Origin: an uncultured virus (IMG/VR IMGVR_UViG_2821929668_000003)
Lineage: Duplodnaviria > Heunggongvirae > Uroviricota > Caudoviricetes
Reading direction: 5' to 3' (one strand)
Virus record (IMG/VR): IMGVR_UViG_2821929668_000003
Span: 1 to 64,000 of that record
DNA length: 64,000 bases
Shown: positions 1 through 64,000 of the stretch, piece by piece
Layout of the letters: the number at the start of each line of letters is the position of its first letter
How positions within the stretch are numbered: the first letter of the stretch is position 1
The notes under the pieces: generated by a model
Databases searched by the model: none
What the model was told of the DNA's origin: nothing
Seen by the model: the letters and a program-made list of their open reading frames with translations, nothing else
Program-made: the position numbers and the translations under genes

Positions 1-783
1 TTATGGTTTGGTGATGGCTTTCCCACCAAATCCCGCGAGTGTTATTGCTTCTGTTACCTTGGTACTATTAGTCTCATTCTCTCCATAAAAAGCGTTTAAT
101 ACATCAACAAACCAATCCGTATCTTCTGATATCGTATACCCTTTACTTTTTAGTGAAGAAAGAACGGAAGAAACGATATTATATTTTTGAGAATCATTCA
201 TATTAACCCAATCATTCCCGTCGCTTATAGAAGTATTGGTTTCGCTTGTACTAGATTCAGAGGAGCTGTTATCATTATTTATCCATACCCCTTTTGAGTC
301 ATACTCACTATAGTCTCCAATGAATATCGTCTGCTCCTTATCTAAGGTTTCAAGATCCATAACGTTTTTATAATACATCTTATATTTTTCTTTACTTGTA
401 GTGAATTCTACATAATATAAGTCGCAATTAAAATCTTTAGCACAGCTTAGCTTCCCAAAGTTATCCTTGTTAACATTTCTAATGATCTCAGTCACACTTG
501 CCATAAAATTATATTTTTCTTTTATACTTAAATCCTCAAATGAATCATTCAATATTCCTATAATATTGTAAAATATATTGATATCATCACTTTCATATGA
601 ATCTTTTTCATAGATAACATTCGTAAGATATTTTTTAAAATTTTCGTTAGAGGTTATTGGTTCGATGAATTTCTGCACTTGTTTTTCTGTTGACACTGTC
701 GCTTCTTTTTTTTCCTCATCCGTTACACCACATTAAGTATAAATAAACTAAAAATAGTTGAAATGAAATAAGTTAATTTTCAT
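1..783 (-). pseudogene. Lipoprotein with decayed signal peptide; ORF 1..696 is the intact body
   Basis: RBS+ATG at 783, out-of-frame hydrophobic stretch LTYFISTIFSLFIL, in-frame TAA directly before CGVTDEEKKE, which reads into ORF 1..696. Confidence 0.55.
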
Positions 784-1613
784 GCTCCCTTTAAAAATTT
801 AAATAATAATTTCTCACAAAAAATGTCGCAGATAATCCATCTACATATATAAAATATATTAACACATCATCAAATATATCAATTATATGCATGTACTAAT
901 TTTGTAATGTAATTTTATTAAATTTCACGTACTATATCCGATTGATAAAACCAAATTCCGTAATAAGGCCTATTCTAACCATCCATCCCCTTATCCTCTA
1001 ACCAAGTAAGTAGTAAATCCCTTATTTATTCCTCTATCTTAGCAAGTAGTTCCTCCAGGTCTTAAACAACCTCACATTTTTCATCATTTCTTCGAATTTA
1101 ATGTTGACTGAAGGTCTTGAAGGTTTTTATCATGTGGGAACGATTATGGAACACGGCTGGAAGGCAGATTTATCCCCTACTTTGACAGACTACAAAAAAA
1201 GTAATCAGTCAAAATAGATGGATAAGCGTCGTTATTTTTGCCATGCGGTCACTTATAAGGTATCCGTATGTATAGACCCTGTTCACTCAGCGATCTTCAC
1301 CGCATACATCCTTTTTCTATGGCTTGTCCTTGTAATATCGTCCCTACACGACAAACTGAATGTATTCCCTAGCACCGTAATGCTAACGATAACCACCCGA
1401 ACCTTTTAGAGAATCGTCCCTGGGCAAGTTCTCGCCCTCCCTCACTAGATGAACAGGAATCCAATGAGGGGTGCTATTTTTGTAGGCGTATACTCAGTAC
1501 CCCCTGCACGACCAACAGCTAGCCACGCCGTAACACGTTCCCCCTATATGTATAGCAGCACGGAATTACGGCTTATCAGTTTTTATTTACGTGGTATCAG
1601 GCAATTCCACGCG

Positions 1614-1686
1614 AACAAAAAACAAAAAGGCATCTCTAATTCCTAAATGGCCTGTATATCACAAGACTTCTAGGTTTAGAGATGCC
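1614..1686 (-). terminator. Intrinsic terminator/attenuator on minus strand
   Basis: GGCATCTCTAA (1629-1639)/TTAGAGATGCC (1676-1686) stem followed on minus strand by TTTTTGTTTTTTGTT. Confidence 0.65.
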
Positions 1687-1735
1687 CGGTATATATCTTT
1701 TAGACTACAAAATAATCAAATCTAGTATTTACTAG

Positions 1736-1764
1736 TTGAATTTTAGCCCAATCACAGATAAAAT
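1736..1764 (+). promoter_or_regulatory. SigA promoter of the antisense RNA
   Basis: TTGAAT (1736-1741), 17 bp, TAAAAT (1759-1764). Confidence 0.7.
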
Positions 1765-1770
1765 GGGTAT

Positions 1771-1945
1771 ATCAAATAAGCCTAGTCGAAAGGCATAATT
1801 GTTTAAGGATAGTGTTGGTGCACTACTTAAACCGAAGTCCTGCTTGGTTACAGGTTATGTCTAGTAAGTGTTGGTAGCAATTACTAGAACTGAGTCATTC
1901 CCGCTAAAGGTTGGTAGCCGATAGCATATGGGAGTGGCTTTTTTA
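1771..1945 (+). ncRNA. Counter-transcribed copy-control antisense RNA (RNA I/ctRNA-like)
   Basis: Promoter, four stem-loops each with TTGGT (YUNR) in the loop (1801-1832, 1839-1854, 1860-1888, 1893-1940), ending in a T-run. Confidence 0.7.
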
Positions 1946-2090
1946 TTTTCTGTTCATATTCAATTGTTTTATCGATCTTCGTTTATGTAAAATATCAAAT
2001 TATGTTTTGTTTTGTAGAATGATGCTTGTTGTGTACTACGTTACAACAAGCTTTATCCTTTGTAAACTGCTGGATTACGCACTTTTTTAA

Positions 2091-2437
2091 AAATATCCCT
2101 ATTTCCCTATTTCCCTATTTCTACTTATAGATATAGGGATATTTCCACTTTTCCCTATATCTATATTTCCCTATTTTCGTTATCTTTTCATCTACTAACA
2201 TCTCTATGAAATTACATATTTATTTCTTAACTCCCTCTACTTCATACATCAAAAGAATCTTATGATATCAACGTTTTTATTATTAATTACTAACTCTATG
2301 ATTCTATTGCATATACCGTACATCATTGTTATAATTTCTTTAAAGATATAGAAATATCCCTATTTCTATAGTTAGAAATATCCCTATTTCCCTATTTCTA
2401 TTTTTCCCTATTTCTATAAAGGGATATAGGGAAATTT
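2091..2437. repeat. Centromere-like (parS/parC) arrays of degenerate 8-bp repeats ATATCCCT/ATTTCCCT/ATTTCTAT in two clusters
   Basis: Tandem and inverted octamers at about 2091-2180 and 2345-2437, directly upstream of parA. Confidence 0.8.
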
Positions 2438-2464
2438 TAAAAATAAATAACTGGAGTGTTAAAA

Positions 2465-3286
2465 ATGGCTATTACAATTACGGTAGGTAATTACAAAGGT
2501 GGAGTCGGTAAGACCACGAATGCTGTATTGAACTCTTATGAATTCGCTAAAAAGGGCAAGCGTACATTACTTGTTGACCTTGATCCACAAAGTAACGCAA
2601 CCAAGTCTTTAATGTTAACAAAATCAATCCTTAATCCTGATGAAATTGTTACTGTTGAAAAAACATTAATGAAAGGAATACAAGAGGGAAACCTAGACGG
2701 CTTAGAAGTGGAAATTATGGAGAACTTACATTTACTTCCTTCTTACGTTGATTTTCAGGACTTCGCAAAATTCCTTTATAAAAATTGTTCTTCGGAGGCT
2801 GAAGAAGATCATTACTTTAAAGGATTACTTGAAAAGATAAAGCATAAATACGACTACATATTTATCGACGTACCTCCTATGTCACTAGAAGTTACAAAAA
2901 ATGCAGTTGTAGCTTCTGATTATGTTCTAATTGCTCTGCAAACACAAGAACGTTCTCTTACTGGTGCCGAGAATTATATTAATGAACTTATCAAGTTAAA
3001 AGAGCAATATGATCTTGATATTGAAGTAGTTGGCGTTCTTCCTGTCCTATTAAAAAACAACGGTAAAGTTGACGAATACATCATGGAAAATGCTCGTGAA
3101 ATATTTGGAGAAGAAAACCTATTTAAAAACATCGTCCCTCAAATGGAACGTATTAAACGATTTGATGTGAATGGTATTACTGAAAAAGATAGACATGATA
3201 TGAATGTAATTGAACTATACGAAACGATTAGTGATGAATTATTATCTCGTGTTGATATGTTTGAAAAAATGAAGGTTGGTGTGTAA
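2465..3286 (+). CDS. parA: Type Ib ParA/Soj partition ATPase
   Basis: Deviant Walker A KGGVGKTT, DLDPQ, YDYIFIDVPP. Confidence 0.95.
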   Translation: MAITITVGNYKGGVGKTTNAVLNSYEFAKKGKRTLLVDLDPQSNATKSLMLTKSILNPDEIVTVEKTLMKGIQEGNLDGLEVEIMENLHLLPSYVDFQDFAKFLYKNCSSEAEEDHYFKGLLEKIKHKYDYIFIDVPPMSLEVTKNAVVASDYVLIALQTQERSLTGAENYINELIKLKEQYDLDIEVVGVLPVLLKNNGKVDEYIMENAREIFGEENLFKNIVPQMERIKRFDVNGITEKDRHDMNVIELYETISDELLSRVDMFEKMKVGV

Positions 3287-3287
3287 T

Positions 3288-3668
3288 ATGGCAAGAACTC
3301 CTGGTTTATTAGGTCGAAAGAAAAGTAACTTTGAACCTACTGAGCCTTATGTACCGGAACAAGGACAAGCTACGACGGAAAATAAAGAGGTAGCAGCTAC
3401 AGTTACTCCTTCTCAACCTAAGACAGAAGAAAAAACTACTACTCGAAAAGAGAAAAGAATCGAGAAAATTGAACCGAAAAAGAAATTTAAAAACCAGCAA
3501 GGTAGCATTAAAATTTCTAATCAATCAAAAGAAGAACTTGAAGTATTAATGAAACTTACAAACACAAAATTCAATTATGAGATTATCGACCTGCTTATAG
3601 ATCGTTATGTAGAAAATGAGCTAACACCTGATCAGAAAAGGAAATTCAAGCTCTTAACCGAAATTTAA
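3288..3668 (+). CDS. Small centromere-binding partition adaptor (RHH-like C-terminus)
   Basis: Directly after parA, disordered N-terminus, C-terminal GSIKIS..KEELEVL..IIDLLIDRY. Confidence 0.7.
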   Translation: MARTPGLLGRKKSNFEPTEPYVPEQGQATTENKEVAATVTPSQPKTEEKTTTRKEKRIEKIEPKKKFKNQQGSIKISNQSKEELEVLMKLTNTKFNYEIIDLLIDRYVENELTPDQKRKFKLLTEI

Positions 3669-3715
3669 AAATATAGAAATATCCCTATTTCTAAATAGGG
3701 ATATTTCTATATTTT
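3668..3715. terminator. Perfect 23-bp inverted repeat built from centromere octamers (terminator and/or extra adaptor site)
   Basis: AAAATATAGAAATATCCCTATTT-ct-AAATAGGGATATTTCTATATTTT. Confidence 0.75.
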
Positions 3716-3824
3716 CACTTTTTTTCGATATATCTGTACTTAATCAACCTTCTTTAACTTATTTGAAAACACAGGTAAAACAGCTAATAATAACATTATC
3801 GTTAGCGGAAGGCATTTTAAAATT

Positions 3825-4136
3825 CTATGTGTCGATTTTTCCTTTTACCTTTTGGATAAACCACCATATTAAAGCTACAAGTAGTAGAAGGAGCGGTATT
3901 CCCTGAATAAAGAGAAATCCTCCCAAAAAATCAAGTACTGTACTATATGGAGAGTCGGTTGCCATCACACCTATAAATAAAGCTACTGGAATTGTGCATA
4001 GATTTGCCCCTAAACTGACCATTATGAATGTTAGATTTTTATCCTTAGTTTTTGGTGAATCAGAATTGAAGAATGAGAATACTGCAATGCCGCTTATAAA
4101 ATACAGTATTACATAAAGCTGATTAAGATATCCCAT
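3825..4136 (-). CDS. Small membrane protein (3 TM)
   Basis: Hydrophobic segments, GGAGG RBS before ATG 4136. Confidence 0.7.
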   Translation of the reverse strand: MGYLNQLYVILYFISGIAVFSFFNSDSPKTKDKNLTFIMVSLGANLCTIPVALFIGVMATDSPYSTVLDFLGGFLFIQGIPLLLLLVALIWWFIQKVKGKIDT

Positions 4137-4320
4137 AATACCCCTCCATGGCTTAAATTGTACCATCAGCAAGGACAAATTTGAACAAATAGGATATTTA
4201 TGTAAGTCAGATATGGTGTCTCATTATCAGTAACAAGAAAAAAAGTGGCTCCCTATTCTCACAAGGAATCCACTCTTTCTTTTTCTACAACTCTATTTTT
4301 ATACGTTCCTCTTCTTATCC

Positions 4321-4389
4321 TCACCAGAACTTCCACCACGGCTATTTCTTCTCTTTCGCAGCAACAACCTCATCCCGAAATCCCTGCAT
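4321..4389 (-). pseudogene. Relic duplicate of the 3' end of the MerR-HTH/DUF3967 gene
   Basis: Near-copy of 5198-5266 (encodes ..AAKEKK*PWWKFW). Confidence 0.75.
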
Positions 4390-4588
4390 CATTCTCTTTG
4401 TTAAAAATTATTAGCTTATTGATGAAATGTTAGATTACTATATCGCTAATAAGTTGAATTCAAATGAGCAAAATAACCTAAACGACATAATATCTATACG
4501 AAAATAAGCCCTACATATATAGGGCCTTTTTCAAATTACTATATTCACCACTAGTTCATTTACACGATTATCGATATAGGAAATAGCA

Positions 4589-5089
4589 TTAAGCATCCGG
4601 CAATACAAATTCCATTTGCTGGCTCTGTGTTTTAAATCCAAGTTTTTCGTAGAATCGTATAGCCTTCTTGTTAAATTCTAAAACATTTAATTCTACGCTT
4701 GTTGCTTGTATTTCTTTAGCATAATCAAATGATTTTTGAACTAATATTTTTCCGATTCCTGCTCCTTGACATATTTCGCTTACACCAATATTGCGGATAA
4801 AGAGTACTTTTCGCTCAACTAACTTTGGATTTTCGGATGGTTCTTTAATATCTAAGATTATGTAAGCAAGAATCTCTTTATTATTATTCTCTACTACAAA
4901 TATCTCTATGGTTGTATCAATAAGCCATGCTTCGTATGCATTGTGATCCAAAGAAGCTGAAGTATCAGAATAAATATCTGGTCTTCCCTCTATATGTAAC
5001 TGTTGAACTTGCTTGTTTATATTTGATATATCCCAAAAATCTTCTGAAGTAGCTATTCTTACAGTGAAAGGCAAAACTTCATTAGACAT
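4589..5089 (-). CDS. GNAT family N-acetyltransferase
   Basis: QGAGIGK acetyl-CoA motif, N..AIRFYEKLGF. Confidence 0.9.
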   Translation of the reverse strand: MSNEVLPFTVRIATSEDFWDISNINKQVQQLHIEGRPDIYSDTSASLDHNAYEAWLIDTTIEIFVVENNNKEILAYIILDIKEPSENPKLVERKVLFIRNIGVSEICQGAGIGKILVQKSFDYAKEIQATSVELNVLEFNKKAIRFYEKLGFKTQSQQMEFVLPDA

Positions 5090-5197
5090 AAGTACATTCC
5101 TCCAAATGTTTTATTTAAAGTGGGTTTAACAAAGCACATCATTATCGGTAGCAAGGACAAAGAGGAACCCTACTATCACAAGGGAACCTCCTTACTC

Positions 5198-5788
5198 TCA
5201 CCAAAACTTCCACCACGGCTTTTTCTTCTCTTTCGCAGCAGCAACTTCGTCGCGAAACCCCTGCATTAGCCGCTTCGTTTCCTGCATCTCACGTAGTGTC
5301 TTCATAAGCGTCTCGTCTCGTGCTTCCAATCGTTTTTCCACTCGTTCATTATGCGCCATAACGCTTGCTTTGATTTCTTCATTGCCTTGCTTCGCCTGCT
5401 CACTTAATCGCTTCTCCATTGCTAACATACTCTGATTCATTTCTTGCGCCATAACGCTGTACTGCTGCTGGAGCTGTTCTTGAATATGGAATGGTATTAA
5501 ACTCGCTTCCTCCGGTTCATCTTTAATTATATCCGGATTAACTTTTTCTATTTGCTGCGCAATCATCTTCGCTGCCTTTTCTAGCGTCATACCGTCATGC
5601 TTACTAAGCTCAATTAATTTCTCAATCACCATAATGTCATTGTCTGTGTATTGGCGTCTACCCCGATTATCTTTCTTTACGACGAATTTCTCTCGTTGTA
5701 AAACTTCCATGTACTTTCTAAGGGTGCTATCACTTATTCCTAGTCGTTTATATACTTCACTAGCAGAATAAACAATCTCGTCCGTCAT
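5198..5788 (-). CDS. MerR-type HTH coiled-coil protein (DUF3967-like)
   Basis: YSASEVYKRLGISDSTLRKY HTH, coiled coil, amphipathic KKPWWKFW tail. Confidence 0.8.
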   Translation of the reverse strand: MTDEIVYSASEVYKRLGISDSTLRKYMEVLQREKFVVKKDNRGRRQYTDNDIMVIEKLIELSKHDGMTLEKAAKMIAQQIEKVNPDIIKDEPEEASLIPFHIQEQLQQQYSVMAQEMNQSMLAMEKRLSEQAKQGNEEIKASVMAHNERVEKRLEARDETLMKTLREMQETKRLMQGFRDEVAAAKEKKKPWWKFW

Positions 5789-5886
5789 AACGTCACAACA
5801 CCTCCTAGTGACAGTATTCCATGATGGCTAAGAAATTCCTGCAAAGAAAAAAGCCAACTTATATAAGTTGGCTTTTACTGTTTATT

Positions 5887-6567
5887 TTATTTAAGTCCAT
5901 CTTGAATTGGTCTTGAAGAAACAGGAATAACTCTATATAAGAATACCGCAAGTTGTTCACGCGTTACAGATCCATTTGGATCAAAATTATTATCACCTAC
6001 ACCATTAGTTATACCGTTACTGTATAAAATTTGCACAGCTTCATTTGCCCAGTGACCTTGCATATCGTTAAATTGGTGATCAAACTTCTTATTTAACCAA
6101 AAAGCATTTTTAAATGAAGCTGCAACTTCCGCTCGCGTTAAAGTACGACTAGGGTAAAATTTCCCATCCGCCACATAAGCAAATACTCCATTATCGTATA
6201 ATTCTTTAATCTCATTTTGGAACATTGAATTACCTATGTCATTAAAAGGGTGCGTTTGGTTTAAAGGATCTTTCCAAATTTTAATAGTTCGATATATGGT
6301 TGCTGCTAATTGCTCACGTGTCACTTTATCTTTAGCGCCGAAATAACCATTACCATACCCTTGCATTATTTTATGGTCAGCCATATACTGAATCTCTTTA
6401 TACGCCCAATGCGATTGAGGTACATCTATAAAAGTACTAGATTGGGCACTTGCAGCTTTTATGCCTAGATTTGTGTTATTATTTGGTGTCTCAGCAAAAG
6501 AATTATTTGCAAAAAAAGTTGTACCAAATACTGCTGCGCATACACCTGAAATAATTAATTTTTTCAT
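5887..6567 (-). CDS. Secreted S-layer homology (3x SLH) protein
   Basis: Signal peptide; FIDVPQSHWA, VTREQLA, LTRAEVA, VTREQLA motifs. Confidence 0.9.
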   Translation of the reverse strand: MKKLIISGVCAAVFGTTFFANNSFAETPNNNTNLGIKAASAQSSTFIDVPQSHWAYKEIQYMADHKIMQGYGNGYFGAKDKVTREQLAATIYRTIKIWKDPLNQTHPFNDIGNSMFQNEIKELYDNGVFAYVADGKFYPSRTLTRAEVAASFKNAFWLNKKFDHQFNDMQGHWANEAVQILYSNGITNGVGDNNFDPNGSVTREQLAVFLYRVIPVSSRPIQDGLK

Positions 6568-6697
6568 TACTATTCTCTCCCCTTAATGTTAAACGTCAAT
6601 AATATAATTCCAACAATCATTATATAACTATTTTGGGATTAGAAAAAGAAGGAATTTATAAAAATTAATCCCAATAATAATCCCTTAATTAATAGAA

Positions 6698-7186
6698 TTA
6701 TATAGCCTTTGCAATCTCAACAAGTAATCGCATAAACAATGGAATCATTTGAACAACTATATAACCAATCCCTGCCCTTGAAATCAAACTGAATCCCCGT
6801 TCCTGGCTACCGACCATAATGAACAGACCGCCACATAACGCTACAACGGACGCTATCGGATAGGACACCGCTTTAATCAAGAAGATAACCGGTTCAAACG
6901 CATTTACAATGCGATTGTATAATTGGCCATCTATATAATTTTTTATTGCCCCGTCATTGGACTGCACATCTTTAAATACTTCATTCACATCTGGATTATT
7001 TCCATCAGCAAACACATGAGGAATATCTATTATGTTGCTGAATATAATAGCACTACCGATTACTAATGAAACGCGCACTGCGACAGGTGCGTATTTTTTT
7101 GCTTTCTTTTTGAACAAGCTCCACTTTTTCTTTGCTCCATAGTTACCATCCATAAAATCTTTGATGCTCATTGTCTCAGTTGCCAT
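6698..7186 (-). CDS. Membrane protein (TrbC/VirB2-like C-terminus) of the FtsK module
   Basis: Three hydrophobic segments; RBS spacing fits ATG 7186. Confidence 0.6.
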   Translation of the reverse strand: MATETMSIKDFMDGNYGAKKKWSLFKKKAKKYAPVAVRVSLVIGSAIIFSNIIDIPHVFADGNNPDVNEVFKDVQSNDGAIKNYIDGQLYNRIVNAFEPVIFLIKAVSYPIASVVALCGGLFIMVGSQERGFSLISRAGIGYIVVQMIPLFMRLLVEIAKAI

Positions 7187-7205
7187 ATGGTCCATCTCCC
7201 TATTT

Positions 7206-7802
7206 TTAATGAAAATCAGTAACCGTAAATATGTTGCAATCCAATCCCTCGCAAAGCTTCTGAAGTTGTTTTCTTCTATATTCTGTCGTGGTGTACCAAA
7301 TAAACTTGGGTGGCTTCTCAAACACATTGCATTCCATTAACTTTCTATACTTCTGCATCTTGATACGGTTTGCACTCATTTTTTGCTCATGATCCACCTC
7401 TACAATGTGATAGCGTCCATTATCCGTAAATAACGCATCCGCAATTATAGAAACGATACCTTTCACATTCATCTTTACTTCTTGCTTCCACGTTTTCGGG
7501 CATTCATAAGCAATGTAGATGTCATTTCTCATAATATAATGGCGAAATTGATTCGAACGTTTGAGTATTTTCTTGCTCCCAATACGTTCACGCCCTTCCT
7601 TGTTGAGATAATAAACCTTTTCTCCATCCCTAAAACTAGACACATATTCTTCAATACCCTTCATTACACGAGAAGCATTCCTGTCACCGCCAAGATCATG
7701 AAGTACCTGAATTTGCTTTCTACTAAGAAAGCCGAGTTTCTTCAAGCTCAAGAGTATACTTTCCGTTCGCGCTTCCTTCATTGCTAACTTTTGCATTTTC
7801 AT
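7206..7802 (-). CDS. Replication-relaxation family protein (wHTH + PD-(D/E)XK-like)
   Basis: LGFLSRKQIQ, ADAL..VEVD motifs; overlaps the FtsK gene. Confidence 0.75.
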   Translation of the reverse strand: MKMQKLAMKEARTESILLSLKKLGFLSRKQIQVLHDLGGDRNASRVMKGIEEYVSSFRDGEKVYYLNKEGRERIGSKKILKRSNQFRHYIMRNDIYIAYECPKTWKQEVKMNVKGIVSIIADALFTDNGRYHIVEVDHEQKMSANRIKMQKYRKLMECNVFEKPPKFIWYTTTEYRRKQLQKLCEGLDCNIFTVTDFH

Positions 7803-9024
7803 GCTCCTTTCTCGCTCTGATATTGATGTGTGGTTTTATGATGTTATCAATCTGCTTGTTATCGAGATAAACAGTCTGTAAGACCTTCTTCTCATTTGTT
7901 TGGTATATAGCCCTTCCTTTTATGTTGGGAAGACTCTCTGCGCCGCCCTCGTCTAGCACAGCACGGCTCCCTGCTTCTGTCTGTAATCTAAAGCAAACAC
8001 GGGCCCCAATGTTTTGTCGTAACTGCGATGGTAATGCTTCGTTAGTAGGGTATTGTGTCGCATATACCAAGCGGAATCCCGCTGCCCTGCCACGACGACC
8101 TATATCAACAACGATGTCCTTGCACTCCTGATATGGCGTCATGTCGGCTGCTTCATCTACAATGACAAAGTATCTAGTTGGATCCCCGGCTTCTTTTATA
8201 TCTTCATATCCTTTTTCTAGTAAGTATTCGTTTCTAGCATTCAGTTTATCTTGCAATTCCCTTAGAGTCTCAAGGGCTTCCTCGGGATTCTTCGCAATTG
8301 ATTCGACTTGATTTAGGAATCTGTATCGGTTGAAAGAGAGACCACCCTTCAAATCGATAAGGAATAGCTTTATATTGTCTGATTGGTTTCGTACCAGAGC
8401 TGTAATAATGAGTTTTAATACATTCGATTTCCCCATGTCCGTCATACCGGCTGATATCATGTGCGATAACTGATCAAAGTCGTGTTTTACTAATCCATCC
8501 CTTGTATAACCAATAGGTACTTCCCATCCTTTACATTTCTTCATCATGTCATCTTCAAACTTCACAAAATCAGGAATCCCTTTCTCGTAAACTCTTATTT
8601 TTAGCAAACCGTCGTAAGACAGCTCAATTTCCTTTCTAACGAGTTTTTTCTTGTTTATGATGTTTTGTATTTGTTTCAAGATATCTTTTTGCAGTCGAAG
8701 AGATTTGAAGTCTTGTAGTTTGAAATCATAAACTTTGCTCTTGTGATTTAGCCCATCTTCTAAATGCTGTATCTTTTGTTCGAAATCAGAGAAACTAAGG
8801 CCAAGCGGAATTCTATACGCATACTCTATTCCCCACTCATTTCTCGTCTTACGGAGTAACTGTATAGTCCTGGTTTCTTTACCTTCTTTCACTTTCAAAC
8901 CGCAATTCGCGCAAATCCTTTGAATCTTAGAAGCATCGGTAGTAGCCCCTTTTTGATGCATTTTCGCGAAAAGAATTACACCACCCACTGTTGCTGAACT
9001 TACTAACTCAAACATCAAATTCAA
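7723..9024 (-). CDS. FtsK/SpoIIIE family DNA translocase ATPase
   Basis: Walker A GMTDMGKS, IDLKGG, VIVDEA, ATQYP. Confidence 0.9.
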   Translation of the reverse strand: MNLMFELVSSATVGGVILFAKMHQKGATTDASKIQRICANCGLKVKEGKETRTIQLLRKTRNEWGIEYAYRIPLGLSFSDFEQKIQHLEDGLNHKSKVYDFKLQDFKSLRLQKDILKQIQNIINKKKLVRKEIELSYDGLLKIRVYEKGIPDFVKFEDDMMKKCKGWEVPIGYTRDGLVKHDFDQLSHMISAGMTDMGKSNVLKLIITALVRNQSDNIKLFLIDLKGGLSFNRYRFLNQVESIAKNPEEALETLRELQDKLNARNEYLLEKGYEDIKEAGDPTRYFVIVDEAADMTPYQECKDIVVDIGRRGRAAGFRLVYATQYPTNEALPSQLRQNIGARVCFRLQTEAGSRAVLDEGGAESLPNIKGRAIYQTNEKKVLQTVYLDNKQIDNIIKPHINIRARKEHENAKVSNEGSANGKYTLELEETRLS

Positions 9025-9299
9025 ACACCACCTATTTTTGTGTATTCTGCAAGAATAGTCCCTAAAGATTAGAAGAGATGAAAACAGATATGAATCGTTG
9101 AAACTATTAGTCTTTCAATGTCTGAAGCATTATTCTGTGAGCGAATCCTATTTGGAATAGGTGAAACGAAGTTTTAAAAGGCTATTAATTTGGAACAGAG
9201 AATCGTAATTTGTTTGGTATGGTAAATGGTATTTTGCACTGTTTGGTCTTTATGTCAGTTTTTTTCTCTTGTTTAAAAAAATGACGAAAAGGGCAAGCT

Positions 9300-9539
9300 A
9301 TGGTTGAGGTGGTAATATTGTTCGGATTAGGTAAAAAACGTAGTAAGTTCGGTCGCTGGTTAGACAAGCAAGGAATTACACAAGGGGATTTAGAGAAGGC
9401 CGCCAAGTTAAGTAGAGGTACGATTTCGAAAGTATGTAACGATAAAGAATACGCACCTAAATTTTCGACTATATCCCAAATAACAAGGGGATTGAAAAAA
9501 TTAGGAAAAAACATAAATGAAAATGATTTTTGGATGTAG
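9300..9539 (+). CDS. XRE HTH regulator
   Basis: ITQGDLEKAAKLSRGTISK. Confidence 0.8.
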   Translation: MVEVVILFGLGKKRSKFGRWLDKQGITQGDLEKAAKLSRGTISKVCNDKEYAPKFSTISQITRGLKKLGKNINENDFWM

Positions 9540-9643
9540 CTTCGTTCGTTAGAATGAGGCTTCTTTTATTTTCCTTCACTTGAACTAAAAATTTTTTTAA
9601 AAATACATATAAATTGTATGGAATATTAAAAAGGAGGGATAAA

Positions 9644-9931
9644 ATGAATTCTTATTATTGTTCTACAGGAATTTACAATTCAATTTCACCTAGAGATTTT
9701 ATGAGTCATGGTGGTCATGGTAGTGGTTCTAGTGGTTTTTTACCACCACAGCAATTTTATACAGGAGGTTGGACTACAGGTGGTGGTATGGTTGTATCGC
9801 CATATGGGGGCTGGACTTCAGGTGGTTTCTTACCATATGGAAGTTGGACTTCAAGTAGCGGATTTCCCTACGGAGGATGGGGTTCAGTTGGATATTATCC
9901 ACCATATGGCGGATGGTCAATTAATGGCTAA
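9644..9931 (+). CDS. Gly/Trp/Tyr-rich repeat small protein
   Basis: Strong RBS AAGGAGG, repeats of PYGGWT, downstream terminator. Confidence 0.6.
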   Translation: MNSYYCSTGIYNSISPRDFMSHGGHGSGSSGFLPPQQFYTGGWTTGGGMVVSPYGGWTSGGFLPYGSWTSSSGFPYGGWGSVGYYPPYGGWSING

Positions 9932-9997
9932 TAATTTAGTAATAATCAGCTCAATAAATTCGGGCTGATTATTTTTTTGAAAAAACCTCTTCATAAA

Positions 9998-10034
9998 AGA
10001 ACATACATTCGTATATAATAAGAACTAACGTTCT
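9998..10034 (+). promoter_or_regulatory. Two LexA (SOS/Cheo) boxes upstream of uvrX
   Basis: AGAACATACATTCG (9998-10011) and AGAACTAACGTTCT (10021-10034) flanking TATAAT. Confidence 0.8.
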
Positions 10035-10054
10035 GTTATTTAGGGGGAATAACG

Positions 10055-11320
10055 GTGTATGACTATTCAATATTGCCAAACCGAATTGTTTTATGTGTAG
10101 ATCTTCGTAGCTTTTATGCTTCAGTCAGTTGTATCAAGATGGGATTAGACCCGCTTCATACAAAATTAGCTGTAGTTGGTGATGTGAATAGGAGTGGTTC
10201 TATTGTTTTGGCTGCAACGCCACCATTAAAAGCGTTAGGTGTTAAGAAAATGGCACGGTTGTATGAAATACCTCGTCGTAAAGATGTTCTCGTGGTGAAT
10301 CCAATTATGAGTACTTACATAAAATGCTCCAATTTCATCACGAAACTAGCTCTACAATATGTTCCTGTTGAGGATTTCCACCAATATTCCATTGATGAAT
10401 TCTTTATGGATATTACGGATAGTATTCATTTGTTTGCTAACGACCCATATGATTTCGCATTGAAATTTAAACGTGAAATATATGCGAAGACACGAATTGA
10501 ATGCACGATAGGAATTGGCCCTAATCCTTTAATGAGCAAAGTAGCGTTAGATGTGGAAGCGAAGAAAACGAAAGATTGCATAGCATACTGGAAGTACGAA
10601 GATGTACCCATAAAATTATGGCCAATACGACCACTTAATAAATTTTGGGGGATTTCAGGTAAAACAGAAGCGAAGTTAAACCGAAAGGGAATACATTCAA
10701 TCGGAGACTTAGCGCAGTACCCGCTTAAATACTTAAAACAAAGTTTTGGCGTTATTGGTGAAGAACTACACTTACATAGCAACGGCATTGATTTTAGCCG
10801 TATATCAGAAAAATACGTTCCAGCAACAACTTCTATTGGTAAAAGCCAAATACTAATGCGTGATTACACAATAGAGGAATTCCCAATTATTCTACTAGAG
10901 CATATCGAGGAAGTTTGTTATCGAATGCGAAGACAAAACAAACTAGCTCAAACTATTCATTTTTCCATTGGTTACAGCAAAAATTATTCTGGTGGTTTCA
11001 AAAAAACTCACACTATGAACCGGCCAACCAATTTAACAATGGATATTTATAAGATTTGTACATATTTTTTACACGAGTTTTATACTGGAGAACCCATTAG
11101 AACTATCAATGTTTCTTTAACTAACTTAATAAATGAAGGCGAAGAACAAATCTCACTATTTGATAATGTAATACAACGAGAAAAAGAAATGAAACTAACT
11201 AAAGTAATGGATGAAATACGCACTAAATTTGGTAAGAACAGCATATTACGAGGGATTTCGTATACAAATAGTGCAACAGCAAGATACAGAAACACATTGC
11301 TAGGGGGACATAAAGCATGA
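10055..11320 (+). CDS. uvrX: Y-family translesion DNA polymerase (UvrX/UmuC-like)
   Basis: VDLRSFYASV, YSIDEFF motifs; paired with yolD. Confidence 0.9.
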   Translation: MYDYSILPNRIVLCVDLRSFYASVSCIKMGLDPLHTKLAVVGDVNRSGSIVLAATPPLKALGVKKMARLYEIPRRKDVLVVNPIMSTYIKCSNFITKLALQYVPVEDFHQYSIDEFFMDITDSIHLFANDPYDFALKFKREIYAKTRIECTIGIGPNPLMSKVALDVEAKKTKDCIAYWKYEDVPIKLWPIRPLNKFWGISGKTEAKLNRKGIHSIGDLAQYPLKYLKQSFGVIGEELHLHSNGIDFSRISEKYVPATTSIGKSQILMRDYTIEEFPIILLEHIEEVCYRMRRQNKLAQTIHFSIGYSKNYSGGFKKTHTMNRPTNLTMDIYKICTYFLHEFYTGEPIRTINVSLTNLINEGEEQISLFDNVIQREKEMKLTKVMDEIRTKFGKNSILRGISYTNSATARYRNTLLGGHKA

Positions 11321-11658
11321 ACAACGCTAATATGCCAAAAGGAAGAGGAATGGTTAAATGGACTCCGTTCGCTGCGATGCCGGAGCAATTCGCTGGTATC
11401 CGTAAGATTGTTAAAGAAAAGACGAAAGTAGAACGCCCGACATTAACCCAAGATGAACAAGAACTGATTGAGAACATGCTATTATGTTCGTTGCTTTCTG
11501 AAGAAGAAATAATGATTACATATTACGAAGGTGGTTTTTTACTTACTAACTATATGACCGTTGTTGATATTGATCCGCTGAATAAATCTATAATTTGTAC
11601 GGATGCATTTTACAATAATATGACGTTGAAATTTATTGATATTATTGATGCAAAATAA
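11317..11658 (+). CDS. yolD: YolD-like protein
   Basis: RGMVKWTPFAAMPEQ motif, overlaps uvrX stop. Confidence 0.85.
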   Translation: MNNANMPKGRGMVKWTPFAAMPEQFAGIRKIVKEKTKVERPTLTQDEQELIENMLLCSLLSEEEIMITYYEGGFLLTNYMTVVDIDPLNKSIICTDAFYNNMTLKFIDIIDAK

Positions 11659-11860
11659 AAAAAGGCCGCCCAACAGGACGGCTCTTATTTTTGTTAATCA
11701 AACTATTCTTTTCTAAGAAATCACTTCCTATATATAGAAATCCATTTTTTGTAAAATTAACAAATTATTCCTAAAAGAATATCAAAAACCCCAATACATC
11801 CATTTACTTTTAAAACCAAATATATTAATATAACATTTGTCATAAACACATAGGGAAGGA

Positions 11861-12364
11861 ATGGATACGATGTTACAAAAAATTAAAAGAATTATGGTTG
11901 TTGCTGCTGCAGCTGTTACGTTATCAGTAGGCTTCGCAACATTTGCTCCAAAAGAAGCATCTGCACATTGGGCAGACAACCAAATGAGTTGGGCTATGGG
12001 TAGAGGTTATATCACTTCTGATATGCGCGATAGTCTAGCGACTCGACAAGATACGTGGTTAATAATTACTCGTGCTAAAAAGCGCGCAGGTGATGCATAC
12101 ACTTATGATTATGCACAACGTTATGTGAAAAACATGCAGATCTCAGATGGTACGCGCGGAACTAACTGGATTACTCGTGATGAATGTGCTGCCATGATGC
12201 TGCAAGCAACTGGAATTTCAAGTTTATATCGTAACGGATTTTCATATGTACAAAAATACGGTAAGCAGTATGGTATATACGATGGAAGTCGTGGCAGTGA
12301 TTTCGCGACAAGAGCCGAAGTTATAAGCATGCTTCATAATGCGTATTACAAAATGGGACTTTAA
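11861..12364 (+). CDS. Secreted SLH-like cell-wall protein (lysogenic conversion)
   Basis: Signal peptide ending ASA; HWA, ATRQD, ITRDE, ATRAE repeats. Confidence 0.7.
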   Translation: MDTMLQKIKRIMVVAAAAVTLSVGFATFAPKEASAHWADNQMSWAMGRGYITSDMRDSLATRQDTWLIITRAKKRAGDAYTYDYAQRYVKNMQISDGTRGTNWITRDECAAMMLQATGISSLYRNGFSYVQKYGKQYGIYDGSRGSDFATRAEVISMLHNAYYKMGL

Positions 12365-12440
12365 TATTTTTTGTTATAATTAAGTAAAAAATATTATAAG
12401 AAAAAGGGACCTAAGTATTACAAATGGTCCCTTCTTTTTT

Positions 12441-13505
12441 TCACTTCACATATACATATTCTCCACTAGCGGTAATATAAAAAGTTAATCCTTTTGAATT
12501 ATGAACTTTATATTGTGGTGATCCATTTACACTTACCTTCGCATCAATCATAAATCCTAATCCTGCATCTACAGAACCAGAAACATCTTTATCTTGCCAA
12601 GATGGAGCACCATAAAAACGTAGATTGTTAACTTTAGATACAACGCGTTTCCCTACAATAGAAAAATCCACTGTACTTTTCTTACTAAACTTTACATAAG
12701 ATGGATCGTTCTTAATCCACTGATCTCCACCAAGATTTAACCAACCATCCTTTTCAGCCCACACAATATAAGATTCTGTTTTATTTAACTGGCGTATTTT
12801 AGAATAGCTTGTACCTGGTCCTTTACGTAAGTTAACGTTGTAACCTTCAATATAGGCGATACCGTCTGTTACTGCTGTTGGTACTTCTGCTGGTTTAGAT
12901 GGCCTTTCAGGTACAAAAACATCCACATTAGAATTATTATATGCTCGTTGTACATCTGCTCTAAATTGAGCTTCTGAAACGCCATGAGACTTTAAGTAAT
13001 CAATTGGATCTTCATGGTCTGTACCGCCAAGGTGATGCGTTACATCGCTATGTGTCCACAATCCTTTTTCTACAGATATCTTGTTATCTTTTAAAATTTC
13101 CGCTAAAAGTTTTACGTATTTTTCATATGAACGTTTGAATTTTGCATAGTCTGCTGTTTCACATAATTCAACGTGGACAAAGCGCTTATTCGCAGCAGGT
13201 CCACCGCCATAAGCAATGTACTTTGTATCCGCGATTTGGATTGTTTCATTCCAATCGACTGCATAGTGTACGAATGCTGAACGCCATGTACGAGACTCAT
13301 ACTTTTGGATATTAATAGCTGGAGCTTCTGGAGTTGCTGTAGAATGTGCTACAACACCCTCATATGCACCCACGCCATAACGGTATGGTTGTTTAGGTAA
13401 ATCTGGAATGATAAGCGTTCTATCAGCAAAAGCGCTTGTTGCAATAGATAAAACTAAAATAACCGCAAAGACTACAGAAAAAATATGTTTTAAAGTCTTT
13501 TTCAT
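12441..13505 (-). CDS. Endolysin, N-acetylmuramoyl-L-alanine amidase (Amidase_2) with SH3-like domains and signal peptide
   Basis: VAHSTA, FVHY, VELCE, DHEDP; VNLRKGPG SH3; next to holin. Confidence 0.9.
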   Translation of the reverse strand: MKKTLKHIFSVVFAVILVLSIATSAFADRTLIIPDLPKQPYRYGVGAYEGVVAHSTATPEAPAINIQKYESRTWRSAFVHYAVDWNETIQIADTKYIAYGGGPAANKRFVHVELCETADYAKFKRSYEKYVKLLAEILKDNKISVEKGLWTHSDVTHHLGGTDHEDPIDYLKSHGVSEAQFRADVQRAYNNSNVDVFVPERPSKPAEVPTAVTDGIAYIEGYNVNLRKGPGTSYSKIRQLNKTESYIVWAEKDGWLNLGGDQWIKNDPSYVKFSKKSTVDFSIVGKRVVSKVNNLRFYGAPSWQDKDVSGSVDAGLGFMIDAKVSVNGSPQYKVHNSKGLTFYITASGEYVYVK

Positions 13506-13741
13506 TTTTCATCAACATCCTTTTTCATAATTTTTGTGTGATCAAATAATCCGCTTGCTGACAGTCCAATGATGATTCCTTGAAATACATTTGTTTTTAT
13601 ATCTCCGCCCAAAAATAAAACGCCTAGCACAATGCCAAGCGTTACATTCAATAGCGGAACATATTTTGTTTGTAATCCAATTGTTTTTCCAATTTGCGAA
13701 AGACCTACTACAATGCCAATCATTACAGCTAAACTAACCAT
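13502..13741 (-). CDS. Holin
   Basis: Small 3-TM protein, GLSASGLFD, overlaps endolysin start. Confidence 0.85.
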   Translation of the reverse strand: MVSLAVMIGIVVGLSQIGKTIGLQTKYVPLLNVTLGIVLGVLFLGGDIKTNVFQGIIIGLSASGLFDHTKIMKKDVDEK

Positions 13742-13986
13742 TACATACCACCTCCCTTCAAAAAGAAAGTGAGAGCTGCTCCTACAATTCCACCGACAAT
13801 AAGTCGTAAAATCCAGGTAGTATTTGCGCTAATTTTATCTAACTGTTTGTTGATATTGATAATGTCTTTTTCGTTACCTGTTGTTCGTATTTCTAAGCTT
13901 TTAACTTCTAATCTTATTTCTTTAATTTCTTGCTTTATTTCTTGAACATCACTTCTTACTTCTTGTAACCCCTCCACTTTGACCAC
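13741..13986 (-). CDS. XhlA-like lysis protein
   Basis: Coiled coil plus C-terminal TM (NTTWILRLIVG) in lysis cassette. Confidence 0.8.
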   Translation of the reverse strand: MVKVEGLQEVRSDVQEIKQEIKEIRLEVKSLEIRTTGNEKDIININKQLDKISANTTWILRLIVGGIVGAALTFFLKGGGM

Positions 13987-14097
13987 CTCATTTCAAAATA
14001 AAAAGAGCAGCGAAATCGCTCCTCTTTGCTATAAAATCCGTATTTTATTCAAATTAAAAACAGCTCATGGCTGCCCTATTTATTTACATGTATTTAG

Positions 14098-14502
14098 TTA
14101 ATATTGATCCGCTGATAATGCTTTTTCTACCATTCTATTTTCTACTTCTTCCACATGTTCAATTGTTACTTCATCAGAAGCCACCGGACTCTTTCCAGTT
14201 AACTTTAAATAATCGTCTGCACAGATAACACTTACTTTACCGAAAAGCTCAATCTCATAAACTCTACCACCCTTATTACATAAGTCACATGCAGTAGCAA
14301 TCCGCATACTCAACGTGCCATCAGGAAGCCCCCAAACTTCAACTTTTGTATCTTCCTTGATACCGCAAAATTCTAGCATATCGTTTGGAATGCTAACGGT
14401 GACTTGATTTTCACCTTTCTTCAAATCAACTACTCTACCTAAGAATGGTGACCGTTCATTAGGTGGCATTGGACGCATAAATTTGTCTGGATTCATACTC
14501 AT
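14098..14502 (-). CDS. AbrB/SpoVT-like protein with CxxC zinc motif
   Basis: QVTVSIPNDML, CDLC..C. Confidence 0.6.
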   Translation of the reverse strand: MSMNPDKFMRPMPPNERSPFLGRVVDLKKGENQVTVSIPNDMLEFCGIKEDTKVEVWGLPDGTLSMRIATACDLCNKGGRVYEIELFGKVSVICADDYLKLTGKSPVASDEVTIEHVEEVENRMVEKALSADQY

Positions 14503-14510
14503 CTCCCTCT

Positions 14511-17500
14511 CTATGTTCTAGAAGTCATATTTGTGAAATCAACATAATTCCATCTACCATCATGGAAATACCACCCTAAACCTAAGCTACCATTTGTATA
14601 ATGAATAGAACCTGCATTAGCACCAAAGTATCCACCACATACGTTAATCCCATTACATTCAATTGATTGTGTCGTTGCAACAGGATCTTTTGATTCAATC
14701 CGAAATCTATTTTCATTGTTGTAAATGTGACCGATGTAACTTCTACGTTCTCCACCGCCACGGGGATAAAAACTGAGTCCTGCACGATCGCTTCCAACGA
14801 GTGCCATCATTTCGCCATTGCTTATGATTTCAAGCGGCGCATTCATATAGTTCCATTTGTTCACATGATTGTGATAAATAACATTATCTTTTGTACCAAG
14901 TGCAATTGTAGAAAAAGGCAGTGTTCCGTTTACGAGTTGTCCATGTGTTGTATCCCAGTTGTAAACGGAAGGAACGTCACCTTCCACCAACTGAACACCT
15001 GATACAGCAATTGCTTGCATATTATTTAAGAGCCCCTCGCCAAATAAATCAATATACACATAACCATTTCCTTCTACATAGTTACTCGGCACAGTGAAGG
15101 TTAAAGCGTATCTTACTATTTTCCCAGTTTGAATGCTTGGTGCATCGTAAGTTTTTGATGCTCGTCCAAGCTCCACGGGAGTGTCACCGTTATATTTACC
15201 GAATACCGCTCTCATGATTGGCTTGTTTGTAATGTTTACACGATTATCATTGGTAGTTGCTCTGAAATGAGCCGACAATGTGTATTTCTTACCTGGTTTT
15301 ACACCATCAAATAATGTAAAACGAATCCAGTTTCCTAAATCTATCCGCAACGGATTAACCATTGGCTCATAATTATTAACCACTGGTTTCTCAATATATG
15401 GATTAGACATAATTGTCCATGTAGGACTGTATTCGATCTTCAAAAAATAATTATTAAAATTCTTAAAAGAAATGTGTGAAAAGTCATGATCTGGAATGAG
15501 ATTCTTCCTTGGTGTTACTGAAAATTTCTGCCCACGCTCATCTTCAAAAAAGAAGTCAGCCATTTTTGCTGTAATACCATTTTTATCAATCGTAACTTTC
15601 CCATTTTCGATTTTAATTACATCTGCATTAATGCCTGTAGCGATGAGCCATTTTACAATGGTATCAGCGTTAATCTGCAACTTAGCAACATTAATTTGAA
15701 TCTTTTCAGCTGTTTGGTTAATAGCTGAGATAATATCGCCTTTTTGGACGGTACTAGTAATCGCTTTTTCAGCTACCTCAATACGTCCCTCTTGTTTTTC
15801 TACATACGCTTTATCCGCATATCTTCCGTCAGCCTGTTGTTTCGTATATACTTCGTTTTTTACTGCAGCAAGTTTAATTCCCTCCGTATTGGCGGAAATA
15901 AGGCGCTCTAATTCAGTTGTTTTCTGGTTGTAATCTAGTGTAGCTACTTTATTGGAAATATCTTCAATCATTTTATCAGCATCCGTTTGATCTTTCGGAT
16001 GCAACCAAAATTCTGTAGCTACTTTACCTCGCTGTAACATCGGAAGAGCAGCTCGTATACGTCCGTTTCTTTGAACATAATAACGCCATCTAACCCACTC
16101 TTCATTAGCTGCAACCTTTGAAACCATCATCATTCTTGCCCAATCGCCTTGTTTAGCCCATTGGATTTCTACACGCTGTGTTCTCATTCTAGTTCCTTTT
16201 GTAGCATTCCAGAACTCAATTTCCATCCATGCTTTTTGATCCAATGAAGCTATATTGTCAGTAGCAAACCAACCTGAAGAAATAAGATCCTCACCATTTG
16301 TAACTGATATAAATTCAGAAGCGGTACCAGACCAGTGATCACTAGTCTTTCCTGAGTAATCACTCCAGAAAGTTGCGTATCCTTTGTATTTTGAGTTTGG
16401 CTGAATGACAGTACCCTGGTTAATTGACCAATACTTGTTACCTAATTCAAGACCTGCGTTTCTAATTTCGTTGATAGAACCAATACCGCCTACATAGTTC
16501 TCAACATCTTTCTTTTTCATTGTTAGACTCAGTGCTTCAGAATGTTGTTCTAATTTTGTAGTAGCTTGAGTTAATGTTTTCCCTTGTTGTACTTGGGTCT
16601 CTTGTAATTTCGAAACACTTTGAGTGATTCCGTTCGCTGTCTTCTCTACTCCCGTAACACGTTTATCAAATCCGCTTTGATTATTTTCAACTTTTGTTAC
16701 TGTTTCTTTGATTCCATTCACACTTTTTTCAATCTCGGTAGTTTTATTAGTTAGGATATTTGCTTGCGTTTCTACACTTGTTAACTTCTCGCTAATTTTC
16801 CCAGCTTGCTCTTTAATTTCAGTTGTTGTTTTCTTCAGATCATTTGCAGTTTGCTGCACATCAGATATTGTCTTTTTTGTGCCTTCCACATTCGATTCAA
16901 CTGTATTTAATTTACTGTTGATATCACTATCTTTTTTAGTTAACGATTCAATAGATAATTTAAATCCGTTAGAATCCTGCTCAAACTTCGTTATCTTCTT
17001 ATCAATCTCACCCTGTTTATTTTGCACATCAGAAATCTTACGACTAACACCTTGTAAGCTTTCCTTCACTTCATTGACTTGTCCCGTGGCTTGAGTTTGC
17101 GCTTCCTGCACCTTTTGGTTTAGCTCTTGTTTTGTGGATTCAATATTTTTATCGACTTGCTCAAGTGTTTCTTTCTTAACGGATTCCACATCAGGAACAA
17201 CAGGATCCCATTTACCATCCTTCCACAATTTCAGAATACCAGGCTTACCTTTGCTAATATCTTGCCACAACGTTTTTCTATCCTTTAAGTTTTCTGTTGG
17301 TGGATTTAAACCTTCGATAATATCAACGGTATTGTTCTTCAAGTTTTCAGCCACTTGTTCAGCAATTTTCTTTGCTGCTTCCGATTCTTTTCGAATGACT
17401 TCTGTTTCTTTTACGTTTTCTTGAAGCTTTTTATCTAACATATCTAGTAATTCTTTAGATGCTTTATTTGATAGGCTACCCATGATTTGCGCGTATAACC

Positions 17501-18614
17501 TATCGATAAGGCTTCGTGTATCTTTAATTTCACGATAATTACCAAAGATATATTTATCTTTCGATGGATCAGTGTCACATTCATCTGCTGCTATTAACCT
17601 AGCTTCTAAGAAAAGTGGTGGACTAAATTCTGTGTCTTTTATTCGTACCGTATCTCCTTTACGAACCGCTTCATGAGATAAACCAAACACTTTTTCAAGT
17701 GCTACAGCATCCACTTCATATAGAGTAGAACTATCAATTCGTTTCTTTAATTCTGCTTCGGTTAATTGTTTGAGTCGTTGCTTCGTCATATCTTGATCTT
17801 CTGTTTGCGGTGAATAAATATCAAATAAATGCTTACCATCTTTCGACCAGCGTTGTAACGCATCGTTGTTACTTACGTACAACTTTCCACCGTTGATATC
17901 TTCAAAAGTCAGAAACTCTTCTTTCCCAGTATCAGGATTTTCTTTAGATGGCCCAACACCTACAAGAGCAGTTACTATATTTTGGCTGTTCTCAATACGA
18001 CGAATGCCTTGTATATCTTTTCCTAGCACGAATTCTTTCCCATTGTCCCGACCAACTTTTTTTATTAAATCTACATACCGACCGACAATAAAAGAACCCC
18101 GTATTTCTATTCTGAAACGAATCTCAAGTCCAAAAGTAGATGCGATTTGTTTTAAGAAATCAAGCGGATTTGTGAAATCCTTAATAGGAATGGTACGTAC
18201 ACCACTGTACTCCGTAATCCCACGTTTCCAATCTGTACCTTGTAAAGCAAAGTCCATAGATTCGTTGACTGTAGTAGCTTGTAACGTTTGTGGTTTAATT
18301 ACCGCTGCTTTCTTTAGCTTTGTATGTTCCCCGAGTGCGTGAATTTTTTTAGAACGATCTGCTGTATCTTGCTCTGCTTCTGTAATAACATACGAAACAA
18401 AAGTGCCATCTCTGGTTTGTTTTACTATAATATTTTGCTGTACAAGAGACGCCGATATTTTTGTTCCGTCCATTGTATTGAACTCTAATTGGTCTATATT
18501 ATTTTTAAGCTCCCACTGGCGGATATCGTTCCAATAATTTTTTTCTTGTATAACACCAATGATTTTCTCTGTTTTAAAGTCTACAATGTGTAATAGATTA
18601 TTTGTTTTATTCAT
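14511..18614 (-). CDS. Tail spike/endopeptidase (Tal) with coiled coil and carbohydrate-binding-like domains
   Basis: Position after Dit, prophage tail N-terminus, heptad region, KNLIP..VQLVEG modules. Confidence 0.85.
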   Translation of the reverse strand: MNKTNNLLHIVDFKTEKIIGVIQEKNYWNDIRQWELKNNIDQLEFNTMDGTKISASLVQQNIIVKQTRDGTFVSYVITEAEQDTADRSKKIHALGEHTKLKKAAVIKPQTLQATTVNESMDFALQGTDWKRGITEYSGVRTIPIKDFTNPLDFLKQIASTFGLEIRFRIEIRGSFIVGRYVDLIKKVGRDNGKEFVLGKDIQGIRRIENSQNIVTALVGVGPSKENPDTGKEEFLTFEDINGGKLYVSNNDALQRWSKDGKHLFDIYSPQTEDQDMTKQRLKQLTEAELKKRIDSSTLYEVDAVALEKVFGLSHEAVRKGDTVRIKDTEFSPPLFLEARLIAADECDTDPSKDKYIFGNYREIKDTRSLIDRLYAQIMGSLSNKASKELLDMLDKKLQENVKETEVIRKESEAAKKIAEQVAENLKNNTVDIIEGLNPPTENLKDRKTLWQDISKGKPGILKLWKDGKWDPVVPDVESVKKETLEQVDKNIESTKQELNQKVQEAQTQATGQVNEVKESLQGVSRKISDVQNKQGEIDKKITKFEQDSNGFKLSIESLTKKDSDINSKLNTVESNVEGTKKTISDVQQTANDLKKTTTEIKEQAGKISEKLTSVETQANILTNKTTEIEKSVNGIKETVTKVENNQSGFDKRVTGVEKTANGITQSVSKLQETQVQQGKTLTQATTKLEQHSEALSLTMKKKDVENYVGGIGSINEIRNAGLELGNKYWSINQGTVIQPNSKYKGYATFWSDYSGKTSDHWSGTASEFISVTNGEDLISSGWFATDNIASLDQKAWMEIEFWNATKGTRMRTQRVEIQWAKQGDWARMMMVSKVAANEEWVRWRYYVQRNGRIRAALPMLQRGKVATEFWLHPKDQTDADKMIEDISNKVATLDYNQKTTELERLISANTEGIKLAAVKNEVYTKQQADGRYADKAYVEKQEGRIEVAEKAITSTVQKGDIISAINQTAEKIQINVAKLQINADTIVKWLIATGINADVIKIENGKVTIDKNGITAKMADFFFEDERGQKFSVTPRKNLIPDHDFSHISFKNFNNYFLKIEYSPTWTIMSNPYIEKPVVNNYEPMVNPLRIDLGNWIRFTLFDGVKPGKKYTLSAHFRATTNDNRVNITNKPIMRAVFGKYNGDTPVELGRASKTYDAPSIQTGKIVRYALTFTVPSNYVEGNGYVYIDLFGEGLLNNMQAIAVSGVQLVEGDVPSVYNWDTTHGQLVNGTLPFSTIALGTKDNVIYHNHVNKWNYMNAPLEIISNGEMMALVGSDRAGLSFYPRGGGERRSYIGHIYNNENRFRIESKDPVATTQSIECNGINVCGGYFGANAGSIHYTNGSLGLGWYFHDGRWNYVDFTNMTSRT

Positions 18615-20089
18615 CGATAGCGCTCCCTATACGTGACATCCACTTGACCTATGTTATTTGGAAAAACAGTTACATCGTTCTTCCCTTTTTCAATACGTAT
18701 ATAGTCACTCAGAAAGTCTTTTATATTAATTGCATCCGCGCCGTTAATACGAATACTGGCATCCGATGAATCAATTTCTACAACGTCTCCTTTTTGAACA
18801 ATGTAGGGGATTTGACGTTCTGTATTGCTATTTACTCTTTGCACTTTAATATCGTGCACAGTTGCAGTCAGCGGAAACGCATCGTTAAATGCACATATAT
18901 GCACAACAATCTGCGCAACCTTTTTCATAAAGCTATTGCCCGTATCGTACCATTGGGCAAATTTTTCCGTATGATAATTTCCTTTTTCATCGATTAAAGC
19001 AATATCACCTTGCCAATAGTTCCCTACCCGCGCAATGTGTAGACGACCATAAAAATCATTCCATGTTGTACGATAATAACCCGTTTCCGCTATAATCCTA
19101 TGATTGTAGTCACCGTTTCCTACTATGACTTCACCGAAATTCTCGCTAGAATTTCTATACGCATCAAACATACCTACTTTTCCGACTACAACGCTACTTT
19201 CGTCTAATAAATAAAGTTCTACACGTCCCATAGTTGCAGGATTTAAGTTCCGACATTCGACTATTGCATCAAGCGTGAAATCTTGTAATGGACCTCCAGT
19301 GATACTTTTTTTCACTGCGGGTCCGTGCCAATATTGACCTTGACCGTAATCTGATGGCATAAAACGTGCGCCGTCTGCGATCATTTTCCCTGCTACGATT
19401 CCGTAGTCTGAAACAAAGTCTTTTCCTACTTCCGTCCAGCCCACTAAAGAATTCGCTTTATCATGCATAACCAATTCATACCGACTTATTGGTGTTTCAT
19501 CTACCTTAACTGGATATCCAATACGGAAATGCTGATTTCCATTTTCATTTACAATATCGATAAATGTAGAAGAGTTCTCTACTTGTATCTTAAATTTTGG
19601 ATCAGCAAACTTTGATCCTACATTAGTCACTACGGCTTTAAGTAAATTATTACTTTCTATTTTCGCTTTTACAGATTGTTGTGCACCTAATTTAAATGCT
19701 GACGTACAAATAAAAGTTATCTTGCATTGGTAAATTCTATCTGTTTCCAATAGTTCCTCCACAGACTCTTTCATACCGTAATACGTCATTTCGGGCTCAT
19801 CTGCAAATACAATTGGTACCTCTTCTTCTGTATCTAATATAGAATTCAATTCGTTTAGGCGTTTTCTTAAATCAAAAGAAGAGGCCCCTTTAAGTGTAAC
19901 TTCTACTTCAAGGGGCACCTCTGGGTTTCTCTTTTTCACATAGCGGGATCCAGGCCGATTCTGGGTAGTAATCCTGCTTATTTCATCACTCATCACACCG
20001 CGACCTTTTGGTATTCCTACCAAAAGATAACCGTCATTATCTTTATTTGTAAACTGATTTTCTAAATCGATACCATTAAAAATAAGCAG
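18611..20089 (-). CDS. Distal tail protein (Dit); probable CTG start at 20089
   Basis: Between TMP and Tal; frame open to CTG preceded by GGAGGGAG RBS. Confidence 0.8.
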   Translation of the reverse strand: MLIFNGIDLENQFTNKDNDGYLLVGIPKGRGVMSDEISRITTQNRPGSRYVKKRNPEVPLEVEVTLKGASSFDLRKRLNELNSILDTEEEVPIVFADEPEMTYYGMKESVEELLETDRIYQCKITFICTSAFKLGAQQSVKAKIESNNLLKAVVTNVGSKFADPKFKIQVENSSTFIDIVNENGNQHFRIGYPVKVDETPISRYELVMHDKANSLVGWTEVGKDFVSDYGIVAGKMIADGARFMPSDYGQGQYWHGPAVKKSITGGPLQDFTLDAIVECRNLNPATMGRVELYLLDESSVVVGKVGMFDAYRNSSENFGEVIVGNGDYNHRIIAETGYYRTTWNDFYGRLHIARVGNYWQGDIALIDEKGNYHTEKFAQWYDTGNSFMKKVAQIVVHICAFNDAFPLTATVHDIKVQRVNSNTERQIPYIVQKGDVVEIDSSDASIRINGADAINIKDFLSDYIRIEKGKNDVTVFPNNIGQVDVTYRERYR

Positions 20090-20104
20090 TTTACTCCCTC
20101 CTTC

Positions 20105-23100
20105 CTAGAACGCTTGTTTACGTTCTTTAACAGCCTCTTGCTGACTTGTAATATCATCAACAAATCTTGAGAATTCTTGTTTGCCAAGTTGTACATTAAT
20201 ATAAGCCGGTTGTTTATTTATTGTTTGTATATCGGATTCACTTGTATTGCTTCCATTTTGATTTTTACTTACAGCATCTTGTCCAAAATTAGAAATTGCG
20301 GATATTCTTGAGGCATTTGCAGGTGTTTTGTACCCAGCAGAAACCATTGGAATTGTTGTCCCTGATACAGCCCCCATAGAAACATCACCAAGTGATATTC
20401 CTTCTGATAACGAATCAAACGCATCCTTCACTGTTACTGCCATATTTTTTGCGGCTCTTAAAACCGGATTCTCCATTTGGTTAATCCCCCATATTAAACC
20501 TTCACCGACGTAATTACCTGTATCTCGCATTTCCCTAGAAGGGGACTTAACTTGTAATACTCTATTTACAGTACTAACAATGCTACTTCCTAAACTCTTC
20601 GCAGCATCTATTGCATCGCCAATCATCGAACCAATTCCACCTATTAATCCTTGAACAATATTTACCCCAGTTTCAAAGAGATCAACATCTCCTAAAGACT
20701 CTAATAATTGGCTTCCAATTTCTACACCTGAGCTGAATACTTCGCCAATTAAACTCAAAATACCGTCAATTAGAGCACCTATTAGTTCAACGCCAGCTGC
20801 TAGCAATTGTGGTAAATGTTCTATAATTGCTTTTAACAATTCCGCCATTAACCTTATTGCAGCAGAAACCAATTGAGGTAGAACTTTAATTATCCCGTCT
20901 ATTAATTTAGTTAATATTTGCACACCTGCATCTATAATTTTTGGTAGATTTTGTACTATAACCTCAGTAAACTTCGTAATTATTTTAATAACCGCATCTA
21001 CAATCTGAGGGAGCATTTGAATAATCCCGTCTACTAGTTTTATTAAAATTTGCATTCCTGATTCAATAATTTGCGGTAAATTTTGAATAACAACCTCAGT
21101 GAATTTCGTAATGATCTGCATCACAGCATCAATTAATTGAGGTAGAACTTGAATGATTCCCTCAATTAATGAATTAAGGACTTTAATCCCTGCATCTATA
21201 ATTAACGGCAGATTTTGAACAATGGTATTTAATAATGTTGTCAGAATCTGAATAGCCGCTTCAATTAATTGAGGTAGCATTTGAATGATTCCATTAACTA
21301 AAGATAGTAAAATTTGAATCCCTGCATCTATTAACATAGGAATCATAGGAATTATTGTTTGAATGAACATTGTTATAACTTGTATTGCCGTCTGTACAAT
21401 CATAGGTAACATTTGTGTAATACCTTGAACAAATGCATTTATCATTTGAACTGCAGCTTCAATAATTACAGGCAAAGCCGTTACAATCGCATTAACTAGT
21501 GTTTGTATCAAGGAGATACCAATTGCTATAATCTGCGGTAACAGCGTTGTGATCCCTGTTATAAACGTTGTTACAATTAGTAAAACAGACTCTATAATTT
21601 GTGGCAGTGCTTGTGTAATCCCTTGCACTATTCCAATGATTATTTTAACTCCTTGTTCTAGAAAAACAGGTAATTGCGTCGTTACAAAGTTCGTTAGTCC
21701 TAAAACTAGATTATTTAGGATTTCTCCAAACTTACTAACCATTTGAGCGCCACCAACCCCAGTTGCTTCTGTCATTCTAGCAAACATAGTGCCAATGCCG
21801 ATGACTAATCCAGGTATACCGCCAATCAAAATAGCTAAAATTGATGGGAAAATCGTTTTAAACACTTCAGTTATTCCGGAAAAGTCACCATGAAATGCTT
21901 GTATAATAGAAGTCTTCATTGAATTTAGTGATTCTTTGATTTGGTTAACAAAATTATTAATCGCCTGTATCGTTTCGTTACTGAAACCAATGGATTTCAA
22001 CAATTTATCACCAGCATCTGCATTACCACTAATAATTTGCCAAAAAGCTTTTATTGCATTTAATGCATTGTTAATAGCATTCCTAAACGGTTCAATGTTT
22101 TTGTAAGCATATGTGAATCCTACCGCTAATCCTGTTAGTGCCGCTGCGAGAGCCCACGCTACAGGAGTGGCCATTGCTAATACAAGAACAGCAGGTTTAA
22201 TAATCATCCATAATGCAGCAAACGCTGCTCTGTAACCCAATAATAATCCCATTCCTGCACCCAATGGCAACAATAGGAGCGTTAAGGCTGGAACAAGCAT
22301 CATTGTCCCTTGAATGAATTTCGCTAAAGTAGGATGTGCTTCATTAAACGCTATAACCATTTTCGCCATAGCATTGACGAAATTAAAAATTGGAATCATT
22401 AGAGCTGCAAAAGCATCCCTCATCGGGTGTAGTGCTTTTGTTAACGACTCCATCATATTTTTATATGCTTCTGCATATTTCGGATTCATTTCCATATTTG
22501 CCTTGTGCAATTTCCCATAGAATAACACTGCACTAACTCCCACGACTAAGAAAGCCTGTCCCATACCCATTACAGACTGATTTATAATTCTGATCTGATC
22601 ATTTAGTTGTTTAGCATTTGCGTTAGGACCCAAAAACTCTAAAGCGAGCTGTGCTGCACTACTTCTATTCGCTAACCTTTCCATTGCATTAGTGGCCATT
22701 AATGTACCTCTTGATAAGTTATACAACGGATTTCCCATACGTTGTAAATTAGCCGTTAACTTACTAGAAGTTGTAGACATGTTGTTCATCATACCGATTG
22801 TTTGGAGTATAGATGCCTGTGCCGCCACATCATTTGCCATCATTGCGTCATTAGCAGCTTTTTCAGCAGCACCAATTGCATTAATCTGAGAAATTAAATC
22901 CTGGGCACTTCCAGAATACGTTGCCATTCCCATAGCAGCATCCAAATACGCTAATTTCGTACGTTTTAATTCTTCAATGTGTGGACGCATTGCTTCTCGT
23001 TGCGCGGCTTTTAATTGTCGTAACCGTTGACTATATTCGCTATTTGCATCCCCCATATTTTCGATACTTCTTCGATACTCCCGAGATGTACGATTTGTTG

Positions 23101-23203
23101 TTCTAACAAAATCATTTAATTGACTTTGCATAGCCGCCATTTCTCTTCGTATCTGATCCGTCTCAGCCCTAAACTGAACGATTAATTCCTCTTGTATCAC
23201 CAA
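20105..23203 (-). CDS. Tail tape measure protein
   Basis: Long helical protein with LPQII..G.QIL repeats and SPSR motif. Confidence 0.9.
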   Translation of the reverse strand: MVIQEELIVQFRAETDQIRREMAAMQSQLNDFVRTTNRTSREYRRSIENMGDANSEYSQRLRQLKAAQREAMRPHIEELKRTKLAYLDAAMGMATYSGSAQDLISQINAIGAAEKAANDAMMANDVAAQASILQTIGMMNNMSTTSSKLTANLQRMGNPLYNLSRGTLMATNAMERLANRSSAAQLALEFLGPNANAKQLNDQIRIINQSVMGMGQAFLVVGVSAVLFYGKLHKANMEMNPKYAEAYKNMMESLTKALHPMRDAFAALMIPIFNFVNAMAKMVIAFNEAHPTLAKFIQGTMMLVPALTLLLLPLGAGMGLLLGYRAAFAALWMIIKPAVLVLAMATPVAWALAAALTGLAVGFTYAYKNIEPFRNAINNALNAIKAFWQIISGNADAGDKLLKSIGFSNETIQAINNFVNQIKESLNSMKTSIIQAFHGDFSGITEVFKTIFPSILAILIGGIPGLVIGIGTMFARMTEATGVGGAQMVSKFGEILNNLVLGLTNFVTTQLPVFLEQGVKIIIGIVQGITQALPQIIESVLLIVTTFITGITTLLPQIIAIGISLIQTLVNAIVTALPVIIEAAVQMINAFVQGITQMLPMIVQTAIQVITMFIQTIIPMIPMLIDAGIQILLSLVNGIIQMLPQLIEAAIQILTTLLNTIVQNLPLIIDAGIKVLNSLIEGIIQVLPQLIDAVMQIITKFTEVVIQNLPQIIESGMQILIKLVDGIIQMLPQIVDAVIKIITKFTEVIVQNLPKIIDAGVQILTKLIDGIIKVLPQLVSAAIRLMAELLKAIIEHLPQLLAAGVELIGALIDGILSLIGEVFSSGVEIGSQLLESLGDVDLFETGVNIVQGLIGGIGSMIGDAIDAAKSLGSSIVSTVNRVLQVKSPSREMRDTGNYVGEGLIWGINQMENPVLRAAKNMAVTVKDAFDSLSEGISLGDVSMGAVSGTTIPMVSAGYKTPANASRISAISNFGQDAVSKNQNGSNTSESDIQTINKQPAYINVQLGKQEFSRFVDDITSQQEAVKERKQAF

Positions 23204-23222
23204 AATCTCACCTACCTTTCAA

Positions 23223-23678
23223 TCAACCTAAATTGAGATTTTGTAAGAATTTTATATCTTCCTCAGCTTGCTTCGCACGATTTTCAATAGATTTTTTCTT
23301 CTGTTCATCAGTAATCATTTTCGATCTATCAAATAAATCTTTTGGTTTCATACTCTTCTTTGGATTACTGTGATAAACCGAGCGCATCATCAGAGCAAAT
23401 ATGCTATAGGTTTGCAATTCATCTAAATATTGTTCATTTCTCCCTGTCATCATATTTTGAAACTCACGGGGAGTCAGGTTCATTACCTCATTTGGTAATA
23501 AACCTAAATACCTAAATCCATCCTGCTGTACCTTGTCTATTTCTTCTCTAGAGAAGTCTGCGGTTCGTCGTCCGTCCCGTACATTTCCTCCGCGATCTCC
23601 TTGAACTCTGGATTCTTCGCTAGTAATTGTTTCTTCATTCGGTTTTTGTACTGTTTCGTCTTCGCTTTGTAGAAAAAA
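23223..23678 (-). CDS. Tail assembly chaperone C-terminal (gpGT-like) part, reached by -1 frameshift
   Basis: -1 frame open from slippery TTTTTTC (23678-23672) to stop 23223; LTPREF motif. Confidence 0.7.
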   Translation of the reverse strand, partial: FFLQSEDETVQKPNEETITSEESRVQGDRGGNVRDGRRTADFSREEIDKVQQDGFRYLGLLPNEVMNLTPREFQNMMTGRNEQYLDELQTYSIFALMMRSVYHSNPKKSMKPKDLFDRSKMITDEQKKKSIENRAKQAEEDIKFLQNLNLG

Positions 23679-23959
23679 TTGTCCGCTACCACTTCGTTAA
23701 GGACATCTTCAATGTATTGTTGGGAGATTTTCTCCTCTACAAACAGTTTTTCAATAGTAGCTGTAACTTTAGCTCGTGTAAATCCTTCTTCTGTATGCAT
23801 TAATCCGAACTAAACTGCATCTTCAAACAGGTCTAAATCACCTTGTAAACAAGCAGCGATAACTTGGTTTGCGCCCCCTTCATATTTCTTGTTCAATTCT
23901 GCAATAGATTTATAAGTAAGTTTTAATTCATATTCTTTTTCTTCGATTTCAAAACGCAT
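23537..23959 (-). pseudogene. Tail assembly chaperone (gpG-like) with in-frame TAG at 23812-23810
   Basis: MRFEIEEKEYELKLTYKSI...FEDAV*FGLMHTEE, RBS AAGGAG. Confidence 0.75.
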
Positions 23960-24024
23960 ATATATCAATCTCCTTTTAATTGGATGTTATTTTCAAATTT
24001 AAAAAGAGCGGTGAAAACCGCTCT

Positions 24025-24504
24025 TTATTCTCCTGCACCTTTAGGAATTTCAGTTAATGTTTCTGTACGTGTTGTACCAGAAAGCTTTGTCTCTACTGAA
24101 TAAGAAACAAATTCTCCAGTAGATGATGATCTTTCAAAAGAAGTCAGCATATATGTTCCAATTTCAGCTTCTTTTGTACGCTTATTAATTTCATAAATCT
24201 CGATGTACTCTTTGTTTCGAATAGCAGCTTTTGCAGCCGGGTAGAACACGTCTCCCTCTGATAACGTACAACCAAATGAACGAGTCTCAGATACTTTACC
24301 ATAGTCATTAATCGTTCTATCTTTCGACTCTGCTTCAATCTCATCTGCTTCAATACTATGAGATTCTTCGTTTTGATCAAACGGACGAACTAATTTTTTT
24401 GCTGTTGGATTTGCTGGATCCTTTATCATCGCAGCGATAATATATTCGTCACCACGATACATTTTATTTTTCACAGTAGGTGTTGTTTCAGTTGTGCCAG
24501 CCAT
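24025..24504 (-). CDS. Major tail tube protein (TP901-1-like)
   Basis: Position, ESKD motif, size. Confidence 0.8.
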   Translation of the reverse strand: MAGTTETTPTVKNKMYRGDEYIIAAMIKDPANPTAKKLVRPFDQNEESHSIEADEIEAESKDRTINDYGKVSETRSFGCTLSEGDVFYPAAKAAIRNKEYIEIYEINKRTKEAEIGTYMLTSFERSSSTGEFVSYSVETKLSGTTRTETLTEIPKGAGE

Positions 24505-24517
24505 ACATTCACACTCC

Positions 24518-24919
24518 TTAATTCAAGTAAGTTTGTTGGTATTCAAAAATCATTGTTAATTGCGCTGAACCAACCTCAACTGGGGCGGTAGTCACTCTTC
24601 TTAAATAGACGGTATCAGGCGATTCACTTCCATCTTCATTGCGAAGATTCACTGTGTAACCGCTACGTCTAATTAAGTTTGCAATCTCATCAGATAGATT
24701 CATAGCTTCCTCTGTCGTTGCATTAAAAAACCTTACTGTCATTGTGTACAGTAAGGTGAATGTATCCTTTGTATTTTTTAAATCATTCGTTGATAAGTGC
24801 GGGAAATAAACTGAAGGCACTCTTATTTCTTCTGGTACCTGCTCATGATAAGCGAATGAACCTTGAGGCAAGTTATCGAAGACAAAAGCCTTCATAGAAC
24901 CGTGTATCTGTGCGTACAT
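24518..24919 (-). CDS. Tail terminator/completion protein
   Basis: Synteny; PSVYFP motif. Confidence 0.6.
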   Translation of the reverse strand: MYAQIHGSMKAFVFDNLPQGSFAYHEQVPEEIRVPSVYFPHLSTNDLKNTKDTFTLLYTMTVRFFNATTEEAMNLSDEIANLIRRSGYTVNLRNEDGSESPDTVYLRRVTTAPVEVGSAQLTMIFEYQQTYLN

Positions 24920-24922
24920 AAC

Positions 24923-25408
24923 CTAACCTCCATTCACCCACTGACGGAATTTCCGGTCAAAGGCAGTTTGGAACATACGCTCATAGATTGCTATTGCATT
25001 CTCCCAATAAGGACGACCTTCTATGAATTTAGCAGTCAGCATCATTCCAGTTGGTGCATGCGGATCATATTCAAAATTATGCCCTTCCCATCTTCCCGGG
25101 ACGAATCTCCTTACCTGCTGCCATCCATCATTCTGAAGCTTCGCATATTCCACATTTGTCCCCACCTCTAATACTAAACCGCCATCAGAGGAACGCCATA
25201 CGTTCCCATCTCCGCCCTTATCAAACGAATTTAGCAGTCTCCTAGTATCAACAACCGCTAAAGAAATGATTTGATTTTGTACTTCTTCTAGAAATTGAAA
25301 ACCGCTAGCTTCAAGCCATAAAGCGACGTTCTGATCTAACCCGTTCGCCATACGATTCAACTTAGCACTGAATTCGCGGAACCCTCTAGTCGTTATTTGG
25401 CTAGCCAT
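24923..25408 (-). CDS. HK97 gp10 family neck protein
   Basis: VDTRRLLNS, VGTNVEYA, GRPY. Confidence 0.8.
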   Translation of the reverse strand: MASQITTRGFREFSAKLNRMANGLDQNVALWLEASGFQFLEEVQNQIISLAVVDTRRLLNSFDKGGDGNVWRSSDGGLVLEVGTNVEYAKLQNDGWQQVRRFVPGRWEGHNFEYDPHAPTGMMLTAKFIEGRPYWENAIAIYERMFQTAFDRKFRQWVNGG

Positions 25409-25785
25409 GGCTCACTCTTCCTTTCTGCAGTGGCCTTTATATGCGAAACCTCGCTAGTAAGTGGATGCACTACCGGAAAAGGATTGCGTATATAGTAAAC
25501 GACATCAGTATTCTTCTTGATTACCTTGTCATTATGTTTTATATCTGTACCAGGCATAAATAGCACTCGTGTGTGCTGTTCATTTAGTTGATTTGGTGCA
25601 GATTGTATTGCAGTAGGTCTACCACTTACTACATTCTCTGCAAAGTAACAACTTTGTTCTGCTATATCAGGATTTTCATTGTAATAATATACAGTTTCTC
25701 CTGGCTGACCAAACTTACCTGGCTGTTCTTTCTTCTGCAAATGGTAAACATCACATGCGTGAACCATCATTCCTTTTAGAGACAT
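25393..25785 (-). CDS. Head closure protein (XkdH/YqbH-like)
   Basis: Synteny; MVHACDVYHL. Confidence 0.65.
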   Translation of the reverse strand: MSLKGMMVHACDVYHLQKKEQPGKFGQPGETVYYYNENPDIAEQSCYFAENVVSGRPTAIQSAPNQLNEQHTRVLFMPGTDIKHNDKVIKKNTDVVYYIRNPFPVVHPLTSEVSHIKATAERKSEPWLAK

Positions 25786-26186
25786 TAAATAGACCTCATT
25801 TTAAATATGACTTTCTTTTTGCTTGTGTTAGGTATAAATCCCTTTAATAAATTAAGCACATCCGGTTTGGTGATACTTGAACTATCCTTCGTATACGAAT
25901 AATCCCCTCCACCAACACTTTCAGACTTAATGCCCTCCATAGCTTTCGTATCAGCATTTTTATAAGCGTAATGCTGTGCCAACTTCTTACAAGCTAGTTT
26001 TACCTCTTTAGGAATTACCGGGAATCTCGTTATATCAGCGAAATTAGCTATGTTAGGAATATTATTAATCTCTGTTTCCGCCTCAAGTATATCCTGCTCC
26101 AATAGAGGAACAGGACGCTTTTTCACTTCAGGCAGCACAGTATAATCTATTAATTCTTGAGCAGTAATAAGCGACATACCTATCAC
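25785..26186 (-). CDS. Head-tail connector (YqbG-like)
   Basis: VKLACKKLA, KSESVG.DYSYT. Confidence 0.7.
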   Translation of the reverse strand: MIGMSLITAQELIDYTVLPEVKKRPVPLLEQDILEAETEINNIPNIANFADITRFPVIPKEVKLACKKLAQHYAYKNADTKAMEGIKSESVGGGDYSYTKDSSSITKPDVLNLLKGFIPNTSKKKVIFKMRSI

Positions 26187-26350
26187 TCCTCTCCTTTAGA
26201 TTTACTACCTTCTTTTCGGACTGCAAATTGTTCGTTACCACTTAGATAATCGTACGTTTTCTTTGTAACCTTCTCTTCTTGCCCCAATAAAAATAGACGT
26301 TCATGGACGTCATATGTTTTCCCGACTATTAATTTAGCATAGTAATTCAA
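26183..26350 (-). CDS. Small head protein (YqbF-like), 55 aa, not in the ORF track
   Basis: TTG start with AAGGAG RBS; MNYYAKLIVGKTY... Confidence 0.6.
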   Translation of the reverse strand: MNYYAKLIVGKTYDVHERLFLLGQEEKVTKKTYDYLSGNEQFAVRKEGSKSKGEE

Positions 26351-26356
26351 AAGTCA

Positions 26357-27286
26357 TCACTCCTTAACTTTGATAACTTTTGCCACTGCATCTTCCTCTT
26401 CGAACTTCACATCAACTTTCGCAGTTAAAACAATAATGAATTTACGAGCGCGAATATCCTTATCCACTTCAATTCGAATATTACGGCTCATACCTGTCAC
26501 AATATTTTTAGGAAGAGTTAATAAAATATCAGATACAGTATTGGCTCCATCATTATATGGCTGTAACATAGCAATCCCCTCTACTGGAATACCATAAGCA
26601 GAAGCTAAACCACCTTGAAGTGAAACATCCCCTAAGTTAGTTTGTCGCATTGCTACTTGATCTTTCCATTCAATTTCTAAACCATGTGATGTGTAAAACT
26701 TCCAATCTTTAGGGTTACGCAGGTATTTAGCAGGAACAGCTTTATAAGCTTTCTTAAATACATCTTTAGTAAATGCACCTGCAGCACCATCTACAACATG
26801 CGACGTTGCTTGTTTACGCAGACCATCTAATAAAGCTAAATAAGGATCTGCAGATGCTATATCACCATTCAAAATTAATTCTTCAATATCTAATGCAGCA
26901 CGATCTGCAATCATCTGCATGATAGTATTTTGAAGATTCCCACCCTCAATATTGTTTTCCAAAGTATCATAAGTAATATGCACTTCAGCAATTACTTCTT
27001 TGGCATTTAACGTAATTGTACTAGTTGATGGAGCAGAGCGATCAGAGTCTTTTAAAGGTACACCTTCAACGCCAGGACGAAGAATACGGGAACCAAAGCC
27101 AATCTTTTCAATTTTAAGTGTGTCTGAAGCCATTTGAATAAAGCGCGAATCCTTTAAAATAGTAGGGGAGTTTTGCACCATACGTAAGAATGTATCAGCT
27201 TGTTCAGGATTCATTAAACCACCACTAGCCAATGTGGCAAGAGTAACGTCTGCTTTTTCAATAATTGTTTTGTTATTAAGTGTCAT
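26357..27286 (-). CDS. Major capsid protein (XkdG-like)
   Basis: [25 protein letters not shown]. Confidence 0.9.
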
Positions 27287-27307
27287 ATACCTTTTCCTCC
27301 TTCAGGC

Positions 27308-28342
27308 TTACAGTAAGCCATTCCATACAGATTTTTTGACTTCAGTTTTTTCAACAACATCAGTATCTTGTTGATTGCTAACGCCTTGAGATTTTTTCAA
27401 CGTTTCAATCTCTTCACGTAGAGGAGCAGTCGCAGCTTCAACAGCTTTTTCTACTCTAATATCTTCTTCTGTTTTTTCCTCGTCGATATTAAGATGTTTT
27501 TTAACAGAAGCTAATTCCTCTTTAATTGGATTCACTGCTTTCTCTACTGCGGATGCTAATGTCTTTTCTAACTGTTCTTGATTAAACTCCATATTATCTT
27601 CCTCACTTCCTGCACCTTCTGTTGACGGCGCGACGCGTGTTTTTAGATTTGTTAACGAATCAATAGCTGCATCGATATCGGACATGTTCACATTACTGAT
27701 TTTCTTACCAGCTTTTTCTACTGCGAAAAGGAATGTTGCTTCATCATCAGCATCTTTCACAACTTCAATCTGTTTTTGCCCACTAAAAAAGCCCTTCACC
27801 AATTGGAAGAAGGACTTCATTTGTTTCTCTTCAGTTTTAGTTACTTCTTCCTCAATTACTTCTGTCTCGGCAACTCCTGCAAGGGAATAGCCTGTCATTT
27901 TTCCATCTTTAATATCTTTCCAAATCTCATCGGTTGCTTCTGTCACCAGTACCCATGTACCTTTTGTGATTATTTCACCGTTTATTTCCATATCGACAGG
28001 AGCTACATAACTTTCTACTACTTTTCCTGCTCCTGCATTAAAATCATGTTGAGTGTCGATATTACGATACTTAGCAATAAAATTATGAGCGGATTTTTCT
28101 ATTTCTTCCGCAGTCATGAAATCCCCGTGTGCGTCATGAGTGTTTGGGTCATCCGCGCTACCAGGAGAGTATACAATTCCATATACAAGTTTTTGCTCTT
28201 CGTCTTCACCTTTAATAATTTTGACTTCTTTTTCAAACGTTGGTTCCTGTTCACTTTTCGTTAAGAAGAATTTCTTTTTGTTTGCAGCTTTATCCACAAT
28301 AGAAACAAAGCTTACATCCACGTTTTTTAGTTTTCTTGGCAT
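27308..28342 (-). CDS. XkdF-like prohead protease/scaffold
   Basis: VSIVDKAAN, DAHGD, IDTQH, GYSLAG. Confidence 0.85.
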   Translation of the reverse strand: MPRKLKNVDVSFVSIVDKAANKKKFFLTKSEQEPTFEKEVKIIKGEDEEQKLVYGIVYSPGSADDPNTHDAHGDFMTAEEIEKSAHNFIAKYRNIDTQHDFNAGAGKVVESYVAPVDMEINGEIITKGTWVLVTEATDEIWKDIKDGKMTGYSLAGVAETEVIEEEVTKTEEKQMKSFFQLVKGFFSGQKQIEVVKDADDEATFLFAVEKAGKKISNVNMSDIDAAIDSLTNLKTRVAPSTEGAGSEEDNMEFNQEQLEKTLASAVEKAVNPIKEELASVKKHLNIDEEKTEEDIRVEKAVEAATAPLREEIETLKKSQGVSNQQDTDVVEKTEVKKSVWNGLL

Positions 28343-28388
28343 TTACTCACCCCCTTTCAAATATGAATCAGCTTAATTTTAGAAGTCT

Positions 28389-29339
28389 TCATTTCTTGTT
28401 CAACTCCTTCAAAGTTTCTTCCCTAATCTTCTGTTTCTCTTCTTCAGATAGGCCTAATATATTGTTATCTACGGCAGGGGACATAATACATTTACAGTTA
28501 ATTCTTTCACGCCCACTTAACGAACTATCACGAGGAAACATACACCGTTCTCCAGAACCGGGGAGCTCAAATTCTTCCTCTACCAGAACCGTTGTACCGT
28601 CATACGCCACATGATTATCACGAGGTTGATTGTTCTTTGTACCGCTATGACGCCACTTCTTACCTATTACAGCAGGGGATTGACGATATGATTCAAATTG
28701 AGAAGCAGAACATGCTGCGAGGACTTCTGTCTGCGCTGTTGTCTTTGCTCTTTTACGGTCGAATTCCGGTAGCTTCGCAAGCTCTCTTGCTATTTCCTGA
28801 ATACCTTTCCCTTTCTTTAATCCCTCGTTTAAAATACGCTCTACTGCTTTTTGCGAGTTAATCTGCATTAACTTACCTAATTCATCAGACCAACTATTAA
28901 TCCACTTTGTAGTCCGTTTTGAGAAGATATTAAACTGAATATCAGGATCAATTGCATCCATGAAAGCTTTCGTCATATCCTTCATCGTGTAATTAAGGAA
29001 TTTCCTCGCTGCTTTACTCAAACTTTTAGCGAATGTATCAGCTCCAAATAGACTGCCAGTAACAAAGTCGATAATATCCTTTATCTTGATACTCTTCTCT
29101 ACAGCATCTTTTTTCGTAAAGTTCTTAATCCCATCTATAAAATATTTCTTCTGCTTCCTTAGCAGTTTAGCAATCTCCTTTTCGAATTCCTCAACGTATC
29201 CTGGTAACATGTCCAATACTTCTAAATCAGCAGGTAATGCAGCCGTAAAATCATCAGTATCAGCTTTCTCTATCCACTCATTTAGTGAAGTTAGCAATTT
29301 ATCAATCTTCTGCATCTTGCATCGACTCCAGTAAGTCAC
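28389..29339 (-). CDS. Minor head protein (Mu gpF/SPP1 gp7 family)
   Basis: RAKTTAQTE, KKW, R..H, INCKC. Confidence 0.85.
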   Translation of the reverse strand: MTYWSRCKMQKIDKLLTSLNEWIEKADTDDFTAALPADLEVLDMLPGYVEEFEKEIAKLLRKQKKYFIDGIKNFTKKDAVEKSIKIKDIIDFVTGSLFGADTFAKSLSKAARKFLNYTMKDMTKAFMDAIDPDIQFNIFSKRTTKWINSWSDELGKLMQINSQKAVERILNEGLKKGKGIQEIARELAKLPEFDRKRAKTTAQTEVLAACSASQFESYRQSPAVIGKKWRHSGTKNNQPRDNHVAYDGTTVLVEEEFELPGSGERCMFPRDSSLSGRERINCKCIMSPAVDNNILGLSEEEKQKIREETLKELNKK

Positions 29340-30840
29340 GTAGGTCTTTCATTACATTGATTAAATCTTCATTTGAACCGCTATCAGCTGACTTCTGCAA
29401 CTTCTCACTTAGACCTTTTTCCCAACCGCTTACTTTACGTTGACGTTCTAACACCAGAGCTACAGGTTGGTCTGCTTCTGGCATATTGTAGTCTGAGAAT
29501 TCTTTATTTAACATGTTACCTGCAATATTACGTATATCTTGGAATGTTAACCCGCCCTTATCAGCAAGTACCTCAATTGTTTTAACCATATCTTCAGTAT
29601 TGCTAATCTCTGATTTACGTAAGTTCACATATACGTGTTTTAATCCATATGGAAGCAACAGGACATTGTTGATAATAAACTCTAAGTTGTTACGCTCAGG
29701 TTCAAATACCTGCTCCTCTGTAATCTCTCGTACAGATTCAGCAGTTGCTCTGTTAAAGTCGCGAATATAACCTACATATACGTCTGGTAAACGGAATGCT
29801 GATTGTACTTTTTGACGTGATTTCTCATCGTATTCAAGGAATAGAGCATCATTTTGCAGGATATCTGCTAGTGATTTAAGCTCGATATCCACTGACGTTG
29901 GAGTATCACCTACAATACCCTCTTCAGCACTTTCCACTTGCAGTAGCAGATATTTATGTTGATTATCTTCACCTTCAACATTCGAAACATAATCAGTTAG
30001 AGCTGCTTCACTTTCTTCTGATAAAATCCCATTCTTCAGCAAGATAGCCATCGGAATATGACGCCCTTGTTTGAAATAGCGTAGATTTAATTCCTCTGCC
30101 TTCCTAGCTCCTACCATATGAACAACATGCGATACCCAACGTGGGATACCATAAGGGCCATTCCCTATCTTCAGTTGTATTACTTCAGTGGCGTTTTTTT
30201 CGCCAAATGTAGAAGTACCAAATTGGCCAGTTTCTTTATTCAAGAAGCGTGGATCCCCGAATTCTTTAAAGTACGTGTCAGTATTTCCTACTCGCTGCAC
30301 ATAGCGACGAAATAGTTTTTTTCTTTTAACTTCATTTCCGTTAATGGTATAAGTAACCTCTTGAGGTTTATCATCCTTACGTGTGATCCTCATGTACTGC
30401 GACAACATATTTACTAATTCAGCAGGTTTCCCATCTAAATTACGAATCACTTCAATATATCCATTGCCTGTGGTTTCTCTATCGTCGATACTTGTCTCAA
30501 GAACTTCTTTAAACGGTTTGTCGAAACTAAAGAAAGGAATTACCTCATCATTCACAAAGGACCATTCCATTTTCATCTCTGTCGTTTCTTTAATATCACC
30601 TTGCTTATACTTCATCTCATGACCAAATCCAGCAATATTACGCTTATACGCATCAATACACTGCCCAAGAATCGTACTATTTTCCCTAATCTGCTGCAAA
30701 TCTTCAATTATATAAGGCGGTTCGATAATATCATTAACTGCATTCTTCTCATTCTCGTACTCTTGTTGGCGAGATAATACTTGAGTACTTGTCCCTACTG
30801 CCTTAATTACCTTTGCACTAACTTTACTTTTCTTTGTCAT
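29302..30840 (-). CDS. Portal protein (PBSX family)
   Basis: TGNGYIEV, YGIPRW, FNRATA. Confidence 0.9.
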   Translation of the reverse strand: MTKKSKVSAKVIKAVGTSTQVLSRQQEYENEKNAVNDIIEPPYIIEDLQQIRENSTILGQCIDAYKRNIAGFGHEMKYKQGDIKETTEMKMEWSFVNDEVIPFFSFDKPFKEVLETSIDDRETTGNGYIEVIRNLDGKPAELVNMLSQYMRITRKDDKPQEVTYTINGNEVKRKKLFRRYVQRVGNTDTYFKEFGDPRFLNKETGQFGTSTFGEKNATEVIQLKIGNGPYGIPRWVSHVVHMVGARKAEELNLRYFKQGRHIPMAILLKNGILSEESEAALTDYVSNVEGEDNQHKYLLLQVESAEEGIVGDTPTSVDIELKSLADILQNDALFLEYDEKSRQKVQSAFRLPDVYVGYIRDFNRATAESVREITEEQVFEPERNNLEFIINNVLLLPYGLKHVYVNLRKSEISNTEDMVKTIEVLADKGGLTFQDIRNIAGNMLNKEFSDYNMPEADQPVALVLERQRKVSGWEKGLSEKLQKSADSGSNEDLINVMKDLRDLLESMQDAED

Positions 30841-30854
30841 TAAGTTGCTTCACC

Positions 30855-32159
30855 TCATTTCTTTTTCTTCTTTTTACGTAATCCGAATATAATCGTGTTA
30901 ATAAAGTATCTCGTTTCGTCCATGTGATGGTCATTCTCTTTAAGTGGTTTATCCTCACCGCGTTGGATCGCTTTTTCATCCCATATATAAGAAGCAAACT
31001 CCTTAAACGTCTCAACGCAGCAATCGTTAAAGTATGCTCTGCCTGTATTAAGCGCTATACCAACGTTTCCAATTCCCTCTTTCACATTGTTACGAGCCTT
31101 ATATACTTTCCTCTTATTACGCATCAATACAGCGATAAACGAAGCAGCCGAGGGGTCAATTACTGTTCCTTTAATTGGCAAATCACCAACGAATTCTTCA
31201 TAGTCTTCGTAATATTCCTGGTCCGTTTTCTGCTTCTCCGTATCACGACCGCTATAATGGTACTCTTTGATTTTGTACCATACTTCTTTGCCACCATCTT
31301 CAATACATTTACCCCATAATCCATACGCCATAGCGTTCTGCGTACCATAGTCACAAGACACATAGTACTCGATATAATTACGATCAATAGACTCGACTTT
31401 GTGTATTTTGCCATCAAACATATCAAAGATAAGTCCAGAAGCAGCTGCCCATTCACCTTTGATATATCTGCGATAGAAAACACCACTATACATACGGTGA
31501 TATCTTCTTTTCGTCTTCTCATCTAATGACAAATTATCATCCATAGAGAATTTAAGGTGTAGTAGATTCTTTTCTTTCTTTTGATCCAACCACTTCTCTT
31601 TAAACCAGTGATACGGCCCTGCAGGGTTACAGTTGAACCACATCTTCGAACCAGTCACAGACAAACGGCCTGTTGCTTGGTTAACAAAACTTTGTACCAT
31701 AAGTGCCACTTCATCAAAAAACATGCCAGCGGCAGTAATTCCTTGGATCAAATCCTGGGAACTTTCATCTTTACCACCAAAAATATAAAAGAAGTTTGTC
31801 ACACCGTCTTTAGTAATAGTAAGCATATTCTCACTGCGGTGATCTTTAACCTTATACCCTCGAGACTTCAACATCTTCTTGAGCGGCGTTATAACGTTAC
31901 GACGATGCGAACCAATTGTTTTCCCGCACATACCGAAGTTCTCACCTTCGAATGACTCCATTGCCCACATAACATAGGAAAGAGCCATCGATACTGTTTT
32001 TCCGGCACGAATAGAACCATCGCAAATAATCCCGTCATAATCTTTAACGGGACTGTTAGGCTTCCACCAAGTTAATACCTTCAGCTGCTTCTTGGAGAAT
32101 GGTTTAAATTTAAAGGGAGCAGGTTTCTTTTTACGCTTCGGAATCGTCGTCATGATCAT
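30855..32159 (-). CDS. terL: Terminase large subunit (PBSX family)
   Basis: GSIRAGKT, FFDEV, CNP, DYG, DHHMD. Confidence 0.95.
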   Translation of the reverse strand: MIMTTIPKRKKKPAPFKFKPFSKKQLKVLTWWKPNSPVKDYDGIICDGSIRAGKTVSMALSYVMWAMESFEGENFGMCGKTIGSHRRNVITPLKKMLKSRGYKVKDHRSENMLTITKDGVTNFFYIFGGKDESSQDLIQGITAAGMFFDEVALMVQSFVNQATGRLSVTGSKMWFNCNPAGPYHWFKEKWLDQKKEKNLLHLKFSMDDNLSLDEKTKRRYHRMYSGVFYRRYIKGEWAAASGLIFDMFDGKIHKVESIDRNYIEYYVSCDYGTQNAMAYGLWGKCIEDGGKEVWYKIKEYHYSGRDTEKQKTDQEYYEDYEEFVGDLPIKGTVIDPSAASFIAVLMRNKRKVYKARNNVKEGIGNVGIALNTGRAYFNDCCVETFKEFASYIWDEKAIQRGEDKPLKENDHHMDETRYFINTIIFGLRKKKKKK

Positions 32160-32927
32160 CCCACACTTCCTCTACCTTTCCTTTTAGCGCCTCTTTGAAA
32201 CCATCGTCTTCATACTCTTCCCCATCTTCTCCCTTAATACGAGCAGTATCAGCTTTCGTTTTTTCAATGTTAACTTTCATCTGCTCTAACTTCAATCGTC
32301 TCTCATCATCAGCATTTGCTAACTTATCGAACCTCTCAATCATAGAGGATAACGCTGTCATAGCGCGCGAATAAGCTGTAAGTAAATTAGCTTGTTTATC
32401 CCATGCAAACTGCACTGTGTACGCGTCTCCATTCAGTGATTCGCTAATCATCTCTTTTGACATATCGTTTTGACTGCGAACATGCATAATACGTTGTGAA
32501 TTAAGGATATTGAAGTATTGCAGTTGAATAGAGTGGAATAGCATATCTAATTCATTATGATTTTGTATTTCATCTAGCAATTCCATTGCATGCGGATCGT
32601 CACTCGGGATTATCTTCCTAAACAATCCATGCGTCATAGCGTTATGGTTCCCTTTTGGCGGCCATGCCCTACTGCATTCTTGTTTCCATACTTAGGGTTC
32701 TTGTTTCCCGGATTACCCACTGCATTCTTATTGCCAATGGGTGCACCTGTTTTCTTGGTTTGGGTGCATCCTTTTTCAGCTTTTGGGTGCACCCCTTTTC
32801 GATTCCAGCCATGCCTTTTTCTCCAGGACTTAATTGTATTAATACTGACCTCATATTTCTCAGCCAATTCCTTATACTTCATACCTTGCATGTAATCTTC
32901 TTGAGCTAACTCGTGTTTTTGTTTCAC
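32131..32927 (-). pseudogene. terS: Terminase small subunit split by a 1-nt frameshift near 32660
   Basis: HTH plus GAP.GNKNA repeats in 32634..32927 continue as (A)[13 protein letters not shown] in the frame of 32131..32637. Confidence 0.8.
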
Positions 32928-33057
32928 TCCATATCACCCACCACCTTCTATATAATAGGAAGAAACTCGTCATAACTCTTCCTTATAGTAATTACTCTTT
33001 AAAATCCTTTTATTTAAATGTATAATTATATAAAAAGTTCTAAAAATTTGAATCGAG

Positions 33058-33267
33058 GTGAAAATCATGAGAAGTTTTAGTTCATTATTGATCTCTACTA
33101 TCTGTTCAGCAATCCTCTTAGTTTGTAGTTCCCTTTCTTTTTATAATGAATTCTCAACAGGACATACATACTACTGGATTTACGGTATCATAGCCTTGGT
33201 TTTCCTTCTATTCTTTATCTTAAACGTGCGAGATATCATCAAGAAAAACTATAGAACATCAGGATAA
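33058..33267 (+). CDS. Small membrane protein (moron)
   Basis: 2 TM segments, opposite strand to late operon. Confidence 0.65.
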   Translation: MKIMRSFSSLLISTICSAILLVCSSLSFYNEFSTGHTYYWIYGIIALVFLLFFILNVRDIIKKNYRTSG

Positions 33268-33273
33268 TAGGAG

Positions 33274-33504
33274 TTGATACATATGTGGAAAAAAATTAAG
33301 AATTATAGATTGAGCTTAAAAGATTTAAAGTTCATGTTATGGTTGTTCGGTATTACTTGTTTTATATACAGCTACAATTTCATTACAGGATTAGCTTTTG
33401 ACCACAAATTCCAAGTCTATGATTTAGGTGGCTCTATAGCGACATTCGCCGCATTTATGGATACTAAGAATAGGATTAAAAATAAGAATTATAAGACTGC
33501 GTAA
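33274..33504 (+). CDS. Small membrane protein (moron)
   Basis: 2 TM segments, RBS AGGAG, terminator follows. Confidence 0.65.
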   Translation: MIHMWKKIKNYRLSLKDLKFMLWLFGITCFIYSYNFITGLAFDHKFQVYDLGGSIATFAAFMDTKNRIKNKNYKTA

Positions 33505-33570
33505 TGTAAATGGGATCTTTCGGGATTCCTTTTTTCTATGCAAAATAAAAAAGCAGCGGATTCGCTACTT

Positions 33571-33885
33571 TCATTTCTTCCAATCTTTAAAGTCTTTATA
33601 TTTCTTTTTATAAACTTTTTCGCTTACATTATCATGCCACTTATTGTCTTTCTCATCTCTACCATCTTTGAAGTTGAACTCGCTTATATCACCGTTTACA
33701 TTTAGCCATTCTGGATTATTAAGAACATATCGATAAATAAACATCCTAGCTTTTTTTAATGAATCGAATTTTTCTTTAAATGGAATAAATTCATCATTTT
33801 TATATCTTATTACTTCATATACTCCATTTTCTTTATCTCCTCTTGTTTCGAAATACGGTTTAGTAAAACGATCCAACTTCTTCAT
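33571..33885 (-). CDS. Hypothetical protein
   Basis: ORF with RBS and terminator. Confidence 0.6.
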   Translation of the reverse strand: MKKLDRFTKPYFETRGDKENGVYEVIRYKNDEFIPFKEKFDSLKKARMFIYRYVLNNPEWLNVNGDISEFNFKDGRDEKDNKWHDNVSEKVYKKKYKDFKDWKK

Positions 33886-33958
33886 CTCTACATCCCCTTT
33901 CTAATTAGATTCATTATACAAAATAAAAGAGGCTAATTTAGAAAGGTTTCATACTTTT

Positions 33959-34543
33959 TTATAACAAACCTTGTTCTTTCGCTCTCTCATAAAGAACTGT
34001 ACGACTTACACCAGTAACTTCACATATCTTTTTTACTGTAAACTTATTCGTCTCTCGATTCGCAAGCAAATCTAAAGCATGTTCCATATTAGGATTATCA
34101 TCGTCATATTTCTTAGGGCGTCCTTTATAAACACCACGTTCTTTGGCTAGTTCAATCCCCTCTCTTTGTCGCATTCGAATCAGGTCACGCTCTAACTGAT
34201 TAACACCAGCCATGACAGTAAGTAGGAAAGTGCTGTATGGATTTTCACTTGTTGTATCTAACCAAGTATCTTTTATCGATTTAATCGATGCACCTTTTCC
34301 TTTAATTGTTTCTATAAGCTTGAATAAATCTTGAGTACTCCTACTAATTCGAGTTAAATCTGTAACGACGACTATATCACTTTCACACAAATTATCCAAC
34401 ATGCGTAGTAATTCTGATCTATCGGTTGTCGCCCCACTCGTTTTCTCCTCAAATATATAATCACATCCATAATTATTTAACTGTTTGAGTTGTCTTGCTA
34501 AGTTTTGTTCCTGTGTAGATACGCGAGCATACCCAAGAATCAT
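33959..34543 (-). CDS. Serine resolvase/invertase
   Basis: GYARVST, DLTRISR, GRP, C-terminal HTH. Confidence 0.95.
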   Translation of the reverse strand: MILGYARVSTQEQNLARQLKQLNNYGCDYIFEEKTSGATTDRSELLRMLDNLCESDIVVVTDLTRISRSTQDLFKLIETIKGKGASIKSIKDTWLDTTSENPYSTFLLTVMAGVNQLERDLIRMRQREGIELAKERGVYKGRPKKYDDDNPNMEHALDLLANRETNKFTVKKICEVTGVSRTVLYERAKEQGLL

Positions 34544-34554
34544 CTCATATCTCT

Positions 34555-34715
34555 CCTTCGTCCGTATAAGTGTCCGGAAATTAACTATAAGCCAATAATA
34601 CCATTGTTTTTCCGTACATGTAAACAGGACGTTAAGAGAGTTATATAATAAGGGTTTTAATTATGTCTGAAATGTGAACAGAATAAGTACCGAAAGAGTA
34701 GACCTAAACGGGATG
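34555..34715. promoter_or_regulatory. Probable res site upstream of the resolvase
   Basis: Repeated GTCCG/GTACA/GGAC half-sites in the intergenic region. Confidence 0.45.
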
Positions 34716-34843
34716 TTATTTTCAGCAAATGCAGAAAATAACTTTTCCATCAATTTAAATTTCATGCTATAATTTTATTGTAACGCTATGGAAGGTGACT
34801 GGATGCATCGCGTCCGATACTGTCACCCCAGAAAGTGATTTCA

Positions 34844-34957
34844 ATGAAGATTGACTTCAAGGTTAATATGGAATTTAGTTTCCATATGCCCAAAGAGTCC
34901 ATCGTGAGTTTAGTAGAGATAGCTCTACTAATCGCACAAGCATACCTGGGGCAATAG
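34844..34957 (+). CDS. 37-aa peptide with structured leader
   Basis: TGCTATAAT promoter, GGTGAC/GTCACC leader hairpin, terminator overlapping the stop. Confidence 0.4.
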   Translation: MKIDFKVNMEFSFHMPKESIVSLVEIALLIAQAYLGQ

Positions 34958-35097
34958 TCTCAGGTATTTTTTCGTTCGTTGTGTTCGTTTATTTTGTTAA
35001 TCCTTATCTTTCCTTAACAGCAAACAAGACGCTACCCAAATCACGGCAGCGCCTACGATAATTGCTATTGGTTTAATTAAACTTATTTATCCTCACG

Positions 35098-35325
35098 TCA
35101 TTTATTTCTTTGCTTCCATACCCCATTCTCTTTACGATAAGTATTCTTTCCATTCATGAAGTCAGCTGTATTACCAGGAATGCTATATTTCTTATTCTTT
35201 TTCTTAGCCTTCTTCTTCAGCCTCTTCTCTTCTTGAACAGCTTGCAAATCCGTCTTCCATTGTTTCAACAAATCCTTTTCACGTCGCATCGAATTTGTAC
35301 CTCTTAGAGTAAAATGTGCACCCAA
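35098..35325 (-). CDS. Small basic phage protein
   Basis: ORF track; Lys-rich; true start probably MRREK. Confidence 0.5.
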   Translation of the reverse strand: MGAHFTLRGTNSMRREKDLLKQWKTDLQAVQEEKRLKKKAKKKNKKYSIPGNTADFMNGKNTYRKENGVWKQRNK

Positions 35326-35570
35326 TAATTAGATTCTTCCTATTTATATACTCATTTAACCCAAATGTCCATTTTGTTCAAAATAAAAAGAGTACCCATC
35401 ATTAGGTACCCTTAAACAAATAAGTATGGCGCTCCAAGTTTCACCTCATATGATAACTCGTCCCACGAATTCATCATATGCTTGTCTTATTAGAATGTTC
35501 ACTAATTTAATGTGTAATTTCTATATAACAAAGAAAAAAGCACCCGTTGTGGATGCTTTTTTTCTACTTT

Positions 35571-35879
35571 TTATTCATTAAAAGGACGTAATTGTCGTTC
35601 ATTACAAACTTGACATTTATACCACGCTACTTGTCGATCATAAACTTCCGTTACACCGTTTTCATTTTCGATTCCTTCTTTCTGGTTTTCCCACTGCCCG
35701 ACCTGAATGCATCCATTTCCACAATACAAACATTTTTTCGTCTTCGATACCTTTGTTCCCCATTTATGAGGTGTACCAACACTCTTCAAATCACTTCCCC
35801 AATTTAATTCCCATTGTTTCTCTTGTTGATTTTCTTCCCCTGCTAATTTTCCAATATATTTACCTTCAAATTTACGCAT
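35571..35879 (-). CDS. Zinc-ribbon protein
   Basis: CLYC...CQVC; RBS and terminator. Confidence 0.6.
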   Translation of the reverse strand: MRKFEGKYIGKLAGEENQQEKQWELNWGSDLKSVGTPHKWGTKVSKTKKCLYCGNGCIQVGQWENQKEGIENENGVTEVYDRQVAWYKCQVCNERQLRPFNE

Positions 35880-35952
35880 TTCTCTTCGTTCCTCTCTGTA
35901 TTAAAGTTCCTTCCTTATTAATACAAGGGATTGCTGAATAAAAGTCAATAAC

Positions 35953-35981
35953 AAAATAAAAGCCATCACCGAAGTGACAGC
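35953..35981 (-). terminator. Intrinsic terminator with cUUCGg loop
   Basis: GCUGUCAC-UUCG-GUGAUGGC-UUUUAUUUU on minus strand. Confidence 0.85.
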
Positions 35982-36770
35982 TTTCAAGAGGATGGAGAAA
36001 CATTCACGAAAGGGGAATTTCGAAATGGATCAATTTAAAAGTAATGTTCTTACTCTTTTCCAAGCCACAGCATCATATAATTTTCTAGCTCTTATTAGCT
36101 ACGCGCTTTACGTTCGGTGACTGGGGGAAGACTAAGAATCTTCTCGTTTATACTCCGTGGAGCTGGTCAATACATCGGCTGTCGCATAGCCTTCACTGAC
36201 CCATAGTCTTTACACAATGTGATTATATCCAAGACGTATGTGTTTATTCCGACGCCTTGTTTGAACTAACGTATTTTCAAGGGGATGGAGAGGAGGCTCC
36301 ACTATATTAGCTCAAACAAAGAGTGGAGAGCTCTTTGCTTAACGAAAGATGTGAGTAATTCGTTAAAATTAATTGCCTGTTTAAATTGATGAAGAATCTC
36401 TTTATTCTTATTACTATTTAGAAACGCGTAATCATCCAATCATGGACCATCACCCCATTTCCATTTTCAAGAACAACATTAACAAAGAATAAGAAAGTTT
36501 ATGTTTACTATCAGCCCAGAGGACATGGCGGTCTCTGAGCTGAACACTAAACAGAATAGAAACAGCATGACGAATGCGAATCATCTCACACCCGCCACAC
36601 TGGAATATGTCATTGTTATACATTCATTGGTCTCTCCGTCTTAATACGGGTTCTTACCGCCTTGCCCGCACTACTATGCAGTATACGTTACCGTGATATT
36701 CTCCCATCAGAACGTTTCACTAATAGGTGTACTAATCCTCTTCGATATGTTGTTGTCAAAGGTCTTGTAC
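35953..36770 (-). ncRNA. Candidate ~800-nt structured late-leader RNA
   Basis: No credible ORF, many hairpins with minus-strand G-U pairs, bounded by the late promoter region and a terminator. Confidence 0.5.
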
Positions 36771-36935
36771 CTATACTTTACCGTCGATTTCATTTGCATA
36801 ATTCCCCTTATTTTATCGGTTTTTTGTCGATGTTTTTTATTCCATAAAAAAAGCACCCCAATTTTCATGAGATGCATCTTTCTTATAAAGAATCTTGCTA
36901 TTAAGTAAAACAAAAATATAACATTTCCTTAACGA

Positions 36936-37292
36936 TTATATCTTTGATTGAACTAGCTCATAAAATGAATTCACTTTTGATGGGGTAGAAAAATTATCAA
37001 ATACAATAAAATCATCACCGGAATTCATTGTTATTTTTTTGATAAAAGGGATACTAGACATCTCTAAAACTATATCATTTGTATGACTGAAGTTATTCAC
37101 CTCATTGTATGCATATTCCCATTTAAGGCCTTTTCCAAACATATAGTCAGCACAAAACAATAACTTTTTATTTGTAGCAGCTAGAATTCCAGATCTACTA
37201 ATATAACCAAGATTTATCGCACAATAAAGTGTAGAAATTACTTCTTCATTACTCTGTAAGTATCCTGTTACCGTTTCCAAGTTCGCCTTCAC
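36936..37292 (-). CDS. Bacterial PH-domain protein
   Basis: GILAATNKKLLF motif. Confidence 0.7.
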   Translation of the reverse strand: MKANLETVTGYLQSNEEVISTLYCAINLGYISRSGILAATNKKLLFCADYMFGKGLKWEYAYNEVNNFSHTNDIVLEMSSIPFIKKITMNSGDDFIVFDNFSTPSKVNSFYELVQSKI

Positions 37293-37401
37293 TAGTAATC
37301 CTCCATATTTTTAGTATTAAATTGTTAACAATATATATTCATTTTATTATATATTACATTTTAATACTAACACGAAAGCATTCCAACAAAACCCCTTATA
37401 T

Positions 37402-37788
37402 TCAAATCATCCCCAATGAAGTAGCAATCATTCGAATTGCATTTTTCTTTTTATTATAGAAATGATCTTTCTTCATTGTTAATTCAGTGTAGATAAAACT
37501 ATCCTTTAACTTCTCTCCATTCAAATACTTCATTTTAATAATCTCAGCCTCGTCATAGTCTAAAACGTACTGTAAAGCCTTATCGATCTGCTTGAACTTG
37601 ATATTGCTAATATGTCTCGTATCTCTAATCTCTGGAAACAAACTAATTCCTTCGTGTTTTAACTCCACTTCATTTTCAAAGCGAGTTTTCAATGCGCGGT
37701 ATTCCTTTAGTATTTTCGCTACCTCTTTCTGAACCTGTTTCTCTGTCTCTCTATCGATAGCTGGTAATAAAGTTAATTGTCTCTCCAT
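37402..37788 (-). CDS. ArpU family late transcriptional activator
   Basis: EIIKMKYL..FYNKKKNAI; position before packaging genes. Confidence 0.85.
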   Translation of the reverse strand: MERQLTLLPAIDRETEKQVQKEVAKILKEYRALKTRFENEVELKHEGISLFPEIRDTRHISNIKFKQIDKALQYVLDYDEAEIIKMKYLNGEKLKDSFIYTELTMKKDHFYNKKKNAIRMIATSLGMI

Positions 37789-37927
37789 GAAGGAATCCCC
37801 CTATTTCATATTTTGGTTTTTACATTTACATCAGGTACGTGAAATTTTATTGTTTCATTATTGAATAAGGGAACAGTGCGCATTAGCATAGCCCCCACCG
37901 TGCTATTGTGCATGGTTCCCTTATCCA

Positions 37928-38557
37928 TTAAGCCTTTAATAATTTACGTTTCTTAGTGGCCATCTTCTCTTTTGCTGCTTCGATATTATTCGCTACTCTC
38001 TTATGGTCCTGATCAAATTGAATCATGCTATCAAACATAACTGGAGTTACCGCTTCATCAATGTATTGTAAGTAATCCACTGGCGCTCGTTCTGTCTGCT
38101 CTACTAAGTATCCATAAATATCAAAGTCTGCTCTTGGTATAGACTTCTTGCCCTTTGGTTGATGAGACATCCTTACATAAGATTGAATGATTGATAGTGG
38201 TACTGCGAATACTGACTTATCCTTACTAAACTCTATAAGGAAGAAGCATATTGCTCCCATCTTTTCTGCTTTCTCCAGATAATCCAATTGATGCTGTGCA
38301 ATGTTCATTAAATCAAAACGTGTGTCCTTCTCTGTAGATTTAGCTTCAAACGCAATAGCTCGTCCCTTATACACGCCATCATAGTCTACTGTACTCTTAG
38401 CTTCATAGAATCCGTTTATTACTTGGCTTCCCTTACTCTTAATCACCTTCACAGGAGTCGGACGCTTGTTTATAAGCGCCACTCCACCTCTTTGATACAT
38501 TTCATTTGATAGATTGATAAGCATTTCAAATGCCATTCCACGATTTCCTAAAGTCAT
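37928..38557 (-). CDS. recU: Holliday junction resolvase RecU
   Basis: NRGMAFE, KRPTP, STVDYDG, FEAK, HQ. Confidence 0.92.
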   Translation of the reverse strand: MTLGNRGMAFEMLINLSNEMYQRGGVALINKRPTPVKVIKSKGSQVINGFYEAKSTVDYDGVYKGRAIAFEAKSTEKDTRFDLMNIAQHQLDYLEKAEKMGAICFFLIEFSKDKSVFAVPLSIIQSYVRMSHQPKGKKSIPRADFDIYGYLVEQTERAPVDYLQYIDEAVTPVMFDSMIQFDQDHKRVANNIEAAKEKMATKKRKLLKA

Positions 38558-38684
38558 TTTTAATTCCTCGCTCTCTATTTCAAATAATTATTTTATTTAT
38601 TTTTCACAACTAACATCCGAAATATCTTATAATTGTTATATACTGAACTAAATTAAATTAATAAATAAATTAGGAGTAAGTAAA

Positions 38685-38849
38685 ATGCCAGATTCACTAG
38701 AACTCATTCTTTTCATCCTTCTAGCAATTAGTGCTGTTGGCTATTTAACAAAAGAATTTAAAAAAACTAGGAAAAGAAAGCTTGGAATTTCACTAGAATT
38801 TTTAGTTCTTTTTTGGTCAATATGGAGAATATCGACTATCATAATCTAG
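38685..38849 (+). CDS. 54-aa membrane peptide (moron)
   Basis: AGGAG RBS; MPDSLELILFILLAISAVG... Confidence 0.55.
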   Translation: MPDSLELILFILLAISAVGYLTKEFKKTRKRKLGISLEFLVLFWSIWRISTIII

Positions 38850-39451
38850 TTTGTAAAATATAATACCCACTGAATAAAACTCAATATTCCGTCAATAATG
38901 TAAACAACCCATTTCTTAACCATATTCCATGATTGGAGCAGTTAGTTTTTGCTAACTGCTTTTTTCGTTCTGATTTTTCTACTCATTACATACATTTTTA
39001 ACGTGTTCATTTTGTTCACTGAGTTACCTCCTATCTGTAGAGCAGCCTAAACGGTTGCTCTTTTTCATTTTCTCCTTTACTACAAAATGGAATGTTTATA
39101 AAAAGCTTTCTCAACACCTAATCGATGGAAGTAATCTTCCTTTTATGGTAATGTGTTGGTAATCTCATAAAGGTTTAGTGTTTCATTAAAAGGACCCGTC
39201 CCCCTAATCGGGTCCTTTTAAGCGTTTTCGTTTAAAATATCAGCTCTAAGTAAATTGGATACATTTACCAGTATGTTTACCACCAAATTCATGTTAAAAT
39301 CCCTTGTGAGTACGACATAACTCGACCTTATGGAGCCCTGCATCCCTACTCGCAGGGCTCTTTTTTTATTTAAATTAACGCTTTTTCCTTACTCCTCAAC
39401 CAACTAAAACCGTGTTAAAATTAATCCATAATCTGTAAGGAGGTATATAAA

Positions 39452-39592
39452 ATGCTCTCACCGTACACATGTGTATCTTGTGATCAACCTCTCATACAAC
39501 ACGATGAACATTCGTTTATTCATTACTGCATTAATCCAAATTGTGAAGAAGCAAAACTGCACTTATCTCTGTTGAAAGAGATGGGGTTGTAA
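39452..39592 (+). CDS. 46-aa zinc-ribbon peptide
   Basis: AAGGAGG RBS; CVSC...CINPNC. Confidence 0.65.
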   Translation: MLSPYTCVSCDQPLIQHDEHSFIHYCINPNCEEAKLHLSLLKEMGL

Positions 39593-39700
39593 ACCCTATC
39601 TCCTTTTCTATTCAAATAACGATTTTGTTTAAATTCAACTTCAATCCACTTTGATAATGGTATAATCTGTATAATTCATTTTTCAAGAAAGGCTAAAACA

Positions 39701-39973
39701 ATGAGAAAATACTTTGGTTTCATTTCAATGTTTTTAACTGCATTCTTATTTTTCGGTTCATTTTCTAGATATATACACTTTGGTTCTTTAACTGGTATTT
39801 TTATACTATCTATCTCAATTGTTTTAGCTATTCTTGCTCCGAAAGGAGATACAGCGAAAAAAATCACTTTTGCTATTTTGATAATTTTAGGTATTTTAAT
39901 TGCTTGCGCATTAATTATTGGTGCTATTATTGGTGCAGGAATGGCTGAATCGCAACTACAACATTTGAAATAA
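39701..39973 (+). CDS. Small membrane protein
   Basis: 3 TM segments, TGGTATAAT promoter. Confidence 0.65.
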   Translation: MRKYFGFISMFLTAFLFFGSFSRYIHFGSLTGIFILSISIVLAILAPKGDTAKKITFAILIILGILIACALIIGAIIGAGMAESQLQHLK

Positions 39974-39986
39974 TTCTTTTTCTCTC

Positions 39987-40977
<991 letters not shown>

Positions 40978-41243
40978 AATTTTTACTCTTAAATTCATTC
41001 TGTCCCGCTCCTTATAAGTAACTTTTCAATTTCTCTTTCTGTTTCTTCAACACTTCCAAGGAAAGCTTCGTCTTCCGCTTCTCGTTATCCAATCCCACTA
41101 AGTGATATTCCATCTTACGAATTTCACTCTCTACTACTTGGAGTTCACTTTGCACCTGCACCAAAGTATCTTTTTTCATTACTTCCCTCCCTTTGCTTTG
41201 CTAATTAACTTCGTGATTTCATATACACCGTTCTCCATTTTCA

Positions 41244-41447
41244 TCATTCCGAATACACTCCTTTTATTAGATTCCACAACTCTTTTTCAGTCATCTCATA
41301 AAGTTGTCGCCCTGTCTTTTCTTCTTTATAAATTCCCTTTTGTAATAATACATCGATGTAGATTTGTTTCCTGTCCATGCTGCCTCCTAGCTTCTTTTCT
41401 TCGTAGCTCTCCTTATATATGAAGTCGCTGCCCTTTGTGGATTCCAT
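41244..41447 (-). CDS. FbpA-like small basic protein
   Basis: GIYK..GRQLYEMT..EL; true start probably MDRKQ. Confidence 0.6.
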   Translation of the reverse strand: MESTKGSDFIYKESYEEKKLGGSMDRKQIYIDVLLQKGIYKEEKTGRQLYEMTEKELWNLIKGVYSE

Positions 41448-41474
41448 CTATTTATCGTCATGGCGCTATGCCTC

Positions 41475-41738
41475 CTAATCCAAATTCTTGATTTCCTCTA
41501 AGGTTCTATCCGAAATATAAGTAGTAATGATTTGTATCTTTCCGTATTTCTTTTTAGCCATTTCTATAGCTGCGCCCTCGGACTTCGCCTCAAACCAACG
41601 AAGCTTCCACTTCTCGTCTTTATCGTAAAATTCTACTGAGTACGTCATAACGCTATTACTCTTCAAAAATCTTTCCGCTGTACTTGTTGCGCTATAATCA
41701 AAACTTCCGACTACATCCTCCAGTGTTAGTTGTTTCAT
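41475..41738 (-). CDS. Hypothetical phage protein
   Basis: Overlapping operon ORF. Confidence 0.65.
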   Translation of the reverse strand: MKQLTLEDVVGSFDYSATSTAERFLKSNSVMTYSVEFYDKDEKWKLRWFEAKSEGAAIEMAKKKYGKIQIITTYISDRTLEEIKNLD

Positions 41739-42022
41739 GCCCCTAACCCCATTGGACGAGATTTAATTTTGTTCTTATCTGCCTGATCCATGATTAATGC
41801 GGCGATTTCTAATTGATGCCTTCCTAGCTCTTTTGCTATTTCAAGAATATCTTTATCCTCATCCCACATTTCTCGTAATCGAATCACTTCACTTTCATCA
41901 AACAATAAGTCCAACTCTTCTAAAGCGATATATAAGTTACGACGCGATTTCTTCATGTACCTTCCCTGCTGCAACGCCATTGTGTAATTCTCCTTTTCCA
42001 AATCCGTTCCAAGCCGTGGCAT
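41735..42022 (-). CDS. HTH-containing phage protein
   Basis: ILEIAKELGRHQLEI. Confidence 0.65.
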   Translation of the reverse strand: MPRLGTDLEKENYTMALQQGRYMKKSRRNLYIALEELDLLFDESEVIRLREMWDEDKDILEIAKELGRHQLEIAALIMDQADKNKIKSRPMGLGA

Positions 42023-42200
42023 CCCATTTCCCCTCCAGTTGTAATTGATGAATTTCTCTTAGCTCCGCCATAACGGCATGACGTCTTCTATCCACTTCTT
42101 CAGGACTGCGATTCCCAGCTTCGCAAATACACGGTGCAAATTGATAGCAGCCATTACCCATATCGTTCTGAATTACTCCTGTTTCGTTACATGCACACAT
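41937..42200 (-). CDS. Cys-rich hypothetical phage protein
   Basis: CACNETG...PCIC, follows the helicase loader. Confidence 0.55.
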   Translation of the reverse strand: MCACNETGVIQNDMGNGCYQFAPCICEAGNRSPEEVDRRRHAVMAELREIHQLQLEGKWDATAWNGFGKGELHNGVAAGKVHEEIAS

Positions 42201-42202
42201 CT

Positions 42203-43021
42203 TTATTCCCCCTTCTTAAAATTTCGCAATCTATAATTATCACCAAACATTTCTAGCGTTTCTGCGTTTTCCATCATTCTGCTGAAATCACGTTCTCCAT
42301 ACATTTCTGCTAATTGATCTACACTAAAATTTGTTGTAAATAAAGTACTTTTACCTATTCGGCTATCTACAATTTCATTTGTCTTTGTCTGTTTCCAAGT
42401 GACACCTTCTTTATCTTTTTCTGTAAACTCTGCCCCAAAATCATCAATAATCAAAACATCCACTTTAGCGAGCAGTGACATAAGCTTGTCCTCTGTTAAA
42501 TCACTGTTTTTATTCCATGTAGATTTTATTTTGGTAAATAACTTGTTCATTTGAATAAACATTGCGCTGTATCCACGTTTCATTAGTTCTTTAGTGGCTG
42601 CTACACATAAATGGCTTTTACCAACCCCGTAATCACCTGTAATAATCATGCTTGTTGGATCTTCTTTACTGTATGTAGAAACAAAGTCCATAATTGTCTT
42701 CTTTGCATCCGTTAAGTCCTTTGTAACTGGCATATAGTTGTCAAAAGTAGCCTTTTTCAATTTATCGTTGATTAGGCTGTTATCTGCGAATGAATCATAC
42801 AAGCTAACGACTTGGTTCCTCTTTTGTATTACGAGCGTTTCCTGGGCTAACTGCACGTCCTGAGGAGCAATTTCTTTACAATACCAGCAGTAAGTCCTGT
42901 TATTTTCATCAAGAAATTTTTTACGTCTGCATAAATCACATCTTTCATTTGCGACCTTTGGTAAAATCATATTTGTTGATGAAGCTACTATCTTTGCCAC
43001 CGACACTGCTACCGCTTGCAT
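42203..43021 (-). CDS. DnaC/IstB-like helicase loader ATPase
   Basis: GDYGVGKS, LIIDDFGAE, FTTN. Confidence 0.9.
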   Translation of the reverse strand: MQAVAVSVAKIVASSTNMILPKVANERCDLCRRKKFLDENNRTYCWYCKEIAPQDVQLAQETLVIQKRNQVVSLYDSFADNSLINDKLKKATFDNYMPVTKDLTDAKKTIMDFVSTYSKEDPTSMIITGDYGVGKSHLCVAATKELMKRGYSAMFIQMNKLFTKIKSTWNKNSDLTEDKLMSLLAKVDVLIIDDFGAEFTEKDKEGVTWKQTKTNEIVDSRIGKSTLFTTNFSVDQLAEMYGERDFSRMMENAETLEMFGDNYRLRNFKKGE

Positions 43022-43802
43022 TAGAACCCACTCCTTTTATTTTTTCGTTTAAGTATCCCTCGAATTTAGTACCGAATAACGTTTCTGGTCGTAAATACGG
43101 GTTCATGTTCGAATCTTTTAACCACTGTGCTGTTTTAATATCAATAACTCGTTTGAAATCATCTATAGTAAAACCGTCTTTATATCTAGCTTTGATTAAC
43201 GATCTGGTTTTCGCTGTTTTATGTTTAAAAGATTTCCCTACTTTTTCATTCAGATAAGAAACAATATTTTCATAAGGGATGCAGTCTTTTGAGCGTTCTT
43301 TTTGGTCAGAAGGCATATTATCTTTTAATGTAGTAATCTTTGTTGTAGTCTTTGTAGTAATCTCTGTTAAAGAATTTACTGTTTCGGTAAGTTCCATTTC
43401 ACCCAAAGGGGAATTTGGAATTTCCCCAAAGGTTAAAATCCATTTCACCCTTTCGGTAACTTCGGAAATGATTAACTTAATGTGATTTGTAGGAGCGCCG
43501 TTAAATTTGAACTTCTTCACTTCCACAAATCCTTTTTCGATTAGTATTTTGATAGCTCGATCGTACTGTTTAGGTGTAATTCGAATTTCATCTTTCCAAT
43601 CTTCACGGCTTTTAGCTAACCAAAACTCTCCGTTCTTTTTAACCCGCAACTTGCTTTTACCTTGTTCATTAGGCATGTACCAATAAACAATTTGACCTAA
43701 CAAAATTCCAGCAATTAAATCCTCTGTGATATCAACATAAGCGAGTCGCACCATATATCCGCTTCTTGCAAATGTTTCTAGTTGAAATATGTTACTACTC
43801 AT
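42945..43802 (-). CDS. Phage replisome organiser/initiator
   Basis: wHTH N-terminus, YLRPETLFGTKFEGYLN C-terminus, internal iteron-like repeats at 43380-43470. Confidence 0.85.
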   Translation of the reverse strand: MSSNIFQLETFARSGYMVRLAYVDITEDLIAGILLGQIVYWYMPNEQGKSKLRVKKNGEFWLAKSREDWKDEIRITPKQYDRAIKILIEKGFVEVKKFKFNGAPTNHIKLIISEVTERVKWILTFGEIPNSPLGEMELTETVNSLTEITTKTTTKITTLKDNMPSDQKERSKDCIPYENIVSYLNEKVGKSFKHKTAKTRSLIKARYKDGFTIDDFKRVIDIKTAQWLKDSNMNPYLRPETLFGTKFEGYLNEKIKGVGSNASGSSVGGKDSSFINKYDFTKGRK

Positions 43803-44048
43803 TTAGTTCACCTTCTTCATCCAACATTCGTAGCTGACATTGTCCGCGTATCCGATTGTTCTAAATTCATGCTTTCCTTGAAAACTTCTGCCGCTTTGCT
43901 CATAAAACTTACCGCTTTTATATACCGTTTTGATTTGTGTTACGTAGTCATAACCTCGTTTTTCTAAATCTCTAACTGCTATTAACATTTCTTTCATTGA
44001 TCCACGTCTTACTGGCACTTGAAACATCAAATCACGTCCCTTTCGCAT
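43803..44048 (-). CDS. Hypothetical phage protein
   Basis: Operon ORF. Confidence 0.6.
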   Translation of the reverse strand: MRKGRDLMFQVPVRRGSMKEMLIAVRDLEKRGYDYVTQIKTVYKSGKFYEQSGRSFQGKHEFRTIGYADNVSYECWMKKVN

Positions 44049-44203
44049 ACCGCTATGTCGCCTTGAATTTTGATTATTTTGTATCCTGGGTAGCGATCGG
44101 GAGTAATGTACTCAATCGCTTTTGCCTTTGCTTCTTTTTCGTTTCGTGCGCCCTTCCACACCCATGAAGGAAGAACGACTTTCAATTGATTTTTATCTAA
44201 CAT
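44027..44203 (-). CDS. 58-aa hypothetical phage protein
   Basis: AGGAG RBS; MLDKNQLKVVLPSWVW... Confidence 0.55.
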   Translation of the reverse strand: MLDKNQLKVVLPSWVWKGARNEKEAKAKAIEYITPDRYPGYKIIKIQGDIAVCERDVI

Positions 44204-44215
44204 AGGTTTTCGCTC

Positions 44216-45007
44216 CTAACTAAGTATTTGAGAGTAATGAATTACTTTTGTTAATCGCTTCGTTTGTCTGCAATAAGCGCATTTTTCACATCTATTAGGC
44301 TCATCCATTCCATGTTTCACTGATAAAACACGAGGCAAGTTCTCTTCAACTTCATCTAATTCCAGTTGGATGATTTCGTCATCGAAGTTAATCACTGCTT
44401 TATCAGGATGTTTTTCCTTTGATACCGCTACAATGAATGGTTCTAACCAGTTTTCTCTTCCAGACCATCGTTTTTCCAACTCGGCATATACTGCCATTTG
44501 AATTGTGTATCCGTAAGCTTCAACAAATGAGCAATATCCGTATTCATCTGTCCAAACCTTGTCGTATATGGACTTAACTGTCTTTAAATCAACGAATCTT
44601 CCATTGATAGGGTTATATACATCTAGTTTCGATTTCCAATGTGTACCGAATAGTTCGGCTGTTATGATGATTTCTTTTTCGCCTTCTAGAGCAAACATGC
44701 ACAAACCATCATCTTTCAGAGTTTCAATCATCAAATCTGCGTTTTTATATTGAGAGTAAAGTTCTCCGCTTCTTGTAAAGAGAGAAGGAGTCTTCTCTTT
44801 AAACTGATCAAGCGCTCCTTCTAACCAAGCATGAACATATGAACCAAGTAACAAGCTCTCATTATGTTCCTCTTGCCATTCACCTTTTAACTTCGCAAGT
44901 GCTGCCGCTTCACATTTTCGAAAGGCTTTATATTGACTGACTGACATGTATTGCATATCCGCTTCTTGTGAGTAGTAATTTTCATCATTCAGTTGTAGAA
45001 GGTTCAT
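44216..45007 (-). CDS. PD-(D/E)XK exonuclease (RecE/DUF3799-like)
   Basis: SVSQYK, GSYVH, KLD..VDLKT, Y..QMAVY. Confidence 0.85.
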   Translation of the reverse strand: MNLLQLNDENYYSQEADMQYMSVSQYKAFRKCEAAALAKLKGEWQEEHNESLLLGSYVHAWLEGALDQFKEKTPSLFTRSGELYSQYKNADLMIETLKDDGLCMFALEGEKEIIITAELFGTHWKSKLDVYNPINGRFVDLKTVKSIYDKVWTDEYGYCSFVEAYGYTIQMAVYAELEKRWSGRENWLEPFIVAVSKEKHPDKAVINFDDEIIQLELDEVEENLPRVLSVKHGMDEPNRCEKCAYCRQTKRLTKVIHYSQILS

Positions 45008-45839
45008 CTTTTACACCCTCTGCTTGTTGGAATTGAGCTTCTAAATTCGATTTAACTGGACTTGTCTTCTTTGTATCGAAAAAGTCTTCTTTTTTACCTA
45101 CACCTTCACGAATTGAAGTGTAAATGCGCCCTAATTTCACGAAGTCATGTTCTGTAAAAGCATCTATGTTTAATTGGAATGAGTCTTCAATCATTTCCTT
45201 CGTAACACCAAACTCTTTTTTGAATGCATCCAACGCTTTACGCAAGCGGTCTTCTAGTGGTTCTTTCTGGCCATTCACTAAAGCGTCATTACATTTTTGT
45301 ACAGCTGCATCAACGATATCTCCTGGAATAATCCCTAAGATACAAGCTCGCATTCTTCGTGTTCCCATATTTGCTGTTAATTCGTAAACATCTCGACTAT
45401 CAGTTAATTTATTTGTTTTCCCTTTTGCTTTTCGTTCGTGTTTAACAGTGAATATTTTCGTTTGGCGCGTGTTTGTTTCAAGATCCCACGCATAAGCCAT
45501 CATGGATGATTCGCCGTCTTTTTGATCTAACTCGATAATCCCGTAATCAATGTTTCCCCAATTCCTTGCGATTACTTCAGCAAGTCTGATCGATGGCCCT
45601 TGAACCTTTTGCCCACCTTTTGGATATTGATACACCGCGTTTTCAGCAACTAGTTTACGTTCGCACTCTTTCATGATTCTTTGAAATGCATCATACGTGT
45701 CTCTAGGGAAGTTTTTCGCTACATACATAGCCATTTGTATCTCTTGCGCTTGGCGACTCACCATAGCTTCAGTAGTGACGTTTTTTGCCTCTGGTTTAGG
45801 CATATATTCCGAGTAATCTATATTTGATAATCCGTTCAT
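44985..45839 (-). CDS. Probable single-strand annealing recombinase partner
   Basis: Upstream of the exonuclease; GPSIRLAE motif. Confidence 0.6.
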   Translation of the reverse strand: MNGLSNIDYSEYMPKPEAKNVTTEAMVSRQAQEIQMAMYVAKNFPRDTYDAFQRIMKECERKLVAENAVYQYPKGGQKVQGPSIRLAEVIARNWGNIDYGIIELDQKDGESSMMAYAWDLETNTRQTKIFTVKHERKAKGKTNKLTDSRDVYELTANMGTRRMRACILGIIPGDIVDAAVQKCNDALVNGQKEPLEDRLRKALDAFKKEFGVTKEMIEDSFQLNIDAFTEHDFVKLGRIYTSIREGVGKKEDFFDTKKTSPVKSNLEAQFQQAEGVKDEPSTTE

Positions 45840-45857
45840 TATTAATCTCTCCTTTTA

Positions 45858-46043
45858 TTAAAATGGTGCTAATTCAGTTTGTTTACTAGCTTCATATACT
45901 TCTTGTAACGCTTGTAATCCGTATTCATAAGCCACAACCATCGATGCAGCGTTAGGTTCGTTACTTTGCTTATATCGTTCAACTAAACTCATTAGAATTT
46001 GAATTTCAGTTTCAATTTTGTTTTGTAGGCCCATATTATTCAC
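45858..46043 (-). CDS. Hypothetical phage protein
   Basis: Operon ORF. Confidence 0.55.
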   Translation of the reverse strand: MNNMGLQNKIETEIQILMSLVERYKQSNEPNAASMVVAYEYGLQALQEVYEASKQTELAPF

Positions 46044-46590
46044 CTGCTACTTTCTCTTTAGAATGAGACTTTACATATTGCCAAACATATCCACCGCTTT
46101 GTCTTAATTCTCCGAGGCATGCTCTACGAATATGTTGACTCCATACCCCAGTTTCACGTTCAGCTTCTCCAGCAGATTCAAATTTTGCTAATACTACACC
46201 TGTTACTTTATCTATCTGTAATACCGCTTTTGGTTCAGCGCTTCTCATTTTCTTTTTGATACTTATCAATCTGTTATCATAGGCGTGTTTTACATTCTCT
46301 GCATTTGTAGCCCATTCTAAGTTTGTGTAGATGTTGTTCCCTTTATTTCCGTCTTTATGATTAACCAAAGGCTTATTTTCCGTATTTTTAACAAATGCTA
46401 AAGCTACCAATCTGTGTATAGATACTGTCTTCTCATTTCCTTCCATTACTAACTTGATTTTTTTATATCCGTTCCATTCAAAAGGCTTCAGAATTCTATG
46501 TTTCTTAAATTTAATTGACTTTACATTTCCTTTATTTGAAATCTCATAATGACCTTCGTAACCGTTAATTGGCTTCCACTGTTCTTTCAT
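46036..46590 (-). CDS. NUMOD4-HNH homing endonuclease
   Basis: WKPI.GYEG.YEISN.G, HRLVA, VNHKDGNK.NN..NLEW, C-terminal NUMOD1-like domain. Confidence 0.9.
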   Translation of the reverse strand: MKEQWKPINGYEGHYEISNKGNVKSIKFKKHRILKPFEWNGYKKIKLVMEGNEKTVSIHRLVALAFVKNTENKPLVNHKDGNKGNNIYTNLEWATNAENVKHAYDNRLISIKKKMRSAEPKAVLQIDKVTGVVLAKFESAGEAERETGVWSQHIRRACLGELRQSGGYVWQYVKSHSKEKVAGE

Positions 46591-46781
46591 TCTCCAGCCA
46601 CCATCCTTCTTGCATGTCTTTCTAAAAATCCAGAAGCACATTCCTCACAAATGAGTGATCCTTCGAATTTGTAATAAGTCATCCCGAAATATAGCTCACC
46701 ATCACAGTCTTCACATTCTTCAATGAAGTCTCTTGCTGATGAATCATGATGATTCCCGTAAGTAATCGGATTTTCAATCAT
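46587..46781 (-). CDS. Zinc-finger phage protein
   Basis: CEDC...CEEC. Confidence 0.65.
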   Translation of the reverse strand: MIENPITYGNHHDSSARDFIEECEDCDGELYFGMTYYKFEGSLICEECASGFLERHARRMVAGE

Positions 46782-47174
46782 TTTTTACATTCCTCCTTAT
46801 TTACTGAGAGAAAACTTATGGTATAATAGAGGTAGCTAATTTTAGGGAATGTTTTCTCTACAGTGCTCGTTGCCATCGAGCATTTTTTATTTTTCAATAT
46901 CTAACTTTCTGAAAGTTTGTTAAAATTTAGTTGCCGATATGTGTAACAACTGGCCTGTGCTTCTGTACAGGTCTTTTATTATGCTAGTTTTTAGCTAGCG
47001 GATGCATTGTTCTCAACCTTTCTGATGCTTTCACGCATCGGAATATCCAGGAACCCATTTACTAGGTGGGGGATACCGTTAAGTTCCCTAATATTCCGAC
47101 AGGCGAAGGCTTGTCTTATCCTTGTAGGATTTCCCTCCTTTTTGTCGAATTAGTTAGACGAAAGGAGGTGCAAC

Positions 47175-47783
47175 ATGGCAGAAGTTAAAGTAGGACTCAC
47201 ACAATTTTTAGACTTCACACTGAAAGGTAGTGCAGCTAAAACTAACTTTGTAAAAAATCTAAAATCTCAACCTGATTATCACCCCACTTTCGATTTCTGG
47301 AAGCAATTACGGGACACAATTATTAAATTTCATCAAAAAGATTTACCTTTTGAATGTTTCGAAACATTAGTACAAACTGTTGATCAAAGGAAAAAACAGA
47401 ACTATATAGATGTAATCAAACAGTACAAAAAATTTATAAAGAACAAAGATATCACTTGGTTCGATCCTGGTAAATCCAACTGGATATCAGATGATTTAGT
47501 CGTTCGCTCATCTCCTGAACTTGGATTGCTTATCAACGATGAGCCGCATCTTATCAAACTATACTTCAAAGGAAAAAAGGAACGAATTGATAGATACAAC
47601 ATCAACTCAACACTGACATTACTAAACAAATCAACATTCTCAATCCATCATGAAAATGTAAATTACACAGTCCTTAACATCCAAAAGAACAGAACATATA
47701 CAAATAATTCCATTAGTAATGACTATTTAATAGCGCTTGAGTCAGAAGCTAACCAGCTTTGTTACATATGGAACAAGATGTAA
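47175..47783 (+). CDS. Hypothetical moron protein antisense to the early operon
   Basis: AAGGAGGTG RBS, 202-aa ORF, TGTCGAA box upstream. Confidence 0.75.
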   Translation: MAEVKVGLTQFLDFTLKGSAAKTNFVKNLKSQPDYHPTFDFWKQLRDTIIKFHQKDLPFECFETLVQTVDQRKKQNYIDVIKQYKKFIKNKDITWFDPGKSNWISDDLVVRSSPELGLLINDEPHLIKLYFKGKKERIDRYNINSTLTLLNKSTFSIHHENVNYTVLNIQKNRTYTNNSISNDYLIALESEANQLCYIWNKM

Positions 47784-48212
47784 AAGTACTAGTTATTAAT
47801 TTCATTACCTAGCTCGTTCATAATTTGAGCACATTTTTCACAAATCCAATTAGTTTCGCTTAATTGAAGCTCACCTTCATTTTCCTCACAAACAATGCAA
47901 GGTGGGCATTGTTTTAAAAATATTGTTTTTAACCATTCCAACATCTTTATTCCCCTCTCTATTTAGCTAGAGTGATAAACTCCTTATGCATTTCCTCAAC
48001 CTTATCTGCGCTGTCATATACACCCTTAGTCCTTAAATCCTTTATGATCCACAAGATTTTCTTTCGTTCGTATTCATCTCGCTGCTGTTTATCCATTACT
48101 GTTCATCCTTCATAAACCTTTTGTCTATCCTATCCATCAAATAAATGAATCCTGCTGCTCCGATAACTAGAACCAATATCATGAAATGTGAGAATATGCT
48201 TTCTTCCATCAT

Positions 48213-49016
48213 TTAAACCGCCTCCCTATCCATTTCCGGAATAATTCCGCGTTTCGTTAGGAGTTCATGGATGAAGAGCCTTCCCTTTTGCGTCCAACGA
48301 GTATTCATTTTTACTGATCGACTACCATCCGAATGTGTTACATCGACGGTCTGTGATTTTGTATATCCTTTATTTTGGTGTTTTGAGTAAAGTAACCATT
48401 GGTTGTTTACTTTGTACTGCACTTTTTCATCATTCAGGATTTTATTAAGCTTCATTGCTGATAATCCGTAATCCGCTGCAACTTGTGAGACTGTTACTGT
48501 ATCTTGCGATTGAAGAATTTGATCTAGGTATGTAATCTTTGATGCGTTTTCTGCAATCTGTTGTGTTAACATGAGATTCTTTTGCTCAGCAACCTGTCTT
48601 GCTTTTTGTTCCTGCTTGAGTTGTGATGCAAGACCGATAATTAAGTCTGGATCTTGAAGTAGAGCATTAATTGTGTTTAGTGTCATGTATGCTCCGTGTT
48701 TTCTAATAGAAGGAAGTACTTCACTTGTTACCCACTTGCGGAAGTTCTTCGCTTTCTCTGTTTCTGATTCGAAAATCAGCTCATACAATCCATCTTCGGT
48801 AATATACGGTTGTCCATCGTGGACAACTACTGATATATCAGCTTTTTGGATAACTTTCTCTATACGATCTTTTCTAAGGTACATTCTCCCTTTCGCCACT
48901 TTCGTATATCCAAGTGACCATGCTGCGTTTTCAAGATTAAACATTTCCTTACGGTTTACTTGAATAACTTCTAATGATCCAAATTCCTGATGGTTAAAAA
49001 CTTGTAATTGATTCAT
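48213..49016 (-). CDS. Phage antirepressor (Bro-N + KilA-C)
   Basis: FRKWVTSEVLPSIRKHGAY, WTQKGRLFI. Confidence 0.9.
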   Translation of the reverse strand: MNQLQVFNHQEFGSLEVIQVNRKEMFNLENAAWSLGYTKVAKGRMYLRKDRIEKVIQKADISVVVHDGQPYITEDGLYELIFESETEKAKNFRKWVTSEVLPSIRKHGAYMTLNTINALLQDPDLIIGLASQLKQEQKARQVAEQKNLMLTQQIAENASKITYLDQILQSQDTVTVSQVAADYGLSAMKLNKILNDEKVQYKVNNQWLLYSKHQNKGYTKSQTVDVTHSDGSRSVKMNTRWTQKGRLFIHELLTKRGIIPEMDREAV

Positions 49017-49033
49017 TTTCTTTCCTCCTTTAT

Positions 49034-49255
49034 TCAAATGATAAATTTTTTATCGTCAAATACCAAAAAATAATCAGGAAACAATTCTTTAACACTTATG
49101 TTAAATACATCCTGATACTTAACCATTATATCTGATCTCGGTATATATCCACTTTCAATTTTACGCACATAAATCGTTGATATACCAACCTTTTCAGCTA
49201 ATTGTTTTTGTGTGAATTTCATCTTTTTCCTTTCGTTTCTTAAGATGTTATTCAT
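49034..49255 (-). CDS. Cro-like XRE regulator
   Basis: TQKQLAEKVGIS..KIESG; divergent from the repressor. Confidence 0.85.
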   Translation of the reverse strand: MNNILRNERKKMKFTQKQLAEKVGISTIYVRKIESGYIPRSDIMVKYQDVFNISVKELFPDYFLVFDDKKFII

Positions 49256-49389
49256 TTAACCACCTTCCATTCCAACTCGCGTTTCTTTGTTGACTTCAGT
49301 ATAAATGATAAATTTTTTATCGTCAACGTATTTTATAAATTTTTTATCATTTTTTACGAAAAAGGGTTTAAAGTGATAAAATTTGTATC
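49040..49389. promoter_or_regulatory. Four repressor operators GATAAA-N3-TTTATC
   Basis: 49040-49054, 49307-49321, 49334-49348, 49375-49389. Confidence 0.75.
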
Positions 49390-49430
49390 TATAATGTAAT
49401 TAAGGATTTACCGAGAGGGGAAAATTAAAA

Positions 49431-49772
49431 ATGACTTTTGGAGAGAAATTAAAACAACTGAGGGGCAAGCGTACACAAGGCGATGTAGCTAACCTGTTAA
49501 ATATATCAAGAGCAACATACTCACATTTAGAAAATAATCGAATTGAGCCTAGTATGACTGTATTAAACTCTATTGCGGATTTATTTTGCGTTTCAACGGA
49601 TTACTTATTAGGGAGATCATCAGACCAACGTTTAACGGAAGAGCAAGACAAAACAGCTGATGAAATGGCTAAAAGATTTATGAAATTAGTGGCTGATCTC
49701 CCTAAAGAAGAGCAAGAAAACGCTTGGAAACAAGCAGCAATGTATGTGAATTTCACTAAAAATCAGAAATAA
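49431..49772 (+). CDS. CI-like XRE repressor
   Basis: TQGDVANLLNISRATYSHLENN, STDYLLG. Confidence 0.9.
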   Translation: MTFGEKLKQLRGKRTQGDVANLLNISRATYSHLENNRIEPSMTVLNSIADLFCVSTDYLLGRSSDQRLTEEQDKTADEMAKRFMKLVADLPKEEQENAWKQAAMYVNFTKNQK

Positions 49773-49799
49773 TGTTACATCTTAAAAGAAGCTAACTAC

Positions 49800-49934
49800 C
49801 TAGTTAGCTTCTTTTAATTTCTTTTCTGTATATGTATGGGAAGTGACTTCTCTTAAAACCTCTTCTGAGTTAGTCCCCTTGTTTTCTAAAAGCCACTTCA
49901 CCATTAATTCTCTTGCTAATTGTTCTTTTGTCAT
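49800..49934 (-). CDS. 44-aa ORF in the aimX position, convergent on the repressor
   Basis: GGAGG RBS; MTKEQLARELMVKWLLE...; shares bidirectional terminator 49782-49817. Confidence 0.55.
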   Translation of the reverse strand: MTKEQLARELMVKWLLENKGTNSEEVLREVTSHTYTEKKLKEAN

Positions 49935-50033
49935 CCCCAACATCCTCCAATATCTTCATAGTAGTTTGTGAATTGTTCACAATGATTCTATAAAACTTCA
50001 TTTTCAAAAATACAGAACTTCCTCAGAAAGCAC

Positions 50034-50069
50034 GAATGCGATTGCCCATTGATATAGGCAATCGCATTC
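50034..50069 (-). terminator. Hairpin between aimP and aimX
   Basis: GAATGCGATTGCC/GGCAATCGCATTC inverted repeat. Confidence 0.7.
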
Positions 50070-50086
50070 TAATTCATATATATCTA

Positions 50087-50236
50087 TTACAGGCCGCCGC
50101 CACCTGGGTCAACCATCATGCGTTGAACAGCAGTTTTTTGTGCGTCTTGTTTAGGTTCTTCTTTTTGTTTGTCAGCAGAGAAAGTGAACATTCCTGCCAT
50201 TAATAAAATAGGTAAAAGTACTAAAATCTTTTTCAA
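50087..50236 (-). CDS. aimP: Arbitrium pre-peptide AimP, 49 aa, ending MMVDPGGGGL
   Basis: TTG start, AGAGGTG RBS, signal peptide, C-terminal DPGG motif, directly after the AimR-like gene. Confidence 0.9.
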   Translation of the reverse strand: MKKILVLLPILLMAGMFTFSADKQKEEPKQDAQKTAVQRMMVDPGGGGL

Positions 50237-50275
50237 TCATTTCACCTCTTCTCTAAAGAGAATCATACCATTTTT

Positions 50276-51424
50276 TCAAGAATATCCCAAGTATCTTTTA
50301 GGCAATTGAGAATAAAAAATATTCCCTTTTTCCTCGAATATCTCCAGAGAGTCTTCCATTAGTTTACGATCATTGCGAGCAAGACCTAAATAAAACTTTT
50401 GAAACGCTGAAAGCCTCCCTTGCACTTTCAACAAATTCATCAATATGTCTTCTGCCTTTTTGTTATTCCCTAACTTTATTTCTAAATAGGCCTTTTCAGC
50501 AGGATGGACTTGCAAATTCCCTACCGGCTTGTCCCAATATATTTTTAGAAATACCATCGTTTGAAGAATAAGCTTCTTTTTAGCCTTTAAACGTTGATTA
50601 AATGGATCTCCTAAATTTTCTAATGATTCTTGCAGATATTTTAACGATTTTTTGTAATCACTGAAGATATATGACTCTCCGAGGTTACAAAAAGCATTTA
50701 CTCTCTGAATGTTAAATTGTGGATTTTCACCACATTGTTCAATTAACTTCAACGAAAACTCTCTACATTCATTCACATTACCGCGAAGTAAATGTATTGC
50801 AGAAAGTATTTCGATTATACGATGATTATAACTCGATTTAATAAACCGATTTTTTCTTACACTAATTTGTTTAACCCTCTCTTCTGCGATTTTTACATAA
50901 TTAAGGATAGATCTATAGTTTCCTGTATCATATAACAAATAACACATTAGTAAGTCGCACATGACACTGTTTTCTACATACTTTACTTTTTTACGAACAG
51001 CTTCTAACTGATTTAACAATTCCTCACCATTAAATCGTTCTAAACTTCTTTTATACAATATTTCATAGACAATGGCAGATTCACGATTTTTAGCATAGGA
51101 TGAACCCTTCTCCTTTTCAATCATCTTATATAACAATTCCAATTCTCCACAATAAGAAGTGTATTCTAAAGTCTCTCTAAAGCTTCCATAATCCTTTTCA
51201 GAATTCAAATTTATATACTCCATTATCATCTTTCTTCTAAGATCATGATTATCATTATATGCACACATAAGTGCGCCAGAAAATTGATAAAATTTCATAT
51301 CCCTTTTACCGCTAAAAGTCTCTGATATTGTACTTTTGCCAACTTGTAATTGTTTGGCTAATTCCCCATCAGTTATACCTATTGCAAATAAATCATCATG
51401 AAGCTTATTTAATAATCTTTTCAC
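50276..51424 (-). CDS. aimR: Arbitrium receptor AimR (HTH + TPR, RRNPP)
   Basis: N-terminal HTH, NLGESY TPR motif, SAFQ.FYLG; GTG start with AGGAGG RBS. Confidence 0.88.
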   Translation of the reverse strand: MKRLLNKLHDDLFAIGITDGELAKQLQVGKSTISETFSGKRDMKFYQFSGALMCAYNDNHDLRRKMIMEYINLNSEKDYGSFRETLEYTSYCGELELLYKMIEKEKGSSYAKNRESAIVYEILYKRSLERFNGEELLNQLEAVRKKVKYVENSVMCDLLMCYLLYDTGNYRSILNYVKIAEERVKQISVRKNRFIKSSYNHRIIEILSAIHLLRGNVNECREFSLKLIEQCGENPQFNIQRVNAFCNLGESYIFSDYKKSLKYLQESLENLGDPFNQRLKAKKKLILQTMVFLKIYWDKPVGNLQVHPAEKAYLEIKLGNNKKAEDILMNLLKVQGRLSAFQKFYLGLARNDRKLMEDSLEIFEEKGNIFYSQLPKRYLGYS

Positions 51425-51525
51425 TGTGTTGCTCCTCCTTGCTGGAACAAAAGACACGTTATACCCAATTCGTTACGTTTAAGGAAAACGCGTCACTACA
51501 TTCAAAAGATGTGTTATAATTTATG

Positions 51526-51617
51526 TAAGACTTGCAGTAAGTGTTTTCCCTAGCTGGCTTAGGGAAAACGGTTTAAGAGTGTTAGCGCACTACTTATACA
51601 CGCTGTGAGTCTTTTTT
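51526..51617 (+). ncRNA. ~90-nt three-way-junction RNA antisense to the aimR leader
   Basis: TGTTATAAT promoter, closing stem AAGACTTGCAG/CTGTGAGTCTT (G-U on plus strand), two inner hairpins, T-run. Confidence 0.6.
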
Positions 51618-51761
51618 ACGTCCGTATATTTTATTATTTTCATAATATCATATTTTTCCTAAAATTCAGTCGTGTGGTTATCAGAAAAATGTTGAGAAAG
51701 TTTGAAAATAGCTGTATATCAATGCTTACGGATAAGGATACGCAATAGTGCATCTTTCTGT

Positions 51762-52388
51762 ATGAAATACCCAGGTGTATATGTTGATGATAAAGGGAAT
51801 TTCTTTTATCAATCAGAAGTTGGTATTGATCGGATTACAGGAAAACGAATACGAAAAAAAGGAAGAGAAGACGTTAATGGAAAGCCCTTTTCTTCCGCAT
51901 TCGAAGCTAACAAAGAGTTAATTCGATTAAAAAGAGAGTATCATAAAGTTAACAGTTACGCTAATTATAAAATGACTTACGAGCAATTTATGAATAATGT
52001 GTATATACCTTACTATCAAACAGAAGTTGAAGAAAGTGACTTTGTGTTTAGCTACAATGGGCTACCAATGATTAAATCAACGATAGGTCGAATTATTGAA
52101 CGATATTCCAAACTTGCAGGAGTGAAGAAGATACAAGCGAAGGGATTGCGTCATTCTCATGCTTCATTTCTTATCAATGAATTCAAAGTATCGGTGCTCG
52201 TTTTATCTCAACGTATGGGACATTCAAGTCCAGAGATTACTTTAAAACACTATGCTCATATGTGGAGCGGTGCTGATACTGTAATAGCTGATGCAATGAC
52301 TGGAAATATTGAAATCAAAACGGCTGAACGGACACAAATTAAATTTAATGGTAATCAAGCATTAAAGAAAAGTAATGTAAGAGGGTAA
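51762..52388 (+). pseudogene. Tyrosine integrase with large internal deletion
   Basis: Arm-binding N-terminus fused directly to LRHSHAS...MGH...Y catalytic end; core-binding domain and first catalytic Arg missing. Confidence 0.8.
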
Positions 52389-52543
52389 ATTTCTTTAGAG
52401 GGAAAAAACGTTAGGGTGCGGAGATTGCTCGGAATGTTCAAGTAGTTGGAGCGAAGACAAAATAGAAAGTCTTCATTCAACTTAATGATAAATTTAATAT
52501 TAGTTTCAGTGAACTGTATCATCAGTAAGGGTTATAAAAAATT

Positions 52544-52587
52544 ATAAAATACACATTAATTATTGTTATAATTAATGTGTATTTTAT
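52544..52587. promoter_or_regulatory. Perfect 20-bp inverted repeat overlapping the extended -10 of the RT gene
   Basis: ATAAAATACACATTAATTAT-tgtt-ATAATTAATGTGTATTTTAT containing TGTTATAAT. Confidence 0.75.
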
Positions 52588-52607
52588 TTTGGTAATGGAG
52601 GTATAAA

Positions 52608-54518
52608 ATGGATGTAAGGGATCTTTTAATATTAAATGGATTTATTCCAAAAGAATTACCCTGTGAGTTTGTTGCGAAAAATTTACATAAAATTGACTTG
52701 GGTGTTTTAGGTTCAGGAGAGCTAAAAAAATGGTCCAAACTTATAGAGTTTAGTATTCCTAAGAATGATAGTTTCAGAAGAGTTTGTTCAATTGTTCATC
52801 CACTACACTTTGTTCAATTAGCAAATGAAATTAAGAATGAATGGTCAAATTTAGAGACTTATTTTCGAAATTCAAATGTATCTCTTACAACTCCAATTAT
52901 AGAGGAAAATGGTATTGTTTCAAAATATAGTATGTCAGAAACAACACAAATAAGGATTTCTAATTTAAGTTCTAAAAAATATATTTTAAAGGTTGATATT
53001 AACAGATATTATCCAAGTATTTATACTCATTCTATACCTTGGGCATTACACGGGAAAAAAATTGCTAAAGATAAAATGAAAGATCATAGTTTACTTGGAA
53101 ATAAGTTAGATACATTAATTCGTAATATGCAAGATGGACAAACTATTGGTATTCCAATTGGTCCGCAAAGTTCATTCATTATTCAAGAAATAATTGGTAC
53201 AGCTATTGATATGCAATTTAAAAATGCAATGGGTAAAGAAGTTAAGGGTTATAGATATACAGATGATATGGAATACTACTTTGATTCTCATGAGGAAGCA
53301 AATCATGCTTTAACTGTCATGAACCAAGTATTAAAAAATTATGAGTTAGACTTAAATGTTGAAAAGACAAAAATAATCAAACTTCCTCAACTTATTGAAC
53401 CTGATTGGCTATTTTATTTTAAGAAGTTTAAATTTAGGAAATCCAACAAACCAGAAGAACATATAAAATTACAGTTAGTTGACCTTAAAGAATATTTTAA
53501 TAAGATTTTTTATTATAAAGATTTAACTAATGACGTAGGTATTTCTAATTTTGCACTAAAGTGTTTAGGGAAAGTAGTTATCCAAAAAGAAAATTGGGGG
53601 CTATTTGAATCTTTGCTATTACAAACAATACTAATTGATTCTAGAGCAATTCCAAAAGTATTTGAAATAATGGAAGCTTATAAATATAGAGGTTATCCAT
53701 TAAATTTAGATAAAATTAGCGAATCTGTAAATTCAATTATAAAAGAGCACATTCAACTTAGAGGTGACTATGAGGTTATTTGGGCATTAAGTTTAGCAAA
53801 TAAATTTAAATTAAATATTACAGAGGATGTTACTTCCCTTTTATTAAATAATAATAATGCTCTTATAAACATATTGGTAATGGTTTTAAAGGATAAGGGT
53901 CAGTTATTAGGAAATAAAGATTTTTCATTTTATGAAGAAATATTGAGTGATAATGATTTGTATGGTAAATCATGGATGTTTCTATATGAATGTTGTAAAA
54001 ATGGTTGGTTAAATAAAGATAGTAAGATATTAAAAAGGGATAAATTTTTTAATATCTTACTAAAGAATCATGTTTCCTTTATAGATTCTAATTATTCAGT
54101 AGTTAAGTCTAATATTAATATACAAATTGTTAATTTGTGCATGGAAAATATTAGTGGTTTAGAAATTAACAAAGTTTATAAAAATATTCTAGATAAGTAT
54201 TCTTATAATTTAGAAGAAGAACATGAGCAAGAATTATTTAAAGAACTTATTGACCTATTAAAACTAAAAATTAGTGAACAAAATTTATTTGATGCGAATT
54301 TAATTAGAAATCCAGAAGAAGCTGAGGTAGTAGAAGAAACTGAGGAGTCAGAAGAAGCCGAAGTGTTAGAAGAAACTGCGGCATCANNGGCATCAGAAGA
54401 AGTCGAAGAGTCAAAAAGAACAAAGGAAGCTTATAATTGGTTAAATAGCTTTTTTGCTACTGATATTCGAAATTCAAATGATATTGACTTGGAAGAAACG
54501 GATATAGATTATTTTTAA
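52608..54518 (+). CDS. Abi/UG class-1-type defence reverse transcriptase with helical C-terminal domain and acidic tail
   Basis: DINRYYPSIYTHSIPWA, GIPIGP, YRYTDD, LN.EKT motifs; no group II intron or retron structure seen. Confidence 0.88.
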   Translation: MDVRDLLILNGFIPKELPCEFVAKNLHKIDLGVLGSGELKKWSKLIEFSIPKNDSFRRVCSIVHPLHFVQLANEIKNEWSNLETYFRNSNVSLTTPIIEENGIVSKYSMSETTQIRISNLSSKKYILKVDINRYYPSIYTHSIPWALHGKKIAKDKMKDHSLLGNKLDTLIRNMQDGQTIGIPIGPQSSFIIQEIIGTAIDMQFKNAMGKEVKGYRYTDDMEYYFDSHEEANHALTVMNQVLKNYELDLNVEKTKIIKLPQLIEPDWLFYFKKFKFRKSNKPEEHIKLQLVDLKEYFNKIFYYKDLTNDVGISNFALKCLGKVVIQKENWGLFESLLLQTILIDSRAIPKVFEIMEAYKYRGYPLNLDKISESVNSIIKEHIQLRGDYEVIWALSLANKFKLNITEDVTSLLLNNNNALINILVMVLKDKGQLLGNKDFSFYEEILSDNDLYGKSWMFLYECCKNGWLNKDSKILKRDKFFNILLKNHVSFIDSNYSVVKSNINIQIVNLCMENISGLEINKVYKNILDKYSYNLEEEHEQELFKELIDLLKLKISEQNLFDANLIRNPEEAEVVEETEESEEAEVLEETAASXASEEVEESKRTKEAYNWLNSFFATDIRNSNDIDLEETDIDYF

Positions 54519-54600
54519 CTTGAAACCACATTTAGTTACATAATGATGAACCGTACCATAAGTGGAGGTTTAGCTTGCTAAATGCTCGGTAATTGTATTT

Positions 54601-54771
54601 CCCACCAAACACACCACCAAAATAATGAAAATTTTTAAAAAGTGCTGTCATTTAAAGAAACAGGAACAACCGTCTATTATTGAGTGGGAATAATAAATAA
54701 AAGCTTAGGAATGCCTATTTATATAGGTTTTTCTAAGCTTTTTTATTAAGTGATACCAGATTTGATACCAA
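54601..54771. other. Probable att-site remnant with arm-type direct repeats
   Basis: CCACCAAA x2 (54602-54622), GATACCA x2 (near 54752-54770), central inverted repeat. Confidence 0.4.
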
Positions 54772-54798
54772 TATAGATTTTTTTTGTAGTAATGTATT

Positions 54799-54862
54799 CA
54801 ATACATATTATTAAAATTAAAGTGGTTCAAGTCGGAGGAATGCACCTTAGGGTGTCTTTTTT
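54799..54862 (+). repeat. Cassette-boundary sRNA-like repeat, copy 1 (5'-truncated)
   Basis: CATATTATTAAAATTAAAGTGGTTCAAGTCGGAGGAA-(T)GCACCTTAGGGTGTC-TTTTTT. Confidence 0.9.
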
Positions 54863-54949
54863 ATTACCGTTCGACATAATATGACAGAATAGTTGTAATT
54901 AGATTTGTTATGCTTTTAATATACATTACGTTTAAAAAGGGGAATATTT

Positions 54950-55702
54950 ATGTTTGGAACTATCATTCAAGACGCCTATACAAAAGATGAAACTGAACAA
55001 ATGGCTGATGCATTAGAAGATATTTGCAATTCTCACCATGAATATGGTTGGTCTTCAGCTGGAATCTATTGTTTTTGGAACTATACAACAAAAGAAGTAC
55101 TTTATATAGGACTAGCCGTAGACTTACTAACAAGATTCAAACAGCATAACGGTATTATTCAAACAGATCCTGCAAGTTGTAAATATGAAAAAATCCAAGA
55201 ACATTTTGAAACAAACGATAAAATCGGTTATTCTGTCTTTCTTCAATCAACGCATTTTCAACCTGTTCACAGAGGAAATAGAAATGAGTGGATAGGATTC
55301 GAACCAACTCAATTTTCATATACTCAAGATGCCTTAGCAGATATGAGACTCACAGAAGGAATACTAATTCAGACTTATAGATTACATCATGAAAGTTTAC
55401 CACCTTGGAATCGTATTGGCGGAGAAAGGGCAGGACAAGATGTAGCTATACCAGGAAATTATATATTTGTCCAAAGTTTAACACATCAAAACATTAGCCC
55501 ATTCATAGCCAAACATACAATACGTGAAATCTCTTCTGATCCTACATATCTTTTTTACGAAGAAGAGTTACACTCAGTTAGAATGTTGATGGGTCTAGGA
55601 AGTAATTTTGACGACGCCCTAGAAACCTACAGAGTAAATAATGAACCTAATTATAATCGAATTATTGGAGATAATTATTTAAATCACCAACTTAATTTTT
55701 AA
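54950..55702 (+). CDS. GIY-YIG nuclease family protein
   Basis: GIYCFW...LYIGLA..L.TRF.QH, E..LI, PPWN. Confidence 0.8.
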   Translation: MFGTIIQDAYTKDETEQMADALEDICNSHHEYGWSSAGIYCFWNYTTKEVLYIGLAVDLLTRFKQHNGIIQTDPASCKYEKIQEHFETNDKIGYSVFLQSTHFQPVHRGNRNEWIGFEPTQFSYTQDALADMRLTEGILIQTYRLHHESLPPWNRIGGERAGQDVAIPGNYIFVQSLTHQNISPFIAKHTIREISSDPTYLFYEEELHSVRMLMGLGSNFDDALETYRVNNEPNYNRIIGDNYLNHQLNF

Positions 55703-55703
55703 T

Positions 55704-56036
55704 ATGTATAAAACTTATAGATATGAGGCACTCTTGATTATATATAAGATTGCAAAAGATGTGGAGGGGAATTTAATGATAAATAAACTAATGGAAATAG
55801 ACGAAAATTTAAAAAGGTTTCTTTATGAAAAATTGCATGATGAAGAAATCACTTCTAAGGAGAAAATTCTTATTGATGGCTACACAGAAGGATTTGACGA
55901 GTTAACAATACTAAATGCACTACAAATATGTTTAGAAAATAAATTAATAGACATGCCAGCTATGCCTTTAAATATTGGAAATTCTCAAAAAGACTTTTTT
56001 ATAAATAAACCACAATTATATATATTAAAATCATAA
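55704..56036 (+). CDS. Hypothetical protein (true start probably MINKL)
   Basis: ORF; GGAGGGG RBS internal to the called ORF. Confidence 0.5.
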   Translation: MYKTYRYEALLIIYKIAKDVEGNLMINKLMEIDENLKRFLYEKLHDEEITSKEKILIDGYTEGFDELTILNALQICLENKLIDMPAMPLNIGNSQKDFFINKPQLYILKS

Positions 56037-56242
56037 ACACCTAACCACTTAAAACGTTTTAATATTCATCCTCAAATTCATATTATTATGAGAGTAATGA
56101 TTATGGTAATTAGTGGTTATTATAGAGGGCCAACGCTCTCTTTTTTTATTTTTATTAGACATAATATACAAATATAATTATGTTTATTTTAATAAGATTG
56201 TCCAGAAATATTACATTATATATATCTTGGAGGAATTAAATT

Positions 56243-56806
56243 ATGAGCAAAAAATTATTAATGGCTTTAGTATGCAGCTTGTTACTTATGGGATTGGCTG
56301 CTTGTGGTTCAAATGAGAAAGCAAGTACATCGGAAGAACCAAAACAAGAAACTAAAGAAGAAGAGGAACAAAAGAAGCTAGATGAGCAAAAACAGGAAGA
56401 GGAACAAAGGAAAATAGAAGAACAGAAAAAAGCCGAAGAACAAAAACAAGCTGAGGAACAAAAGAAGTTAGAAGAACAGAAAAAGGCCGAAGAGCAAAAG
56501 CGATTAGATGAACAACGCAAACAAGAAGAGGCTCAAAGACAACAGGAAGAACAAAAGAAACAACAAGAAGCTGCTCGAGCAAAAGAACAGGAGCAACAAA
56601 AAGCTACCGCTAATACAGCACCTCAGCAACAAGCTGCACCTAAACAAGAGAAAGTTCACTTTGCAAACTGTACAGATGCAAATAATGCCGGTTACTATGA
56701 TATAACTCCAGATAGCCCAGCTTATGCTTCACATTTAGATCGTGATGGCGATGGCGTGGCTTGTGAACGAAATAAAGGACATAAAAAATCTAGTAAAAAA
56801 CATTAG
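56243..56806 (+). CDS. Lipoprotein with coiled coil and Excalibur Ca-binding domain
   Basis: LAAC lipobox; FANC...LDRDGDGVACE. Confidence 0.88.
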   Translation: MSKKLLMALVCSLLLMGLAACGSNEKASTSEEPKQETKEEEEQKKLDEQKQEEEQRKIEEQKKAEEQKQAEEQKKLEEQKKAEEQKRLDEQRKQEEAQRQQEEQKKQQEAARAKEQEQQKATANTAPQQQAAPKQEKVHFANCTDANNAGYYDITPDSPAYASHLDRDGDGVACERNKGHKKSSKKH

Positions 56807-56927
56807 ATTGAAGGATAAGCACTCTTATGAGTGCTTTTTTATTTAAGTTCGACAAAATATGACAAAGTAGTTGTAACTAAATTTGTTATGCTTACTTTAA
56901 ATCTTACATTTTAAAAGGGGATATTAT

Positions 56928-57410
56928 ATGGCTACTCCAAAATACACTAAAATTGATGAACGCTTTGGCGTTATTGAATACCCGGTTACACTTAATGAAA
57001 TGGTTGAAATATCAAAAGGATTCCCAAAAACGGAACGTACATATTATCAGTATGCCTTCGCTGCTTTAAAGAAGGTAATGAAGGCTAAAGAAAACATTCA
57101 TTACTTTGAAGTTGCTGATCCTAAGCTAACAAAAACAGGATTTATCGTAGTTGGTGAACACAACTTATACCTGGTAATGATGAAAGGCGGCTTATTTGGT
57201 GGCGCTGAAGCTGAAGTAGTGAAGTATAAAGATATTAAAGAGGTCGATTTCGATATCATCGAGGGAATGTTTGGAATCTCTCTTATGAATACAGGTATTA
57301 TTTATCTTGAAATGAAGAAAATGTTCGGGACAAAGAAACGTACAATCCGCAATATTCCTGATTACAATGTCGATGGGGTATTAAAAGCAATTCGTAATAA
57401 GTTGAAATAA
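56928..57410 (+). CDS. Bacterial PH-domain-like protein
   Basis: GFIVVGEHNLYLV..KGGLFG..YKDIKEV. Confidence 0.6.
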   Translation: MATPKYTKIDERFGVIEYPVTLNEMVEISKGFPKTERTYYQYAFAALKKVMKAKENIHYFEVADPKLTKTGFIVVGEHNLYLVMMKGGLFGGAEAEVVKYKDIKEVDFDIIEGMFGISLMNTGIIYLEMKKMFGTKKRTIRNIPDYNVDGVLKAIRNKLK

Positions 57411-57434
57411 CTAATACATACTGGAGGTAACGAT

Positions 57435-57899
57435 ATGAAGCGGAAATTACTTACAGCATTAACGTGTAGCGCATTACTTATGGGATTAGCTGCTTGTGGT
57501 TCAAATGAGAAGTCTGCAACTGAATCTAAGCCTAAACAAGAAGCTAAGAAGCCAGAACCGGTTACTACAACTTCACTTATTAGCGAATTCAAGAAAGCTG
57601 GATTAGAAGCTGAGAATCCTACGGACTTAGAACAAAAAGAATTTGGAAACATGCGTAAAGACGGGAAACGCATCCTTGCACCGAAATTAGGTGAGGATAA
57701 AGGCGGTCGTGTGTTTGAGTTTAGTAAGAAAGAAGATTTAGAGAAAGCTAAGAAGTACTACGATGATTTAAGCAACTCTGCTCCAATGCTGTTCTCACAT
57801 ACATATGCTAAGGGAAATTTCCTTTTACAGATGAATGGCGATATGAAAGATGAAGAGTTTAATAAATATAAAGAAGTAATGGATAAAGTAGCTAAATAA
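57435..57899 (+). CDS. Lipoprotein
   Basis: LAAC lipobox. Confidence 0.85.
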   Translation: MKRKLLTALTCSALLMGLAACGSNEKSATESKPKQEAKKPEPVTTTSLISEFKKAGLEAENPTDLEQKEFGNMRKDGKRILAPKLGEDKGGRVFEFSKKEDLEKAKKYYDDLSNSAPMLFSHTYAKGNFLLQMNGDMKDEEFNKYKEVMDKVAK

Positions 57900-57917
57900 A
57901 ACAGAATAGGAGACTAT

Positions 57918-58682
57918 ATGGAAACAAATTTAGAATCTTTAAATCGAAGCCTTAAATTTGGTGAGGACCTTATTGAAAAGTTAAAACAGAAAAGCAATCT
58001 AAAATTAGAAGAAAAAATTGTCATTACATTATACAATAAACTAATGGAACAAGTGGATGGATCCTTTATTTTAATTGATTATAAATCAGATGGTCCTGCA
58101 AAGGTTATGTTACGTGCTGGATTTGAAACATATATATCAATGGATTACATTCTTAAAGATCCTTTATTATTACAACAAAGGGCCTTTTCTTACTATATAA
58201 GTTTTATAAAAGATCAGTTGAAAAAAGTAGAGGAAAACGGAACTGAAGAACAAATTTTAATCACTAATCAAGCATTTTCGGAAGTATTAGCTTCCCCTTC
58301 CTTTCAGGATATATTAAGTGAATGGGCACAAAAAAAAGGTGGATCATTATATAATCCAAAGTGGTATTCATTATTTAACGGTCCATCAAATATTAAACAA
58401 CTTACAGATCTTATGGGAGATAGTAATTCTGGTATATATAAATATTATGGTTTATTATCCCAGGAAGCTCATGGATATCAAGCGTTAAATAGTGCAAATT
58501 ATGTAGATTTCATTACTGATTTCCTCACACTTGAACCGATAAGAAAAGAAGAACTTGATGACGTTGATATACAAGTGGCAAAAGCATTATGTACTGGAGG
58601 GACAGGGATGATTATTATGAAACTTTTCCCTGAATTTCGCGCGGATTTCGGCTTGTTATTAAATGAAATGGGATTAATATGA
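57918..58682 (+). CDS. DUF5677-like helical protein (possible HEPN-related)
   Basis: LRAGFE, KWYS, Y..LSQEAH. Confidence 0.55.
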   Translation: METNLESLNRSLKFGEDLIEKLKQKSNLKLEEKIVITLYNKLMEQVDGSFILIDYKSDGPAKVMLRAGFETYISMDYILKDPLLLQQRAFSYYISFIKDQLKKVEENGTEEQILITNQAFSEVLASPSFQDILSEWAQKKGGSLYNPKWYSLFNGPSNIKQLTDLMGDSNSGIYKYYGLLSQEAHGYQALNSANYVDFITDFLTLEPIRKEELDDVDIQVAKALCTGGTGMIIMKLFPEFRADFGLLLNEMGLI

Positions 58683-58730
58683 AAAAATATAAGGTTGAAC
58701 CTTGTTTCTCAAAAGTAAATGAAGATAAAC

Positions 58731-58824
58731 ATGGTAAAATAATATTTGGATGGGAGTCCAATACATATTATTAAAATTAAAGTGGTTCAAGTCGGAGGAA
58801 GGCACCTTAGGGTGTCTTTTTTTT
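58731..58824 (+). repeat. Cassette-boundary sRNA-like repeat, copy 2 (full)
   Basis: TGGTAAAAT -10, TTGGA/TCCAA hairpin, conserved core, terminator. Confidence 0.9.
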
Positions 58825-58916
58825 CATTTCGACATAATATGACAAAACAGTTGTGATTATATTTGTTATGATAGTTCAGGTAAATCTTACATTTTAAACG
58901 CTGGGGGATACATACT

Positions 58917-59426
58917 ATGAACAAAAAACTATTAACAACACTTACTTGTTTCGCTTTATTTATGGGATTAGCAGCATGTTCATCTAACGAGACAGTAAGT
59001 ACTTCCAAAGAATCTAAAGCTGAGCAAGAAGCACAAAAGGAAGCTGAGAAAGCGAAGAAAGCTGAAGAAAAAGGGACTGTGAAAAAGGAGAAAGCTGAAC
59101 AAGAGACGGCTGAAAAGCAACGCAAACAGCAAGAAGAGGCTACAAAAAAGGAACAACCAACAACTACTTCTGGTAACACTATTAAAGGCTTAAAAGACGA
59201 ACTATCCATTGGTATGCCATTTAAAGATTATCTTGCTAAAAAGAAATCATTAAATGTAGAGAATCCCTTCAGTATTTCACTCGGAAAAGGTAATGTAGGT
59301 AGTGTTCTTCAAGCTCAAGATGGAGTATTAGTTGTATGTATTGATGGAGAAAAGATATTCGATTTAAAAACATTTAAAAATGTTGATGAAGCTAAAGAAT
59401 ACGAAAAGAGCTTAAAAGTAAAATAA
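58917..59426 (+). CDS. Lipoprotein
   Basis: LAAC lipobox, charged linker. Confidence 0.85.
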   Translation: MNKKLLTTLTCFALFMGLAACSSNETVSTSKESKAEQEAQKEAEKAKKAEEKGTVKKEKAEQETAEKQRKQQEEATKKEQPTTTSGNTIKGLKDELSIGMPFKDYLAKKKSLNVENPFSISLGKGNVGSVLQAQDGVLVVCIDGEKIFDLKTFKNVDEAKEYEKSLKVK

Positions 59427-59467
59427 TAGATTCAATTCATATTTCTCAATCACCAATATAACTTAAT

Positions 59468-59561
59468 ATGGTAAAATATTATTTGGATGAAAGTCCAAAT
59501 GCATATTATTAAAATTAAAGTGGTTCAAGTCGCAGGAAGGCACCTTAGGTTGTCTTTTTTT
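59468..59561 (+). repeat. Cassette-boundary sRNA-like repeat, copy 3 (full)
   Basis: TGGTAAAAT -10, ATTTGGA/TCCAAAT hairpin, conserved core, terminator. Confidence 0.9.
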
Positions 59562-59659
59562 ATTTCCGCTAGACATAATATAACGATATTTTTATAAGAG
59601 GATTTGTTATACTTTCTATAAAACTCTTTTAAAACAATCTATTAAATATTAACTGGAGG

Positions 59660-60715
59660 ATGCATATGTTATATGTTATAAAAATTAATTTTCACACAAA
59701 TGGAGAAGAAGAAGTAGTAGAGTATTATAACGGTAATTGTTCTTATAATGAATCAAGTTCAGATAACTTTTTAATGTCTAATTATTCCATTACATTGAGT
59801 TGCAATAGAAAAGGAGATAGAGATTTAGAAGATGCTATTAACAATTTTAATAGTACGTTTAATAAACAAATCACAAAAGTTATAGCATACTTAGTAGGCA
59901 CAATTGGAATTCTTCCTGAAATTAATACGATAGTGATATCGAAACATGATAAAAATAACGAAATATTAGATGAATTTATAGCTGAAAAAGTAATTCAACC
60001 TCTAGAAGGCCATAAGTTATCTGAAGAATTAATATTAGATAAAGATAAGATGATCAGTTTATTAAATGAAGATGACAAGTCGCGGTCACTTCTTATAGCA
60101 ACTACCTACTGGTTGAAAGGTGTAACAGCTGATTTGGCAGGGGATAGTTTTGATAAGCTTTGGAAGAGTTTTAATACATTGTATAGTTATATATCTAAAA
60201 AAGATCATGAATTTGATAAATTAGTTTTTATAAAGGGATTTATATGGGATAAAAAGGAGCTTTTCAGTAAAAGCTGTGACATATTTGAAGACTATACCAA
60301 AGAGAAAATCAGAGAACTTCGTTGGAGAGAAATGATACTAAATGATCATGAAACCAAGAAGCAAACAAAGGCATTTGCAGATTTTATTAAGAGATACGAT
60401 GATTATCGATTGAATGAAGTATTCAAGGAAATACTTCCATACCGAAAAAAGTTTCTAGAGGAAGAAGGCCTTTATGATGAAGTTCTTAATATTATTGAAG
60501 AAAGAATTCAATTGAAACAGAAACATAATGAACAAATTCTTACTTTTTACATTCTTAAGTATGCTTATTTTTTAAGAAATAAATATTTTCATGCAGAGAA
60601 GTTAGATTCAACATTTTACCTTATAAAAAATAACGAAATAAAAGAATTGAAAAGTATTAATTATATATTTTCTACTTTTTTAAAAGAATTACTTGAAGGT
60701 AATTCTAAGTATTAA
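59660..60715 (+). CDS. HEPN-like (RxxxxH) putative RNase
   Basis: LWKSFNTLY and YFLRNKYFH motifs. Confidence 0.65.
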   Translation: MHMLYVIKINFHTNGEEEVVEYYNGNCSYNESSSDNFLMSNYSITLSCNRKGDRDLEDAINNFNSTFNKQITKVIAYLVGTIGILPEINTIVISKHDKNNEILDEFIAEKVIQPLEGHKLSEELILDKDKMISLLNEDDKSRSLLIATTYWLKGVTADLAGDSFDKLWKSFNTLYSYISKKDHEFDKLVFIKGFIWDKKELFSKSCDIFEDYTKEKIRELRWREMILNDHETKKQTKAFADFIKRYDDYRLNEVFKEILPYRKKFLEEEGLYDEVLNIIEERIQLKQKHNEQILTFYILKYAYFLRNKYFHAEKLDSTFYLIKNNEIKELKSINYIFSTFLKELLEGNSKY

Positions 60716-60966
60716 ATAGTTAACTTTTTATCGTCTTGTTTTTCCAATTAATATAATGAGAATTAAAGTTATATGTTCTAGCTTGAAATAGCTTATTCTA
60801 CAAATGGGTGAAATTTCTTAATAAGAATTAACCAATGTTATTATCTGTTTTGATGGCTACAACTATGCTAAAATGAATGTTTTTAAAAGGAGATACTACT
60901 TAAAATATAGTATCTCCTTTGTGTTTTTGAAAGAAAAATTAAATAACTTTATTATCTCTACACATT

Positions 60967-61233
60967 TTAGGCATTAATAGGCCAATCTTTACATTTTTCC
61001 TTTGTCTCATCACCAATTGCGTTCATGAGAAATTTTAGTTGTTGGCCAGAAAATTTTTCTTTAATAAGAACTTTTGTAACTGCAATACATACTTTTGCTA
61101 AAATATCGGTACGATGAATCTCTGTCCAGCCAGGACGAAATTCTCTTTTCACTTCTTTAATTATTTTGTGAACCAAATCGGCAATAAACTTGTTTTTCAA
61201 AAGTATGTTACCCCATATTAGCGATAATCTCAT
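60967..61233 (-). CDS. Hypothetical protein
   Basis: ORF track only. Confidence 0.4.
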   Translation of the reverse strand: MRLSLIWGNILLKNKFIADLVHKIIKEVKREFRPGWTEIHRTDILAKVCIAVTKVLIKEKFSGQQLKFLMNAIGDETKEKCKDWPINA

Positions 61234-61441
61234 AGAAGAAAGCTTCTTCTTCGGTTAGTTCTAGATCTTTACGTTTTCGTACTACGCCTGCTGCATTAAT
61301 AATACGATTATGATATTCATTTAATGTTTTCTCTAATAGCTCACTCATTTTTTTAGAGTTTGCCTTGTTTTTAGAAAACTTGCAGATGACTTTAAGAGTG
61401 ACTGGGGAGCTATAAAGGAACACAAAGAAAGAATGGATCAT
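61208..61441 (-). CDS. Hypothetical protein (start uncertain)
   Basis: ORF track only. Confidence 0.3.
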   Translation of the reverse strand: MIHSFFVFLYSSPVTLKVICKFSKNKANSKKMSELLEKTLNEYHNRIINAAGVVRKRKDLELTEEEAFFYEIIANMG

Positions 61442-61645
61442 TTACCTACTAATGCCGTTCTCGTGTATAGCGGACGTAGAGAGTTTGTCTTTACAGGTAC
61501 AGACATGGTGCTGTTCCTAGGTAGTGGACGTAATAAGAAGTTGTACTTGAAGAATCAACTAACTGGGAGAAACGTTAACTTTTATAAGGACAGCAGAGTA
61601 TCCTATGAGACGGTAGATTACATTAAAGCTACTATAGTGAGGTAG
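61433..61645 (+). CDS. Hypothetical protein
   Basis: ORF track only. Confidence 0.35.
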   Translation: MDHLPTNAVLVYSGRREFVFTGTDMVLFLGSGRNKKLYLKNQLTGRNVNFYKDSRVSYETVDYIKATIVR

Positions 61646-61949
61646 GACTATAAAGGTTCTACCCCTTTTATTTGTATTGGTGAGGTCGTATCCGAGAGAG
61701 TTTCGCTTTCTCAGGCGTAGCTAAGTTGTTATATTTTTATACCCTTTATAGTTCCTATGTTGATGTACTGAAAAGTGGCCACATCGCGGCCGGGGTTTTA
61801 CCTATTTAGCACGCCTCTGGGCGTTACCTGTGAATGTTTAACCTACGAGTCATTATCAAAATTGGTGAACAGCGGTGATAGATATTGTGCAAACCCTGTA
61901 TTATAATGGTATTATTAACCATAATATTATTGCTGAAGGGTGAATTTAA

Positions 61950-62744
61950 ATGACTAAAGATAAATTTGTAAAGTTGGAAAAACCAATTTACATCCCTGAA
62001 CTCCCTGCAAATGTAAGAGTTACAACCAAGCTCCCAGATGAATTCCAAGACGGAAGACTAGACAGAGTAGCATTGAAAATGGGGGAAAATGGTTGGACGA
62101 TTCCGTTCTCCTTCGAAGTTTCTAATATAGAAGCAATTCACGAGGAAGAAGATTTCGATAAATTTTTCATATCATTTTACAGCGAAAACGAAAACCAGAG
62201 ATTTAACGATTTAGTATCTAAATTACTTTTAATGGATGCAGTTAAACCTTATACAGATGCTATCGAACAATGCATAAAGGCTCATAAAGACTCTAATTAT
62301 ATAATTACAATAAACACACTAATCCCTATTTTAGAAGGTTTGTTATCCAATTTCTATGATAATAAAAACAACACAAAAATGATAAGGGTTTGTAAAGAGA
62401 TGCTTGAGAAATATACTTCTGAAAGCCAATGGATAGAAAAACTCATTTGGACATCGGTATGGTGCTTTATTACTAACTTATATCAAAAGTCAGATTTCTC
62501 AGAAGAATCCCCAAATATGTTGAATAGACATTGGATTCTACATGGACGAACTTCTTTTAGCAATAGTGAAGCGGATTCATTAAGATTATTTAACGCTTTA
62601 TCTACAGTTGCAGCTTTAGATAATCTTAACAATAAAAATGATGAGAACCTAAATGCAGGAAAATTTTTAGAGCTAATCGCGGACAAGACTCAACGTAAAT
62701 TGATGGAACAAGTGATATTAGACGTATTACAAATAAATAAATGA
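61950..62744 (+). CDS. HEPN-like (RxxxxH) protein
   Basis: IPILEG and LNRHWILHG motifs; TATAAT promoter upstream. Confidence 0.65.
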   Translation: MTKDKFVKLEKPIYIPELPANVRVTTKLPDEFQDGRLDRVALKMGENGWTIPFSFEVSNIEAIHEEEDFDKFFISFYSENENQRFNDLVSKLLLMDAVKPYTDAIEQCIKAHKDSNYIITINTLIPILEGLLSNFYDNKNNTKMIRVCKEMLEKYTSESQWIEKLIWTSVWCFITNLYQKSDFSEESPNMLNRHWILHGRTSFSNSEADSLRLFNALSTVAALDNLNNKNDENLNAGKFLELIADKTQRKLMEQVILDVLQINK

Positions 62745-62859
62745 TATATTGTTAGCCGATAAACAATAACTAGCCCCTCTATTACAATATCAAACAATAT
62801 TTCCCTTGAATTGTTATTCTTAAAGGTTGCTTGAGAACGTCACCTCAAAAGTTTTTCCT

Positions 62860-62893
62860 GTGGAGGTCGTGAGTTCGAGCCTCTCCGGGGTCA
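62860..62893 (+). pseudogene. tRNA 3'-half remnant (att core; resembles Bacillus tRNA-Val GAC)
   Basis: GTGGAGGTCGTGAGTTCGAGCCTCTCCGGGGTCA T-arm/acceptor half, no intact 5' half, terminator at 62903-62938. Confidence 0.65.
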
Positions 62894-63295
62894 TAGTTGT
62901 AGAAACTGCGTCAAATTAACGTTTGATGCGGTTTTTTATTATTTACATTCAAACTCTATAGAGCCAGTGATTACATTCCCTACAAAATCTCTTCTATTTT
63001 GTTAACTACATCTTCTCGTATTTTTGGCAATACATGCGAATACAACTTTATTTCCAAGATTAGCTACTGATTCCGAACTTGAACTAACATTCTTAACGTA
63101 ATTAAATTAAGGCTTTAAGGTTATATAAAAAGAGTAGCAAAATTAAAATACTACTCTTTAAAAGCCCATATAATAGGGGGATTAATGAAAGGGAATAATT
63201 TAAATTGGACTGATATGTTTCGATAATCGTTCCATATGTTAATAAAGTTTCTTTCATCCCTAGATTAGATAGCCTCTCGAAATATTTAGTCACAT

Positions 63296-64000
63296 TTACT
63301 TAATAACTTCATTAAGCCATTCGGGTTTGATTTGTTCACCTTGAACCAATCGTAACTCCCTAAACAAAAAAACTAAATCCGCCCCTGAAAATAGCTTTAC
63401 AGGATATCCATCCTGATATACTTCCTCCTGAGCCTGTTTTGAATAATATGAAGTTGTAACAAAGATACCATATTGTCCACGAGATAACCGTGCCACTAAG
63501 CGTGATAGATGCCTTGGCTCAACCCTATTTTTCCTGCCAAACCTTTTTGCTTCCCCCAGAAAATTTATATCATAGGCCAAGGGATATGGTAAGCTAAAAT
63601 GCCCTATAAAATCGAATCCCCCATCTTTAGTCGGCCTTGTTTGCGTAATAGAGTGGGTTACATCTTTTAATTGTCGAAATAAAGCTACCGTTACTGCTTC
63701 AAATTGTATGGGAGATAGCGAAACTAACTGTTCCAATATTTTAGCATCTGGACTTCCTTCTTTGGGTAATTGACTATCCAGCGTTCTTATTTTATTTTTC
63801 CACACATGCAATTTGTTTATCTTACCATTTTTGTACTCTCTCCATGAAGAAGGTGCATGCTCATCTATAACTTTGATCTCCTCAAAATCATTTGCTCTTG
63901 CTCGATTATGTAACCAAGTAATATCTACTTCTTCAATATCAAGTATTGATAGGTGACATCTATAATTTTTTATTGGTAAACCACTTGTATTATCTACAAA
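63296..64000 (-). CDS. Mrr-fold modification-dependent restriction endonuclease (MspJI/AspBHI-like), 5' end beyond the window
   Basis: DGGFDF..GEAK, SRLVARL, FVTTS..S.QAQ.E..D.YP; frame open to the window edge. Confidence 0.75.
   Translation of the reverse strand, partial: FVDNTSGLPIKNYRCHLSILDIEEVDITWLHNRARANDFEEIKVIDEHAPSSWREYKNGKINKLHVWKNKIRTLDSQLPKEGSPDAKILEQLVSLSPIQFEAVTVALFRQLKDVTHSITQTRPTKDGGFDFIGHFSLPYPLAYDINFLGEAKRFGRKNRVEPRHLSRLVARLSRGQYGIFVTTSYYSKQAQEEVYQDGYPVKLFSGADLVFLFRELRLVQGEQIKPEWLNEVIK

Follow-up and report, generated by a model that had tools for sequence, protein, structure and literature searches.

An ORF-free module with a candidate antisense RNA and a covarying pseudoknotted fold, distantly related to pLS20-type origins, in Bacillus plasmids and phage-plasmids

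The segment at 917-2070 of the 64-kb stretch of DNA analysed here (the window) is a module of about 1.15 kb, shared as one discrete unit by some 100 plasmids and phage-plasmids of the Bacillus cereus group, and it is probably (at a rough probability of 0.6) a pLS20-type (class E), initiator-free theta replicon under countertranscript control that would serve a siphovirus phage-plasmid as the origin of its plasmid state. At the level of sequence comparison, the conserved module, the structure of its small RNA (sRNA), the terminator, the fold of the minus strand, the linkage to partition (par) genes and the kinship with pLS20-type origins are established here; replication, both transcripts, priming and attenuation we infer. 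Initiator-free theta replication has been known in Gram-positive bacteria since the 1990s from pLS20 and from pHT1030, a B. thuringiensis plasmid whose minimal replicon of about 1 kb has no ORF and on which the vectors pHT304/315/370 were built. Because such replicons were already known in Bacillus, with pHT1030 as a further case beside pLS20, the idea is less new than was assumed in a preliminary description of this DNA. The features discussed below are as follows.

917..2070, no strand given: whole module (replication/copy-control cassette), ORF-free and delimited by blastn edges
994..1050, no strand given: two imperfect 21-nt direct repeats (994-1014 and 1030-1050), iteron-like
1104..1133, plus strand: TTGACT-18-TATCAT promoter-like site (10/12), or a TTGA(C/A) cluster with an A/T tract
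1158..1515, minus strand: core folded RNA domain of about 350 nt with 12 helices, identified by covariation and closed by 1503-1507 / 1164-1168
1278..1284, minus strand: 3' partner of a 7-bp pseudoknot, paired in 14/14 sequences
1451..1457, minus strand: 5' partner of the pseudoknot, a hairpin loop, identified by covariation
1616..1687, minus strand: intrinsic terminator and candidate attenuator that separates the sRNA gene from the core, from fold and conservation
1728..1764, plus strand: predicted sRNA promoter (TTTACTAGTTGAAT ... TAAAAT), a consensus match conserved in distant plasmids
1769..1949, plus strand: candidate countertranscript sRNA of about 177 nt, from fold, covariation, UUGGU loops and its own terminator
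1963..1991, minus strand: proximal promoter-like site TTTACA-17-AACAAT, a consensus match
2024..2060, plus strand: terminator-like hairpin, the right edge of the module
2038..2066, minus strand: distal promoter-like site TTTACA-17-TAACGT, a consensus match and the site of the preliminary description
2456..3668, plus strand: partition operon (ParA-family ATPase, Pfam AAA_31/CbiA, then a small second gene), a neighbour outside the module

The module has sharp boundaries: in some 70 loci the blastn matches start at 917-921 and stop at 2066-2070. A query of 950-2450 matched 93 plasmid records and a core query of 1100-1720 matched 101 (98 from Bacillus and one each from Peribacillus, Pseudalkalibacillus and Planococcus), the core also being present in plasmids of 7-16 kb from Bacillus, Peribacillus, Pseudalkalibacillus, Planococcus and Paenibacillus. 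An exact core 24-mer was found in 62 viral and 9 genome contigs, every one of at most 87 kb, indicating that in this search the module is located solely on plasmid-sized contigs. It stays constant while the flanking genes on both sides vary among carriers: some plasmids have 917-2066 without the window-type par operon, others have 2037-3698 without the module. A ParA-family gene nevertheless stands to its right in 65/66 loci, in two unrelated lineages (28 at >=80% identity to the ParA of the window, 37 below 50%). The preliminary proposal of an autonomous ORF-free unit beside par is supported.

The carriers include pALH1, pLVP1401, pE33L54 and pBWB404, the minireplicon of which is given as 'NA' in the available text of a 2013 survey (PMC4219350). 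In seven small plasmids (L003, L004, L078, L079, L080, L081 and L083), for which MOB-suite returned no replicon type, the core sits in the sole long ORF-free gap; the first five of these measure 7.3-7.7 kb. A 33-kb non-phage bacteriocin plasmid likewise has the module and par without a classical rep gene. If the proposed replicon is real, it could be assigned to many B. cereus-group plasmids and phage-plasmids of the pALH1, pLVP1401, pE33L54, pBWB404 and pBFH_1 type, including small carriers that replicon-typing tools miss, and it would account for a phage backbone that keeps a plasmid lifestyle with a par operon alone annotated. In the full texts searched, no description of the module or of an RNA in pLS20-type origins was found, though the primary papers of 1992 and 1995 may describe transcripts. 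An Rfam search of both strands of the module gave nothing near the gathering score. E. coli genomes, searched for a shuttle vector with a related origin, gave no match. The phage vB_BceS-IEBH was considered as a carrier of the same replicon and rejected, its genome being without a module match; its self-replicating fragment includes a replication-protein ORF according to the available text of PMC4113786, and by sequence its replicon differs from the module.

The description of the region as ORF-free and GC-richer is confirmed, with GC rising to 0.44-0.52 at 1300-1600 against about 0.2-0.35 in the flanks and with C exceeding G on the plus strand. In 71/71 homologues the longest ORF does not exceed 89 aa and none is conserved, and this set has neither an intact rep ORF nor a shared ORF remnant. 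A small conserved peptide or type I toxin was also considered and rejected because the two candidate ORFs are not retained: the 63-aa ORF at 1218-1409 persists in 22-31 of the 71 homologues, and a 37-aa minus-strand ORF is disrupted in most of 14 distant sequences. The idea that a rep gene has decayed here, or that the hairpins came together by chance, has the position beside par as its sole argument and is refuted by the lack of a shared ORF remnant, by conservation reaching 99.9% at 1320-1400 and by covariation far above controls.

The latter evidence comes first from the plus strand. The preliminary description had placed a near-consensus SigA promoter at 1736-1764 and, behind it, an RNA of about 175 nt with four stem-loops all showing UUGGU. 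The promoter is indeed present as TTGAAT-17-TAAAAT (9/12), and its -10 element and the upstream TTTACTAGTTGA are retained even in distant plasmids; the RNA and its four UUGGU loops also stand, the number of hairpins being five rather than four. The segment 1769-1950 folds at -55.3 kcal/mol (z = -3.45) and would end at a GGC followed by a T-run (1936-1949). TTGGT occupies four of its loops, at 1815, 1844, 1871 and 1911, i.e. 4 occurrences in 182 nt where 0.24 would be expected; both GTTGGTAGC copies of the whole window also fall within the sRNA. The stems pair in 98.4% of the cells of 58 distinct homologues, a share that falls to 36-52% once the partners are slid, and double changes occur at 6 pairs in 53 cells, compared with 2.6 and 16.9 in shuffles (0/500). 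Covariation thus supports the small RNA well, and as a conserved structure it is genuine. Within the module the stem-loops SL2-SL4 of the sRNA are the most variable part, their mean identity among 65 close homologues being 77.7% against 94.5% for the core, and a homologue pair from a single source genome repeats this contrast (76.5% against 94.3%). An antisense RNA that determines specificity would be expected to vary in this way beside a conserved core. Matches were found in 24 RNA-seq runs; the four examined consist of Logan contigs of 0.8-12.6 kb, which are without strand, ends or levels and whose breaks coincide with repeats common to co-resident plasmids.

On the other strand, the A3 consensus of the core comprises 77 pairs, 30 of which have double (compensatory) changes, compared with 13.0 +/- 2.2 in shuffles (0/500), and the paired share of cells is 98.5%, dropping to 38-46% on sliding, so that the covariation check proposed for homologues places the core as well as the sRNA far above slid and shuffled controls. 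One pair of the pseudoknot is AU in 8 and GC in 6 of 14 sequences. The hairpins named in the preliminary description and its long-range CCTGTTCA/TGAACAGG pair all lie within this covarying structure, and the assignment to the minus strand is upheld by an alifold energy of -78.4 kcal/mol on that strand against -33.4 on the plus strand and by 166 G.U cells against 3 A.C cells, a count in which G.U in RNA is indistinguishable from G.T in folded single-stranded DNA. The same strand-specific pairing would equally fit a fold that acts as minus-strand single-stranded DNA, that is, a single-strand initiation signal or origin at which RNA polymerase or a primosome is recruited to start synthesis on the lagging strand or after transfer, and the single-strand origins of Gram-positive plasmids are likewise structured and specific for one orientation. 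We regard this as highly improbable: the domain lies directly 3' of a promoter, antisense RNA and terminator array on the same strand, no rolling-circle Rep (Rep_1, Rep_2, Rep_trans or similar) was hit in the small plasmids, and single-strand origins are not known to reach the size and complexity of this domain, with its pseudoknot and about 350 nt.

The fold could also be that of a large non-coding RNA that does something other than replicate the element: it might govern the phage-plasmid lifestyle, exclude related elements or act as a scaffold, as other large RNAs of phages and plasmids do. Its level would then be set by the sRNA and the terminator, and other genes would run replication. Its complexity exceeds the apparent needs of a primer, and phage-type replication genes do exist in the window, where 42.2-43.8 kb holds an initiator-like gene (Phg_2220_C) and an IstB/DnaC-like loader, and a Replic_Relax gene lies at 7.2 kb; the earlier statement that there is no rep gene here is accordingly true of the module, not of the window. 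Among the 5 largest ORFs in the remainder of the 71-kb record, no Rep or TubZ family was found. This alternative is nonetheless improbable, as the core is a common element of small cryptic plasmids without a recognisable replicon, is linked to par almost throughout, was found solely on plasmid-sized contigs and is related to a module that, in the available text of PMC8557374, is reported as sufficient for replication of pLS20.

The favoured reading of the module as an initiator-free replicon draws on this relation. A covariance model of the module core (R1), the E-values of which are rough owing to a short calibration, scores 25.0 bits on pLS20 at record positions 65090-65338, within the replication module at 64501-65745, every other score in the 76-kb search being at most 7.9 bits. 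Further origins of the pLS20 family were matched in 3/3 cases, at 22.1-28.7 bits and at the equivalent place and strand, against at most 13.4 bits elsewhere and at most 7.9 on unrelated DNA. Since blastn and nhmmer detected no similarity between the module and pLS20, the relation is distant, but as judged from the covariance model and the layout the module is related to pLS20-type origins. In the available text of a 2021 paper (PMC8557374), a pLS20 module of about 1.1 kb is described as holding all the information for autonomous replication without a typical replication gene, and very little is said to be known on how pLS20 initiates replication; ori-pLS20 also adjoins a partition operon, as stated there and in a review (PMC4490491).

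Both systems thus share a length of about 1.1 kb, the lack of a replication gene and a position beside a partition operon. They also share, in mirrored order, a promoter, an antisense promoter with terminators, a hairpin with T-run and a GC-rich folded domain, and MOB-suite assigns a replicon type neither to pLS20 nor to the small module carriers. They differ in the par partner, Alp7A/R in pLS20 and ParA at the module, and in their hosts: pLS20 belongs to the B. subtilis group, and the module to the B. cereus group and further Bacillales, where its carriers include tailed phage-plasmids as well as plasmids of 7 kb. A consensus DnaA box is reported in pLS20, whereas the module (900-2110) has no TTATCCACA at <=1 mismatch; three sites with 2 mismatches occur in that interval, two of them being the arms of an RNA helix.

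In the mechanism proposed for this replicon, host RNA polymerase would start at 1963-1991 and/or 2038-2066 and run leftward on the minus strand, producing a transcript whose leading 180 nt or so would be fully complementary to the sRNA (1769-1949). The UUGGU loops of the sRNA, which are of the YUNR type, would allow fast contact with this transcript, and pairing would favour a stop at the terminator (1687-1616). Transcripts that read through would fold as the pseudoknotted domain of about 350 nt (1515-1158), and this RNA might in cis open or prime the DNA at about 985-1140 (repeats, TTGAC cluster and A/T tract), host replication proteins taking over at the left end. Incompatibility specificity would reside in the variable stem-loops of the sRNA, and segregation of the copies would fall to the par operon next to the module.

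A further step, which we put forward tentatively and at somewhat under even odds, is that the pseudoknotted RNA takes the part of the initiator, as an 'RNA Rep' that opens and primes the origin in cis without a dedicated protein, that the module and ori-pLS20 form a broad, hitherto unrecognised Bacillales superfamily of RNA-initiated theta replicons, and that the countertranscript and terminator switch would provide copy control and the sRNA stem-loops an incompatibility code. If so, conjugative plasmids, tailed phage-plasmids and 7-kb cryptic plasmids would all rely on one family. In any case, the question of pLS20-type initiation gains a concrete, mutable object in this covarying pseudoknotted RNA and its antisense regulator, and Bacillus vectors possibly gain a compact, protein-free origin of 1.15 kb whose specificity can be tuned.

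The opposing promoter TTTACA-17-TAACGT, previously noted at 2066-2038, is present and retained in nearly all close homologues, and it falls within the plus-strand terminator-like hairpin at 2024-2051, which is followed by a full T-run in most homologues. The second site (1991-1963) is closer to the sRNA, with a predicted start about 13 nt past the sRNA terminator; it is confined to homologues lacking a 21-nt insertion, and distant plasmids have a TTGATT-17/18-TAAAAT minus-strand site at +21 to +26. All promoter calls are consensus matches, the region containing 6 such sites against 7.1 +/- 3.0 in shuffles. A minus-strand terminator had been described at 1686-1614, and a hairpin (1629-1686) with a U-run (1616-1628) is found there at -30.8 kcal/mol (z = -3.96); in distant plasmids a terminator hairpin and T-run occupy the same position with different stem sequences. 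Of the attenuation claim, the terminator just past the antisense overlap stands, but a search for an antiterminator revealed no conserved alternative pairing. The terminator is strong and in silico forms both with and without the sRNA, and the sole antiterminator candidate (1834-1845/1659-1676) forms in one of the two transcripts modelled and is lacking in pALH1-type homologues.

These traits permit comparison with known antisense-controlled plasmids. The logic of ColE1 fits, as the preliminary description had suggested, but the family does not: the Rfam RNAI model (RF00106) gave no match to the module at E up to 10, while in a control it scores 73.8 bits on ColE1. The claimed likeness of loop words is real, loops 2 and 3 of ColE1 RNA I, GUUGGUAGC and UUGGUAGC, being the same words as in SL4 and SL5 of the sRNA. 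Further likenesses would be the absence of an initiator protein, which for the module we infer, and a multi-hairpin antisense RNA able to pair with the 5' part of a long non-coding, origin-directed transcript, here the predicted minus-strand transcript. On the other hand, ColE1 has no terminator between target and origin whereas the module has one, a Rop gene is absent at the module, and the host phylum differs. Dependence on Pol I may also fail for the module replicon, because minireplicons of pLS20 are reported to replicate in a polA5 strain (review PMC4490491). With respect to the module's layout, an antisense RNA over a leader, here a predicted one, and an intrinsic terminator just 3' of the target on the same strand are shared with pT181, pIP501 and pAMbeta1. 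In these three plasmids, the countertranscript drives attenuation. The module differs from them in that a folded non-coding RNA rather than a rep mRNA stands behind its terminator and in that no conserved antiterminator pairing was found in it.

It is also conceivable, though unlikely, that the module, while under copy control by RNA, is an origin that needs a lineage-specific initiator protein supplied in trans by the element, the repeats at 994-1050 being the binding sites of that protein. Candidates would be the phage replisome organiser with its DnaC-like loader in the window, RepA_N in pCI-14 and pLM14, and small wHTH/HTH_11 proteins in the 7.5-kb plasmids. Several neighbours speak for such an arrangement in addition to the iteron-like repeats and TTGAC cluster left of the core: a RepA_N-type gene abuts the module and reads toward it in the two plasmids named, small wHTH proteins occur in L003, L078 and L005 (that of L005 being HTH_36, those of L003 and L078 weakly resembling the N-termini of phage initiators), an HTH_11-like gene adjoins the module in 5 small plasmids, and MerR/DUF3967 proteins recur nearby. 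However, no protein family common to all carriers was found, none of the 24 ORFs >=70 aa of L079 and L080 gave a hit to a replication family, and the neighbours vary on both flanks while the module stays. Moreover, the related pLS20 module is reported, in the available text of PMC8557374, to be independent of a replication gene. One other carrier (L082) has a gene annotated as 'replication protein', and among 191 relatives of the HTH_11-like adjacent gene, mostly on contigs of about 7 kb, none is named SpbA.

At the left end of the module, where the initiator-free reading would place the opening of the DNA, the two direct repeats are 81% identical at a spacing of 36, and two-copy repeats of this kind are weak evidence; a similar CCTCTATCTTAG.TAGTGGTAG pair is found in the equivalent position in distant plasmids. 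The adjoining site at 1104-1133, which lies at the 3' side of the folded RNA, is possibly the origin proper or a convergent promoter, and its TTGAC is invariant across 14/14 diverse sequences.

The ORF-free module left of the par operon (917-2070) can be read, with a probability of roughly 0.6, as the plasmid-state replicon of this phage-plasmid, namely a distant, ParA-linked branch of the initiator-free theta replicons of the pLS20 kind, with a countertranscript and a terminator as probable copy control. The preliminary description, which had proposed a Rep-independent, RNA-controlled replicon of ColE1-like logic at 1000..2066, made a real observation: every feature it listed is found where it had been placed, including the GC-richer stretch (GC 0.44-0.52 at 1300-1600) and the lack of ORFs (none longer than 89 aa in 71 homologues). 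By megablast, 950-2450 is matched in 93 plasmid records, all from Bacillus, and a search with a 5.2-kb query sets the limits of the unit at 917 and 2066/2070, the same edges being obtained by blastn against about 70 loci. Exactly this unit lies beside a different neighbour in many plasmids (e.g. NC_010183.1), and other plasmids carry the par stretch 2037-3698 without the module. A sensitive-mode search with 1100-1720 retrieved 101 records (98 Bacillus and one each from Peribacillus, Pseudalkalibacillus and Planococcus), while an exact 24-mer of the core, the folded domain at about 1158-1515, occurs in 62 IMG/VR contigs and nine species-representative genome contigs, one of them a 4.6-kb Paenibacillus contig and every one of at most 87 kb. 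Known plasmids also carry the module: for pALH1, pLVP1401, pE33L54 and pBWB404 the minireplicon is given as 'NA' in the relevant part of a 2013 survey (PMC4219350), and for the groups that include another carrier, the 52-kb G9241 element, the corresponding part of a 2021 survey of plasmid prophages mentions no plasmid-type genes other than those for ParA-Ib and an RHH protein (PMC8026635).

A ParA-family gene follows the module in 65 of the 66 loci with enough flank, and these proteins fall into two unrelated lineages (28 at ≥80% identity and 37 below 50%); therefore the linkage of the module is to a function and not to one gene. The core fills the only long ORF-free gap in the 7.3-7.7 kb plasmids, a 16-kb Peribacillus plasmid and pCI-14, for all of which MOB-suite returned no replicon type. 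No replication-family match was found among 24 ORFs of ≥70 aa in two of the four fully scanned small plasmids, and no protein is common to all 11 elements compared (ten plasmids and the window), the most widely shared being a serine recombinase in eight. Furthermore, a 33-kb non-phage bacteriocin plasmid possesses the module and par without a classical rep gene. On the other hand, several findings count against an initiator-free replicon: a RepA_N-type gene adjoins the module in pCI-14 and pLM14, one 16-kb carrier plasmid has a 'replication protein', and small wHTH proteins occur in two of the small plasmids (L003 and L078) and in a further locus, L005, those of the former two bearing a weak likeness to phage initiator N-termini (E 1e-4 to 7e-7). 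The window's own phage replication genes weigh in the same direction; genes of this kind generally function in the lytic replication of known phage-plasmids, and by analogy those of the window may do likewise.

The core was further explored in 14 diverse homologues, i.e. the window, pALH1, locus L015, four 7.3-7.7 kb Bacillus plasmids, pCI-14, one viral contig, plasmids of Paenibacillus, Peribacillus, Pseudalkalibacillus and Planococcus, and as fourteenth sequence L005 in script runs or pLM14 in alignment A3. RNAalifold yielded -78.4 kcal/mol for the minus strand versus -33.4 for the plus strand (-3.7 and -1.1 on column shuffles). A3, which runs from window position 1515 to 1158, contains 77 pairs; double compensatory changes are seen in 30 of these as compared to 13.0 +/- 2.2 in shuffles (0/500), and 98.5% of its cells are paired versus 38-46% with the partners slid. 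The structure includes 166 G.U and three A.C cells, and 83.3% of cells are paired when it is read on the plus strand. The long-range repeat noted previously corresponds to a 7-bp loop-to-strand pairing (1451-1457/1278-1284), present in 14/14 sequences with one AU/GC switch, and the ORFs of the core stretch are broken in most distant sequences. These data argue for a folded minus-strand RNA; the sequence alone would equally fit folded single-stranded DNA, and RNA is favoured because promoter, antisense RNA and terminator provide a context on the same strand.

It has been reported that a ~1.1-kb module of pLS20 (64,501-65,745 of pLS20cat) encodes all that autonomous replication requires, and the passages concerned describe no typical replication gene and a largely unknown mechanism (PMC8557374). 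The relevant part of a review presents pLS20 as the sole class E member, a plasmid that lacks Rep and replicates in a polA5 background (PMC4490491). Neither blastn nor nhmmer detected similarity between the window's module and pLS20. A covariance model of the core's central 178 positions with 52 pairs (R1) matched pLS20 over its full length at record 65,090-65,338, inside the replication module, with 25.0 bits (E about 6e-6, E-values being rough), the best unrelated match in this 76-kb search scoring 7.9 bits. Three of three further pLS20-family origins (about 80% identity) were matched at the same place and strand with 22.1-28.7 bits. The pLS20 layout mirrors that of the window's module: forward promoter, antisense promoter with two terminators, hairpin with T-run, and folded domain. 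A second, weaker R1 match lies just downstream of the main one in two of the pLS20-family origins (L089:1004-1161, 10.0 bits; L091:992-1118, 13.4 bits) and may reflect a partly duplicated fold. Compared to the literature found, what seems to be new is a large, covarying, pseudoknotted RNA fold common to these origins, as well as the occurrence of this fold both in tailed phage-plasmids and in small cryptic plasmids from several genera. The replicon of the B. thuringiensis plasmid pHT1030, on which the pHT vectors are based, likewise lacks an ORF and may belong to the same family.

The plus-strand small RNA has the proposed promoter (TTGAAT-17-TAAAAT, 1736-1764) and, as described, UUGGU in four loops, although its fold (1769-1950, z = -3.45) comprises five hairpins rather than four. 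UUGGU occurs four times in 182 nt versus 0.24 expected, and both GTTGGTAGC copies of the window fall within these loops. The consensus of 58 distinct sequences comprises 40 pairs, with 98.4% of cells paired versus 36-52% with partners slid, and double-sided changes in six pairs and 53 cells versus 2.6 and 16.9 in shuffles (0/500); the promoter is retained in distant plasmids of four further genera, together with an RNA of reduced length. The Rfam RNAI model scores 73.8 bits on ColE1, where loop 2 is GUUGGUAGC and loop 3 UUGGUAGC, and the loop word of ColE1 RNA I is identical to that of the window's RNA. Because RNAI gives no match in the window, we take the shared word as probable convergence on a fast-pairing loop and not as homology; the ColE1 comparison holds for logic and loop word but not for family membership. 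Conservation over 1100-1700 is 95-99.9% in 68 close sequences, and variability within the module peaks in the stem-loops at 1820-1900; mean pairwise identity in 65 sequences is 94.5% in the core versus 77.7% in stem-loops SL2-SL4, and 94.3% versus 76.5% between two elements of one source genome. Antisense copy-control and incompatibility determinants of other plasmid families combine an invariant core with adjacent stem-loops that vary while keeping their structure, a pattern which the module appears to resemble.

The minus-strand terminator is likewise present (hairpin 1629-1686 with U-run, z = -3.96). The opposing promoter TTTACA-17-TAACGT exists at 2066-2038, but within a plus-strand terminator-like hairpin (2024-2051). 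Every lineage has at least one minus-strand promoter-like site beyond the small RNA's terminator, these being consensus matches only, and such sites show no excess in the region as a whole (6 versus 7.1 +/- 3.0 in shuffles).

Minus-strand promoter-like sites (predicted starts relative to the small RNA's terminator)
TTTACA-17-TAACGT; 88-109 nt beyond; minus strand; nearly all close homologues
TTTACA-17-AACAAT; +13; minus strand; close homologues without a 21-nt insertion
TTGATT-17/18-TAAAAT or variant (TTGCTT; TTCAAG-16-TATAAT); +21 to +26; minus strand; seven distant plasmids

Whichever of these candidates is used, the transcript would be fully complementary to the small RNA over its first ~180-260 nt, and would then enter the conserved terminator and subsequently the folded domain. 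Folding of the nascent leader revealed no conserved antiterminator, and the terminator forms whether or not the region bound by the small RNA is blocked; attenuation is thus a reading of the layout and not a proven switch. At the left end, a TTGACT-18-TATCAT element (1104-1133; TTGAC invariant in 14/14 sequences) lies in a TTGA(C/A) word cluster that leads into an A/T tract, and left of it lie two 21-nt direct repeats (994-1050) with counterparts in distant plasmids; candidate roles for this end are the origin proper, an array of protein-binding sites and a convergent promoter.

The 71,051-base IMG/VR record, whose first 64 kb make up the window, is labelled provirus. Since the window's first 5.2 kb matches a circular Bacillus toyonensis plasmid of 87.6 kb at 96.7-98.7% identity, and par and module are present, an extrachromosomal phage-plasmid is more likely than an integrated prophage. 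Pfam scans identified a siphovirus phage-plasmid gene set, and no Rep or TubZ family was found in the five largest ORFs of the record's last 7 kb.

Pfam-identified genes of the window
2456-3286; ParA-family ATPase
7.2-9.0 kb; Replic_Relax/FtsK pair
29.3-32.2 kb; terminase and portal
42.2-43.8 kb; Phg_2220_C protein and IstB/DnaC-like loader
50276-51457; minus strand; AimR-family (arbitrium) receptor
within the window; lysin
within the window; RecU

The AimR-family receptor, also annotated in pALH1, implies that lysis-lysogeny signalling in the element is probably of arbitrium type. A 636-aa RVT_1 reverse-transcriptase-domain protein (52608-54518, plus strand) is encoded next to two ORFs, one truncated and integrase-like (51702-52388) and one with a weak GIY-YIG match; the protein may represent a defence-type or retron-like enzyme carried by the phage-plasmid. 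A 389-aa AspBHI-N/Mrr-type restriction endonuclease gene spans the window end (63296-64000, continuing at L088:297-1466). Direct and inverted arrays of ATATCCCTATTTC on both sides of the operon of parA and its second gene (2090-2180, 2340-2440, 3665-3718) are probably centromere or operator sites; Rfam matches on the 3665-3718 palindrome were miRNA-like only and judged spurious. In plasmids of the ~7.5-kb family, the gene immediately next to the module codes for an HTH_11-like protein of about 170-200 aa.

HTH_11-like genes in compared loci
L003:3968-4576
L004:2544-3119
L012:1192-1761
L079:1925-2437
L080:1423-1929

Its 191 relatives, many on about 7-7.7 kb contigs of Priestia, Peribacillus and Paenibacillus, point to a widespread cryptic plasmid family. 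Finally, a protein with MerR-HTH and DUF3967 domains (5198-5788, minus strand; also in L001, L005, L082, L083, L084 and L085) is encoded within a few kb of the module in many larger carriers and is missing in the 7.5-kb plasmids; it may regulate the module or serve as its partner.
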